In this document: one piece after another, positions 1-64,000 of the stretch
Layout: each line of letters opens with the position of its first letter
How positions within the stretch are numbered: the first letter of the stretch is position 1
From: Podarcis erhardii
Lineage: Eukaryota
DNA length: 64,000 nt
Strand: one strand, 5' to 3'
Assembly: GCA_964252035.1 (NCBI GenBank)
Contig: OZ176204.1
Translations under genes and position numbers: made by a program
The notes under the pieces: generated by a model
Told to the model about the DNA's origin: nothing
Seen by the model: the letters and a program-made list of their open reading frames with translations, nothing else
Database searches by the model: none

Positions 1-368
1 AGCTCTGAGGCAAACAACTGCAAGGAGTTACAGCCTTACTAAACCAATTACCGTACTTTGGCAATGAATTCCAATTTGTGTCTCAGAACAATTTTTAATA
101 TATTCAAATAATGTAAAATATATTGTTCTGAGCACATTTATAGTTCAAAATACAAGGAATACATTATTATTTTCCCCCCTATACAGGTGTTATCGAGGCA
201 GTAAGTGAAATAATTGGTCACACTGTAAACATGCAGATGCTGCAATTACAGAGTCTAGACAACAATAAGTTGGCTAATCACATTTGGTATATAAAGCTGC
301 TTGCCTGGATCTGGCAAACGGTGCGATTGTGCAGCAAGCAACTTGGATCGTGGGCATCACTAAATTAC

Positions 369-497
369 CTTTAAAGTGTAGTGTTCAATCATTTCCCGGT
401 CCAATGGTCTGGCCACAAACACTTCTCCATAGGTGTTGTTGGTTGTGCGGATTTCAAATGCCCTGCCTATGTTTCCTGATACTATAGAAAAAGTCAC
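369..497 (-). CDS. CDH23: CDH23 exon ~36 (129 nt): VTFSIVSGNIGRAFEIRTTNNTYGEVFVARPLDREMIEHYTLK
   Basis: tctttttacag|GTGACT...TTAAAG|gtaatt; contains LDRE. Confidence 0.96.
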
Positions 498-1501
498 CTG
501 TAAAAAGATATTCATATATACAAAAAAGTTGAAAAATCACAATGATGGCTGGGAGGTTTAGGGGATCTTGTAAATTCCATAGGAGAACAGTAGATCTAGA
601 AATTCAAAATGATGCGTATGAAAGCACCTTTTCAGACTGAAACTGCTTGGGAGGTTCATAACAGAAGATCATTTCAGGCAGCAAATTAAAGAAAAAACAC
701 ACCTCACCTTAAACACAGAGTGCTTCCTGTTTAATACAGAGAGGGCTTCCTTTTAGTACATTGTGGTGGTGAGAAGCTGCCATCTGTTTTTTTCAGGGCC
801 ATTGTTCCATCTGTCAGCTGTCAAGCAGCCTCTCAGCACCAAAGGAACTTGTTTCAGATATTGTTTTTCCCCTAACATCTTTCAGAGCCATCTGCTCCAT
901 CCATTGCATCTTAAGAGTCCAAGTTATATTTAGTGCTAGTGATTTCACCTTGCAGGCAGGGAAACCTTACCACTGACGATCAGGGCCTTACAGCAGCCAG
1001 TTCAAAGAACTGAGGGAAGCAGAAGGGCAAAGGGCTCCCATGATGTGAAGTGGGACTCATGGATCGGAGGTGGACTCTCCTGAAGCCAGAAGACTTTGCT
1101 GTTGCCTCCTGATAGCAGTCAGGACAACTGGCAATGGCAGCAGCAGAAGTTTGCTTCTGTATGGTCCCTTCAAGGTGGTACTATGTGAATTGGCCCTGAA
1201 GGAGAAACAGTGCCTCTAGAGAGACTTACTGGGTTGTTGGTAGGATAAAGTAGCCATTTCACCTGTCTCAATGGTTGCACCAGAGCTTTCCATCACCAAG
1301 AAAGGACAGTGCAGAAAAAAAGGTCTCTGACAAAATCCTTACACATTTGTCAGGTGCCCCCGGTCTACCCAGGCGCTAGCAGTGGCAGGCTTATGATCCC
1401 TGCTAATCCCATCTGATCTCAACAAAAATCTTGAAATCAGCTACACCTGCTCAGTCTTTCAGTGGATAAGAGGAGCCCAACACACACACAAGTGAAAGTG
1501 C

Positions 1502-1504
<3 letters not shown>

Positions 1505-1542
<38 letters not shown>
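1505..1542. repeat. (AC)n microsatellite
   Basis: Direct reading. Confidence 0.95.
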
Positions 1543-1544
<2 letters not shown>

Positions 1545-2197
1545 AAGTGCTTGGATGTCACATATGGCTGTGTGGTTCAATCTACAATATTTCTTGTCCC
1601 TCAGAGAATATCCCTGCACTCCAACGCTAGGCTAGCCAGAAACTAGACCATATATTATTATTTTTTTAAAAATGTCAGCTTCCCCTTTAAAATCAAGTTT
1701 ATTGATTACAAGGGCATGGAGGATGCAGCTGTTTCAGAGCTGTTATTTGTGGAACCCAACACATCTCTGTGCCCTGATGATGCCCTATGTAAGACAACAG
1801 AAGCTTTGATGAGCAGGGTGTTATTCATCAGTCTCTGAGGCATCCTACATTGCTGTTTCTGAATCATGTGTAGGGCACATATATCTACTTGGAAAGGACC
1901 ACAAGTTTAATCCAAAGCAGGAAGTATGCAATAACAATGAAACCAATTTGCCACCACAATTAGGGCAAGAAAACAGGGTTCACCAATTATAGTTTTGGTA
2001 TATTGCTAACTCACTACGCAAATATCTACCATTCACCTTCAAAGTTCTTACACAGAAACTAGTGTTCCCTTAATTTTGATGCTATCCCATAAGCACCAAA
2101 TTAGACTAAGCAAAATGTGACCAACCCACCACATCTCAACACCCTTTTGCTAACTCCACAGTAACTGTACATTCTGAAGCCACACAATCATTGCTAC

Positions 2198-2347
2198 CTG
2201 CCCGTTGCTTCCTGCATCAGGGTCCCTGGCTAAAACCAGAGCAATTCGACGTCCAACAGAACTGTCCTCTGCTACGCTCACAGATGAGTCAGAAGTAATG
2301 TCAAACTGTGGGCTGTTGTCATTCTCATCCAGTATGGTGATAGTAAC
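2198..2347 (-). CDS. CDH23: CDH23 exon ~35 (150 nt): VTITILDENDNSPQFDITSDSSVSVAEDSSVGRRIALVLARDPDAGSNGQ
   Basis: ttctccattggacag|GTTACT...GGGCAG|gtagca; contains DENDN and DPD motifs. Confidence 0.96.
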
Positions 2348-3556
2348 CTGTCCAATGGAGAATGCAGATATGAATAAGAGCTCTGTCTCTTACAGACACC
2401 AGTACTAGAGCTGGGGAGAAACAGTGATTTAGCCAAAAATTCATTAGATTCACCCTATAATTTGAGGAGAAATGATTTTGTGAAATTGTTCCATGCAATT
2501 TTATTTCTCCAAATTGTTTAACTGATTATTGAAGCATTGCCTATTCCTTGGAAGCATACTCAACACTTAAAGAATACAAACTGCTAGAGGAATGATCCAT
2601 CCATTCTAGAAAAGTATCATCCTTTCTGTATCATCCATTTTTTTAATGGTGGCAGCCATTTTAAAAACATCTTAGAACAGGCTTTCTGGAAAAAGGCAAA
2701 ATGATGACCACTCTTCCCGCCCCAGAAATTCACCCTACTCCCAAAGTATTGGTGAAGCAAAACAGCCCATTCTGAGGTTGATGAAATGGCTGAGCAATAG
2801 TCATTGTCCATGCAGTATAGCCCTACTTTCTGCATAATCTGAGCAAACAGAAGGACCCTTGCATTTATAGCTTGAATTGAAGCTGCTGCTGCAAAGGAAT
2901 GCTTATGTTTGAAGCAAGCCCCACTTTGGGGTTTGGATAAGTGCAGATCCCAGCCGGCTTGCTGTAAGCCTTGATCAGCTGCTCAGCACTTACGACTCCT
3001 GGCAGGCACCAGCTGCACTATGCAGTACCCAGTGGAGAACTACAAAGCACAGCCAATCGCAGCTGGCTTCCTATAAGTGCCAATCAGTAGTTTGGCACTT
3101 CCAGCAAGCTGGCTTGAGGCAAGCATCAGCTGCACTCCTGACTTTGGGAACTCAGTAGCGCAGCCAATCCCAGTCAGCTTGCTATAAAGTGTTTACAGCA
3201 AGCTCACTGTGATCAGCCTCACTACTGAAGTCCTGGTGGGGAATGCTGTTGTGCAGTGAAATCGCCACAGGCTTGCTGTCACTGCCAATCAGCTGATGAC
3301 ACTGACAGCAAGCCTCGTTTGCTAGGCAACAATCAGGAGAACTTGAAGGCTTCTGAAAGTTTCTTGGTAGCGATGTCCCCACTTGTCCCTCACCTGATAT
3401 ATAAGATATGACAGATGGGCATGGTTTGGGGAAAATTGCACCACAGGCCGAAATTGCTGGGTTTAAATGGTCCCATGGGGTGGAGTTATCTCACCCCCTG
3501 GGCTAAGGTATAATGTCTACCTTAAGAGATGAAAGCTTTAAACTGAAGAACTAGGT

Positions 3557-3692
3557 CAGTTTTCCCAAACTTGGGTCTGCAGCTGTTCATTGGACTACAA
3601 CTCCCATCATCCCTAACTAACAGTACCAGTGGTCAGGGATGATGAGAATTGTAGTCCCAAAACACATGGGGACTCAAGTTTGGGAAACACTG
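3557..3692. mobile_element. Palindromic hAT-type MITE
   Basis: Terminal inverted repeats cagttttcccaaactt / aagtttgggaaacactg; 8-bp TSD aactaggt (3549-3556, 3693-3700). Confidence 0.8.
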
Positions 3693-3713
3693 AACTAGGT
3701 GGTACCTCTAACA

Positions 3714-3849
3714 CAAGCATCCCCAAACCCGGCCCTCCAGATGTTTTGGGATTACAACTCCCATTGTCCCTAGCTAACAGGACCAGTGGTCAGGGATGAT
3801 GGGAATTGTAGTCCCAAAACATCTGGAGGGCCAAGTTTGGGGATGCCTG
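3714..3849. mobile_element. Palindromic hAT-type MITE
   Basis: TIR caagcatcccc / ggggatgcctg; 8-bp TSD ctctaaca (3706-3713, 3850-3857). Confidence 0.85.
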
Positions 3850-4504
3850 CTCTAACACTTCTGTATGGCTGGAAGAACTAATTCAAGTTTACTCAGAAGC
3901 AAATACCTCTCTATTCAACAGGACTTACTGTAAACATGGACTGGGTCGTAGGCTACATGTGCATTCAGGCACTTCTAATATAGCGAGTTCCTCTAATCTT
4001 CACAACCACATTGACAGAGGGAAGTGGAAACCTCCCATTTATTATAGAGGCTCTGCACAACACCTCACTGGTGTTGACACATGAGCCCATTTAGCAATAC
4101 ATGTAGCCAAGAAATACATGGAAATTTCAGCTCACAGTTACATTAGTCAACTCACACAGCATCAATATATTCTCAGAATCACTTTGCTGTGAGAACTGCC
4201 ATCAGTAGCTCTTTTTTTTGTAAAGGGATCAGGTTATTATGGATGTGCCTCAGCTGCAGTCATGAGTCCAAAATCACCCTGATAGTATTCAAGCTGTGTT
4301 TTCTGTCATTAGCTAAAGGAAATGCTGTCATGTCTAAAAATAACTGTGCATGCACACACACAATACACAAAAGGAGGAGAAAAAGAGGAAGATGCTTTTA
4401 TTTATGAGTCTTTATTTACCTGGTTAAAGGCTCCAGCTGCAGGGCCAGGCAGCATGGCCTGCTTCTAGAGGGAGGCTGAAGCCCCCTTTCTGCTTCTTTT
4501 AGGG

Positions 4505-4640
4505 CAGGCTTCCTCAACCTCGGCCCTCCAGATGTTTTGAGACTACAATTCCCATCATCCTTGACCACTGGTCCTGCTAGCTAGGGGTCATGGGAGTTGT
4601 AGGCCAAAAACATTTGGAGGGTCGAGGTTGAGGAAGCCTA
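4505..4640. mobile_element. Palindromic hAT-type MITE
   Basis: TIR caggcttcctcaacctc / gaggttgaggaagccta; 8-bp TSD ttttaggg (4497-4504, 4641-4648). Confidence 0.85.
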
Positions 4641-4846
4641 TTTTAGGGTGATTTTTTATTCTTGTTGCAAAAAAAAAAAACCACAATCAAAAGGAGAGGC
4701 ATGCTTCTCCGCTTCAAGAACAAGCAGCTGCTGAAATGAGTGGCCACCTGAACAGCCAAACCTGTCTCCTCTAAGCCACCTCGATTCCTTCCATTGTTGA
4801 CTCTCTTTTGGCCCATTTTTTCCAACACGACATCACAACTTTCCCC

Positions 4847-4998
4847 NNNNNNNNNNNNNNNNNNNNNNNNNNNNNNNNNNNNNNNNNNNNNNNNNNNNNN
4901 NNNNNNNNNNNNNNNNNNNNNNNNNNNNNNNNNNNNNNNNNNNNNNNNNNNNNNNNNNNNNNNNNNNNNNNNNNNNNNNNNNNNNNNNNNNNNNNNNN
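4847..4998. other. Assembly gap (152 N)
   Basis: Run of N characters. Confidence 1.
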
Positions 4999-5621
4999 AT
5001 CGCTGTGTTGTCTCACTTAAGACTTTGGGAGCTGAGTCCTACTTCAAGTAAAACTTGGGGGACTGAGGAGGACTGCAGAGCTTCATGTCTGCACAAAGCC
5101 CAATTTACTGTTTCTAAATTCCATTATACCCAGAATAGGCTGGGATGGACATGAAATGATCTGAGAGAAAAATGTCCCTTCCCTCCACTCCCCTTTCATT
5201 CTCAATCCTAGGGGGAAAGGGTTGCTTAGAAGAGTCATAAACGAGTTTGTGAGGCATTTATGTTCTTACTGGGTGCACATTCTTAGGGGCAGCAAGTCAT
5301 TTGTTTAGTGGACTGAACAAGGCCTGCCTGGCAAGATAGAACAACCATCTTCTTTAAAAGAATTTAGAATGCTGGAACTGGAATGTGAAGGTAGCTGCAT
5401 AGCTGAGAACTAGCTGTCTCAAAAATGCTAGGGAATTCTAAAGCTTGCATGCACTTCAGAATCCAATAAATGACATTCCTCAGCTTGCCTGTTTTGCACC
5501 CTATATTTGCACCCCAATGGAAATGTATAGCAACAACTACTTGCTTGAAAGCCACAACAAAGGGTCACAGGCAACAACAAACAAAGGAAGGATAAACACA
5601 ATGGAGGGGAAGCACTCTTAC

Positions 5622-5624
5622 CTT
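5622..5624 (-). CDS. CDH23: CDH23 3-nt microexon (AAG, Lys), exon ~34
   Basis: ctaataac + ~45-nt pyrimidine tract ending ctctccaacag|AAG|gtaaga. Supplies the K missing between DSTV and VTITILDEND. Confidence 0.85.
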
Positions 5625-6380
5625 CTGTTGGAGAGAAGAACAAAATAGGATGGAAAAGAAGAAGAAAAACAGTTATTAGATTTAAATCCTTTTAAACAAT
5701 GTGGTGTGAATTCAATGCTTTGGGAAAGGTCAGCTGTAGATGCAATGTAACGAGGCACAGATGCAATGAAAGGAAAACACAGGTGAACCATGTCTAAACT
5801 CTGCTATTGTTGCTTTGCCAATATCCCTCAATCATCTAAGATATGTGGCATCCTCAACTATTTTGTTGCTAAGTCTCTCAACCAATTGAACACCAATTGT
5901 CTGTCCAGGAATATCAATATATTCCGACCTACAACCCCCTCCCCCCCCCCAAGAATTTGGCCCCTGGAAGCTCTTAATTGCCCCAGGGAGGGAAGTGGCA
6001 ATGAATGTTAACATGAAATGTGGCAAGCCCAAGATCACTGGCTGCAAGAATGTCTTTCACCGTAACTGCTTTTATAATGTTTTTAACTGCATTTGTTTTA
6101 AGAGTGTTGGATGCTTTTGCTTTGTTTGTTTGTTTTTACATTGTGACTCTGAGCTGCTTAGGGACCAAGGGTGGGATATAAACTCGGTCAATCAATCAAT
6201 CAATCAATCACGATGGGAATCGGTGCCAGGAAGGAATGCTTGCCAGGGCAAATGCCTGCGTTTCGCTAGAGGTGCTAAATTCATATCTGAAAACTGTTAA
6301 TTTTAACACCTCAGGTAACAAGGCTGTGCTCAGTGACAATACAAAACAATTCAGAAATGTTTGATTGATACACACACACA

Positions 6381-6624
6381 CAATCGTACCTCGGAAGTTG
6401 AACGCCTTGCGAGTCAAACGTTTTGGCTCCCAAACGCCACAAAGCTGGAAATGAGCGTTTGCGAATGCTCTTTGGAACCTGAACGTCTGATGCAGCTTCT
6501 GCAGCTTCTGATTGGCTGCAGGAGCTTCCTGCAGCCAATCGGAAGCTGTGCCTTGGTTTCCAAACGTTTTGGAAGTTGAACGGACTTCCGGAACGGATTC
6601 CATTTGACTTCCAAGGTACGACTG
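6381..6624. mobile_element. Tc1/mariner-type MITE (CAGTCGTACC-type TIR subfamily)
   Basis: caatcgtacctcggaagtt ... gacttccaaggtacgactg|ta, with internal inverted repeats. Confidence 0.7.
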
Positions 6625-6751
6625 TATAAGCTTTCCTGTGGAAACAATAAACTTTCCCTGGGTGGCAGCGGGGACCTAGCCTTGGAAAGAATAGCCAACT
6701 CAACACTGTCCTACTCTACAAAGCCAAAGGGTTACAGCAAAAATAGCTCAC

Positions 6752-6853
6752 CACAGTTGAGTCAAGCTTCGGACCACCGTCATCTGCAACAACAGTTAGG
6801 GTGTAAAAATCTCCTTTCTCTCGATCTACCTGTCCTTTGACTGTGATCACACC
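6752..6853 (-). CDS. CDH23: CDH23 exon ~33 (102 nt): GVITVKGQVDREKGDFYTLTVVADDGGPKLDSTV
   Basis: tttcccttggcag|GGTGTG...ACTGTG|gtgagc. Confidence 0.96.
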
Positions 6854-6944
6854 CTGCCAAGGGAAAAAAAGACACACGAATAAATGAATTTCCAACGCTA
6901 GAGTATGATCTTAGGTGAAGGAGGTCCACCTGTAAACTACTCAC

Positions 6945-7333
6945 AGTGATGCCATTTATTTTGAACAAAGACAGAGCCTGAGGATTTGTATTGGGGTCAA
7001 ACTTGTACGTGATCTGGTTCAGGTTATCGATGGAGCGCGCCTGGACTCGGAGGACTTCAGATCCCAGGGGGATGTTCTCTGTGATCACTGCTTCATACGT
7101 GACATTCGAGAACTGCACGGCCTCATCCAGTTCATTGAGGAGGCTGACATAAACGCTGCAGAAGCCTTGGTTATGGGGAGGTGCTTGGTCTGTGGCCGAA
7201 ACATTCATCAGATAGCTGGTTTTCGTCTCGTAGTCCAGATAGTCAATGGTGGTAATGAGACCGGTGCTCTCGTCGATTTCAAATTTCCCCTCGGAACCTG
7301 AGATGATTTTGTAATTCACAAGGCCTCCGTTTC
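6945..7333 (-). CDS. CDH23: CDH23 exon ~32 (389 nt): (G)NGGLVNYKIISGSEGKFEIDESTG...LLNELDEAVQFSNVTYE...ALSLFKINGIT
   Basis: ctccccttag|GAAACGGA...ATCACT|gtgagt. Includes the non-canonical EC12-13 linker NELDEAVQF and SIDNL. Confidence 0.98.
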
Positions 7334-7736
7334 CTAAGGGGAGAAAGAACACAGTTAAAGGTGCAAGACACATGTAATTCACATGTAATTAAGCTATGAT
7401 TCAATTGCACAGTGCTTTGGGATGAGAGTTCAAAAATCCAGACAGGCGCTTAAAAGCTTACACAGCAACTTATAAGGAAAAAATAACATATGTACTTCAG
7501 CGTATCTCAGGATTCCCCTGGATATATTTGAATTTCCCCATTGCACATGCACGGTCCCATTTTGGCTACAAACTTGTTGCATTCAGCACTTAAGTTCAGC
7601 ATTAGAAGGCGCAATTGTACTCCTCCACCAAGAATAAAGGCAACACTGACAAGCAAGAGACACAAACACAAATCATGGCGAGTCACAATGGCTTGGGGAA
7701 AAAAAAAAGAATGACTATTCCATGCAGTTTCTGTAC

Positions 7737-7872
7737 CTGTGTCTCGATCTGTTGCCCGAACAACTGCAACAGATGTCCCTATCCCAGCAGTCTCACGCAG
7801 TCCCAGCCGGTTATATTGCCTTTGGGTAAATACTGGCACTTCATCGTTGACATCTTCCACGTACACTATGAC
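7737..7872 (-). CDS. CDH23: CDH23 exon ~31 (136 nt): VIVYVEDVNDEVPVFTQRQYNRLGLRETAGIGTSVAVVRATDRDT(G)
   Basis: tttcccag|GTCATA...GACACAG|gtacag; ORF 7507..7866. Confidence 0.97.
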
Positions 7873-10005
7873 CTGGGAAAAGTTAAGGTGCAGTTAATTT
7901 ATTTGCCTGGAATCTGTTCTGGAGAAAAAGCAGAGACACTTAGAGACTTGATAAGGAAGAGGAGTCTTGATGTGGACACCACAGCACAGAATTATGGAGT
8001 TCTACTGGACCCAAAGATCAGTTCCATGGTGAAATATATGACCAGTCTCTCATGACTCTTCACTACAAACAGAAGCAACCTGTGTAACAAGCAGAGAGCA
8101 AGTACACTGCAGGAAGCTATCAGCAAAGCAAATATCTCCAGGTAATCAACAAAGAATAAAAACAAAGCAAAGCCCAGGCTCCATAAGGGGGAAATTCCTT
8201 TCCGCCGCAGACTGCTGTAATATGCCACTGAATATCTTGTCTCTAGCTGCGGCAAGTGCTGTCGCCCCAGAGGAAAGGAAAGACAGCCGATATCATAAGA
8301 ATCTGATCTTGGTGCAGTACAACTGAGGCAAGCTGTGTAGAATTTTCCATTCTTTCAAAATTGTAAATTCTTACTTATTTTTTCATAAGCAGGTAGGTAC
8401 ATATAGATTATTTGTAACCAAAAGAGAACAATGAAAACACTTAAAATGATAGAAAAAGAAAGAAAAAGCACAATTGACGGCCCCCTATCAGAGAAATGGT
8501 ATAATGCTGCCATAAATTAATACTTTTTCATTTTTGTTCTCTAATAAAGTTTTGCTAGAGGTTCAGGATCAAAAGCTCTATCTATCATCAGGGTTAGTTG
8601 GCAGGCACCAGACATTCCATACCTTGCTTGCCAGAACAGTCTGGATATTACGAGCATCATTTATATAGATATATATAAAGTTTGCCAAACCTTAAACAAT
8701 TTCTCTTACTGACTTTGACTCTGCCTCAACCATATTTTATGCACTCCCTTTTCTATAATCGTTAGAAACCAGACCTGATTTAAGCAAGGCTCTTTGCTCA
8801 GTTCCTCCCAATTCCCAACTTTTATACTCCATTCCATTGTTCAAGACAGCTGCTAGACCCTCCCTAACGTCTATTTCCAGCAGGTGAATTGATGTTTTTG
8901 CATATTAACATGGCAGTAGCTAATTAATTAGGAAGAATTTAAAGTCCTAAAAAATAGATCAGGGTAATCCTGTGCGTGCTACAGCAAGGTAATTGCTAAA
9001 ATCATGCTGCATAATTATAAGGGCAGGGGGAGCTGGGATAAAGTTGCCCAACACACTTGTGATTTCTCTCCTTCCATTTGTCTGCAGCAAGCCTTTGAGA
9101 TTATGAACAGAGGTATAACCCTGATAGTGTCCATACTCACAAAATTCCATTCCGAGTGTAGCAGAGTCATAAATGGCTGTCAAAAAGAAGTCTATTTGTC
9201 ATTAAATGGATTCTAATGAAGCCCCACTGACATTTGGTAAGGTCAAGAACTATTAGAAAATCTATTTCACCTGGACTCCCCACATTTTAGCAGGTTTTTC
9301 CGACCACAGAACCCACAACAGAATATACAGGATGCACAGGGAATTTATGAAGGCTTCTGCAAGTGAAGGTAAGCTGTTGTGAATGTTGAGGATGAGCTCC
9401 CCTACCATGTCTCCAAAGCACTATGCAAAAATGGAGTCACCTGGCATCACTGAGATGTCAGTTCCTTGGATAGGTGGGTGAGCTCTGCCCACCAGTCAGA
9501 GTTAGCCCGTGGTGGGTGGAGGAAATGCAATTTCCCTCCCATGGGTTATCTGAATGCACTGTTCTCTTCTAGATCTGGGGAGGTTCATAGGCCTGAGTAA
9601 ACACAGGTCCACAATAACTCACAAAGTTAAGTCCCTGCCTCAGACCTCAAGGTTTCTGATTCAAACTGTGGGATATCACTGTGTTATGTATGTGCTGCTT
9701 TCAGAAATTCTTTATGCATTGACTTTGTTACTTAATTCATTCAGAGAAGAAGTGCTCAAAATATTATTACCCATTGGGAGAACAGTTTGCAAAAATTTAT
9801 TTTCTGCGGAACCTATGTATTTATATGCTCAGCATTTGATACTTTAAAAAAAAATTGCACTCTAAAACACTTTGCAATATCCCACTGATCTTCACCAAAC
9901 TGTAAACCTGATTTAGCAAAACCCTTATAGTCAGCTCCACTATAACCAACAGAAGATTGTAATTTCCCTGTGCCGCCTTGTGGAATCTTGAAGAGGCATT
10001 ATTAC

Positions 10006-10154
10006 CCTAACAGAGCTCCTCATGGGTCCTTGTTCACTATTGTAGGCTTCCACTTCAAGGACATGGGAGGAATTGCGTTCTCTGTCCAAGGGCCGTAAGC
10101 CTCGCATGACCAGTCCACTGCTAGGATTGATCCGGAAGTTGTTGTAACTGTTTC
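10006..10154 (-). CDS. CDH23: CDH23 exon ~30 (149 nt): (G)NSYNNFRINPSSGLVMRGLRPLDRERNSSHVLEVEAYNSEQGPMRSSVR
   Basis: catccacag|GAAACAGT...GTTAGG|gtaata; ORF 9940..10167. Confidence 0.97.
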
Positions 10155-10342
10155 CTGTGGATGACAAATGAAGACTACAGAAGATGACACTATGTCTTCA
10201 ATTTGAAGACTTAATCCCCATTACAGGATTGTTTCAGAAAAGGGAGAGAGGTGGATCTATTAACACCAATAGGATTATGAATTTATAAAGAAGCCAGTAT
10301 AGCAATGCTACATATAGACTCTTAGATTAAATTAAATGATTA

Positions 10343-10584
10343 CAGTGGTACCTCGGGTTACATACGCTTCAGGTTACATAAGCTTCAGGTTACAGACTCT
10401 GCTAACCCAGAAATAGTGCTTTAGGTTAAGAACCTTGCTTCAGGATGAGAAGAGAAATCATGCTCTGGTGGCGCGGCAGCAGCGGGAGGCCCCATTAGCT
10501 AAAGTGGCGCTTCAGGTTAAGAACAGTTTCAGGTTAAGTACGGACCTCCGGAACAAATTAAGTACTTAACCTGAGGTACCACTG
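10343..10584. mobile_element. Tc1/mariner-type MITE (CAGTGGTACCTC TIR, TA TSD)
   Basis: ta|cagtggtacctcggg ... ctgaggtaccactg|ta; near-identical to the copies at 19571, 25656, 47224 and 62863. Confidence 0.9.
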
Positions 10585-11346
10585 TATGCACATCCTCCTA
10601 CCCTTTCAAACAGGCCTCTTCCCAAAGTTGCTTTTCTTTTTCTTTTGATGTTCCCGCAAGGCTTTGTTGCATACCTGTTAATGTACCATGCAAGTTTGTC
10701 CCTTAGGTCACACATGCCACTTCTAACCTTGCTTGTTCATACTGTAGCCAGTCCTTTATCTTTACCAGCTGCTTACTTTCTGTTTTCCCTCAACTCCCTT
10801 TTTCTATCCCTCTCCCCCTCACACCCCAAATCCATCTCAAAGTTCTTTCCCCCTCAGCTTCCAGCCAGGCTTTCTATTGGCTAGGGCCGAAGTTCTAGCT
10901 CCAGGGCATTAAATTTCTCTTTTGAAGTCATAGTTCATGTATCACAATCACATCCTTACAGATTTACTTGGAAGCAAGTCCGATTATCAACTGAACTTAC
11001 TTTCAAATAGGTATGTTTAGGATCATGACTGTGGAGTATTAGATGTTAAGACAAGCTGATGCAACATAAGCCATTTCCTGCAATATAGTTAATCTTGAGG
11101 GTTATGAAGAATGAATTGTCAAGTTTTAATGGTACCAGGAAGTCAGATATATTAGAAGTATAATTCCCTAGGATGTACGTTTCCCAATAATAAAGTTTAA
11201 AGCCCAGAAAATGTGGAGCAGAACGCATAAGGTTGCTGAGGTTACGGTAAGGATGAAAACGATCAGTAAGGTTGTTCTAGTTACTTTATAAGTATACTGT
11301 AAAATTTTTTATCATTAAAAAAACACTATCCATTTTCTTTGCTTAC

Positions 11347-11407
11347 CTTTGATAATCCTGTACCACACCCGGCCATTCACACCTTCATCTGCATCTGTGG
11401 CTTTCAC
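11347..11407 (-). CDS. CDH23: CDH23 exon ~29 (61 nt): VKATDADEGVNGRVWYRIIK(G)
   Basis: tgcttgttcaaag|GTGAAAGCC...ATCAAAG|gtaagc; matches recalled human LKATDADEGEFGRVWYRILHG. Confidence 0.94.
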
Positions 11408-14400
11408 CTTTGAACAAGCAAACAAACAAATGAAACAAGCAATAAGGGGCTACATTAATACACTAAGCTAAATCATGGTTTGCTTTACCACAGTTTGTTT
11501 AACAAATCACGTGTCATCTCATAAACAAGAACATAAGCCATGGCTTACTTCTTCAAAGCTTGGTTTGTTTTCCAGCTCCTCTCACCTTGTGGCTTTCTGC
11601 TTGGCACGTGTCTGGGGTGAGCAAACAAACATGGCTGAGACACAATACCAGGCCATGATTGGTAAGCCGACGATTAACCATGGCTTCACACGGCAGTTTG
11701 TTGGCAGGAAACAAACCTTGGTTCATCTACTGGACTAGTTTCACATGCTCAAACAAATCATGGTTAGGCTAAACATATCACAGGTTACCATTATTTGAGA
11801 AACTAGGCCATTGTGTCAAAGTCCAACTATTCAACATACTTATTTTTAGAAAATATATAAGAGTGTTTCTACTCCCTGTCCAGTCACAGCCCACCCAATT
11901 TCAGAAGAATACTGAAATCAAGCTTCTAAAGGTAAGCACCAGAACTGTGAATTCTCCTTGGAAATACAATAGCACCTACTGCAGTTGTTTGACAAGTAGT
12001 GAAATATGCTAGTGTTGGTTGGTGCCATTTAATGATCAAGCTCTCTGTTAGATTAACTGAAGCTTCAAAAAAGTCTTCAAAAGTCATTCACCAGGGTGGA
12101 TTAAATGCCTGAGACCAGACCTGAGACGGCTCCAGATAATCAGCCTCAGTCAAAAGTGCTTGGAGTAGCACGGCAACCACTTGCAGTGGTTTTATATCTG
12201 AGTATTCAGCCCCTTGAACTTAGGTTGAGAAATACAGAACATCTGTACAGGGTAAAATCCCAGCTCAACCTTGAAGCTTGCTGGGTTTATTTTAATCTTA
12301 TTTAATAAAATGCACATACACTTGATTGTGAAAAGCTTCAACGTAGTTTACAAAACCATGAATGGTGTTTCTTAAACTATAGTCTATAGGCTAATGGGTG
12401 GGGTCCGTGGGTATTCTGCTGGTCTGGAAGACCCATTTAAAGCAAAAGGAAAGCTTTCTCCAGAACGGTGACAAACACAGGATTCAAATGAAGGGTGGTT
12501 CCAAACAGTGAACATTTTTGGGTGAGATTCAATCACATTTGCACAATTTGTTGGGAGGCCTTGAGGAATACACCCATCCCCCCGCCCCAAATACAGGACT
12601 TTTTGAGATAAGGAAAGTGACAAGAAAACACACTGGGAAATATGGGACACTTGGCTTTGATGCAGCAGCATCTAACCTCCCAGCAAACAGATCAGAATGA
12701 ATGCTTATTAAACAGCTAATGCCATCTAATTTCCCTACAAACAAATCAGGATGAATGGTCAATGAGCAGGTTAGCTGGAAGTACTCTTAAGTTTCTTCCA
12801 GCACTCCTTGCAAAGTGAGGGGGGGAAATATGCATGAGTGAAACAGGGCTGCCTGCCACAAATACTTGCACTGCTGTGCTGAGTTCTTCTATTCCTCTCT
12901 ACAATATGTAATACAATTTACCTCATGTTCTGATGTCCCCATAATATGCATTTCCTCATTCCACGTTAGAGCTAATTGTGTGGAATGGGGAAAAATGCAC
13001 GACACGGCAATGGCAGGAACAGAGTAAGCTGTGTCTATGTTACCGAAGGGGAGAACAAGAATTCAACATGGGGCGTTTTGGGCAGTTGTTCAATTTTATT
13101 TTATTTTATTATAATATGCAGCTCTGCCCTGAATATGGCAGGTGAGGGGAAAGGGATGTGTTGCTAGGTAACAAACAAGGAGGTTCCACTGAGAGTCTTC
13201 ATGGACAAATATCTGAGGGCGGTTTTGGATGCTGCTGAGGAAGTGTTAGCTAAATACAGTCACTTCTGTAATCAACTGCCAATGCTTCATGAAATGTTCA
13301 AAGGGGAACTTATTCAGGCTACAGATGTAAATCTCCCCCCATGAAAATTCCACTCTGAATATTAGCAAGTGCTGCCAGCTGAACAGAGATGAGACTGTGT
13401 ATCTTCCTAGCAATGTCTGAAGCCGCTATCAGTGGCATAGAGCACACACAAGCCCAGCAATGTTAGGCCTTTTCTTTACCCTGATCATTTAGTGATTCAG
13501 TTGCACAGGCATATATAAGGAGCCAAGTTTTAACCCAAAGGTCCTTCAAGCAAGCTAATAGGTGGTGGGTGTAATGTAAGAAAACACAGTGGTGTCCAAA
13601 GAAGAAGAAAATCACAACAGTGGGAATACATAATCCAACAAAGTTGAAGGATTACTGAGTTCTAAAGCAAGTTATTATCTGTCTTAATATTCCCTCTGAA
13701 GCTGCTGCTTTGATGGAAGTTACTACAGCCAGCAATCACTGTCAGAAATTGGCTCAGAACTTGAGATATTGCATAGTTCAAATAATTTCATGGTGTGTGC
13801 ATATAATGGAATATCACTTGATACTAAAGGAAACACAACTCAATGGTTCCCTCTGGCGTTCTTATGGCTTATTGCAAGGTTCTTCTTCCTTCAAAGCATC
13901 ATTGGTGACACTGGAGTCATGTATATGAGCCCAAAGAATAATGCACTTGATGTAGGCAGCCTCTGTTACAAGCATATCACATATATTTCTTAAAAAGCTA
14001 GGGAAAAATAAGAACACAATTTATTAACACGGCAGAGTATTTTTTAAAGGAATGCCAAGAGTGTCTTCTAAAAGGGTGAAGTACATTTGTGCCCTCTGCT
14101 GGATTTTTTTATTACTTTAGAAAGTTTGGATTTTTGGTGGGGAGACTGTGTGTATATGTGTGTGTAGGTTGAAATTCCAGCATATCAAATGAGGGAAATC
14201 TGAAATTCTAAGCCCTAACAACTGGATCAATGTAAGTGACCGCCCACCCCCAAATTTAAACAATACTGACCAGCCCTGAATGAATATCTCTATGCAGTCA
14301 CCAGCAATCCTGAACATGAGGATCACAGATATGGCCAGCAGAAATCCCAGCGATTGCAAAGGCTATAATGGTGGTACCTTGTTAAAGACTTTGTATTTGT

Positions 14401-14819
14401 CTATTTTAGATGTATGCCAAAAACTTCTCAATACTGAGTTCATCAAGGTCCATTAGGTTTTATTTCCCTTGTCCACCACAGGCTGAAGCTGACAAGGTGC
14501 AATTTTTCCTCCCCATGCAAAGTGGTCCCAAATAGCAGCAAATCAAACCACATTTCCCACAACTCAGTTATAGGCCTATGGTAACTCCATGGTGACATTG
14601 TAAGTAAGGGCTGATTCACATTTTACTTTTTGAACTTCAGTACAAAATGCATCCAATTTTAAATAGCAAAATGCACAAGAGATACTATATATAATTAAAT
14701 GGTCAACTTTCAGGATAATAAACAATGAAATAGTAATTAGCAATTATAACCCTGTTTTCATGTTTATTGTTGACTGTTTGATTTAAGATGAACTGAAATA
14801 AATATTTCTGATGTGTCTA

Positions 14820-16198
14820 GCAGGCTTTACAATCCTAGCCTCCATGGGGCTGTCCCTGAATAAGTTTGGCCCAACTCATAGCCGCGGACATGCCTTAGAC
14901 CTGGTGTCCACCTCTACAGACATTGATGATCTGACACTAAGTAAACATGAAACGAAAGAAGTGCCATGGTCAGATCACTTCCTGGTGCAACAGGACTCTG
15001 TGACCCTTCCCCTCTGCAGGGAGCTGGGACAAATTTGGATGGTACATCCTCACCACTTAATGGTTCCAAATGGCTTCCAAAGAGTGGTGGGGGATGTTTT
15101 ATCCCATGTTGATGGCCTTTCAATTAATTCCCTGGTGGCCTGCTAGAATGTGGAGTTAACCAGGGCTATTGACTGTCTGGCTCCAAAGCGCCCTCTCCAA
15201 CTGCTTGGAGCCTGGACGGCCCTGTGGTTTTCCCTGGAGCTTAGGGCGATGAAACAATCACCGAGACGGCTAGAGTGCTGGTAGAGGAAAACTCATTCTG
15301 AATCGGACCGAACACAGGTTAGAGCTCAACGCCAAGCCTACCAAGTGGTGATAGTGATGGCAAAGAGGTTATCTCCTGCTTGGACTACTGCAATGCGCTC
15401 TACATGGGGCTACCTTTGAATGGTGACCTGGAAACTACAACTACCGTATTTTTCGCTCTATAAGACGCACCAGACCATAAGACGCACCTAGTTTTTGGAG
15501 GAGGAAAACAAGAAAAAAAAAAATCTGAATCTCAGAAGCCAGAACAGCAAGAGGGATCGCTGTGCAGCGAAAGCAGCAATCCCTCTTGCTGTTCTGGCTT
15601 CTGGGATAGCTGTGCAGCCTGCATTCGCTCCATAAGATGCACACACATTTCCCCTTACTTTTTAGAAGGGAAAAAGCGAGTCTTATAGAGCAAAAAATAC
15701 GGTAATCCAGAATGTGGCAGCTAGACTGGTGACTGGGAGTGGCTGCCAGGACCACATAACACCTGTCCTAAAGGATCTTCATTTGCTCTTAGTGTGTTTC
15801 TGAGCACAATTCAAAGTGTTGGTGCTGACCTTTAAAGCCCTAAATGGCCTCGGCCCAGTATACCTGAAGAAGCGTCTCCACCCCCATCATACAGCCTGGA
15901 CACAGAGGTCCAGTGCTGAGGGCCTTCTGCTGGTCCCTCACTGCAAGAAGGTTACAGGGAGCCAGTCAGAGGGCCTTCTTGGTAGTGGCGCCTGCCCTGT
16001 GGAACGCCCTCGCATCAGATGTCAAGGAAATAAACAACTACCTGACTTTTAGAAGACATCTGAAAGCAGCCCTGTTTAGGGAAGTTTTTAATGTTTGATG
16101 TTTTAGAATGTTCTAATATATGCTGTGAGCTGTCCAGAGTGACTGGAGAAACCCAGCCAGATGGGTGTGGTATTAATAATAATAATAATAATAATAGT
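14820..16198 (+). mobile_element. L2/CR1-clade LINE remnant, internally deleted and interrupted by a MITE
   Basis: Endonuclease-like GPTHSRGHALDLV...SDHFLV, an RT C-terminal segment (ctggactactgcaatgcgctctacatggggctacc; LVLTFKALNGLGPVYLK) and an (AAT)n tail. Confidence 0.8.
15444..15702. mobile_element. Tc1/mariner-type MITE (CCGTATTTTT TIR, TA TSD) inside the L2 remnant
   Basis: ta|ccgtattttt...aaaaaatacgg|ta splits the LINE sequence gaaactacaacta/atccagaatgtgg. Confidence 0.85.
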
Positions 16199-18045
16199 TA
16201 TTGTCTGGAGACAGTGTGCTACAATGCATGTGCTAATGCACTCTGAAAGCCCAGGCAGGTACAATAATGGTGGTATACACCTCTTTCTTATGCTGACATG
16301 GTGACCCTGTTGCTAGACATGCATATGTCATGCAAGACATGCTCAAAAGTCTCGCAATTCACCATGCTCCAGTGCGGTACCAGTCTAGCTCTTGTCTGTA
16401 GCCTGCCTTCTCTTGCTACCAAAGTACCCCAGCCACTATAGACAACACCAGGAATCCTTACCATCCATTCATGGCTCAGCAGCTCATGATTGCTTACTCT
16501 GCAGCCTTAGATCAGGATGTGAAAAACTGGGAGCATGTACAGAGCCACTGATACCTTCTGTACCTTCCCTAACTTGTGTGTCTGTTTCCACCAACCTTGT
16601 GAAATATCAGGAAGGACATCCAAGTTTGCTTTCTGTCTGCCTACTAACTTTCTCTTACTTAGTCCTCAAACATCTGTTTCCAAATGTTTCCATTTCCCCC
16701 TATGTGCCTGACTCTGCACCCATTTCTCCAGAGATTTCTCTCCCTGCTGCCCCCACCTTCCCACCATCTCTCTCTTTCTCCCTCTCTCCCTCTCCCTTTC
16801 CTCCCAGATTATTTGTGCAGGGCCAGGACCAGACCATTTAAAAAGAAAACAGAAAGGAGGTAACTCTAGAAACAGAGGGGTACTACATTAAAGATAAGAT
16901 CTTTAAAGTAAGACATTGAAGACAAAAGATGCGGGCCAAGTAATAAACAGGAGTGGGGAGAAAGTTGAAGAGCTGAAGACGGGCAAGAACTGCATGCCAG
17001 AGTCCCTCCTCGTGTCTCTCCCCCACCCTCCCCCCAATTGTTGGTCCCAGATCAGCAGAGGAGTAACTTGAAGGCTGGCATTCAATGAATAGAAGCCAGT
17101 GGCCAGACTGTACCATTCCAACTTTCAGCAGGGGATGGAACAGCTGCTAGAGGTAAAGAATCACAGTTCATGACAGCTTCCTATCTCAAAAGTTGTTGCT
17201 TCCATGTCCATCAAGAAAGTAAGTGTTTGATGCTCAAAGGCCTGCTCCTCTGCATCGTCACTAGCTGTCTAGTGTTTGCTGCTACGTCTAAGTTCCTTTG
17301 TTTCTGTTCCCTCCATCCCCCTTTCCTCTGCCTGCCCTATGTTCTCTTCACCCCTCCCCCAAGTTGTCAGGGGCTGGAAGACAACAGAGGCTACACAAGA
17401 GCCCAGGGATGAAGAACAGAAGACGAAATCCCCCTTAAAAGCTGAAGGAGGGCAGGAAGAAAAAAAAGAAGAAGGTAAAATTGTCTTAGAAATATAGCCA
17501 GGGCCCAAAAGCTTTCCTGCAGCTAGGGTGATGCAGTTTCCCTCCAGGAATATCTTCCAAGAAAAAGGTTGGTGCATTAAAAGAGAAGCCACTCCATTTG
17601 CCTGTTCCACCTTTGCTATTTTGACCTCAGAGAATTCTTTTTGAAGGAGTGTGAGGGAGATTGAGGCTTCCACTCAGGGGGAAGATGTGAAGTTTGTCTG
17701 GGATGAATAACAGGGCAAATCAGCGAGCGCTGCTCAAGTGAGGGCCACTTCACAAATTACTTTGGGAAGGAACAGACACGTGTAAGTGTCTTAAAATGCA
17801 TGTTGCATGAAACAAGGGAAAGCACAGACCGTGCAAGACCTCCTGACCTGCTTCAAAGAAGTTTGCTGTACATTACCACCACTTCTGATATATATAACTT
17901 GTAAGCAAGTGGCCAGAAAATGGCTGGAGTTGCATGTTTTGTGATGTCACGTGTGAATTTGAAATGCATCTCATCGAGCTAAAAGAAGCCTTTGTGTCTC
18001 CATTTACTTCTACTTGACATAGGTATTGAAAGTGTATGGTGGATT

Positions 18046-18046
18046 T

Positions 18047-18102
<56 letters not shown>
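18046..18102. repeat. Compound (TA)n(GA)n microsatellite
   Basis: Direct reading. Confidence 0.95.
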
Positions 18103-18105
<3 letters not shown>

Positions 18106-19570
18106 TGCGAGCGCTTCCCTTCTCTTTTCATCCTCTCAGGCGAAATGCAATTGCTTGTCTTAAATCTGATCATTATTATTTTGCAGAAAAAAAGCACTGA
18201 GAGGGGATGGTGGAGTATAGAAGATTGTTATTTGCATTCATTCTGTCAATAGGCAAACTCACAAAATATGTTGGGGCTCTTCTTTGTGCATCGGTTGCCA
18301 AATACCTTGAAATTCTTGGGTCCAATTCAGTTTATGCAGCAAGTGAGCTTGCTGAAAATAAATGCCACCAGAGACAGCAAGCAAGAGTTCTGGTGGGAAT
18401 AAATGCATACAGAAAACAGACCGCCTAGGAGAGGAAAACTTTTCCAGGGGAGGAAGGAGACTCAGTGTTGAAGTGACATTTAAGTAAGATAAATGGTCTT
18501 AAGAAGTGATCTGCAAGTGCCATGAACAAGCAGAATGACAGCTTGATACAGCATCACAGGGGAACTGAATGAGAATAGAGCACATTGAACCTCAAGACTG
18601 GCAATTTGCCATATTTCTTTGTCATACTAAATAAGGCACTGTTGAATGTAAGTATTCCAGAAGATGATTCCATTATAGAATATTACAGGATTATTGATTG
18701 AATATTTTTTTAAAAAAAAAAAATACAGGTGTGTGTATGTGTGTGGTGGTTTTATACACTAGAAAAATTGGGTTTGCAGACACTTGGTTTGGGGAGAGAA
18801 AGCCCTGTGAACATGTTTTGAAAGTTGCAACTGTAAAAGGTTTTAAAGTTGTTAGTGTATAAAGCAACTTTAGCATATGGTTGCTGCTTCCGGCTGTACA
18901 GCCTTTCAAAACTGCGCTGCCAATATCCATCAGTACTGCTAGTCACAAGCAAATATTATCCAATAATCAAGGAACAAGCATGCAGCCCTTCTCACCCACA
19001 GATTTTAAAAGTACCCCCCCCCCCGAGACAAGTATCTGTTTTGCAGACAAAAGAACTGTCTAACATGGATCATCCAGCGGAACTCTAGAAGACTATTATT
19101 TCTTAGATTGTTATTGTTAATTGTATATCAGACTTGTGAAAACATCACTGGTAAAAGGGGAAGAAACTGGTCTCAGAGGATTCACCTGTTCAAAGCTGCA
19201 GAGGCTGTTCCACTTAAAGGATCCAGGGGTGTGGGGAGACTGGGCTTGGGAGAAGCATGGACCAATCCCCCCACATCCACCAATAAATACTGGATGCCAA
19301 TAAATACTAGAAACAAGATTTGGTGCTTAGCATGCATTGACAAGTTTTGTTTCCCCCCCAGAGCTTGTCAATGCTTGCTGAAAGCCAAATCCTATGCATA
19401 AAATCAGCTAGCCAAAAATTAAGGATCTGCCATGTGCACATGCTCAGGTACCTGTGCAAATTGCTGTTCTGTCAGGAACAGTAAAAGCTGCTGCTTATCT
19501 CACAAAGAATTCAAAGACAGCGCCCATTTGGATATATTAACATATATCAACGAATGCAAGTTTAGAAGTA

Positions 19571-19812
19571 TAGTGGTACCTCGGGTTACATACGCTTCAG
19601 GTTACATACGCTTCAGGTTACAGATTCCGCTAACCCAGAAACAGTACCTCGGGTTAAGAACTTTGCTTCAGGATGAGAACAGAAATCGTGCTTCAGCAGC
19701 GCGGCAGCAGCAGGAGGCCCCATTAGCTAAAGTGCTGCTTCAGGTTAAAAACAGTTTCAGGTTAAGAACAGACCTCTGGAATGAATTAAGTACTTAACCT
19801 GAGGTACCACTG
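19571..19812. mobile_element. Tc1/mariner-type MITE (CAGTGGTACCTC family)
   Basis: ta|tagtggtacctcggg ... gaggtaccactg|ta. Confidence 0.9.
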
Positions 19813-21885
19813 TATCTGTTTTACGGTATATCTTCATGGCTGATCTAAAGGAAGTTGATTGTGTACGACAACACTTGAAACGATCCTCAAAGGACTTGGT
19901 CACTTATTCCGCAGCTTGTAGGGCCATAAAAAAGTACGGTTAAGCTCCCTGACCATTTTTATAATGCGGTTTCTATTTTGTGTGTGTGTGTGTGTGTTTT
20001 GCCACAAACTTCAAAATTCACTCCAGTTTTACTGTGGATACAAGTTCAGTGACATTTTAAAATCAGCCCAGATGTTGTTTTTTAAAGAAAGAATTCTGGA
20101 ACAGGGTAACAGTTCATAGGATCATACAAATGCAGAGTTGGAAGGGACCCTGAGGATCCTCTAGTCCAACCCCCTGCATTGCAGGACTTTCCAAATGGCT
20201 GGAGTGGTCCACAGGGTGAGCAAGCACTTATTGGTTACAGCCACCCTGTGGAGGTGTGATAACAGGGAATAAAGTCCCAACAGCAGTCTATGCTGTGCCC
20301 GTAAGTGCAGAATAGACATTTAGTTCCCCAGAGCCAATCAGAGGCCAAACCACATGTGCAAGATCAGTAACTGGATCTCCCAACTATTTGTTATTATTTG
20401 AATATAGCTACAGAGTGAGAGATTCCCTGGATCCCTCTTACCAGCAAGAGCCTGATTACTACAAAGCAGCAAAGTCATCTGCATGTTTTTACTTATCTCT
20501 CCCCTGCCCCCATTTCTCCAAATAAATATGCCCTGCATGTTTGAACTCTTTGTCCAAAACAAGCAAATGTTTGGTGGGCAGGGTGAGTGTCAGAGGGAAT
20601 GTTAATTTGGGCATAATGGAGCAGGGCCACATGCTAATGGTGAGATCTTAGGAAACGTCTTCAGCAAGTTGTTTTCAAAGGCTAGCCTTAGGGTTTGTTT
20701 TGTATTGTTTTCTGTGCTCAGTGAAGTCCAATGCCAGGTACTTATTTGCTCAGTCCTCCCAGTGCCTCCTCCCTCTGCACAGGCAAAAAATTAATCACAC
20801 CAGGCCTGACATTTAGGAAAGCCCTCTCTGTAATCTTGACCACAGCAGGGATAGTACCAGACAATTAAATATCCATTCCAAAGCCCATATTTCTGTGAGG
20901 GGGCACTGCACTGTTCTAGGACCAACTCTTATTTATTCTTTATTTCCCCCTGCTGCGTTGGCATTGTGAGCACTCAGTAGAATTATGCCATAGCTCCCGT
21001 TTGCTGAACTGAGTCTGGAAACAGTCAGACAGGAAGACGTACCGGTGGTTGCAAGGTAGGGATGGACCTCTTTGGGAAAATTATGATGATTAAATTTCAT
21101 TGTTTGTTAATGGTTGAAGAAGTGCAATGAAATAGAAGGCAAGGCTGGAGTGAGGTGGGGGCAAATGCTACCTTTTATTCTGCACAGAGAGGTATGCGGA
21201 GAGTAAAAAAAATGCAACGTTTTCACTCCACTGCTGAAGTGTGCATATGGGGGTAGAAAGAGCTCTCCATCTCAATGCTGGGAACCACAGTGCTGATATT
21301 GTGAAATAATGCTTCAGGGCCTGGCAGGCCACTTCCTGCCACTTGGTGGGCTGGATCTGGGCTAGCCATCCCAGCTATATTATATATACCAGGGGTGAAG
21401 AAGCTTTTGCAGGACAAGGCTGAATTCCCTTGCATAATTCCCTTCCAGCAGCCACGTTCTGGTGGTGGATGGGGCCAGAGGCAAAAGCACAGGGATTACG
21501 ACTCTTACACCCTTTGCACGTCAAGCTACATTTCAACCACGCAACAGTTGGAGGGTTACACACAACCCTCCCCATCTGGGCAAGCAGAAGGCATAGTGAC
21601 AGCTCAAGGACACTTTCCAGCTAGGCAAAAACACTTGAGGAATATGCAGATCCATCTCTACTAGAGGAAGGACTGGTGGATTCTAAGCAAAGTTCTGCCA
21701 GTGGATCCCCGTCGCAAGAAGCATGGGACTACTGCACTGAGTCCGTTTATTTATAATTAGGGTTTGGGGTTTTTGTTGTTATCCTTGACGGTTTTACACA
21801 CACAAGGCAGCTGATTCTTCTCTCACAGTTTGCCAGTGATTCCAGTTCTCTGACTCCACTCTTGTTGCTGTGTCTTGTAGGAAAG

Positions 21886-22305
21886 ATGAGCACAATGGCT
21901 GCTGCCAACGAGACCTCTCCAACTGCCAGGGTACTTGCATTTCTTAATGCCACCACTGAGCTGGTCCCTTTAAGCCCTGAGCCGACTGGAGAGAAGCCCG
22001 ACTCCTTGCCTATCATCATCGGTCTCATCTGCATCTTCCTCCTCCTGGCTACCTGCCTCGTCTTTATCACTCTGTGCAAGCCAGCAGCTCTAGATCAATC
22101 TTTCTACGGGCCGCATGAATGTATGCCGTACCACCCTGAGAATGCCAGTGAGCCGCAGCTCAGGCTATGGAAACGTCTGGGGTCACTCAGGCATTCCATA
22201 CGCAGCGTCAAGCGCAGCCGGCCCATTTCCCAAGTCCACGAAACTTGTTCAATAAAAGCACCTGTAATCCAGGACTGGAACATCATGGAGTCAACTGAAT
22301 TGTGA
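21886..22305 (+). CDS. C10orf105: C10orf105-like single-pass membrane protein (139 aa), nested antisense in CDH23 intron ~28
   Basis: Acceptor tgtcttgtag|gaaag at 21880/81, then ATG at 21886 (second ATG with stronger Kozak at 21895). TM segment LPIIIGLICIFLLLATCLVFITLC is followed by KPAALD, HECMP, SEPQLRLWKRLGSLR and MEST, matching recalled human C10orf105. Confidence 0.92.
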   Translation: MSTMAAANETSPTARVLAFLNATTELVPLSPEPTGEKPDSLPIIIGLICIFLLLATCLVFITLCKPAALDQSFYGPHECMPYHPENASEPQLRLWKRLGSLRHSIRSVKRSRPISQVHETCSIKAPVIQDWNIMESTEL

Positions 22306-23300
22306 CTCATCTATTACCTTCCGTGATTCAGCTGCATCCCGCACATTGTTACCTGACCTCAGATATAGTCTTAAGCTCTTTCGGAGAATCACAGAACAAC
22401 AAGGATGGGAGAATTGGAGAAGCACAGTGGTCATTACATACCTAACTATGGGTAGAAGCAAACACTTGCAGTGCCTGATCGGTATATGTTTAAGCTATAT
22501 TGTAAAGTTGAAGAAACTTTTTTAAAGGTGATGAGGCACTCCAAAGCGTCCTGGTTCCATTTGTGTCAACGGTCATTTGCTCCCCCAAACTCTTTAATTT
22601 TATGACAGCAGAAAGGTTTGCCAAAGACAAGAGAAAGACTCGCAGCGAGCTTGCCAGATGAATGAAAGTGGATATGGTTCTCTTGAGATGTGCCGGCAAT
22701 GACTCATTGGCAACGTTCACTTTGATTCCAGAGCTTTAGCCAAAACTAGCTGGGTGAAGCTGAGGGCTACTCAATCGTATCTGGGGGCCTTCATGAACAA
22801 GCACATTGCATTATCACACATTTAAGTCAGCCACAGGATGATGCTGTGGTAAGTTGCTTTTTTAGGAGCAGCACAATATTCTATTGGGATTTTCACTTTT
22901 TCCAAACACCTGGGAGTTACACTGCAAGATGAGGCACAGCCACCTAAGAGCTAAAGATTTTAAAGATTTACAAAACTGCAGATGAACTTCTGCTCTTTAT
23001 CACTTTTTTAAAAAAAGATCTATAGAAATTGGACAGTAGGGGAGAGCACAGCAAAGAAAAAAAGAAGAAGACTAAATTCTAATGGCAAAAGGTTCTGTGA
23101 CAGCAGAACAGTAATAAATAAACAAGATGAATGCCACAAGTAACATCCATAGGAGAAGCTGGTGCATCCACACTGCATACAGCATTAACAAATGCAACAA
23201 TTTTAGGCAGGGGAAGGAGTATAATAGTTATCTTGGTGCAGATTATTGTACTTTCAGTGCTTGGGTGGTACAATGGAATCACAAAAGTATTACCATTCAT

Positions 23301-23481
23301 GGGAAGGGCCACAGCTCAGTGGCAGAACAAACAGTTTGGCACTCAAAGAGTCCCAGGTTCAGTCCCTGGTATCTCCAGTCAGGGCTGGGGAAGACCACCA
23401 TTTAAGTGCTGCCACCGGACACTGGAAATAATATTGAGCTAAATGGGCCAGTGGTTTGACTTGGGATAAGGCTACTTCCAC
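23301..23481 (+). mobile_element. tRNA-derived SINE
   Basis: A-box-like cagctcagtggcag and B-box-like ggttcagtccc, followed by a non-tRNA body; no intact cloverleaf. Confidence 0.65.
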
Positions 23482-25027
23482 TAAAAAGGATGTGTAGACC
23501 ATGCCCAATGAAACGGGAAACATTTGGATGGAAGTACCTGAAGGGAAAGACTGCAGGGAAAGAGCCTTGGTGGGAGGAGGATTTAGCCCCCTCTTGGCTC
23601 CACACATTGGCCTCACCACCCCATTTTCTATATATGACTAGGGAAGACTGCAGTTTAAACAAATGGGTCTGCCACCAATCAAGTGTAATCTGATAGTTTC
23701 TGAACGGTTGGTGGTGCGCTAGCCAGGAGGCAACCAAGCAAATGTTTGATCGTCACCATTTCACCATGCAGCAAAACAGGAAGTTTCATTCACAGTACGG
23801 TGCATGGACATGTATGCAAGAAAACTCTGTTAACTGCTTCTTTTAGGGAGAACGGCAGCTTCAGGAGGGGGTGGTTTGGAGAAAGGCAGGGTGGGGTGCT
23901 TGCCATTTCAGTGGCCCGCCATTTCCCCCTGCAGTCCCTGCAACTCTTTCCCCATCTGCTCTTCTTTCATAGAGTTCAGCAACTAAACCCGCACATGCAA
24001 ATGAGCAGGTGAAGTTGGGGAGTGGGTGGGTCAAGGGGAAATGGCAATATAATATGAAAACTTTTGAAAATCTTGGATTTTTTTATTTTTTTTAAGTGGC
24101 AGTTTCTTACAGTAATCTTTCTTAGGCTCTTTGAGGTAGAAAATGAAAAAAGAAAAAAGAACGGAAAGATCACAACATGTTTAATGAAAACCACTTAGAG
24201 ATTTTAACAGTTAAGGAGTATACACACTTCATTAAATAAACACATAAATGTTTAAAAAGTGGGAAGCTAGTTTTTTTTAAAGGTCTGTTTTGCTGGTATC
24301 ATGGCTATCTATATAATACTGGGAAATGATTTGCTAATTGCCTATTAATTGTACCTCTTAATGAAATAGATGGAACACGTGGAACAGGCGAAAGAAAGCT
24401 AGGGAGAATAGCTTTGGCATACCATGCAAGTTATTTATTTTGAAATAGTGCAATCCAGGCACAGTTCAATTTGCCCAAGATCCATTAAGACCAGTCTCAC
24501 AACTGGACGATGAAGCACTTAAAAGTTACCTAACTTTCAGTGGGCCCAAGTGCCATATCTGAATTATAACCGTTGTTTTGTAACTTGTAGGGCTAAGAAA
24601 AGAAAAGCTCCACCTGCATAATAGATTGTGAAACATCCTGCATTGGGCACTAACCATCTAGACATCATAAAAAGTGTGACGACATTTATTGGAAGCTGAA
24701 ACTTTACAACTGAGTGGATCTACTGGAGTAAATGGGAATAAAAAGTGTACACTTCAAGGGGGTCTTTTTTTTGTGTGGGGAGGGGGAGAGGCTTTGTAGT
24801 GGATTACTTCATATAGTTCATATAGCCTCTTCTCAGACTGGAGCCTTATATCTGAAAGGCCCTCCAATACAATTCTGTAATGTTTGAGTGTATACAGAAA
24901 TGTATGCTTTCAGTTGACCTACTTTCTAAAACAGGTGTGTGTTAAATGATATGACTGCACTTTCCCCATTTTTGTTTTTGGTTTAATGACTGTAGATATA
25001 CAACACTCTGCCACAGACACTCACGTA

Positions 25028-25028
<1 letters not shown>

Positions 25029-25060
<32 letters not shown>
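25029..25060. repeat. (AAT)n microsatellite
   Basis: Direct reading. Confidence 0.95.
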
Positions 25061-25655
25061 TACACTAGCATCTGCTGGGGATTACTTCAATAAATAAGCA
25101 GTAAAGGCCACCCGAACATATTTGTGAATGCATTCGTAGAGATTCTAGAGAAGCTTGTGCACTTCTGAAATTCAAAGCCGCACAGTGCAATGAAGCCCAT
25201 TTGTAGTGTCAATGATGAACGCTGCTTTAAATTAATATCTGGAATTCCATAGGGTTGCATCTATTGGTTGCATGAGAAAAAGCCTCTCCTAGGGGACTGA
25301 TGCACTCTGTCCTTGCTGCACCATAGAATTGTAGAGTTGGAAGGGACCCCAAGGGTCCTGCAGTCCAACCCCCTGCAATGCAGGAATCTCAGCTAGCTGC
25401 AGTGTGAGGGAGAATCCCTTGAAAATGGGCAAAGGAACACTGCACCCAAGGGAGCTCCATTTCATGCAGAGTTCCTCCACCTGATGTGAGACAGTTCTCC
25501 CCTTGTGCTGAAGTTCTGCGTTGACAGAGCCCACACTGTTCAGGATCCTCCTACCTCAGTCCTCCGACAAGGCTTTTTTGGGATTTGCAGAGGGCAGGAA
25601 AGGAAGGGGAACAATTCTGCCACTGAATACAACTCATGGTGCTCTACATACATTA

Positions 25656-25881
25656 CAGTGGTACCTCAGGTTACATACGCTTCAGGTTACAGACTCCGCT
25701 AACCCAGAAATAGTGCTTCAGGTTAAGAACTTTGCTTCAGGATAAGAACAGAAATCGTGCTCCAGCGGCGTGGCAGCAGCAGGAGGCCCCATTAGCTAAA
25801 GTGGTGCTTCAGGTTAAGAACAGTTTCAGGTTAAGAACAGACCTCCGGAACGAATTAAGTACTTAACCCGAGGTACCACTG
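25656..25881. mobile_element. Tc1/mariner-type MITE (CAGTGGTACCTC family)
   Basis: ta|cagtggtacctcagg ... cgaggtaccactg|ta. Confidence 0.9.
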
Positions 25882-26211
25882 TATAGTCGGTGCACTTTGT
25901 AAACAACCCAGTAAGTGAGATCACTATTATTAGCCCCATGTTTCAGATGTTGGAGTGAGGCTCCAAGGGAGTAGCTTGTTCAAATGCAGTTTTGTGTGTT
26001 TGTGTGTGTGTGTGTTTAAAGGGGAAGGATTTTCTGGCTGGCAGCTAAGCCACAAAGAACCAAGTGACACATGATACCCTAATTCAGTGACTGACTCTCC
26101 TGAAAATTTGCCCCTAAAAGAAGCCATGGGGTTTCCTAATTTGGACAGAGACCATGACAAGGAGGATGCGGCTGATTCTTTAATACAGATCCCTCCTCTA
26201 AGTTACTATTA

Positions 26212-26535
26212 AAGGTAAAGGGACCCCTGACCATTAGGTCCAGTCGCGGACGACTGTGGGGTTGCGGGGCTCATCTTGCTTTATTGGCCGAGGGAGCTGG
26301 CAGCATGACTAAGACGCTTCTGGCGAACAAGAGCAGTGCACAGAAACACCCTTTACCTTCCCGCCGGAGCGGTACCTATTTATCTACTTGCACTTTGATG
26401 TGCTTTCGAACTGCTAGGTTGGCAGGAGCTGGACTGAGCAACGGGAGCTCACCCTGTCGTGGGGATTCGAACCGCCGACCTTCCGATCAGCAAGCCCTAG
26501 GCTCTGTGGTTTAGACCACAGCGCCACCTGCGTTC
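26212..26535 (-). mobile_element. Sauria SINE
   Basis: (ACCTTT)-type tail read as aaaggtaaag on +, typical Sauria body, 14-bp TSD ctaagttactatta (26198-26211, 26536-26549). Confidence 0.9.
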
Positions 26536-26611
26536 CTAAGTTACTATTAGGAGGAACTAATAGTGAAACCATGGTGGCTGCGTATTTCCCCCTTCATGGT
26601 TAATCACAGCT

Positions 26612-26612
26612 C

Positions 26613-26655
<43 letters not shown>
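26612..26655. repeat. Compound (TG)n(AG)n microsatellite
   Basis: Direct reading. Confidence 0.95.
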
Positions 26656-27860
26656 ATGAGAAAGCATTAGTCTCCCCTCCTCCTGGTTCCCAATCCAAAT
26701 CAAGAGTGTGGGGGTGGGAATGGATGGGTGCAAAGCTGAAATAAAAAGAAATACCACGGGAGATCCAATCATAGATTTCTGCACAAGTTGCAAAGTTTGG
26801 TGGCACTAAGTTACACTAACTCCGTCCGAGCTATTAATATTGAGCACACAGCATATTTAAGAGGCTGGATATCAACTAGCAGATCAGATTTAGGCACCTA
26901 AATGCAGCACTCTCCTCTTCCTAAACACTTTAGGACAGGACAGTTTTGCATCTGAACCACAGGAAAATTCCCAGTTCAGAACATGAGTAGTTCATGGTGC
27001 CAATCACTTTAAGAAGATTTATGACATAAGCTGGCAAAACACAAACTTTAAATGAAGGTAGAGCACACCTCCCTTGACTCACTCAGTTGTAAAATTGATT
27101 TTAAACTAAAAATTAAAAAAATTGTCTGTTTCCCGAATTTGATTTGTGACAGCGTTTATGTTCACTTTAATGCATTTGACTTTCCTTTCGATTTGGTCAG
27201 AAAAGCAATCTCTCCAATTTATTAAAATGAGTTTCACAGGAGAGCCCTCATAGGCACCCAATGCCTTTCCCTTGCAGACATTCCCGTAGTACGTTTTATT
27301 TGAAACAGCATCTTATTGTGGTCTCTTCAGTAGACTTGGCTACTCTGTTCAATTTTGTTTCTTATTGCTTTGCTCCCTATCACAGTTTCTCATGTTAATA
27401 TCAAGAGACAATCAGAAATGTGACTGCATAAACAAAAGCAAATCTTGAAGCATTTATGTCATTCCCATACAAAATCATATTTTGATGCGTTGACATATTT
27501 TAATTTTAAAACCATCAAAAGGGCCTAATCAACATTATGAAACAGCCGCCTTGCAAGTTTTATTTGGTGGTGGAGGAAGAGAACTTTGAAGTTATCAGGA
27601 ACTCATCTGCAATCTACGCAGGTTTGATACCAGGGGTTGGTCCTGCCAGGAAACAAGAGCATCTCCTATAAGGCCCATAGGAGTTTGCTTCTGGAAGTTA
27701 AAACACAGCTGCCTCCTCTACTACAAGTGTAGGGTGGTGGAGGTGGAAGGAAGGCCTGAGCCACAATGCTATATATAGAGAATGTGTAATGGGCAGGCTG
27801 CTGGTTCAAATTCTGGCATGGCAAAATCTCAGCCCAATCCCTAATACAGAGATATGGTGA

Positions 27861-28160
27861 GATCACTGCCTTGCCGTGGCGAAGGGGCTTGAACAACTCA
27901 GAGAAGCTATGAGCTATGCCGTGCAGGGCCACCCAAGATGGACAGGTCATAGTGGAGAGTTTTGACTAAATGCGATCCACCTGGAGCAGGAACCGGCAAG
28001 CCACTCCAGTATCCCTGCCAAGAAAACTCCATGGACAAAGACAACAGGCATATAAAAGTAATGGACTGCGGGAGGCAGTGGAAGACAGGAGTACCTGGCA
28101 TGCTCTGGTCCGTGGGGTCACGAAGAGTCGGACACAACCAAACGACTAAACAACAACAAA
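27861..28160 (+). mobile_element. BovB/RTE-derived short element (5' head joined to 3' tail)
   Basis: 5' cactgccttgccgtggcgaaggggcttg...aagccactccagtatccctgccaagaaaactccatggac joined to 3' tggtccgtggggtcacgaagagtcggacac...(caa)n. Confidence 0.8.
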
Positions 28161-29413
28161 AAGCCTCACTCACTCTCTCTCTCCCCATTATGGGGTGCAT
28201 TATTCTTCATATTCCATAAGGCCACTATAGCAATTTCTTCACCTATGATACTTTCAGATTTAGAGGTTAGGTTATTTACAGGGCTTTTTTTCCCTTTTCA
28301 GCTGGAGCTCACCAGAGCTCAGCTCCAGCATCTCTCAGGTGAGAACCACTGTCATTCTAAGAGAACAAGGGAGAAGTTCATGGTGAGCTCTGGCACCTCT
28401 TTTTCTAGAAAAATAGCACTGGATATTTAGAGGCAATCCCCTCCTGTCCCCAGTCAACTGAAGTCTCGAAAACATTACCCCAGACTTCTTATATAACATA
28501 GCTGACCTCCCGCTGTGCAAAATTTCCATGTAATATGGAACAAAAGCTTGCAACCTCACTATACCTCTTGGCTGGCTAGAGTGGGGAATTCAAGGAACGA
28601 GAAGCCAACTCAGAGCATGCTGGAAATACCCCTCTGTGTTTGCTAGAGAAAATAAAAATGTTGGTTTTGAAGAAAATCTGGGAATGCCACAAGGCATGAT
28701 GTGAATGCATTCATTCATTTACCAGCTCTCCTGCCATTCACCCCATGAAGGGCTAGCTTCAAAGAGGGAATCAAAAGCAGCAAAACAAGACTCCAAATTC
28801 TTCTATCCCAATTTATTATTTAAAGCTGTTTTGTACACTAGCAAAGCATACCTATTTCGTCAAGAAAGGCCCCTGGAAGGCTCAGCCAGTGCCTCACTGA
28901 AAGTAGCTCTGTTTAGCAGCCGTCTTATGCTTAAACCATTCCCTGGGTCAGTACAGCAGCTCCAGTGATGTGTTCCATTATCACATTAAGAAGAAATAAT
29001 TTTGTGGTTACCATGTTGCAGCACAGTTGCCTCCAATGCCCAGCTAATGAATTGTGTTCCCTTGAGCCTGACTCCCCCCACCCTCTCGCTCCCCCTCTTT
29101 ATTCTTGAAATGGTGTTATTAAATCTGTTACTCAAAGTCTCCTGATCTTCTTGATGCTGCTCACTTGTTTATGAATTGCCCTGCTTCCTGTTCTTAGACT
29201 TTCCAACAACAGAGGAAGTGACTGCTAAATTCAGCAAAGCACATAAAGTAGTACAACCTTGGTACGGGGTATGGCCTAACCTTAGTATCACGTTACTGTG
29301 ACACCAGGTAACAGCTAGGATGAAGAGAGAAAGAGAGCAGGCAGGCTTATTGCTTCTCTTCTTCCATTGCCCCCACCAGATCTTAACCGAGAACAAACAG
29401 TTTAGTTACATGC

Positions 29414-29562
29414 CTGTACGATGCTGCTGTAGTCAGGGATGTCTTCAGGAACAGTGGCTTCGTAGCTGCTTTGAAGGAAGATTGGCCGGTTGTCATTCAC
29501 ATCCAGCACAGTGACATATACAGTAGCTGTCCCAGTCCTCCGTTTGCCTGTTGGACCGTTAT
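29414..29562 (-). CDS. CDH23: CDH23 exon ~28 (149 nt): (D)[51 protein letters not shown] donor
   Basis: ttctcacag|ATAACGGT...GTACAG|gcatgt. The phase-0 junction needed by the next exon falls on a GC dinucleotide. Confidence 0.93.
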
Positions 29563-29699
29563 CTGTGAGAAAAAAGTGGTCCAACTTAATCTCCCAATGT
29601 TTAGGAAAGAGGCAGGTCTACTGACCTGAGCGTTGACTGAATGCAAACAAATCCAGAAGCAAGCAAGGGCAAGCAACCCAGGTACTTCCTCCTTTTCCT

Positions 29700-30582
29700 T
29701 GGTGGACAGGAGGAGTCCCCCCAACCCCAGGCGACCCCCGAGTGGAATAATGACTCAAGACAATGTGCTATGGGGTTAAAATTGGCCACAACTTTATTAA
29801 GTTTCAGATGTAGGGAGACCTTGGCTCAGGCATTGGGCGTTTATCCTTCCCGGCCCCCAGCAGGGGATCTGGGAGACTTCAGGGTTATTCAGAATGTGTG
29901 GGGATTGGGCTGGCTCTGGAGAACATATGTTCAAGCAGAGAGCCCCTCCCCCTGTTTTGCCACCGTTGGAGGTGAGAACAATGACAACCTCTCGGCATAT
30001 GGCCAATGGCTCCCCTCAAGACCCCTTTAATGGGGAACCCTGGTATCACCACTGCAATGGGGGCGTGGGTCACCGCTTCATGCCCCCCCCCAACTAGGAA
30101 GATAGACTAAAGGATTCCGTCCAAGGTCTGAAACCGCCAAAGTTGTGACGTTTAGCTACGGGAAAGGCAAAACCTGCCAATGCAGGAAAATTCCTTTCCA
30201 GCCCTTCAACATTGACCCTGACATAGAAGCGCCTGCGTACCTGTGGAGAAGAGGTTAACCTGCAAAAGATGACTTAACTGAGGGAGGGGAGGGTGGGAGA
30301 AGCTCTGGAGCCGACTGCCGCTTTGCAGGTAAGATTCACCTTCTGTTGTGTGGGCAGGACGGTCCCTCCCCTTACCTGGCCAATCCCCTGGCAACGCCTC
30401 CCCAGGCGGAATTGGGCAGTTGGCTGAGGTAGGCGGAGACCTCCAGGTATCCAGCCTGGGGAGGATGAAGCCAGCCCGAACTACCAGGAGTCCCACTGGG
30501 ATCCGGGGGGTGGTGGTGTGCGACCACGCAAAGGGCGCCCCCATTTGATGTGGGAGCGGTCATTCTCAAATCATTCCACACA
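29700..30582 (-). mobile_element. Candidate solo LTR (~880 bp), same strand as CDH23
   Basis: TG...CA ends with short imperfect inverted repeat; flanks ttcct/ttccg; minus-strand AATAAAGTTGTGGCC ~95 nt from the 3' end; GC-rich relative to its surroundings. Confidence 0.55.
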
Positions 30583-30652
30583 TTCCGTCTGAGTCCAAAT
30601 TTCTGGGGGGCACCTTAAACTCTATCAGTTCCAGGTAAGAAGGTAAGAGCAG

Positions 30653-30746
30653 CTCCCCCTGTATCAGGCCAAAGGCCCACCTAATCTCCCCCTGTATCAG
30701 GCCAAAGGCCCACCTAATCTCCCCCTGTATCAGGCCAAAGGCCCAC
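30653..30746. repeat. 33-bp tandem repeat, ~2.85 exact copies (ctccccctgtatcaggccaaaggcccacctaat)
   Basis: Units start at 30653, 30686 and 30719. Confidence 0.95.
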
Positions 30747-30849
30747 TGGTCTCACTGTGGCCAACCAATACATTTATAGGAAGCCCACAAGCAGGACGTA
30801 AGTACAACCTGCCCCACTTGTGATTCTCAGCAACCAGTATGGAGATGCA

Positions 30850-31200
30850 CAGCAGTTTTTCAGAGGTATACCAGAGCCATGGCTAGCTTTATCCTTGTGA
30901 ATTCATCTAACTCCCTATTAAAGCCATTTAAATTGGTGGCCATTATTACATTGCCTTGTAGCAAATTGCAGCTGTGTGAAGAAGTACACACCCTTTCGTT
31001 TGCCCTAATTTTTCTGACATTCTCTTTAAACCCTTTCTCTCTACCCAACATAATTTTATAAACCTCTATCATGTCCTGCTCCCCCCAATTATTCACCATT
31101 TTTTAAAAAATAAAAAGCTCTAAATGTAACTTTTTCTCATAGAGGTAGCTGTTTCAGATCCTTGATCATTTTGGTCATCTTCTTCTGAACTTTCTCTGGG
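30850..31200 (-). mobile_element. CR1 LINE 3' fragment
   Basis: Minus-strand translation DMIEVYKIMLGREK resembles the CR1 ORF2 C-terminus. Confidence 0.65.
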
Positions 31201-32232
31201 TGTCCTCTCTTCTTCCTAGACTCTGAAAGGTCTGTAAGAGTCAAGCCTGACTAGGTTCTGAAACTAGGGACTCTCATGTGGGACTGGGACTAACATCTGT
31301 CTCCCCAGTTCCAGATTCCAGACCTACAAGGCCAACAGGGGGATCTTCCTGTTGCACTGCCAAAGAAATATTATCACAGAGAGAGTAAAACTTATAAGGG
31401 TGCCAAAGGATGGTGCTTCTAGCTGTTGAAAATATACATACATATATGGCTCCATCATAGTTAGTGTGCATTTAAAATATGATTTACTGTAAATTGCACA
31501 CACAATGTATAGGTTTATCTGTTTAACACCTGCATCAGATATATCTATTTTGCTTTGATTCTAATGTATGTCAAATTCACTGTGATTGTTTTAAGATTTT
31601 TTTTACTTCAGCTTTCTTGAAAAGCCTATGAAAGATGTTTATTAACTTGAGTGAAGCATCAGTATGAAACTGCAGAATTATTAATACCACAAAGATGTTT
31701 AATCCTACCAATTATATTCCATTTCAAATAACGTCAAGTCTTTCATAAATTTGCGCTACATGGAAAAAATTCTTTGTGATCAATAGTAGACATTGTTGAG
31801 CACTTAAATCCCATTGATTGTGCTAGTTGTCTTCATTAATCTACATTCAACCCAAGTATGTAGCGACTGGCTGCATTTCACTACACAGTACGCCAGGGAA
31901 TATTATCATTAGCAAGTTAATCAGACACAGAATTTCCCTCTCATCTAAAGCTACAAAGGGGCTTCTTTACAGAACATGAGAGAAAGGTGTGTGGAAGGCC
32001 CAGGATTAACTGGAGGTGGTTAACAAAACCATCTCGCTTCATACGGTGATGGAGATTTGCTCATGGAATTGGAAGGGAAACTTCAGAAATGGCAACAGAA
32101 GATTGCACCATTAATTTGTACGAATCATTTGCAAACTGTTTCCTCTCCACTGCACTCCAAATGAGACTGTCTGAAAGAGACACATCAGTTGCTCAGATAA
32201 CAGAAACAAAAGCGGTCCACAGGAATCCTTAC

Positions 32233-32346
32233 CAATGGCCTCCAGGATAAGCGTATAGTATGGGATGGTTTCTCTATCCAGGCTGACGACTGTTCGAACT
32301 ACTCCATCCCTAAAACCGACACTGAACTTTCCATCCTGGTTCCCAC
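32233..32346 (-). CDS. CDH23: CDH23 exon ~27 (114 nt): (G)GNQDGKFSVGFRDGVVRTVVSLDRETIPYYTLILEAI(D)
   Basis: ttttatag|GTGGGAAC...GCCATTG|gtaagg. Not in the ORF track; read manually. Confidence 0.95.
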
Positions 32347-35300
32347 CTATAAAAACGAGGGAAAGGAAAGAAGAAGAAGAAGGAATTCAAAGAAGAATGA
32401 GGGCACATATTTTTTAAAAACACACACACTTGTATTTAGGAATATGAAATGTGGAACTAAGAGCTTCAGAAAGCACATGCTCTTCTTCAATGAACATGCA
32501 TACATTTATGTGCAAACGCTACATGTCAATCACTCTGTGCACAAGATGTGAAAGATAATGCTTTTGAAATGATTAATCCACCCCAGTCAGTCTTTTTGCC
32601 CTGAGTATGTCTTTCGCTACAAGAAATTTTTACAGTTTTAGTTCTGACTGCGGTACATCAATACACAAAAAGGTCAACAACATCATTCCTAAGGGACTCA
32701 TGATCAACGTTCTGGAATGAAAAATGGATTCAAAAATTCAAGAAAAATGAGAACACACACTCCAATTATGGTTTACATGTTTTAGTTGTTATATACACAA
32801 ATATAAACTTGTTTTGTGCAATTTTTGACTATCATGGCCTGAGAATCGCAGTTTAGTCAGCCATATCTAGGCTCTTTATAATGCTACAGTTCCCATAGTT
32901 CCTGGGTAGACCTCCAACAGCTAAATAGGTCTGAAACTGGTTTCCACTTATAATGCAGAAACATCTCCTATTACTTACACAGAAGACACAAAACCACCTA
33001 TGTCCCTGCGGGACAGGATTATGGGAGACTTGACTATGGGAACAATCCTTGGCACAATAAACTGGCATAAAGAAAGCCAGTGTAAATTAAGTCAGAGTAA
33101 AGTAACAATAGATCCATACCGAGTTCAGCAGCAACAAGCCTTTAAAGTAATGTTTCACAGCCTAATTCCCGCCCCCCCCCCCCAGTTGGTAATCAGTCTG
33201 GTAATCCAGAGATCTGCTGCGTCCTAAGGTGCTCATCCTGGTAGATCTTGCCGCAGGATTGTCTCCTAAGTGCTTCACAGAAATTTAAAGCCATTTAAGG
33301 ATTCAGTGTGAATTGTGTGTTTCCCAAAAGCATTTCTAAGAGTGCTCAAAATTTACATGGAATAGCAAAATGCAAGCCATATTGCCAGTGCTGGCCCAAA
33401 CTAGAGATTTCAAGGACTCCATCTCAGCCTCACTTGTTTTAATTTGCTGTTGAATCACGGTGGCTTTATTGCTTTAAAGGCTTTCCAAGGTTGCATGGCT
33501 TGATAATTGTGCAATGCTTTCTTTCAATCTACATTAAACATATTGATTCTTGATTCGCCGCCCCCCCCCCCATAATGTAATACTGTACATTAACCGATAA
33601 TGGTACAATAAAGATATAGAGTGTCATTGGGGACTCTGAGCAGCAGAGGGCGAAAATGGACAAGTTTTAGAGCTTTCGGAAATAATATGTGCTTGTGGAA
33701 TGCCACTCTAGGTCCAATAATCCAAGCAGGGGGGCAATGGCACCCAATAAAGAAAACTTATTTGTTTTTGGTAAGATCTGAGCCAGGACCTTCATACCTG
33801 GTTGGTTTCAGTGGGATTGTAAGGTGTGCATACTTTTAGGTCCCACTGATTTCAATTAAAGTGAGATCGCAGGCCTGCCCAGCTTGTGACACAGCAAGCT
33901 GAAATTCCCCATCAGCCATGTATGACTGTTTGTCACTGGTCAATTAATCACCTACTTTTGCTTCTTGCAAAAAACTTTAAAAAGGGGGGTCGGTCAAGTT
34001 CTTTTTTATTTTATTTTTGACCACTACAGTATAAACTGGCCACTACAGTGTAAACAAACAAAAATCTATGTGTAAAACACAGGTGGGTGGGTGTGAAAGG
34101 GTGGGGGAATAACACATTGTCAATCACATAGCAGACCATACATGTGTATGTAACAGGCTGGTGGTTCACAAACTGAGCTAGTCAGAATCACACATAACAT
34201 ACATATGTCATGGATGTTTAGGGAAGTTTTTAAATGGTTTTATAGTGTTTTTAATATTCTGTTGGGAACCGCCCAGAGTGGCTGAGGAAACCCAGCCAGA
34301 TGGACGCGGTATAAGGAATAAATGATCATTATTATTACTATTATACATAAATATTTTCCGCTGAGGTCAGTGAGGCTCAACCTTGGCTAGATTATGTTGC
34401 ATGTTTGTAATGCTTCCTGCGCATTGTTGTTAGCAAGAATTAATCCATACACAGAATGGCTGAAGTCTTCCAGGAAGTGCTGCTTTCATACAGCAACTCA
34501 TATGCCGCACAGCTTGTTTTTGCTTATCCCAACTGTCAAAAACATGGTTTAGGAAACTTTCATTTAGAGAGGCAGGCTGTCCCTTATTGCTTACCACTCA
34601 AAAACATAACTACTACAGGTTGTGCACAGGGACACAGGCTGCATCGTGCGCCATATTGGATGGCATTGCAGCCAAGGGCCCAAAAAATTCCATTATGTAG
34701 ATGGCCCTGTTTAGGAAGAGGTATCCCAAATGTTGACCACCCTGTTTCTGGACTTGAAATGATACACATGGCTGACCTATTCTGAAGGAGGAATCGTATA
34801 CAAATTCCAAAAGAATCATGCGGACATACCCAGAACTTATCTGCTATATGGAAGTAGCTCCTTACAAAGAAGATGAAGACCTATTTTCACGCCATTGTCT
34901 ACATCAGAATATGGCCTACCGGGCTGCACTTCGGCAAGCACTGCAAATGAGTTCGGCGACAATGCCTTTCTCAAATTGTCATATCCACATTCTGCAGACA
35001 TAAGGCAGCTGATGACTCTTTCAGTCTGATGAAGCATAGATAATTCTCAGGAGCAAACAACCCAAAACAGCTCTGCTATCATTTGCAAAGCATCATAGGG
35101 AAACATATGCAAATCCCCATGCAAATTAGCCGTTGCAAACCTAACAGCAGGATGAAAAGCCCCCTTGGCTGTCTTCATTTACATGAATTTCCCCACACTG
35201 CTTTGCACCAATACTCTGCACCACGGTGCCACAACCGATTCCCAAGGGGGGAAAGGAGGCTGGTTACAGACCAAGGAAGAGATGCTTCCCCAGGAATCAA

Positions 35301-35555
35301 GCTAGAGAAGTGGGGGTGGTTTGAAACAGCTATGAACCTCTCCCAAATAAGTATGGAAGAGAAGGGAGAGGAGAAAGAGCACTACTTGGTGACCGATGGA
35401 GGAGCAGAATTATGTGGTAGTTTCCTTTGCATGGAGTTAAGGGGAGAGAGGCCAAACCTTTAATAAACCAAGAGTTGGCTTATTTTTGTTCTGTGCTAAT
35501 AGGATTTTATGCCTTTACAATGTTACCCACCCTGAGCTTTGGGGCTAGGAGAAGC

Positions 35556-35710
35556 TAGGGTTGCAAGTTTTTGAGCTATTTTTAAGGAAATTCACCAAAA
35601 CCTACACTTCCAGATTTCCCCAGACATTTCAGCAATTTTTGCCCGGGCACTGTTTCCAACGGCCAAATCCTGGCAATGTCTGGGAAATTCCGGATGAATG
35701 CCAACCCTAG
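35556..35710. mobile_element. Small MITE with TAGGGTTGC(C/A)A TIRs
   Basis: tagggttgcaa ... tgccaacccta. Confidence 0.55.
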
Positions 35711-35711
35711 G

Positions 35712-36056
35712 TAAAGGGTCCCCTGACATTTAAGTCCAGTCGCGAACGACTCTGGGGTTGCAGCATTCATCTTGCTTTACAGGCCGAGGGAGCCAGCATT
35801 TGTCCGCAGACAGTTTTTCCGGGTCATGTGGCCAGCATTACTAAGCCGCTTCTGGCGAAACCAGAGCAGTGCACGGAAACACCGTTTACCTTCCCACCGG
35901 AGTGATACCTATTTATCTACTTGCACTTTTTGGTGTGCTTTCAAACTGCTATGTTGGCAGGAGCTGGGACCGAGCAACAGGAGCTCACCCAGTTGCGGGA
36001 TTCAAACCGCCGACCTTCTGATCAGCAAGCCCAAGGCTCAGTGGTTTAGACCACAG
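35712..36056 (-). mobile_element. Sauria SINE
   Basis: Same family as 26212; 12-bp TSD gccaaccctagg (35700-35711, 36057-36068). Confidence 0.88.
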
Positions 36057-36188
36057 GCCAACCCTAGGAGAGGCTAAAATCTGAAGGGAAGAAAAAGGAG
36101 GACACAGCAATAAAGATTGACTCGTATCCTCTGCCCCCTCCGAACTACATGGCTTCTACTTCTGAAGTACACCAGAAAGACTTGGTAC

Positions 36189-36341
36189 CTGTGATGAAAT
36201 AACTGAGCTCGGCATTGAGACCCACATCAGCGTCGGTGCAGTTGAGGCGGACCACTTTGAAATCACGAGGTACGTTTTCAGGAAGCGATACATTGTAGAC
36301 AGCTGGGAAGAAGGTGGGGTTCTCATCATTCACATCTAAAA
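36189..36341 (-). CDS. CDH23: CDH23 exon ~26 (153 nt): (V)LDVNDENPTFFPAVYNVSLPENVPRDFKVVRLNCTDADVGLNAELSYFIT(G)
   Basis: ctcttgtag|TTTTAGAT...ATCACAG|gtacca; ORF 36145..36402. Confidence 0.97.
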
Positions 36342-37738
36342 CTACAAGAGAGAATTTGATCAAGGCCGACTCTGAGCCATGCTTCAAAGCCATACCTGGC
36401 ACGGCTAAAAGGTGGAGCGTCAGCCACTGTAAGAAGCCATGTGTTTGCTTATCCCGTTGTTTCTATGCATATTACAATAATATTAATTGTAGAGTTGGAA
36501 GGAACCCCCCAAGGGGCATCTAAGTCCAACCTTCCTGCAATTCAGGAAGTCTCTGGGTGGGCTTGAACCACCAACCTTCTGGTTAACAGCCAGGTGTCCA
36601 GACCCATTGTGCCACCTTAGGGACTGCCATAGAAGTTCAGTTAGGGATCAGAACTATGCCACATCAGCTACACCCTAAAAAAGCCCAATCAAGGAAGTAG
36701 GAGAAAGGGCAAACAGGCAGTGGTGAAATGGACTGTGGGAGTTCCAGAGTTACAAATAGTTAAGAATCATAAACATTTTTGTCACTGATATTCTTCAATT
36801 CTGAGGTAAGTTCATAACATTTCAAAACATACAAATGTGTTCTATTCCTAGACACCTGAAGTTAAAGTTGTGGAGACTTTCTTCTATCATGGTATAGCAG
36901 AAAAGTATCTGGAATAACCAAACAGAAACTCTTTCCAAAGTGTATAATAGATTGTATTTAAAAACTCCTTAAAAACTAGCTATAAATGACTTGGGGTCAA
37001 ACCTAAAATAAATTATTATCATTTATTTTAAAAAGTATTTTAAACATGAACTAATAGTAACAGGTTAAACATTTCATTGGAGTGGCCGTGTTGGTCCAAT
37101 AAAGAGTGCCCTCCAAACCCTTTTGGATCTTACCCGACTTTCTTTGTTATCATCACTACAACCATGAGAATGGCCAACACAAACAAAAAGGGTGGGTTCT
37201 TGCATTGCTTCAGCAGAATGGGAGCTGCAGCCCACCTGCTCATCGCGAAAAGCTCCAGGAACCCATAGTGATGCTCTTTCCCACAAGGGTTGGTAGCACA
37301 GGGAACAGCGAGAGCATGAGTTCCTCTCACATGATCCAGGGTTTCTCATGTTCTCTTTGCACAGCATGGGAAGTGGGTGAAGGCACACCTTCCCTCTCTC
37401 TTTCTGCCACCTCCATTCTTTCTTTTTAAAATCTCTCTTTCTCTTTTGGACAGCCCCTCTCCTTTTACCCCTCCTTGCCGCCTGCACAAAATGAAACCAA
37501 GGCTTGCCCACCTAGCCCTCACAATGTTACAACAGCAGGACCGGGCGAGATTTTCAAACCTCCTTGCCTGAGCCTTTTTTGGGGTGGGGTTGTATGCATC
37601 AAAATTTGCAACTTCAACAAGGTAGAACTTTTAAATTTTACTCCCTAGTCAAGTTACGCATTTCTCCTCCTCTCCCTTGGCTGTTTTGGGTGGGCATTTT
37701 CCCAGCTTCTGTGCTGGGCAATCCTTGAGCATTTAAGC

Positions 37739-37966
37739 CAGTGGTTCCCAACCTTTTTTTGGCCATGCCCCATCTAATCATCTCTAAAATCCTGATGCCT
37801 CCCCCTGTGCCATATAATTCTTATTATTCAAAAAGTGAACTCCTATTCACGCGGAGGAAGCCTAACAGGCCATTAACTTGGCTGAACTCATTCTTGAATT
37901 GGCCCCTCCTCCCAAAAAATCAAATTGCCCCATTGTGGGGCGTGTGCCCCACGTTGGGAACCATGG
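37739..37966. mobile_element. hAT-type MITE
   Basis: cagtggttcccaac ... gttgggaaccatgg; 8-bp TSD atttaagc (37731-37738, 37967-37974). Confidence 0.85.
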
Positions 37967-38071
37967 ATTTAAGCCCTAGTTTGACTCGACCTAAGCACAG
38001 AAAATTATCTGAAGGTATTAGACAAGGTGAGAAATCCCATTTGAAATAAAGACAACCACTCGCACTAAATA

Positions 38072-38115
<44 letters not shown>
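38072..38115. repeat. (TAT)n microsatellite, ~60 nt downstream of the exon ~25 donor
   Basis: Direct reading. Confidence 0.95.
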
Positions 38116-38116
<1 letters not shown>

Positions 38117-38177
38117 AAAAGAATGACACAGTAGTAACAGTGAGACAGCATCCAGAGTGTTTCAGTTCTTCAGTCAC

Positions 38178-38397
38178 CTCTGACCGTGAGAGTGCTGGTA
38201 GAACTCTTGGACGGCACTCCTGCATCACTTGCGACTACCCTGAGGTAGTACTCGGCAATCCTTTCCCTGTCTAGAACAGCTGTGGAGTTGATAAGACCAC
38301 TGCTGCTGTCGATGACAAAGTCCATCCTAGGCATGCCCACCTGCATACGGTATGTCACTTGACCATTCAAGCCTTCATCAAGGTCAATGGCTACCAC
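38178..38397 (-). CDS. CDH23: CDH23 exon ~25 (220 nt): VVAIDLDEGLNGQVTYRMQVGMPRMDFVIDSSSGLINSTAVLDRERIAEYYLRVVASDAGVPSKSSTSTLTVR
   Basis: ctgtctcag|GTGGTA...GTCAGAG|gtgact; ORF 38170..38397. Confidence 0.97.
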
Positions 38398-39171
38398 CTG
38401 AGACAGAAAGCAAAAAAGTGAAGCACAACATTCTGACGAGTTTCCCCCCTCTCATAAAGGTGAAACCAAGAAGATCCCAACAGAATCACATTATCACTTC
38501 CCATGGGCTCAGGGCCAAATTTACACATGGCCTTAACTCAAGTGTGGGGCTACCTAGTGCTACCTGGTTCATTAAAAATAAAACAAAGTTGTTACCAAAA
38601 TTGTTCCTGAGATGGGATCAGCCCCATTGTGCCTGCAATTTGCACTGCAAAAAGATGTCCCACTGGAACTAATGGGAACTCCCTTTTTTGTGCTTAAGGG
38701 CAAAGCAATACAGTTCAGATCACATGCAGAGCAGCGAAAGAACCAGCGCTGCTAGTCCCTTGAATGTGTTCACCTTTTTCTTGAACAGACTATGCTGAGA
38801 GAGACGGACTAAGGCTGCCAAACTCACATTCAGCTGTAAAGAAAAGCAAGTGAACTAATGATCTGATGTCACGAGGGGCTTTCAGTCTATCAGTTCCTCT
38901 GTGTGGTTTAACTTTCTCAACTTCCTCTTGGCTTATTTCAACAAGTAGTACAGAATGTAGATAGAAGTCAGGTGTGATCATCAGTGAGAAAACGTATGAG
39001 GTATTTGCTCCCTTAAAACATTCTGGGGCACTGGTTTTACTGCAGTGAGGAAAGTACCACTACTACTCATCACTACATCTGCAACAGAAGCCCAAACAGC
39101 TGTTCTCGTTGTTTTTTAAGAAACACCTTTCAGCAAGTATATGGTTGAAATCAAAAGTAACGCCGATTCAC

Positions 39172-39317
39172 CTGGAAAACGGATGACCCTGCTGGAAGTC
39201 CCTCGGGAATCTCAGTGATAAAAGGTAAATTCTGGAAAGCGGGGTCGTTGTCATTGAGATCCAGCAGGTTTACAAACACTGTGGCACTGCTGGTGGCTCG
39301 CAATGGGGGTCTTCCAC
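39172..39317 (-). CDS. CDH23: CDH23 exon ~24 (146 nt): (R)GRPPLRATSSATVFVNLLDLNDNDPAFQNLPFITEIPEGLPAGSSVFQ
   Basis: tctctgcag|GTGGAAGA...TTCCAG|gtgaat; ORF 39151..39357. Confidence 0.97.
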
Positions 39318-39753
39318 CTGCAGAGATCAGAAGAGTCACAACTAGTCTCACGAGCACCCCAAAGACTGAAAAAAAAAATTTCTAATATTTTGTCTTAGCA
39401 AACCTCTATATATCAAGAAGAAACCCCTGTTCATTCCTCTTCAAGTAATTGGCAATTCACTTTCAATGAAAAAAAAAATCAGACTTGGGAAATGTCAGAG
39501 CGATAACAAAACCGTTAAAATAAATTGCAGAAGTAAGAGTGTAGAAGCTAGCATTTATCTAACTTTAAGCAATCTATAATTGTTGCTACTCTTGCTATGT
39601 ACCTATTATGGGGGAAAGTTATAGAGGGATGTGGTTTTTTTTTTTAATCAAGAGCACAAAATATATAAGAATGTGACAGCTAGTATGTAAGAATGTGTAG
39701 CAGGTAGTTAACGGAGCGCTAAAGTATTCACAGAACAATTGAAGCAAGCATAC

Positions 39754-39943
39754 GATCAGTGACGGAGACCACAATCTTCCTCATGAGCTCAGCTTCCTGG
39801 GGGTTTGGATTTTCTCTGTCCAGGACAACCCCTGTTGTCCGAATCTTCCCTGTGGTGCTGTTAAGACTGTAGAACTTATTTGGCGGTCTAATGCTGTACA
39901 CGAGGGAACCGTTTTCTGCTAGGTCTGGGTCAAAAGCAACCAC
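39754..39943 (-). CDS. CDH23: CDH23 exon ~23 (190 nt): VVAFDPDLAENGSLVYSIRPPNKFYSLNSTTGKIRTTGVVLDRENPNPQEAELMRKIVVSVTD
   Basis: tctctgtag|GTGGTT...ACTGATC|gtatgc; ORF 39728..39943. Confidence 0.97.
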
Positions 39944-41851
39944 CTACAGAGATCAAAAGAGTGATGGTATATTGATAAGAGACCAAAAATAAATAAATCC
40001 TTTTTCATTTTTTTCGTGCATCTGTACAGCTGGCTTCTAAATTGAAGCATGAAACAGAAAAGATCCGGAATAAAAGCGTGAGTCCGATTCCATTCACTTA
40101 AGTACACAACACAGTCTCATTGAAGAAGCTGTCCTGATGCTTTTTCGTGCTACAGCAACAGTCACCATGGCTGATGTGCCAGTGAAAAAATGTCCAAGCA
40201 AAACAGAATAAACGAATGTAGGAGAATAAGAATTCTGTTGCCCCTTCCTGGCAAAGGATCATTCCACTTACAGCATTTCAGTTAAGCTGGGAGGCCATGA
40301 AGTTTGGGGAGTTTAAAACACATTATCTCATCAAAGATGTTCAAAATGCTTTTTTTTTGCATGTCCTTCCCTTTAAAATAATAATTTTGTTTGGTCTTAC
40401 AAAACACCCTCTCACAGCTTTTTCTAATCTTGGCCTTTTCTAATCTTTCTAACTCAACCTGGATGTACTAGCTGCCCATCAAATGATCACTTTCCTTTTT
40501 GGACAGACCATATCCTCAGATATTATCCCCATGGCTCCTGTCATAACACTGCATTTATTTTTATTTTTGCCTAGTGGGTTTTTCTTCCCATTTTGCTCTT
40601 GCTTTCAAATGTAATATCTGTGCTTGCACGAACTTGTGATTTCTATTGGCTCTTCCCTGGTTTACTTCCTTTGTTATTGTTACGTTGAAGTTGAAAATAT
40701 ACAAAAAATTATGATCTAAAAAAATTAAGCACACTATCATATCCAAACATAGTTGCAATCATGGTTACTTTAGTACAACCCTGCACAACCCATGCTAATA
40801 GCTAAAGGACACTGCTCATTTGTATGTTGCAATTAATTTGCAAATATTTGCAACATTTCAGTTTGCTGGCAGAGTGCTGCAAAGGTCTTTCTATTCCTTG
40901 AGATGCAGCTCCTGTTTGCCAGCTGTGTATGTCCACTGGGTGAAAGGGGGAGATTAGAAAGGATGCAAAAGAAAGTTCATTGCGTTATTCAGAGGCAGGT
41001 GTCTGTGGAAAAGGGAATTCATTAGCCTGGTTGCCTTGACAAAAAAATAAATAAATTCCTTCTTCGCGGTGAGTTCCATGAGAGGGTTTCATCTGCTCTT
41101 TGTGACATCACTATGTACCAAATCAGATTTGGCTACTGGGGAACATCACTAACGACAAATGAAACCCTCTTACTGCCCTAACCCTGAATGGTGAACGTGT
41201 CCCTGCTCTACTCTCTATCATAGCCTTAACTCGCACTGTCTCTTTAATTCAGAATGAGGGCATTGAAGTTGCATTGTTTGCCCTCAATAAAATCCTCATG
41301 TAGTCAGAAATCACTGGTTGCCCCACAATCTCATGCTCACAATGTGATTCCCATTTGACTTGGATCGCACTGTATAAAACTGTCTTTTATTTTTAAATCA
41401 CCTCTAAAGGGGAATACAGGACAGTGGCTGCAAATACATACTGTATACGCTTTGTCTTAATTTGTAAAGACTTCTGAATATATGCTGAAGTATTTGCAAA
41501 ACCAGAAGATGCACCTAAATGTGACAAACAGCCCATGAATCTTTGGAAGTGCCGTTCTCCATGTTCCTCTTCATCTTTTAAGATACACAGAGGCTCCTTT
41601 GTTTCATGCTCTGTTTTGTACTAGACAGAGTCTTCTTTGCAGTGGCACCTCTCTTGTGAAACTCCCTGACTACGGTCATCCACTAAGAATAATTCTCTGA
41701 AGACCACCTTTTTCCTGTAAGTTTTCCCACTGGCGAGTAAACTGCAAATGTTTTCACTGCTGCTGATGTTCTGGCTTGGGCCTGTTTGTTTTTATTGTTT
41801 AGTATTTAGACCTATTTTAAAGTGGCATGCTCTTTATTTTGATGGTGTGGA

Positions 41852-41966
41852 AAATAAAATATAGTCATTTTTTACCAGGTACCTGTAGTCCTGAAGATGA
41901 CTTAGAAAAATAAGTCGTCTTCAGGACTACAGGTACCTGGTCAAAAATGACTGTTTATATTTTATT
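41852..41966. repeat. Near-perfect inverted repeat (arms ~52-56 bp, 6-nt loop gaaaaa)
   Basis: accaggtacctgtagtcctgaagatgactta-gaaaaa-taagtcgtcttcaggactacaggtacctggt, extended by AT-rich arms. Confidence 0.95.
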
Positions 41967-41979
41967 TTATTTAAATTAC

Positions 41980-42150
41980 TTATATTTATTTACCACCTTT
42001 TCCTCCAAGGAGCTCAGAGGCATGTGTATGGCAGACTAGGCCGAGACAGTGACTGGCCCAAGGTCACCCAGTGAGTTTCATGGCCGTGTAGGGATTCGAA
42101 CACTGGTCTCCCAGTGTTCTGACACAGTCTGACACTAACCATCACACCAC
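41980..42150 (-). mobile_element. MIR-like squamate SINE fragment
   Basis: gagacagtgactggcccaaggtcacccagtgagtttcatggc...gggattcgaac (reverse B-box). Confidence 0.6.
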
Positions 42151-43500
42151 AGTAGGAACAAACAACAAATTACACGCAATAAGAACAAAGACACGACTTA
42201 AAGCATATTGCATCTCCTATAAGGAGACTGGAAAGGTTACTTCAAGGTGGGGGGAAAAGGTGGCTGAATTTACTTCAGTGAATCAATCTGTAATTGAACA
42301 TCTTGAAATGGAAACTGACTGGTTGCAGGAGTTCTAAATGAGAACCAGATTTGGAATTTTGAAGTCATTATATTACTTTTTAATTACATAGAAATAAATT
42401 GTATTTGATCAGCACATGCACAATTGATTTCATGTTTCATTAAAGCTACTTCGTGTTAAGTTGCCAACACATTTTCCCTAACAGAAACAGAAGTACAAGG
42501 AGTCGGAGCCCTGTCAAGACTGATGGGGCACTCAGGGGGCGAAGTTTGTTCATGGATGGGGGAGAGAGGGGGAGCTCAAAGGCCAGTTAAGGTAACTGAG
42601 AGTTAATTTCTACACAGTGAACTTGGACGAGAGACCTTTGCTATTTCCCCTCCTCCCAGAAGATTAATGTTTCATTATGGTATTTTTTTTTTTTAAAAAA
42701 ACAGTCTTTCCTGTTTGATGATTTTGTGGATTCTCTCCGCTTTCCCCTCATTTATTTTCTGTTTCACGCCCGTCATTTTTCTCCTAGTGTGATGGAGAAT
42801 AATTCTGCCTCTCCTTCTCTTTTATTTTGCCAGAGGGATTTGAAAGGCTTTAAATCAATGCCTTTCAGAGAGGTCCTTGAAGGAGGTCGCAAGCAAGGCT
42901 GGGAAAGTTGAAATTGGCCCAAAATTTTACTTTAAAACACACGGAGGCAACCCTAATGCACACACACACACATACACACAATATGAATGACTATGCCATG
43001 TTTGCAAAAGGATGGGAACTGCGAGTGCAATGTGAGGACTATAATTTTATGCCTTCCAAATCACATTAAGGTCCAGAACCACAGCAGAGGAAACAGAGTT
43101 CATGGTACAGGAACTGGGTGTGGAATAAATTATGTAGCCTTGGTGCTTCAGAATCCAATAAATACCAGCATGGGGTGGGCGTGGGGGGGGGGAATGCAGC
43201 GACTGTTACAGTGTTCATATGACTAAATAAATACATACCACTAACCTTTTCTTTTTCTACCCCCTTCAGGAAACCTCCTATATATTGACTTGTCTGCTGA
43301 GAAAAACTACCTGCTCATCTTTCACGGAACCTTAGTAGGTCACATAGGATTCTGTGCTATGCTTTAAGGGACACGCTTTGTTCATGCTAGCATTAACCAG
43401 ACATATTGGAACTTTACCATTTCCCATCACGAAAGGAGCATATATCCCTTTCCATTAAGGAACTCTGTTACGTTTCCAAGAAATTCTGAGGTTTCCTATA

Positions 43501-43725
43501 CAGCGGTACCTCGGTCTACGAACAGCTCTGTTAACAAACTATTTGGTGTACGAACTCCACAAAACCGGAAGCAGGTGTTCTGGTTAGCGAACTTTGCCTC
43601 AGAAGATGTATGGAAGCCGAACGGTGGAAGGGTACAGGTGGTGGGAGGCCTCAGTAGGGAAAGCGCGCCTTGGATTAAGAATGGACTTCCAGAACGAATT
43701 AAGTTCATAAACCGAGGTACCACTG
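43501..43725. mobile_element. Tc1/mariner-type MITE (divergent subfamily)
   Basis: ta|cagcggtacctcggtctacg ... ccgaggtaccactg|ta. Confidence 0.85.
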
Positions 43726-46099
43726 TAAGATAAGTTTGAAAACCACTGTACTAAAGAAGGTGTATGCCATCTGCTGACCTACGTTGTTACTGGTTATAAG
43801 CCTGCTCTTGTATTCCAGTTGAAATTCTGATGCCCAAACTCTGATGCCTAGTGAAGGACTGGGACTGCAGATGAAGCAAAAGAGGATTAAATGGCCAGTT
43901 CATGATTAATTTCGCTTGCAATTTTGCTTTATTGCAAACTGTTTAATCGCTAACCTTACAGAGGCTACGCCTTTAATTGCAATAAATAAATAATCATTGC
44001 TAACAGTTACTGGCAATCCACATGTCTTTACAGCAAGATGAATTGGTCATTATGTTAAAAATAAAGGGCCGTAATCCTTCCGACAAGTATTTGTTCACAC
44101 ACCCCAGACTGACGAATTTAGACTAGGGTCTGCCAGCCTTATACATTTGGGTGTATGTGTGGTGAAAGTGTGTGTGTAGGGGACTCTTTTAGAGTAGGGC
44201 AAAAATGCTTCAAATAACAAAAAAACAAAAACAAACAACCAAAAAAAACACCCCCAAATAAGTGAAGCTCTTAAGGAATGGGCCAATCTTTGCTGTAAGG
44301 TCCTTTCCACAACAGGGTCCTCTGGGGCTGCTGAAGCATTGCTCTTCCATAATCAGGTGGAAGCACATGGCCCTTGATATAGTGCTTTATTTCCCACTGT
44401 AATTGCTGCAGCAAATTCAAAAGCAGGCAGGCATTCCTGAACTAGGATTGCAGCCTAGTTAGTGAGAACCTAACCATGCCTACTCAGGGAAAAAAAAGTT
44501 TGTTTTGGTTCAATAGAACCTACTCTAGCACCTAGGATTATTGGGGATAAGGCAGTGGTCTCCCTGCATGGATACGCTAGCTGTGTCTGCTTCTATTAAG
44601 CAGCGTAAAGGCAGGCAGAATCAGGCCCCACAAGCAGCAGCTCTCACAGACCATGGGGGCCAGAGATGCTGTGATGCAGCATGACAGAAGCCTCCCTGTT
44701 GGCTGATGTGCAGAGGACATCATGAGCAGTTCCCTGACAAAACATTAATGTGCAAACACTGCAATCAGGTGTTGGATTTTAGAGTTATGTGATAAACTGA
44801 CAACTTCTGTATTCTGTTCAGTGCATGCTTTGTAAACTGGCTTTGTTGAAGGGTGATATATAAATTTAATAAATAACAATGCTTTTAATCTCTCTCTTTT
44901 AATTACATTGATCTTTTTGTGTATGTGCCTGGTGTTACCTGCAGACTACCAGCTGACCATTCTTGGTTTCTATCACACCTTTTGCTGATTCCCCTTCGCC
45001 CTTAATGGATAATAGTAACATTCAATAATTTATTTTCACTGCATGCCACTCAAAAGCAAGGAAAATGAATATGGGATTTACTGCTTTTATTTTATCAGGA
45101 GTTCTGGCCCAGCCATGTAACCTGTTTGCAATGCAAGACTCAACAATCGAATATAAAAAGAAGGATAGCTAGCAATGCATTCTCATTGGTTAATGAAGGA
45201 CAATCCATCAGCTCCTAATCTAATGATCTCTATCCCTATTCTATTAGTACATTCTGAAACATAGAATTAAAAATGGCTATCTACTGACCGGCCTTTATCC
45301 AGGTAAATTCGACTTCTTATGTTGCCACGGCACTTTAATTGCCAGAATAGAAAACTGACTTTAACACTTATTTGTTCCTGAACTGCACTAATATCAGGCT
45401 GTGGAAGATGTGTAAGAAGCCTGTGTCAGGTCCTGGAAGCAGGGACTCTCACAGCCTGTTAACAGGCACTGTCTCTTTGTGTTCACTGGAGGGAATGCTT
45501 CTGCCCATATTCAAAATGTGTTTGCACCGCCAGTGAGCAACCACAACCAAGCCTCCAAAATCCAAACTTAAGAGAATGAGGCTGCAACCTTAGGCACACT
45601 TACCCGAGAGTCTCAAGGAGTCTTGCTTCTGAGCAAATATATCTGAACAAGCAATGATGCTTACCGGAAGGGGAAGTGATGTGGTAATGAGGAAGTCAGT
45701 GGGAATGCCTGATTGGCTTCACAGGTGCCTCTGCAGAGCCCTGATCTCTCCCCCTCCCAGTAAGCAGCAGCAACACAGCTGTGCGAAGTTAGCATTCTGG
45801 CTCCACCCCTCCAGGTGAACTGCTTCTGTTGGTCTGTGTGTGCTTATCCCTTCTTCTGTAAGCCCCCCTGGGCCCCCATGCAACATCAGAACAGTGTTTA
45901 TGAGTATTTCTTTTGGGTAAAGTGTGCCAAACATACCTGAAGACTATGTGTGCCAATTACTTTTTATTTCATACCTGCTTTAAAAATAAATAAATCTGCA
46001 CATCTGCACATCTACACATCTACATAATACATTAAAATGGTGGTTCTGAACTACAGAAAGAATTGTGGGTATGTTTCCCCCCTCCCCACCGGCGCATAC

Positions 46100-46207
46100 C
46101 GTTGTGACATCCGAGTCTGGAGGAGTCATCTCTACTAAGTTAATGAAGTATGGCTCATCCTTCCACACGGGGTAGTTATCATTAATGTCCAGTAAAGTGA
46201 TGTTTAC
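46100..46207 (-). CDS. CDH23: CDH23 exon ~22 (108 nt): VNITLLDINDNYPVWKDEPYFINLVEMTPPDSDVTT
   Basis: tctttccag|GTAAAC...ACAACG|gtatgc; contains DINDN linker. Confidence 0.97.
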
Positions 46208-47223
46208 CTGGAAAGAATTACAGTTGAAAATACAGCCTTTAATAAAGCAACACACATTTTGGCCAGCTTCCTTTTATCGCTCCTGTATCTGCACCGGCAA
46301 CCTCAGAATACGGTTTTCATACAGGTTAGGAATGCCAGACAGAAACACGATGACAATGTCTGACAAAGACACTCTCCTTTACGTTTGTCCTAATGCCCCT
46401 GTCACACGCGATGCAGCTTTTAGCAAGATGTTGCCTCTGGAGGCCCATTTGATTCACTCAGCAACGCCAGTGCTTATTCTGGAAGAGGAGGTTCTACTCG
46501 CCAGGGAAGCTTTCAGAATTCTGTGCTGTGACTGCTTGACAGCAGGGCAGGAACCCTCTCTCTACAAGCGCGTGAGTCACAATAAATAAACAAATCTGAC
46601 TAATGTCATCTCCCGCCCAACCCCCCAGCTACTTCCATTATTGTTCTCTGGGTTATTCACAATTTGCTGAGTAATTCCTCTGCTACTGGATTATACAGGA
46701 TAAAGTAGGGAGTGCTAACTTTAAAAGTCACATGTCGCTTCTATTCCTTGGCTGAACTTCGGAGGCTTGGGTTTAAATCTCATATACATGACTATAATTT
46801 TTTTGGGCAGTGTGGTTTAGCACCAATGTTGTTAGCTCCTGTCAGAAGTGTTTATATGGCCAAACACCAAGCAGCAGATCAGAGCAGTGTCATTACATAT
46901 CAGACTAGCAGAAGGGAAGAACTGGAACACAAAAGGTACAAGCTGACATGGAGGAGCTTCTGAAAAATGGACTGTCCACAGCAAACCATTCCTTTTTGGC
47001 CATCCTATCTACCAGTACCAAATGAATGGGCGCCATTGTGGTTTGTTTATTTATTTAATGGATTGAAATCGTTTTATAATAGTCTTCAATTAAAATGTTC
47101 AAGGCAACAGATTAAAAAAGCAGAGTAAAAAGCAAGGATCAATAAAACAAGCAAAGTAGAAATACATCAGCTACCCAAAGCCTGGGAAAATAAAAAGGCT
47201 TTGACTGGCAGACAAAATAGATA

Positions 47224-47449
47224 CAGTGGTACCTCAGGTTAAGAACTTAATTCGTTCTGGAGGTCCGTTCTTAACCTGAAACTGTTCTTAACCTGAGGTA
47301 CAACTTTAGCTAATGGGGCCTCCCACTGCCGCTGTGCCACCATCACACAATTTCTGTTCTCATCCTGAAGCAAAGTTCTCAACCCTAGGTACTATTTCTG
47401 GGTTAGCGGAGTTTGTAACCTGAAGCACCTGTAACCCAAGGTACCACTG
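47224..47449. mobile_element. Tc1/mariner-type MITE (CAGTGGTACCTC family, opposite orientation)
   Basis: ta|cagtggtacctcagg ... aaggtaccactg|ta. Confidence 0.9.
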
Positions 47450-50218
47450 TATTGTTAATATTATTTCTTATATTGCTATACCACCCTTCATCTAAGGATC
47501 ACAGGGTGGTTTACAATATAAAAATAGATCATTTGAGATACCAGGCAAGCCTACCTTGGGGAACAATTCCACAAACAGGCCACCACAAATGAGAAGACCC
47601 TTCCCCAGTGACCCACTCCCTCAGAAGGAAGGTGTACTTGAAGACTCCTGTGCCATGCCAATTCTGTTTACTTCTCTGTAATCAATGGAGTTGTGGTGGC
47701 TTGTTTTAACAAACACTTGTGTCTGGTCTGATGTGCACCCTTACTCTAGCCCGGGGGGAGGAGGCAATCTAATGTGGCTCCACCCAAAACAACAACACCC
47801 ACACATCGTCACCATCTCTGTATATTTGTCCTGAGAAATTCATGTATCAAATCACCTCAAAATAAATTTAGATGGGTACTCAACCTAGTTTCTCTAGCTG
47901 TAGTGCTAGAGGGCACATGAAAAGCGCAGGGAGGCGTTCAACTGCGAGATAAAGGGGAATCCTCCTTGAACCCAAAAGACCAGAGAAGGAGCCATGCAGC
48001 GTCATTCATATATTTATCAAAGTCTGTTTTAAACCTTGAGAGGTTCTTTGCTCCTATAACTATGCCAGAATGCTAACAGCTGGAAAAAAAACCTCACTCC
48101 CAAAAATCTTCTGTCTGAGTTTCAGGTTTTTACACTCCCTTTAGCCTTCAGCTAAATTAGCACCTATAATAAATTGGAATTTTAGGAACATATTTAGGGA
48201 GGAATTCTGCATAGCACTCAGTAGATTGTTCTGTCAGTACAAGCATTCCAGCTTGCCAGATGCAACAATTTCCCCCCTCCTCCCTGCTGCATGCTATTCT
48301 GGGGGTCTGCTCAACCCTCCTGAAGCCAACTGGTGGTGGTGGAGAGCAGGGGGCACGTGGGAAGAGGGGGGCAAAAACCTCCATTGTGGAAGACCTTGCA
48401 CTGGGGCTTCCGTTAGTGGGACTCATTACCTGAATCCAGTTCTTTGGCTGCAATTCTGTAGTTACCTGGAAGTAAGCCCTTCTGAACTCCCTGGGGCTTA
48501 CTTCAGAGTAGGCATGTATACAGTCACACTGTTAAAAGCTCCTGCTGCTTTTTCCTTCCAAGCTGAAACAGTAAGACAGGTGTGCATTTCTACAATCATG
48601 TTCATATTCATGTTCTCAATAGTGCTAAGAGGCTAGCTCAGGGGGTAATCAGTCAACATGGCAAATAGGAGGTAATTACACTGTTATTGTGTATCTCCTA
48701 TGGAGTCCAGTATATTTCATCACCGTGGGCAGAAACTGAAAATAAATTATAATCAAGAAGAAAAACATGCCACCAGTGCTATTCCCAGAGAGCCACTAGT
48801 ACTGGTTTATTAGTCTGGTTTATTAGCCTGTGCAAAGTGGGCTGTTCTCACACAAGCAATCTGTGAAGAGTAAAGGCTACCTTTGTATGCCTGCAGTTAA
48901 CACTTGGTGACTGAGGAACAGCAGCACCATCTGAGACTGGGAAGATTCGGCACAGGAGATTTTAGCTGTGTGTGTATGCAGGGTTGCAGAGGAATTCAAT
49001 GAGGTTCAAAGGGTACAATTTCGCAAAAAAAGCAAAACAAAAAAACCCCAATGTATGCTAAGAACATCTGTTGCAATCTTTTCCTTTTTCTTTTACACCT
49101 AGATAACTTTAGCAGTACTGTCAACAAAAGACAAATAGTCACTTGTGTCTAAACAGAAGGATTGGGGGCTTTGGCATGATTATACAGTACACAAGGGAGA
49201 CTGTCTGCCCGGCCTACCTAAATTGCACCCCTTGGGTGTGGACAGTGCCGTGAAGCAACAGAGTGGCGTTACTAATTTTATCAGCTACAATTCTAACTGT
49301 TCCTATACATCTGTTCCTATACAGGAATGTGAGCAAAGACTTCACAAAGCAGGAACATCACCAGAAGTTCTAAAAATGCTGCTTCAACATCCTTCTCAGC
49401 CGTGGCACCTTCCCTGTGGGACGCCCTCCCATCCGATGTCAGGGAGATAAAGAATTCCGCACTCGATTATCTTTCAGCCCACATGTCGATAATGCCCGCC
49501 TGAATGCGTTTTGTAGGGTCCACTCCTACTATTGAAACTTACATTGGCCTGAGTTCTTGGTGTGCTTTTTTCTTGGTATATTCCTAAACAACTCAGCAGT
49601 AAAAACGGATAAGGACTTTTGAACATGCATATGTGAACTAGCCCTCTGAAGGCTTTAAATGGGAGAAAATCCATTTTGAAAAAGTAGTCCCTGATCATCT
49701 GATGAGACTTTGACAGGAAATTCCTGCTGAAATAGTCCCAATCAAGCCATTTCTATAGTTTAAAAATACTACCTGGAAAGCACTTATACACATTTCCAAG
49801 ACAGACACAGGCATGATATCACCAAGCTATTTCTGGAGATCTGGCAAAGCCAACAAAAAAATTAATTCCTTTGAAAATGCAAGCTTTGATAAGAAAGTTG
49901 AAAGGGGAGAAAGGGGGGGGCGGGCGGTGATAATTTGGTGCAGCAACTTATGGGATTTTGTGCCCTGAGAGTATAGTGCCAGGAGCACACCAGAGAAGCT
50001 CAGACATGCAATCAAGACAGTTGCCTTGGTTTCTCACCGCCCTGGTAAATTATTTAAAGTGTTTGAAATTCCTATTAGTTAGGTGCCCTGGGGCAGTCAC
50101 CTGGTAGACTGAGCAGTGGCTGATTGTTTGAAGAATATCTGGCCAGCAGGGACCCAGTTTACTCATTCTGTAATAATGTGTGAATGGAAGGGGAAAATAA
50201 CACACTAAAAACGAGAAG

Positions 50219-50219
<1 letters not shown>

Positions 50220-50255
<36 letters not shown>
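50220..50255. repeat. (AAAG)n microsatellite
   Basis: Direct reading. Confidence 0.95.
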
Positions 50256-50256
<1 letters not shown>

Positions 50257-50938
50257 GGACAAGACACACGCACAGAGAGAGAGCAAATACCAAGAGCAAA
50301 TGAGAGGAGGCTTGAAAGCAGCAATACTGATACAAAAGAAAGGAAATTGCCAAAGGACACCAGCTAATAAAGGGGGAGGGAAAATATTTCAGGAAAGGAC
50401 CATGTCTGCATGTGCGTTCTGTGCTGTGTCTCTTGCTTTCCTTCCCAGCAATAACAAAATAGTTCTGCTTCTGTTCTTAATCTTGTTTTCGCCCTCTCCA
50501 CTCCTATGCGCACATTCATTTTGGGAAAGGCAGGCTTTGGCTGCCATGTTGAGCATGCCAGCTTGGCTCTGCAGAGCAGTGGCCTTGCTTGGGTGCATAT
50601 TGATTGCCTCCTGGAGGCTGAGGCAAGATGACTGCTGGTAGCAGCATTATTCTCTCCCTGTTGCCTTCAGTCTCTTTTTAACAATCCAAGATAAATCACT
50701 CCTTGAGGACAACCCTTCACAGCCAAAGAGGCCCTTTTCCTTGCAAGGTATTTAAATAAAACTGGGACTGAGGCAGGCAGGTGAGGGATCATTTCAGTTT
50801 CCTTATGTAGGCTTGGGTGGTATTGGGCAAGAAGGAACCCAGTTAACGTGCTGCTTCACAGAGCTGAAAAGAGTTGATTGTTCTTCCAAATGATACTGGG
50901 TACCAACTTCCATCCATCCCAAACAGTCTGGCCAATAC

Positions 50939-51198
50939 AGTGGAACCTCGGGTTGCGAACATGATCCATGTGGGAGGCACGTTCGCAACCCGCAGCATTC
51001 GTAACCTGCAGCACCATGTATGCGTATGTGTGGGTTGCGATTCGGTGTTTCTGCGCATGCGCAAAGCGCAATTTAGCACTTCTGCACATGCACAAGTGCC
51101 GAAACCCAGAAGTAACCAGTTCCAGTACTTCCAGGTTCGGCGCAGTGCGCAACCCGAAAATGCGTAACCTGAAACATCTGTAACCAGAGGTACCACTG
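50939..51198. mobile_element. Tc1/mariner-type MITE (divergent subfamily), ~100 nt from exon ~21
   Basis: ta|cagtggaacctcgggttgcg ... gaggtaccactg|ta. Confidence 0.85.
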
Positions 51199-51300
51199 TA
51201 GTCAGGGATGATGGGCGCTGCAGCCCAGCAATGTGACCATGATTTTAAAACAACAACAGAACACACATCACGGCAGGGGAAATGAATAATTTCAACTCAC

Positions 51301-51413
51301 AGTGGCAATGCCTGTTTTCTGGTTGTGACCCACACCGCCATCTACTGCTCGCACAATGAGTATGTATTCAGATTTAGCTTCCCGGTCCAGCAGAGATGTC
51401 GTGGTGATTTCCC
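51301..51413 (-). CDS. CDH23: CDH23 exon ~21 (113 nt): (G)EITTTSLLDREAKSEYILIVRAVDGGVGHNQKTGIAT
   Basis: cttctgcag|GGGAAATC...GCCACT|gtgagt; contains LDRE. Confidence 0.96.
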
Positions 51414-52572
51414 CTGCAGAAGGCAAGAGAGGAACGGTGAAAGGAGAAGGGAGAGCTCGTAGGTCGAATGTTTGTGGTTCAGCAACATACAGGAGACAGG
51501 AAAGAGTTTTCTTTGTTATAGGTCACAGAGAAAAGCACCTAGGGACATAGGAAGAGCCCTGCGGGATCAGAAGAAAAGCCCGTCTGCTCCTGGTTGCACA
51601 GGGGCCAACCAGATACCTACAGGAAGGCTACACAAGCAGGACATGGAGGGTAATAGAACTCTACACACTTATGATTCCCATTATCAGACATTCAGAGGCC
51701 ATCCAACTTGGTCATCCCATGATTCTCCCCCCCTTTTTTTTGAAGGGGTTTCCTTCAAATGTATGCCTTTGGCAGAGCTTTAGTGATACCTGGAAACTGG
51801 ACCTCTACCTCCTACTTTAATTATCTGATTTACTTCTTCTTTAATTATCTGATGCTGCAGGACTTTCCTCTAATTGGGCTTTCATTTACAGCCATTTTGC
51901 TGAAATGGACCAAAAATGTCTGCGCTAAACCAGATGGGATAATCTATTCGCCAGCCCTTCCACAGTTCCGGCACCCCACCCCTAGAGTTCAGCTTCTACA
52001 ATTGTGCATTTCAGTTCTCTTCGATTGTAGGGTGCTTCTCACAGCAGATATATCAGAGATGGGGTTAAAAACTAATCTAGATTACAGAACTGCAAGAGGT
52101 CAAAGGTTTTACTAAAATACATTTGCCTCCCAAGTCCCTGTGATATCCATTAATCTGTAGACTGGGGGAAAAAATTAATCAGTGGGGGATTTTTTAAATA
52201 AAAAAATAGTGTGTCTTAGTGATGGATTGCTCTACTTTGCCCACAAAGTTACATCCAATTAGGCACACCTTCACAGAGCAGTTTCAGCTAATTTCAGTGA
52301 GGATACTTCTACAGAAAAGTTCTTCTGTTCCTAAACCACAGAACTGAAATATAACGTTTCTTCATTTCTCCTCCCTTCTGAATGCATCTATCTCCCTACA
52401 GAATATTTCAACAAGGAGGGTCATCATGGCTGAACTTGCTCTCGTAACAAAAACCTTGCTAAGCTTTTTTCCAAATTACTTGGAAATTAGGAAAATGTGA
52501 CCTATGATGAACTTTGTGTACTTGGGCTAAAACATCGCTATCCAGCGATCTAGAATGGAAATAGCAAAAGTA

Positions 52573-52573
<1 letters not shown>

Positions 52574-52620
<47 letters not shown>

Positions 52621-52621
52621 T
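52574..52621. repeat. (AAT)n microsatellite
   Basis: Direct reading. Confidence 0.95.
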
Positions 52622-52899
52622 CCTGTCTCATCAAGGGATGTTTTGAGGCAGGGATGATAAAATGATAAGCAAACACAATATCAATATTCAGTCTGAATAA
52701 CTCTACATGAACATGTTTGTTTTAAAACAAACAAACAAACAAACAACATTAAGTATTGTATCTCTAAAACCCCAGCAGATTAAAACTTCAGAATGTGTTA
52801 CTTTATCTTGCACCTAAAACTTATATGGTGCCCCCTCCGAAAAGGCCCAGAACCTGCTTTACCACTGAAGATAGGAGAACCTGTAGTGGCTGCCCTTCT

Positions 52900-53095
52900 C
52901 CCTCCTAGAGGAAAAGCCTGCAAGCGCAGCACACACGCTCCACGTGGCTCGTGAAAGGGAGTGCTGAGCAGAGCCTGGGAGGCATACAGGCTCTGCTCAG
53001 CGCTCCCTTTAAAGTATATTTTCCCCCTTGCATTCCCCCTCTAAAAACTAGGTGCATCTTATGGTCAGGTGTGTCTTATGGACCGAAAAATACAG
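52900..53095. mobile_element. Truncated CCGTATTTTT-family MITE with internal 24-bp hairpin
   Basis: Right end ctctaaaaactaggtg...gaccgaaaaatacag matches 55130-55187; hairpin 52954-52977/52987-53010. Confidence 0.6.
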
Positions 53096-53852
53096 TGCTT
53101 TGAGTGGAAGTAGCATCTCAAAGTTCTGCACTGTATTTGTGGTAAGAGAAATTGGGGGAAACACGTTGCAATTCTCCAGGGGAGAATAAATTCTCCAAAA
53201 GTTTCACCATCAGCAGTGGCAATAGCACAGCTCTTTTCTTTCCCCCCTACAAGTCTCAGCATCAAGTGTCTTGGCAGTCTGGTCTTCATTTTACATCCTC
53301 CACAGGGCCCTGGACCAGGGGCCGTTCCTTGGCATTGTGGGTGGAGGAATGACAAAAAATGATGGGGAATAGTTTGAGAATTTCTTTTTCTTTTTCTAGG
53401 TGAATGAATAAGAGAAGAATCTAAAAATCCCTCTCTCTGAAGAAAAAAAATCCGAAAAACCCCCACCATCCCTAATTAGAATCTTTTAAATTTTCAGTAT
53501 GAAAACTAGGGAGACCCTGAGAACAGCACTGATGAGACTGCCTTATCCTGGTGTAGTTTTCCACACCTTAAGGCAATCTGCCTTGATTTGTAGAGTATGT
53601 GTAGATTTGGGTTATGGGAAATTTGCTCACCCACCTTGAAGAATGTCACAAAAATAGCCTTATGATTACACTGTATGGGAATTATAATGTGCTGAAGAGT
53701 CATTATTTTGACACTCAAAAGACTTAGTTTGTTTCTTTTGTGGCTGGGCAGCATGGCAAAAATGAGGGAGAGTAGAAGAGAATAAAGATAACAATTGCAA
53801 AGACATGATGGACTGAGCATGGAAGGAAAAAGAATATTGTGGTTGTGCTTAC

Positions 53853-53969
53853 CTGAGCGAGCATTGATTCGAAAATGAGAAGACCCTTCCACTGAGTAGA
53901 TAATGGACTCCTGGCCATATTCTCTTGACCGATCCAAATCAGTGGCGTTTAGAAACAGCACTGTTGCTC
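53853..53969 (-). CDS. CDH23: CDH23 exon ~20 (117 nt): (G)ATVLFLNATDLDRSREYGQESIIYSVEGSSHFRINARS(G)
   Basis: ttttctccaag|GAGCAACA...CGCTCAG|gtaagc; lies within ORF 53506..54021. Confidence 0.97.
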
Positions 53970-54484
53970 CTTGGAGAAAAATAATAAGGTGATGGGGATT
54001 CTCATTTTTCAGGCACACCACTCGCTTGATTCATCAGCCAAATTAGACTAGTTTGAAATGAATCTGATTTAGGATTGAAGATGTCATTGGAACATAAGCC
54101 TAGTACAGACAAGTAACCAAGTGGTTAAGACTTTCTACCATTACTTTGCTTCTGTATTCATTGAAACATTGTGTGGTCCCCCACCTTAATGTAATCTAAT
54201 GTGTGCTAAAGAGTAAGTGAAAGTGCTTATTAAGTAGTAAGGATATTCCACATTTGCCACTTACTAAATTCATCCTATCACTCTATGGCAGGTGACACTG
54301 AATGGGAATAATATTACCTGCAGTGACCGTACCAGAATATATGCTGAGAGGGGCACAGAAGGGCAAAGTGAATTTCAGAGGGGGGTGGGGTCGTACTGTG
54401 GAAAACGTTAGATTTCTAGGAGGGAAATAATAATGGCAGATTTTGTTTTAATGTTCTCATTTGAAACATATTGGTCCTGAAATA

Positions 54485-55187
54485 CCGTACTTTTCGCACC
54501 ATAGGACACACTTTTTCCGTCTTAAAAACTAAGGGGAAAAGTCTGTGCATCCTATGGAGCGAATGCAGGGGGGAGGCAGGCAGGAAAAGCCCCCAAGAGC
54601 CCCACACAAGCTTCGCGCTCTTGCAGGCTTTTCCCCAGCAAGGAGAAGGGACTGACACCGCCAGTCAGTCCCTTCTCCCTCCTCTAGAAAAGCCTTGCGC
54701 AACCTCTCCAGCTGGGGGGAGGCTGCGCAAGGCTAAAGAGGAAGCCAGGGCAGCGAGCGCGATCCATCCCATTCGCTGCCCTGGCTTCCTCTTTAGCCTT
54801 CTGCGCCCTCCGGGGGGGGGGGGAGGCTGCAAAAGGCTAAAGAGGAAGCCAGGGCAGCAAGCGTGATCCATGCCGCTCGCTGCCCTGGCTTCCTCTTTAG
54901 CCTTGCGCGCCCCTCCGGCTGTGCTGGAGAGGTTTAGCTCTTGGCTGGAGAGGTTGCGCGGCTATGGATCCCGCTCGCTGTCTTGGCTTCTTTGCTCTTT
55001 GGGGCTGGGGGGGGGGGAACCTGGGCTTCCCCCGCAGCCCCGAGAAGCTCTGGGAGAAGCGGACAGGCTGCGCACAGCATGTCCGTTGCTCTTTGGGGCT
55101 GGGGAATAATTTCCCCCCCTTGGTTTTCCCCTCTAAAAACTAGGTGTGTCCTGTGGTCCGGTGCATCCAATAGAGCGAAAAATACAG
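54485..55187. mobile_element. Long (~700 bp) CCGTA-TIR MITE with tandem internal hairpins
   Basis: ta|ccgtacttttcgc ... gcgaaaaatacag|ta; GC-rich interior. Confidence 0.85.
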
Positions 55188-55585
55188 TAAGTCCTATTGG
55201 TTTTGCTGGAGCTGACTTTCAAGTAAACAAGCTTAGGTTTGCAGCCTTATTTTAATTTCCGGTTCAAGATTTGTACATGAAAAGTGATTTTCATTCAAGT
55301 AGCCAAGGAATGCAGCAAGCAGAGAGACAGGTAGGGCACATGGCTCCCAGAAAGATAGAATTTTATGGCTTGAGCTGTATTCTAAGGAACAGCTTGACTT
55401 GGTGTGAACATAGCACTAAATGATGATCTAGTTTATGGTGTGGTTACAAAGAGGAGATTGGAAGTTTCCACTTGTTTTCAACGAACCGTGTTTGCTGTTA
55501 TGTCAGGGCTCAGAACTATGATTAGTCTTAACTATTGCTTAGAGAAACAAGGCAGTGTCAGAAATGACAGGAGCAGCTCACAAAC

Positions 55586-55658
55586 CTGCCATAATATCCT
55601 CCATGACTGTGATGACATAGGAAGGCTTGCTGAACGTGGGTGGGTTGTCATTTTCATC
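55586..55658 (-). CDS. CDH23: CDH23 exon ~19 (73 nt): DENDNPPTFSKPSYVITVMEDIMA(G)
   Basis: ttatctttgtag|GATGAAAAT...ATGGCAG|gtttgt. Not in the ORF track; read manually from the minus strand. Confidence 0.93.
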
Positions 55659-55997
55659 CTACAAAGATAAAAGAGAAAAAACAGCACACAACATAAACAT
55701 CTAACCTAGCAGCAATAATGTTATGATGAAGCATGATGCAAAACACCTCAAAACACAGAGCAGTCTCATATATTGGAAGGAAAAAAGCGACACATTTAGT
55801 TTTTAACTACTGTTTCGTTCAGCACCCCATTTTATTTTGTTAATATAATACAAGCTTTGACACAATATGAACACTGAGCCACCAGAACAAAACATGGAAT
55901 GAACATTGAGGAAACAATTCTGCATTTCAAGCTGCAATAACAGATGACCCTCTACACCTGTTTCCAAAGTCACGGGGAGATAGGGAATCTGTCTTGA

Positions 55998-56678
55998 AGA
56001 TTGAGCTATCGGAATAAAGTTGAGTTCCGACTAAACATCAGGAAGAACTTTCTTATGAAATTAATAATAATAATAACAATAATAACAATAATAACAATAA
56101 TAATAATTTTTTATTTATACCCCGCCCATCTAGCTGAGTTTCCCCAGCCACTCTGGGCGGCTTCCAATCGAGTGTTAAAAAGAACACAGCATTAACTATT
56201 TAAAACTTCCCTAAACAGGGCTGCCTTCAGATGTCTTTTAAAGATAAGATAGCTGCTTATTTCCTTCATATCTGAAGGGAGGGCGTTGCACAGGGCAGAC
56301 GCCACTACCGAGAAGGCCCTCTGTCTGGTTCCCTGTAACCTCACTTCTCGCAATGAGGGAACCACCAGAAGGCCCTTGGCGCTGGATCTCATGGGGGTGG
56401 AGATGCTCCTTCAGGTATACAGGACCGAGGCCATTTAGGGCTTTAAAGGTCAACACCAACACTTTGAATTGTGCTCGGAAATGTACTAATGAACTGTTGA
56501 CAGTGGAATAGACTCCCTCAGAAGGTGGTGGACTCTCCTTCCTGGAGGTTTTTAAGCAGAAGTTGAATGGCCATTTGACATGGATACTTTAGTTGAGATT
56601 CCTCCATTGCAGCAGGTTGAACAATTAGCTAACCCTCCGGGCCTCTTCCAACTGTACAATTCTATGATTCTATGATTC
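55998..56678 (+). mobile_element. CR1 3' end, split by an L2-type insertion; tail (ttctatga)n
   Basis: ccgactaaacatcaggaagaactttct ... ctgttgacagtggaatagactccctcagaaggtggtggactctcc ... tctatgattctatgattc. Confidence 0.8.
56060..56487 (-). mobile_element. L2-type LINE 3' end (same family as 15790-16198)
   Basis: Minus-strand LVLTFKALNGLGPVYLK...HLKAALFREV and a (TAT/TGT)n tail. Confidence 0.85.
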
Positions 56679-57086
56679 TGTCATGGGACTGCCAAGGAAC
56701 GCCTTTGAGCTGGGGGGAGGAGATGAGTCAGAACGGGAACAGTCAGAAGGTGACGGTCAAGAAATGACGGAAGGGGGAGAGGGGGAGAGAGCTGGAGGGA
56801 GCCAGGAGGTGTCAAGGCTCTCCAATGCTGAAGCAGCACCGCACAGGGAGCTCAGGGACAGACGGAGAGCCTATTCCTGTGCAAGGATCAGAGACGTCCC
56901 ATGAGGCTTGCCTGCCTCTTCTGTTGGAGGAGAAGCAGGAGAAGACCACTCCCCAAATATGAACCAGACGATTCAGATGCATAAGTTGTACTGTGCTGCT
57001 TGTACATATGTAAAATAAAGAACTGTAAATATCTCTCTGAGTGAGCAGAGGGTGCTTATTGCGAAGAGCATACACAAACCTTTACA
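56679..57086 (+). mobile_element. Solo LTR (408 bp)
   Basis: TGTCA...TTACA ends, perfect 5-bp TSD gattc (56674-56678, 57087-57091), AATAAA at 57014. Confidence 0.85.
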
Positions 57087-57980
57087 GATTCTATGTTATC
57101 CGCATTCAGAACATTATTCTATTTTTATAGTTCAGACTCCATCTTGATACCCACACCTGTTTCAAGAGCACAACAAAATATGTAATAGTAGAAGCCAATA
57201 CTTCAGAAATCCCATTGTCAATAGTGCCTTAAAGCTTGAAGAGATAAAAAGTAATAGACTGGCCTCTAGCTAACGTCGCAGTACAGAAAGTTAGGCATTT
57301 AACAACATTGCCGATTGTAGCTTGTATATGCTGGGTTCTCTCACAATGGACGCACAGGCTGGAGGAGCAATATTTCTACACTCCACAAAAAAAAAGAGAG
57401 TTTCCACTGCACACACATTGCTTCAAATGAAGAACATCTGCACATAAGCCTGACAATGTGTGAAAACATCCTTAGAACGCATTGTGACTGTATCTGGACT
57501 GGATACACTGTAGGGAGACAAAGGCACCATGCTTTCATCATTCTAGGCTCGACTTAGAGATTTGTGTACTTTCTATCTTTGATGTTTCATTCTTTTCTTT
57601 TCTTCTTGTCACAAAAGTGACAAGGCGACCAGGAGAAACAGTGAAAGGGAATGTATAGAATTCACTGGCAAAAAATGTGGTCATTAAATAAAAATGTTTC
57701 CATTCAGCATAGCATTTGTGGGGATTAATTTTTCTGACAGTAGGCATAAAACCTTTCAGAAACAAAAGTTTGCAGTGGCAAAATGTTGACAATTAGATGG
57801 TTTAATTAAATATTTAATTTCGCCAAACCATGTCCCTCATTCTCCAGTAATCTGATCCACAATGGAGGGTATTTTTTCTTTTAAAAGGATATCCAGAAAG
57901 GAAACTTTCAGCGGAAAACTTCATACACGCCCTGTTAGGATGGGACTTTATTTTTACAGGATTCAAAACCAAATCCTTGG

Positions 57981-58493
57981 GACACAAGATCTACCCACCC
58001 TGGAAGAATGGCAGATGCAAGTAATGGAATATATGGAAATGGCGGAAATGACTGGCAGAATCCGAGACCAGGGAGAAGAGTTGGTGGAAGAAGATTGGAA
58101 GAAATTTAAAATTTACTTACAGAAATATTGTAAAATTTTTGAATGCTAATGGCATTGAAATGAATTGAAGGGGTTCTAGCAACGAGGTTAAAAATAAGAT
58201 TGGCTGGATAATTTAGATAAATTAATTGGATATGAATTTGCTGAATTAATTTTTAACAGGGATACAAAAAAGGGAGATGTGAGGAAGTCAAGAAAATAAG
58301 TGAATCAAAGATGAGAAGTAAAAAGAGGGACTTTTGTGTTTTCTTCTCTTTAAATGTGTTTTTTCTTTTCTTTTTTGAAACTATTTTTCTTTCTTATGTA
58401 TTTTATAACTTTGTATTTTTATGTATTTGTTTTTATTTTCTTGTTTGTTGTTATTTTTAAAACTTAATAAAAAAATATTTTAAAAAAACAAAA
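57981..58493 (+). mobile_element. 5'-truncated L1 (ORF2 C-terminus + 3' UTR)
   Basis: DLPTLEEWQMQVMEYMEMAEMT...EDWKKFKIYLQKY*, T-rich UTR, AATAAA at 58466, A-rich tail, 17-bp TSD with 1 mismatch (57964-57980, 58494-58510). Confidence 0.8.
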
Positions 58494-58632
58494 CAAAACC
58501 AGATCCTTGGATCACTGTGTAACATAAAGTGTTCGGGCTGAATTAGTCTCCTGCCTTGCATGCTCTCCCAATTTATCACTAGCTTTGCTATTTGCTTCCC
58601 TCACCCCTTCTTAGTTTAGTTAAGCTTGTATA

Positions 58633-58635
<3 letters not shown>

Positions 58636-58668
<33 letters not shown>
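58636..58668. repeat. (GT)n microsatellite
   Basis: Direct reading. Confidence 0.95.
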
Positions 58669-58671
<3 letters not shown>

Positions 58672-60293
58672 TTTCCTACCCATTAAAATTTTACTTTCCA
58701 GCATGTATTTTTTTCCAGAGGGACCAAAGAAACCTGATTTCCCAATTGTGGCTCTGCAATCAAATTAACATTATTAGAGAAAGAAAAACAGTTCTAGGGA
58801 GGACTTAAAATACTGTAATGAAATATCAAATCATTCCTAGTTTCTAGCTAGTCAGCTATTATTCAAAATATTAAATGACTGAATTTTTTACTAGTAATTT
58901 CGCCCCCCCACCTTATAATCAGTTATCTGAGGTGAAGAATACATGTATTTTAAATATTCCAAAATGTAAAGCTTAATAAAAATATAATATCTTCTGTTTT
59001 TAAGAGAAAGACTGTAATCTTTATTAATATAAAGATACTTTACTTTTCAATTCATCTCAAACCAATATATACAATTTGCATAATATTTTAAAAAAATTAT
59101 ATACGAAGACAAATAAATCAGCTTTATATTTAAGCATAGACTTTCTGAATGTTACTCAAGAAAAAGGCCTAGTCTAAAAGAGAAGAGATAACTGAAGCTA
59201 TAACTGAAGAAGAATAAAAAATTGCCACATTTTTATATAGAGGGAACTGCTACCCTAGCCCTTAAACTTTGACTGATGTATTTGCTATTAAAGTTGATAT
59301 TTTATGTAATTTCACATGCCAGTGATGCCCATCATACTATAATTAAATTGCAATCCTCTGCTATTTTTGTCTTGGAGCAGGTGGTCTTTAATCAGGCTTT
59401 TCATCACTCATGATTTCTGTAATGCCCAATACTGTGCATTGTTCTCCCTACACTATAAAATAGATCCATCATGGATAGCTCCAACTGCATGGAGCTTCAC
59501 CTTTTTCTGCACATCCTTGGAGGAGGAAGAGAGTAACACCTAAAATCCATCTAAGTAAGGATGCTAAATCCCCACTTGGAATACATTTCTACGACCATAT
59601 CTAAGCAAAGTGTATATGAGAAATTCTAGTCTTGCTTACTGGAGAATAAGGCGATTTGGTAGCGGCCTTCTCTGCTGCGAGAAGATGGGTGTGTGTGTGA
59701 ATGTATTCATTTGAATACTTCACTCTCAAAAGCAGGGAGAGCCATTCAATAGCTGTAGCCATAGCTGAAAACTACAAAAGCCCTTAGGTGCGTGCTGAAG
59801 CATTTTAAGCATATAAGGAGGTTACTGAGATACCAGCTTGAGTATGTAACCAAAATGAAAGAATATCTACTGGTTGCTGGAGAGAAAGGGCGTACTAAGT
59901 ACTGCTGGGACAGAGAGGAAATGCCCTGTATTTTCTTCCTTTTATCAAGTGGACAAGCAACCAACCTTTAATTAAAAACAAAACAACAACAACCTGCTTT
60001 AAGTGTGTCTGTGGAGACTTTTTCATTATTAATTTCAGGTACCTGCAACACAGTTACACCAAAATGTATACATGTCTCTTTCAGAATCAGCAACCCTAGT
60101 CATGCTTTATGGGTGTCAGTTTTAGCTCTGCTATAATACCTACAAAACTGAAATTATCATGGTAGTGCTAGGGCCACAAAAAGGACCCATTTCATTGTAG
60201 AAAGGAATGGCCCTGTAATATCTGCAGCTGTGGGCAATGAGGTCTTTGAAATATCACCTTCAAGCCACTTGTTGGAATCTGTCAATAATGAAG

Positions 60294-60313
60294 TGCACCG
60301 CTAGGGGGCGAAG
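60294..60313 (+). promoter_or_regulatory. Candidate CTCF site
   Basis: tgcaCCGCTAGGGGGCGAag matches the CTCF core consensus closely, in unique sequence with retained CpGs. Confidence 0.45.
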
Positions 60314-62862
60314 TCAAACCACTAGGGAATCACAGCGCCTGCTGTGGCTGCAGAGACCGGAAAGTCGTAACTGCTGCCGCCCACATTGTTTTTGCGGCAT
60401 TAGCAGTACTGAAGTGACTTCTCTGGGGTGCAGTCCTAGTGCTGTGTGTATGGAGGTCCTAGGCTGCCCAGACGACAAGACAACTTTAGCTTCACTGATG
60501 AAGCCCAAAGGAAAGCAGAGCAATATGTTTAGCACCAGCTGGACTGCAGGAGTTGTCAGAAGAAGGCCTACAAGGTGCCATCCAAGCTACTAGAAAGCTA
60601 CATTTTCCTATAAAACCCTTTTAAGTCTCTGCAAGCTATTCCAGAGCCCTTGTGCACAAACAACACTGGATATAGTTTCATAGATAGCACTGTGTTGGTG
60701 AGAGACAAAGTACTTCAGCCTTTGAACATACAGAGAAGTAGAACTGAGACCTTAACATTTGGTGTAAGGATTCCAAGGGGGTGGATTTCCAGCAAGCATT
60801 CAGTCCTCTCTCTCTTATTAATCTATGCCACCAGACAGGAAATTCTAGCAGTGGCTCTGGGATGAAGAAGTTTGTAAATCAACAGTGTCCAACACAAATG
60901 AATATGTCTCCTTTATGATATACTTAAGCGTAGTTAAAGTTATTGGCTCAGTGAACAAAATGGCACCTAGAATGTCAGCAAATGAGAGCTGGAGAGAAAC
61001 TTATTAGTGGTGGTATTTCCAAGGATGCTGGTATCATGCTTAATATTAGTTCTAATTCAGTAACTCCCTCTATGAAAGCTTATTGTCCCCTAATGGAAAA
61101 TCTACAACACGAGTTTCATTTCTTTATTAAAAATCAACAAGCTAAGGCTGAAAAAATGGACCATCTTAGACAGTCTCTCTCTCTCACACACATGCAATCA
61201 TACTTGCTCCTTCATTTCAGCTCCTTAAGTACCACTGTGAGACAATTCATCACCATCATCATATTCCACCCCCACCCCCTTCCAGTTGAAAGAGAAAATT
61301 CCTTTTGGTCAAAAGTGCAGAATGTGACAGCTACTTAAAAATCACCCATGTACAAAATCAACTAGAAGGAAATGACCTTTTCAAGTGTGGTCTTTAGACA
61401 GATGGGATTACACCGTCCAAAGAGCAGCTATGGGAAGGAGGTATTTAGCCTCAATTAAACCCCTTTGCTGCTTCTTTCTTACTCCCCCCTCCAATCTTAT
61501 GTCAGGGACGAGAGAGAAAGTCAGACAAATCTTGTAGCAACAATGATCTTCACCAACTCTTTGGTCAATAAATTGCTGCCACTTGGAAGTCAGATCTTAT
61601 TAGGATGCAGCTAAGATTGAAAGGTTATCAAGAGAGCAAACTCCACTGCCGATACTTTATTTTGAGCTTGAGTTTTCTTGAATCAAAATACTTGTTGTGC
61701 TTTGACAATCTGGTTTAATCCTGTGGAGTAACAGTAACACAACTCTGCTACCAATAAATATATATTTGTGTACATCACCATCCCTGATAAGAATGTTTGC
61801 ATCAGGATTCAGGACAACAGCAGCTGAGGACAGCTAGCATTTGAAAAATAAACAGCTGGCTGTGATTGATTGAATGACTGATAATTTCAATCACTTCAAG
61901 GGCTAATGTGCATTTGATATTCATGTCAGAATCAGAGCGGCTTGGTTTCAGGCACCTTTAGATCTCTGGTGGTGGGGAGGGACGGAAACCAGAGAATTTG
62001 CTCATTTAATCCTCTCGAACTTCACGTAGAGGGAAATGAAGTCGTTCTGCTGTCAGACACCCAGTGTGTTTCCCCTCTTCCTTCTCTTTGCACATGCTCC
62101 CAGCTTGTGAAGGACTTGCTGGCAGGATTTTCTCTGAGCTTGGCTGTCAGTCCCAGTTGGAACACAAATGGAACAGTGCTCTTACAAACAAGGGTATCAC
62201 CACCACTTACTCTAACTCACTATCCAATGATTTAAGTTCCACAGTTAGTAGAACCACTGAGCAGTGTAGAATCTTAATCTTAATCTTTTCCACACACTGC
62301 TCCAAGGTACTACCAGCTTTACCAAAGAGGAAGGCAGGGCTGAGATTCCAAGAACTGTTTCTAAAGGCATGATACATTCTTAAATTTCAAAGCATGTGTG
62401 TGTGTGTGTGTGGAGGAGCTCCTACCCAGGGATTCCCTCAAAACAGTTGCTGAGGCTCCCTTACATGACTTTCACTTCTAAAACATCCTTTCGTGGACGT
62501 TTCGTCACGATGTCTGCAAAAGTATAACAAACCTTCTACTCCATTTTATCCGAAGTGCAATATTGTGCTGCAAATAGCTGCTGCTCTTTGTTTCTTTTGT
62601 TTGCATGTTGCTATATCTGAAAACTCAATAAACAAAACTTGCTTTAAAAAATATTTATGAAGTGAGGTAGGTGACAACATGAAAGAGGGCCTTCTCAGCG
62701 GTGGCACTGCCATTGAGAAATGGTCTTCACAAGGAGATGCGCTGGCACATATTCCATATTTTCAGCACTGGAAGTATTCTGCAAAAACCAGCGCTAGAAA
62801 TACCAGGAGACTGAGATGAATTTTGGTAATGTAGAGAAAGAACAGAGCCAGTGTTAGATATA

Positions 62863-63102
62863 CAGTGGTACCTCGGGTTAAGAACTTAATTCGTTCTGGA
62901 GGTCCGTTCTTAACCTGAAACTGTTCTTAACCTGAGGTACCACTTTAGCTAATGGGGCTTCCCACTGCTGTTGCCGCAGCCGTGCGATTTTTGTTCTCAT
63001 CCTGAAGCAGAGTTCTTAACCCAAGGTACTATTTCTGGGTTAGTGAAGTCTGTAACCTGAAGCGTCTGTAACTTGAAGCATCTGTAACCCGAGGTACCAC
63101 TG
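62863..63102. mobile_element. Tc1/mariner-type MITE (CAGTGGTACCTC family)
   Basis: ta|cagtggtacctcggg ... cgaggtaccactg|ta. Confidence 0.9.
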
Positions 63103-64000
63103 TAGTAATGAAAAATGAGATGACTATGCAGGTAGAATCAAAAAGTATTCCAAGATTTCAAAGCTGAGGAGAAGAACAAGCAGTAGCATTATCAGGAACA
63201 AATGTGAGTGATTTTGAAAATGGCCAAGAAGCAATAATAATAAAAAAGCAGTAAGCTGTAAAGAATGGGAAGGAAGATCAGGAAAAGAACAGCATAAATA
63301 TACTATCTTGGTGGTGATGGTGATGATAATTGCATTGATCTTTCTACATGGAACCTTCAGGGAGATTTGACACACTCCTATCCCAACAACCAAATGAATG
63401 TATAAATGCAGCCTTAACCAACCTGGTGCCTCCAAGTGTTTTGGACTACCCCTCCCAGCAGTCCCACTCAGTACAACATCTGGAGGGGACAAGGCCAGTA
63501 AGGGCTTATCCAATGGGACCAAATAAAAGAACTGATTCCTGATGTACTCCTACAAAAAGCAGGAAGATGAAGAAATGAAGCCACCGAGAGAAACCTTAAG
63601 GGAGTGATGAGACAGCCATGATGAAAGCCATGAGAAAACAATAGGAGCCAAAGCTAAGAAAGCGAAATAAGAAGTGAGCAGTCAGCTGCATCAAAGGCTC
63701 AAAGAAGAGTCAGAAGAAGAAGATCCACGAAGAAAAGATGGTTAGATTTTGCTGCGTGGAGTTCATTGGAAAGATGAGTTGGAGCAGCCTCCGTTAAATG
63801 AAAGGAGCAAAAGCTAGATTGGAAAGGATGAAGAACAGAATTGCTAGAAATGAAAAGAAGGCATTGTCTCAAGAAGTTTTCTTTATTAGGGGGAGAAGAA
63901 AGATGGGGGTTGTTAATTAGATGAGTAGTGTGAGGGGTGGGGGAGGGGGTATTGCTTTATTTTGTTTTTATTATGTATTTTGTGTTTTTATCTTGTATTT

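What the first reader, a model, noticed from the sequence alone, without database searches (positions are those of the whole stretch)
5622..5624. A single-codon (3-nt) microexon completes CDH23 EC13
Seen: exon ~33 ends ...DSTV|gtgagc and exon ~35 starts cag|VTITILDEND. Between them, on the minus strand, is CTAATAAC, then a ~45-nt AG-free pyrimidine tract, then CAACAG|AAG|GTAAGA. Known: human CDH23 reads GPKVDSTVKVYITVLDEND, and I recall (unverified) a 3-nt exon annotated here. Inference: the lizard uses this microexon to insert the Lys. Only with it do the 18 exons total the recalled human length (834 codons). Skipping is in-frame and would shift the register of the last EC13 beta-strand just before the Ca2+-binding DENDN linker, a possible way to tune tip-link mechanics. 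Gene predictors usually miss such exons.
Basis: partly seen in the sequence, partly recalled or inferred. Interest (0 to 1): 0.8.

Follow-up and report, generated by a model that had tools for sequence, protein, structure and literature searches.

The report
Conserved 3-base Lys microexon in CDH23
The three bases AAG at 5624-5622 are very probably the reptile copy of a known, deeply conserved one-codon exon of the hearing gene cadherin-23; it restores the normal length of one cadherin repeat and is easily missed by gene predictors, so this is a sound annotation, not a new biological feature.

Summary
On the minus strand, one CDH23 exon ends ...DSTV|gtgagc at 6752. The next starts cag|VTITILDEND at 2347. 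Inside the 4404-nt intron sits ctaataac, then a pyrimidine tract, then caacag|AAG|gtaaga, with the AAG at 5624-5622.

Of 16 AG|NNN|GT sites in the intron, this one scores far best, at 22.6 bits against 11.9 for the runner-up. Shuffled introns reach that score about 2 times in 10,000.

Solved Cadherin-23 structures read DSTV-K-VYITVLDEND, which is exactly one residue more than the two flanking exons encode. Two papers state that human CDH23 has microexons of 6 and 3 bp.

I fetched the same intron from a bird (Mimus), three unnamed contigs that look sauropsid or mammalian by their sequence, a pangolin and two fishes. In every one, the best candidate is cag|AAG|gt. In the tetrapods it follows a 62-81 nt AG-free tract.

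With the Lys, the repeat has the standard cadherin spacing of 18 residues, seen in 92% of 1335 repeats. Without it the spacing is 17, seen in 0.4%.

About half of the fish gene models lack the Lys, and several models mishandle this junction.

There is no RNA evidence from the lizard, and nothing supports regulated skipping. My verdict is a real exon that is already known in kind, of low novelty.

The parts
6752..6853 (-). CDH23 exon of 34 codons (GVITVKGQVDREKGDFYTLTVVADDGGPKLDSTV). It carries the DRE and ADD calcium-binding motifs of EC13. Its donor is GTG|gtgagc.
   Evidence: Sequence. It aligns without gaps to PDB Cadherin-23 chains 7u71 and 5wj8, residues 63-96.
5625..6751 (-). Intron upstream of the microexon, 1127 nt.
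5672..5679 (-). Candidate distal branch site CTAATAAC, with the branch A about 52 nt upstream of the microexon.
   Evidence: Branch-like yUnAy motifs lie 39-75 nt upstream of the microexon in the bird, Logan and pangolin introns. The branch-site role is inferred, not shown.
5627..5688 (-). AG-free zone of 62 nt, 76% pyrimidine. It includes the roughly 45-nt pyrimidine tract at 5671-5627.
   Evidence: The same feature is 76-81 nt long in birds and mammals and 40-53 nt in fishes.
5622..5624 (-). The 3-nt microexon AAG (Lys), phase 0 on both sides, flanked by the acceptor caacAG (5626-5625) and the donor GTAAGA (5621-5616).
   Evidence: CAGAAGGT is invariant across six species in alignment A2. 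The matching Lys is present in PDB Cadherin-23.
2348..5621 (-). Intron downstream of the microexon, 3274 nt. It contains the masked or gap run of N at 4847-4998, which I left untouched.
4300..4340 (-). A second short island conserved among sauropsids in this intron (..atgaSagcatttcctY..YtaatK..). Its function is unknown and it may have nothing to do with the microexon.
2198..2347 (-). CDH23 exon of 50 codons (VTITILDENDNSPQFDITSD...DPDAGSNGQ). It encodes the end of EC13 strand G, the DENDN linker and the start of EC14.
   Evidence: Sequence. It aligns to 7u71 residues 98/99-147, which leaves chain residue 97 unencoded by either flanking exon.

Best explanation
AAG at 5624-5622 (minus strand) is the orthologue of the 3-bp microexon of vertebrate CDH23.

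It is spliced between the exon ending ...DSTV and the exon starting VTITILDEND. It adds one Lys in the middle of the last beta-strand (strand G) of cadherin repeat EC13. With it, the protein reads DSTV-K-VTITILDENDN, as in mammals and fishes.

An exon this small probably depends on unusually strong signals:
- a near-consensus donor, AAG|GTAAGA;
- a CAG acceptor;
- a long AG-free pyrimidine tract;
- a distal branch site.

The most likely status is constitutive, or nearly constitutive, inclusion. The Lys gives EC13 the canonical cadherin spacing between the D.G.P motif and the DxNDN linker.

What is shown: the sequence anatomy, its statistical distinctness, its conservation across vertebrate introns, and the presence of the Lys in CDH23 proteins.

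What is inferred: actual inclusion in this species' mRNA, the branch-site role of CTAATAAC, and constitutive rather than regulated use.
For: 1. Anatomy and chance. The site is the best of 16 AG|NNN|GT sites, at 22.6 bits against 11.9, with P about 2e-4 in simulated introns. Its donor (10.4 bits) beats all but 2 of 17 neighbouring exon donors. Its acceptor (12.2 bits) is above the neighbours' mean of 10.5.

2. The missing residue. The upstream exon ends at residue 96 of PDB chain 7u71 and the downstream exon starts at residue 98. Residue 97 is Lys.

3. Literature. Human CDH23 is described as 69 exons plus microexons of 6 and 3 bp (PMC8268283; PMC12752033). GENCODE/RefSeq numbering is two exons higher at c.5908, so both microexons lie 5' of codon 1970.

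4. Conservation. The top-scoring candidate is cag|AAG|gt in the orthologous intron of Mimus L001, Logan L002, L003, L009 and L010, Manis L007, fish L008 and trout L006. The best lizard-to-bird intron alignment is this island.

5. RNA in a fish. The Logan contig L005 is spliced, and it joins AAA directly to the VSITILDEND exon.

6. Spacing. The D.G.P to D.NDN distance is 18 in 91.7% of 1335 repeats and 17 in 0.4%. The form with Lys has 18.

7. Fish gene models. Twenty have DSTV-K-VS.. and 19 lack the Lys. All the models held only as UniRef entries (not also in NCBI) lack it. That is the pattern expected when a microexon is missed.
Against: - No transcript from this species or any other squamate was available, and the third protein search found no squamate contig.
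- No accessible paper states the position of the human 3-bp microexon. I place it here from the pangolin genome, the PDB sequences and the exon-numbering offset.
- My splice-site scores use matrices written from memory, so they are approximate.
- The 152 N at 4847-4998 in the same intron cannot be inspected.
- AlphaFold2 predicts the form without Lys to fold just as confidently, so structural need is not demonstrated by modelling.
- In trout the acceptor is weak, and several NCBI models of cyprinids, salmonids and others lack the Lys, so inclusion may not be universal.
Confidence: 0.92

Rival explanations
1. The microexon is real but regulated. Skipping, or use of another acceptor, would give a functionally distinct or unproductive CDH23 isoform, for example to tune tip-link mechanics or CDH23 dosage.
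For: - Skipping keeps the reading frame.
- The Lys sits mid-strand in the AlphaFold2 model, at K102 within strand G 98-108, so its loss would change strand pairing or length.
- A fish RNA-like contig (L005) uses an acceptor 53 nt upstream and so makes a 56-nt exon with a stop codon.
- Four of the six other tetrapod introns carry a TGC within 20 nt of the acceptor. From my own knowledge, that is the kind of motif seen at SRRM4-dependent microexons.
Against: - No transcript without the Lys was seen. Every sequence lacking it is a gene prediction.
- The spacing without the Lys is almost never found in cadherin repeats, at 0.4%.
- The splice signals are strong rather than weak. From my own knowledge, strong signals are more typical of constitutive exons.
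- The lizard has no TGC near the acceptor.
- A single assembled contig from one fish is thin evidence.
Confidence: 0.06
2. The AAG island is not used in this lizard. The protein lacks the Lys (DSTV-VTITIL), or the Lys comes from somewhere else: the AAA site at window 2829-2827, or sequence hidden in the N run.
For: - A second Lys-coding site, tgcag|AAA|gtaggg, exists at 2829.
- 152 bases of the intron are unreadable.
- Many annotated CDH23 models lack the Lys.
Against: - The 2829 site scores only 9.9 bits against 22.6, and no second Lys site appears among the three best-scoring candidates in the bird or unnamed Logan introns; the pangolin's extra AAA site scores -1.0 bits.
- The 5624 island is the segment of this intron that aligns best to the bird and Logan introns.
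- An unused exon would not be expected to keep a near-perfect donor, its acceptor and a 62-nt AG-free tract.
Confidence: 0.02

Closest known systems
The 3-bp microexon of human CDH23, described in reviews as one of two microexons of 6 and 3 bp (PMC8268283, PMC12752033)
   Same: Same gene, same size, and the same inferred place: between the exon ending DSTV and the exon starting V.I.(V/I)LDEND. It has the same product, one Lys in EC13, as read in PDB Cadherin-23 chains 7u71 and 5wj8. The pangolin genome shows the same isolated cag|AAG|gtgagt.
   Different: Only the species and the intron lengths differ: 1127 + 3274 nt here, against 307 + 3563 nt in pangolin and 139 + 106 nt in one fish. The papers I could read do not give the position of the human microexon, so the equivalence is inferred.
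The 3-bp micro-exon of Drosophila homothorax, spliced out of a longer exon (PMC7392893, title and abstract only)
   Same: It is a conserved 3-bp coding exon. In the fish contig L005, the CDH23 microexon likewise appears as the last 3 nt of a longer 56-nt exon made from an upstream acceptor.
   Different: It is a different gene and phylum. The long form in fish is out of frame and carries a stop codon. Nothing of this kind was seen for the lizard.
Neural and sensory microexons that depend on SRRM3/SRRM4 (my own knowledge of the field; the topic of PMC10987577 and PMC7652395)
   Same: Very short, in frame, in a sensory-cell gene, and with a long pyrimidine tract upstream.
   Different: The UGC motif close to the acceptor is absent in the lizard, though present in several other species. 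Neither tissue-specific inclusion nor dependence on these factors was tested. I do not file it in this class.

Membership tests
Orthologue of the vertebrate CDH23 3-nt (Lys) microexon | It lies in the intron between the EC13 exon ending ...DSTV and the exon starting V.I.(V/I)LDENDN. | tested here: met
   The flanking exons align to PDB Cadherin-23 chains and to fish CDH23.
Orthologue of the vertebrate CDH23 3-nt (Lys) microexon | It is three bases, phase 0 on both sides, encodes Lys, and has AG before it and GT after it. | tested here: met
   cag|AAG|gtaaga at 5624-5622. The Lys is present at this junction in PDB 7u71 and 5wj8 and in 20 fish CDH23 proteins.
Orthologue of the vertebrate CDH23 3-nt (Lys) microexon | The same island is conserved in the orthologous intron of other vertebrates. 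| tested here: met
   It is the top-scoring candidate in Mimus, four Logan contigs, Manis and two fishes. CAGAAGGT is invariant in alignment A2. No other squamate could be found.
Orthologue of the vertebrate CDH23 3-nt (Lys) microexon | The annotated human 3-bp microexon sits at this junction. | tested here: inconclusive
   Papers confirm that a 3-bp microexon exists and that it lies 5' of c.5908. They do not give its exact place. Human sequence was not consulted.
Orthologue of the vertebrate CDH23 3-nt (Lys) microexon | It is included in the mature mRNA of this species. | not testable with these tools
   No squamate transcript was retrievable. The only RNA-like evidence is the fish contig L005.
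SRRM3/SRRM4-dependent sensory or neural microexon | A UGC motif lies within about 20 nt upstream of the acceptor. | tested here: not met
   There is no TGC within 20 nt in the lizard. It is present in Mimus, L002, Manis, L010 and both fishes, and absent in L009.
SRRM3/SRRM4-dependent sensory or neural microexon | Inclusion is tissue-restricted and depends on the splicing factor. | not testable with these tools
   No expression data were available.

The most novel reading that the evidence does not exclude
The CDH23 microexon may be a regulated switch and not a fixed exon. Sensory cells would choose between the 3-nt exon, skipping, and a longer stop-containing exon made from an upstream acceptor (as in the fish contig L005). 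That choice would set either the dosage of CDH23 or the geometry of EC13 next to the EC13-14 calcium linker.
Probability: 0.07. Interest if true: 0.5.

Novelty: already known. Interest (0 to 1): 0.2.

Why it matters
The practical value is in annotation. A one-codon exon in a deafness and Usher-syndrome gene is easy to lose. In the public protein sets I sampled, about half of the fish CDH23 models lack the Lys, and several bird and mammal models break at this junction. A simple rule recovers the exon in every vertebrate intron tested: find the best cag|AAR|gt behind a long AG-free pyrimidine tract.

For biology, the result adds that the exon is conserved from teleosts to mammals and that its Lys restores the canonical cadherin repeat spacing. 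It does not open a new question unless regulated skipping is later shown.

Tried and rejected
- **Exhaustive protein search with the 50-codon exon.** The ranking was dominated by giant cadherins with many repeats. Only one CDH23 representative appeared (P0028, Sparus), and it lacks the Lys.
- **Fetching a whole fish CDH23 locus (Takifugu).** I switched to partial gene models and Logan contigs.
- **Third protein search with the genomic open reading frame around the DSTV exon, aimed at squamates.** It returned only bird-like, mammal-like and fish contigs, with no squamate.
- **AlphaFold2 of fish EC13-14 with and without the Lys.** Mean pLDDT was 91.0 and 91.8, the fold was the same, and strand G was one residue shorter without the Lys. 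The modelling does not discriminate.
- **Literature.** I found no accessible statement of where the human 3-bp exon lies, and the paper I looked up by DOI, expected from memory to be the original human CDH23 gene-structure report, is not held.
- **The AAA site at 2829.** Rejected because its score is low and it is not conserved.
- **Alternative donors or acceptors 3 nt away at the flanking exons.** None exists in the sequence.
- **The SRRM4-type UGC motif.** Absent in the lizard.
Not tested.

Full report
**What is in the window**

The minus strand carries part of a cadherin-23 (CDH23) gene. A tblastn map with a fish CDH23 protein (P0163) finds 17 ordinary exons between about 55,658 and 366.

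- The exon at 6853-6752 encodes GVITVKGQVDREKGDFYTLTVVADDGGPKLDSTV and is followed by gtgagc.
- The exon at 2347-2198 is preceded by ggacag and encodes VTITILDENDNSPQFDITSD...DPDAGSNGQ.
- Both boundaries fall between codons.
- The intron between them is 4404 nt and contains a run of 152 N at 4847-4998. I did not try to fill it.
- At 5624-5622 the minus strand reads caacag|AAG|gtaaga. Upstream lie a pyrimidine tract (5671-5627) and ctaataac (5679-5672).
- The nearest upstream AG is at 5690-5689, so the AG-free zone is 62 nt and 76% pyrimidine.

**Is it more than chance?**

The intron holds 16 AG|NNN|GT sites. I scored acceptor and donor with approximate vertebrate weight matrices written from memory, so the values are only rough.

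- The 5624 site gets 12.2 + 10.4 = 22.6 bits.
- The next best (GGG at 3497) gets 11.9, and the only other Lys site (AAA at 2829) gets 9.9.
- In 5000 Markov-1 simulated introns, a Lys-coding site this good appeared once.
- Against the 17 ordinary exons of the same gene, the donor is exceeded by only 2 and the acceptor is above the mean of 10.5.

**Is a residue really missing between the two exons?**

Yes. In PDB Cadherin-23 chain 7u71, the upstream exon aligns without gaps to residues 63-96. The downstream exon aligns so that its first residue falls at 98. A short peptide spanning the junction with Lys aligns without gaps to 7u71 and 5wj8, both of which read DDGGPKVDSTVKVYITVLDENDNSPRFD. So mammalian CDH23 has exactly one more residue, Lys, than the two flanking exons encode.

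**Literature**

[quoted passage not shown] A 2025 clinical paper repeats this. It adds that a variant at c.5908 is in exon 43 by the old count and exon 45 in GENCODE/RefSeq (PMC12752033). That places both microexons 5' of codon 1970. A long-read retina study calls the other one "micro exon 12" (PMC12047242). None of the papers I could read gives the position of the 3-bp exon, so its identity with this Lys is inferred from the evidence below.

**Comparative evidence from proteins**

The one CDH23 representative from the exhaustive search is a UniRef entry from Sparus aurata. It reads DSTV-VSITILDEND, without Lys.

A second search returned 39 teleost CDH23 proteins. Twenty read DSTV-K-VS.. and 19 lack the Lys. 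All 9 models held only as UniRef entries (not also in NCBI) lack it, while most NCBI models have it. This is what one expects if a separate tiny exon is sometimes missed.

Partial models show the same trouble:
- A mink model replaces the Lys with 12 residues read from the intron.
- The mockingbird, pangolin and trout models run into the intron and stop.

**Comparative evidence from genomic DNA**

I fetched the orthologous intron from eight sources:
- Mimus melanotis (L001);
- two related Logan contigs (L002, L003);
- a bird-like Logan contig (L009);
- Manis javanica (L007);
- a mammal-like Logan contig (L010), which ends before the downstream exon, so only the first 1407 nt of its intron could be scanned;
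- a fish Logan contig (L008);
- rainbow trout (L006).

In every one, the best-scoring AG|NNN|GT is a Lys codon AAG:
- Mimus: ..cctcctacag|AAG|gtaagc, 25.0 bits
- L002: ..cctcccacag|AAG|gtaagc, 24.9 bits
- L009: ..cctccaacag|AAG|gtaagc, 22.3 bits
- Manis: ..ctgctacag|AAG|gtgagt, 20.5 bits
- L010: 19.4 bits
- L008: ..attgcag|AAG|gtaaga, 16.4 bits
- Trout: ..attgcag|AAG|gtatgt, only 7.2 bits because the acceptor is weak

Shuffle probabilities were 0.0005 or less, except for trout at 0.014.

In an alignment of six species, CAGAAGGT is invariant. When the lizard intron is compared with the bird and Logan introns, the best match is this island.

All tetrapod copies have a 62-81 nt AG-free zone that is 71-79% pyrimidine, with branch-like motifs 39-75 nt upstream.

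No squamate other than the window could be retrieved.

**RNA-level evidence**

The only RNA-like sequence spanning the junction is a fish Logan contig, L005. Its upstream exons are spliced. After ...ACTGTG (DSTV, ending at 747) it carries 53 nt, then AAA (801-803), joined directly to GTG TCT ATT..., i.e. VSITILDEND.

The 53 nt correspond to the branch and pyrimidine region just upstream of the microexon in the fish genomic contig L008, where they are preceded by ..tgttgtag.

So the microexon's donor is used in that fish. This molecule, however, used an acceptor 53 nt upstream and made a 56-nt exon that brings a stop codon into frame. It may be a minor unproductive isoform, a splicing intermediate or an assembly artefact. 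The closest described case I found is the Drosophila homothorax 3-bp micro-exon, which is spliced out of a longer exon (PMC7392893).

**What the Lys does**

In 1335 cadherin repeats from 150 large cadherins, the distance from the D of D.G.P to the first D of D.NDN is 18 in 91.7% and 17 in 0.4%. EC13 of CDH23 has 18 with the Lys and 17 without it.

An AlphaFold2 model of fish EC13-14 with the Lys has a mean pLDDT of 91.0. It places the Lys at position 102, inside strand G (98-108), just before the DENDN calcium linker.

The natural fish model without the Lys folds equally well (pLDDT 91.8), with strand G one residue shorter at 98-107. Modelling therefore cannot say whether the short form would work.

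The spacing statistics and the strength of the splice signals both point to constitutive inclusion. Regulated skipping remains possible, but nothing here supports it.

**Comparison with known systems, and novelty**

This is the reptile orthologue of a microexon already annotated in human CDH23. I rate it as already known. It should not be filed as an SRRM3/4-dependent microexon: the UGC motif near the acceptor is absent in the lizard, and tissue specificity could not be tested.

**Verdict**

- Confidence that this AAG is a used, orthologous Lys microexon is about 0.92.
- Interest is low, at 0.2. The value lies mainly in annotation quality.

Noticed in passing
window 4300-4340 (minus strand); L001 about 13866-13905; L002 about 2075-2115; L009 about 4075-4115: A second short island is conserved among the lizard, the bird and the unnamed sauropsid-like Logan contigs, in the intron between the microexon and the next exon. 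It reads ..atga(c/g)agcatttcct.. followed by (c/t)taat. It lies 260-1300 nt downstream of the microexon and its function is unknown.
   Followed up: partly
L005:748-803 (fish Logan contig SRR13709156); L008:2106-2161: A spliced fish contig carries a 56-nt exon. It consists of the 53 nt of branch and pyrimidine region plus the AAA microexon, made from an upstream acceptor that is also present in fish genomic DNA. This exon puts a stop codon in frame (DSTVKT*).
   Followed up: partly
P0270 (Mustela lutreola), P0271 (Mimus melanotis), P0276 (Manis javanica), P0274 (Oncorhynchus mykiss); 19 of 39 fish CDH23 models: Public gene models mishandle this junction. The mink model inserts 12 residues read from the intron in place of the Lys. 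Three models run into the intron and end there. About half of the full-length fish models omit the Lys.
   Followed up: yes
window 4847-4998: A run of 152 N lies inside the same intron, 624 nt downstream of the microexon.
   Followed up: no
L006:18685 (rainbow trout): The trout copy of the microexon has a purine-rich stretch (ggggaaatt) just before its acceptor and scores poorly. The NCBI models of salmonids, cyprinids, a smelt (Osmerus) and Arapaima in my sample lack the Lys. The microexon may therefore be weaker in these lineages, or simply missed.
   Followed up: no
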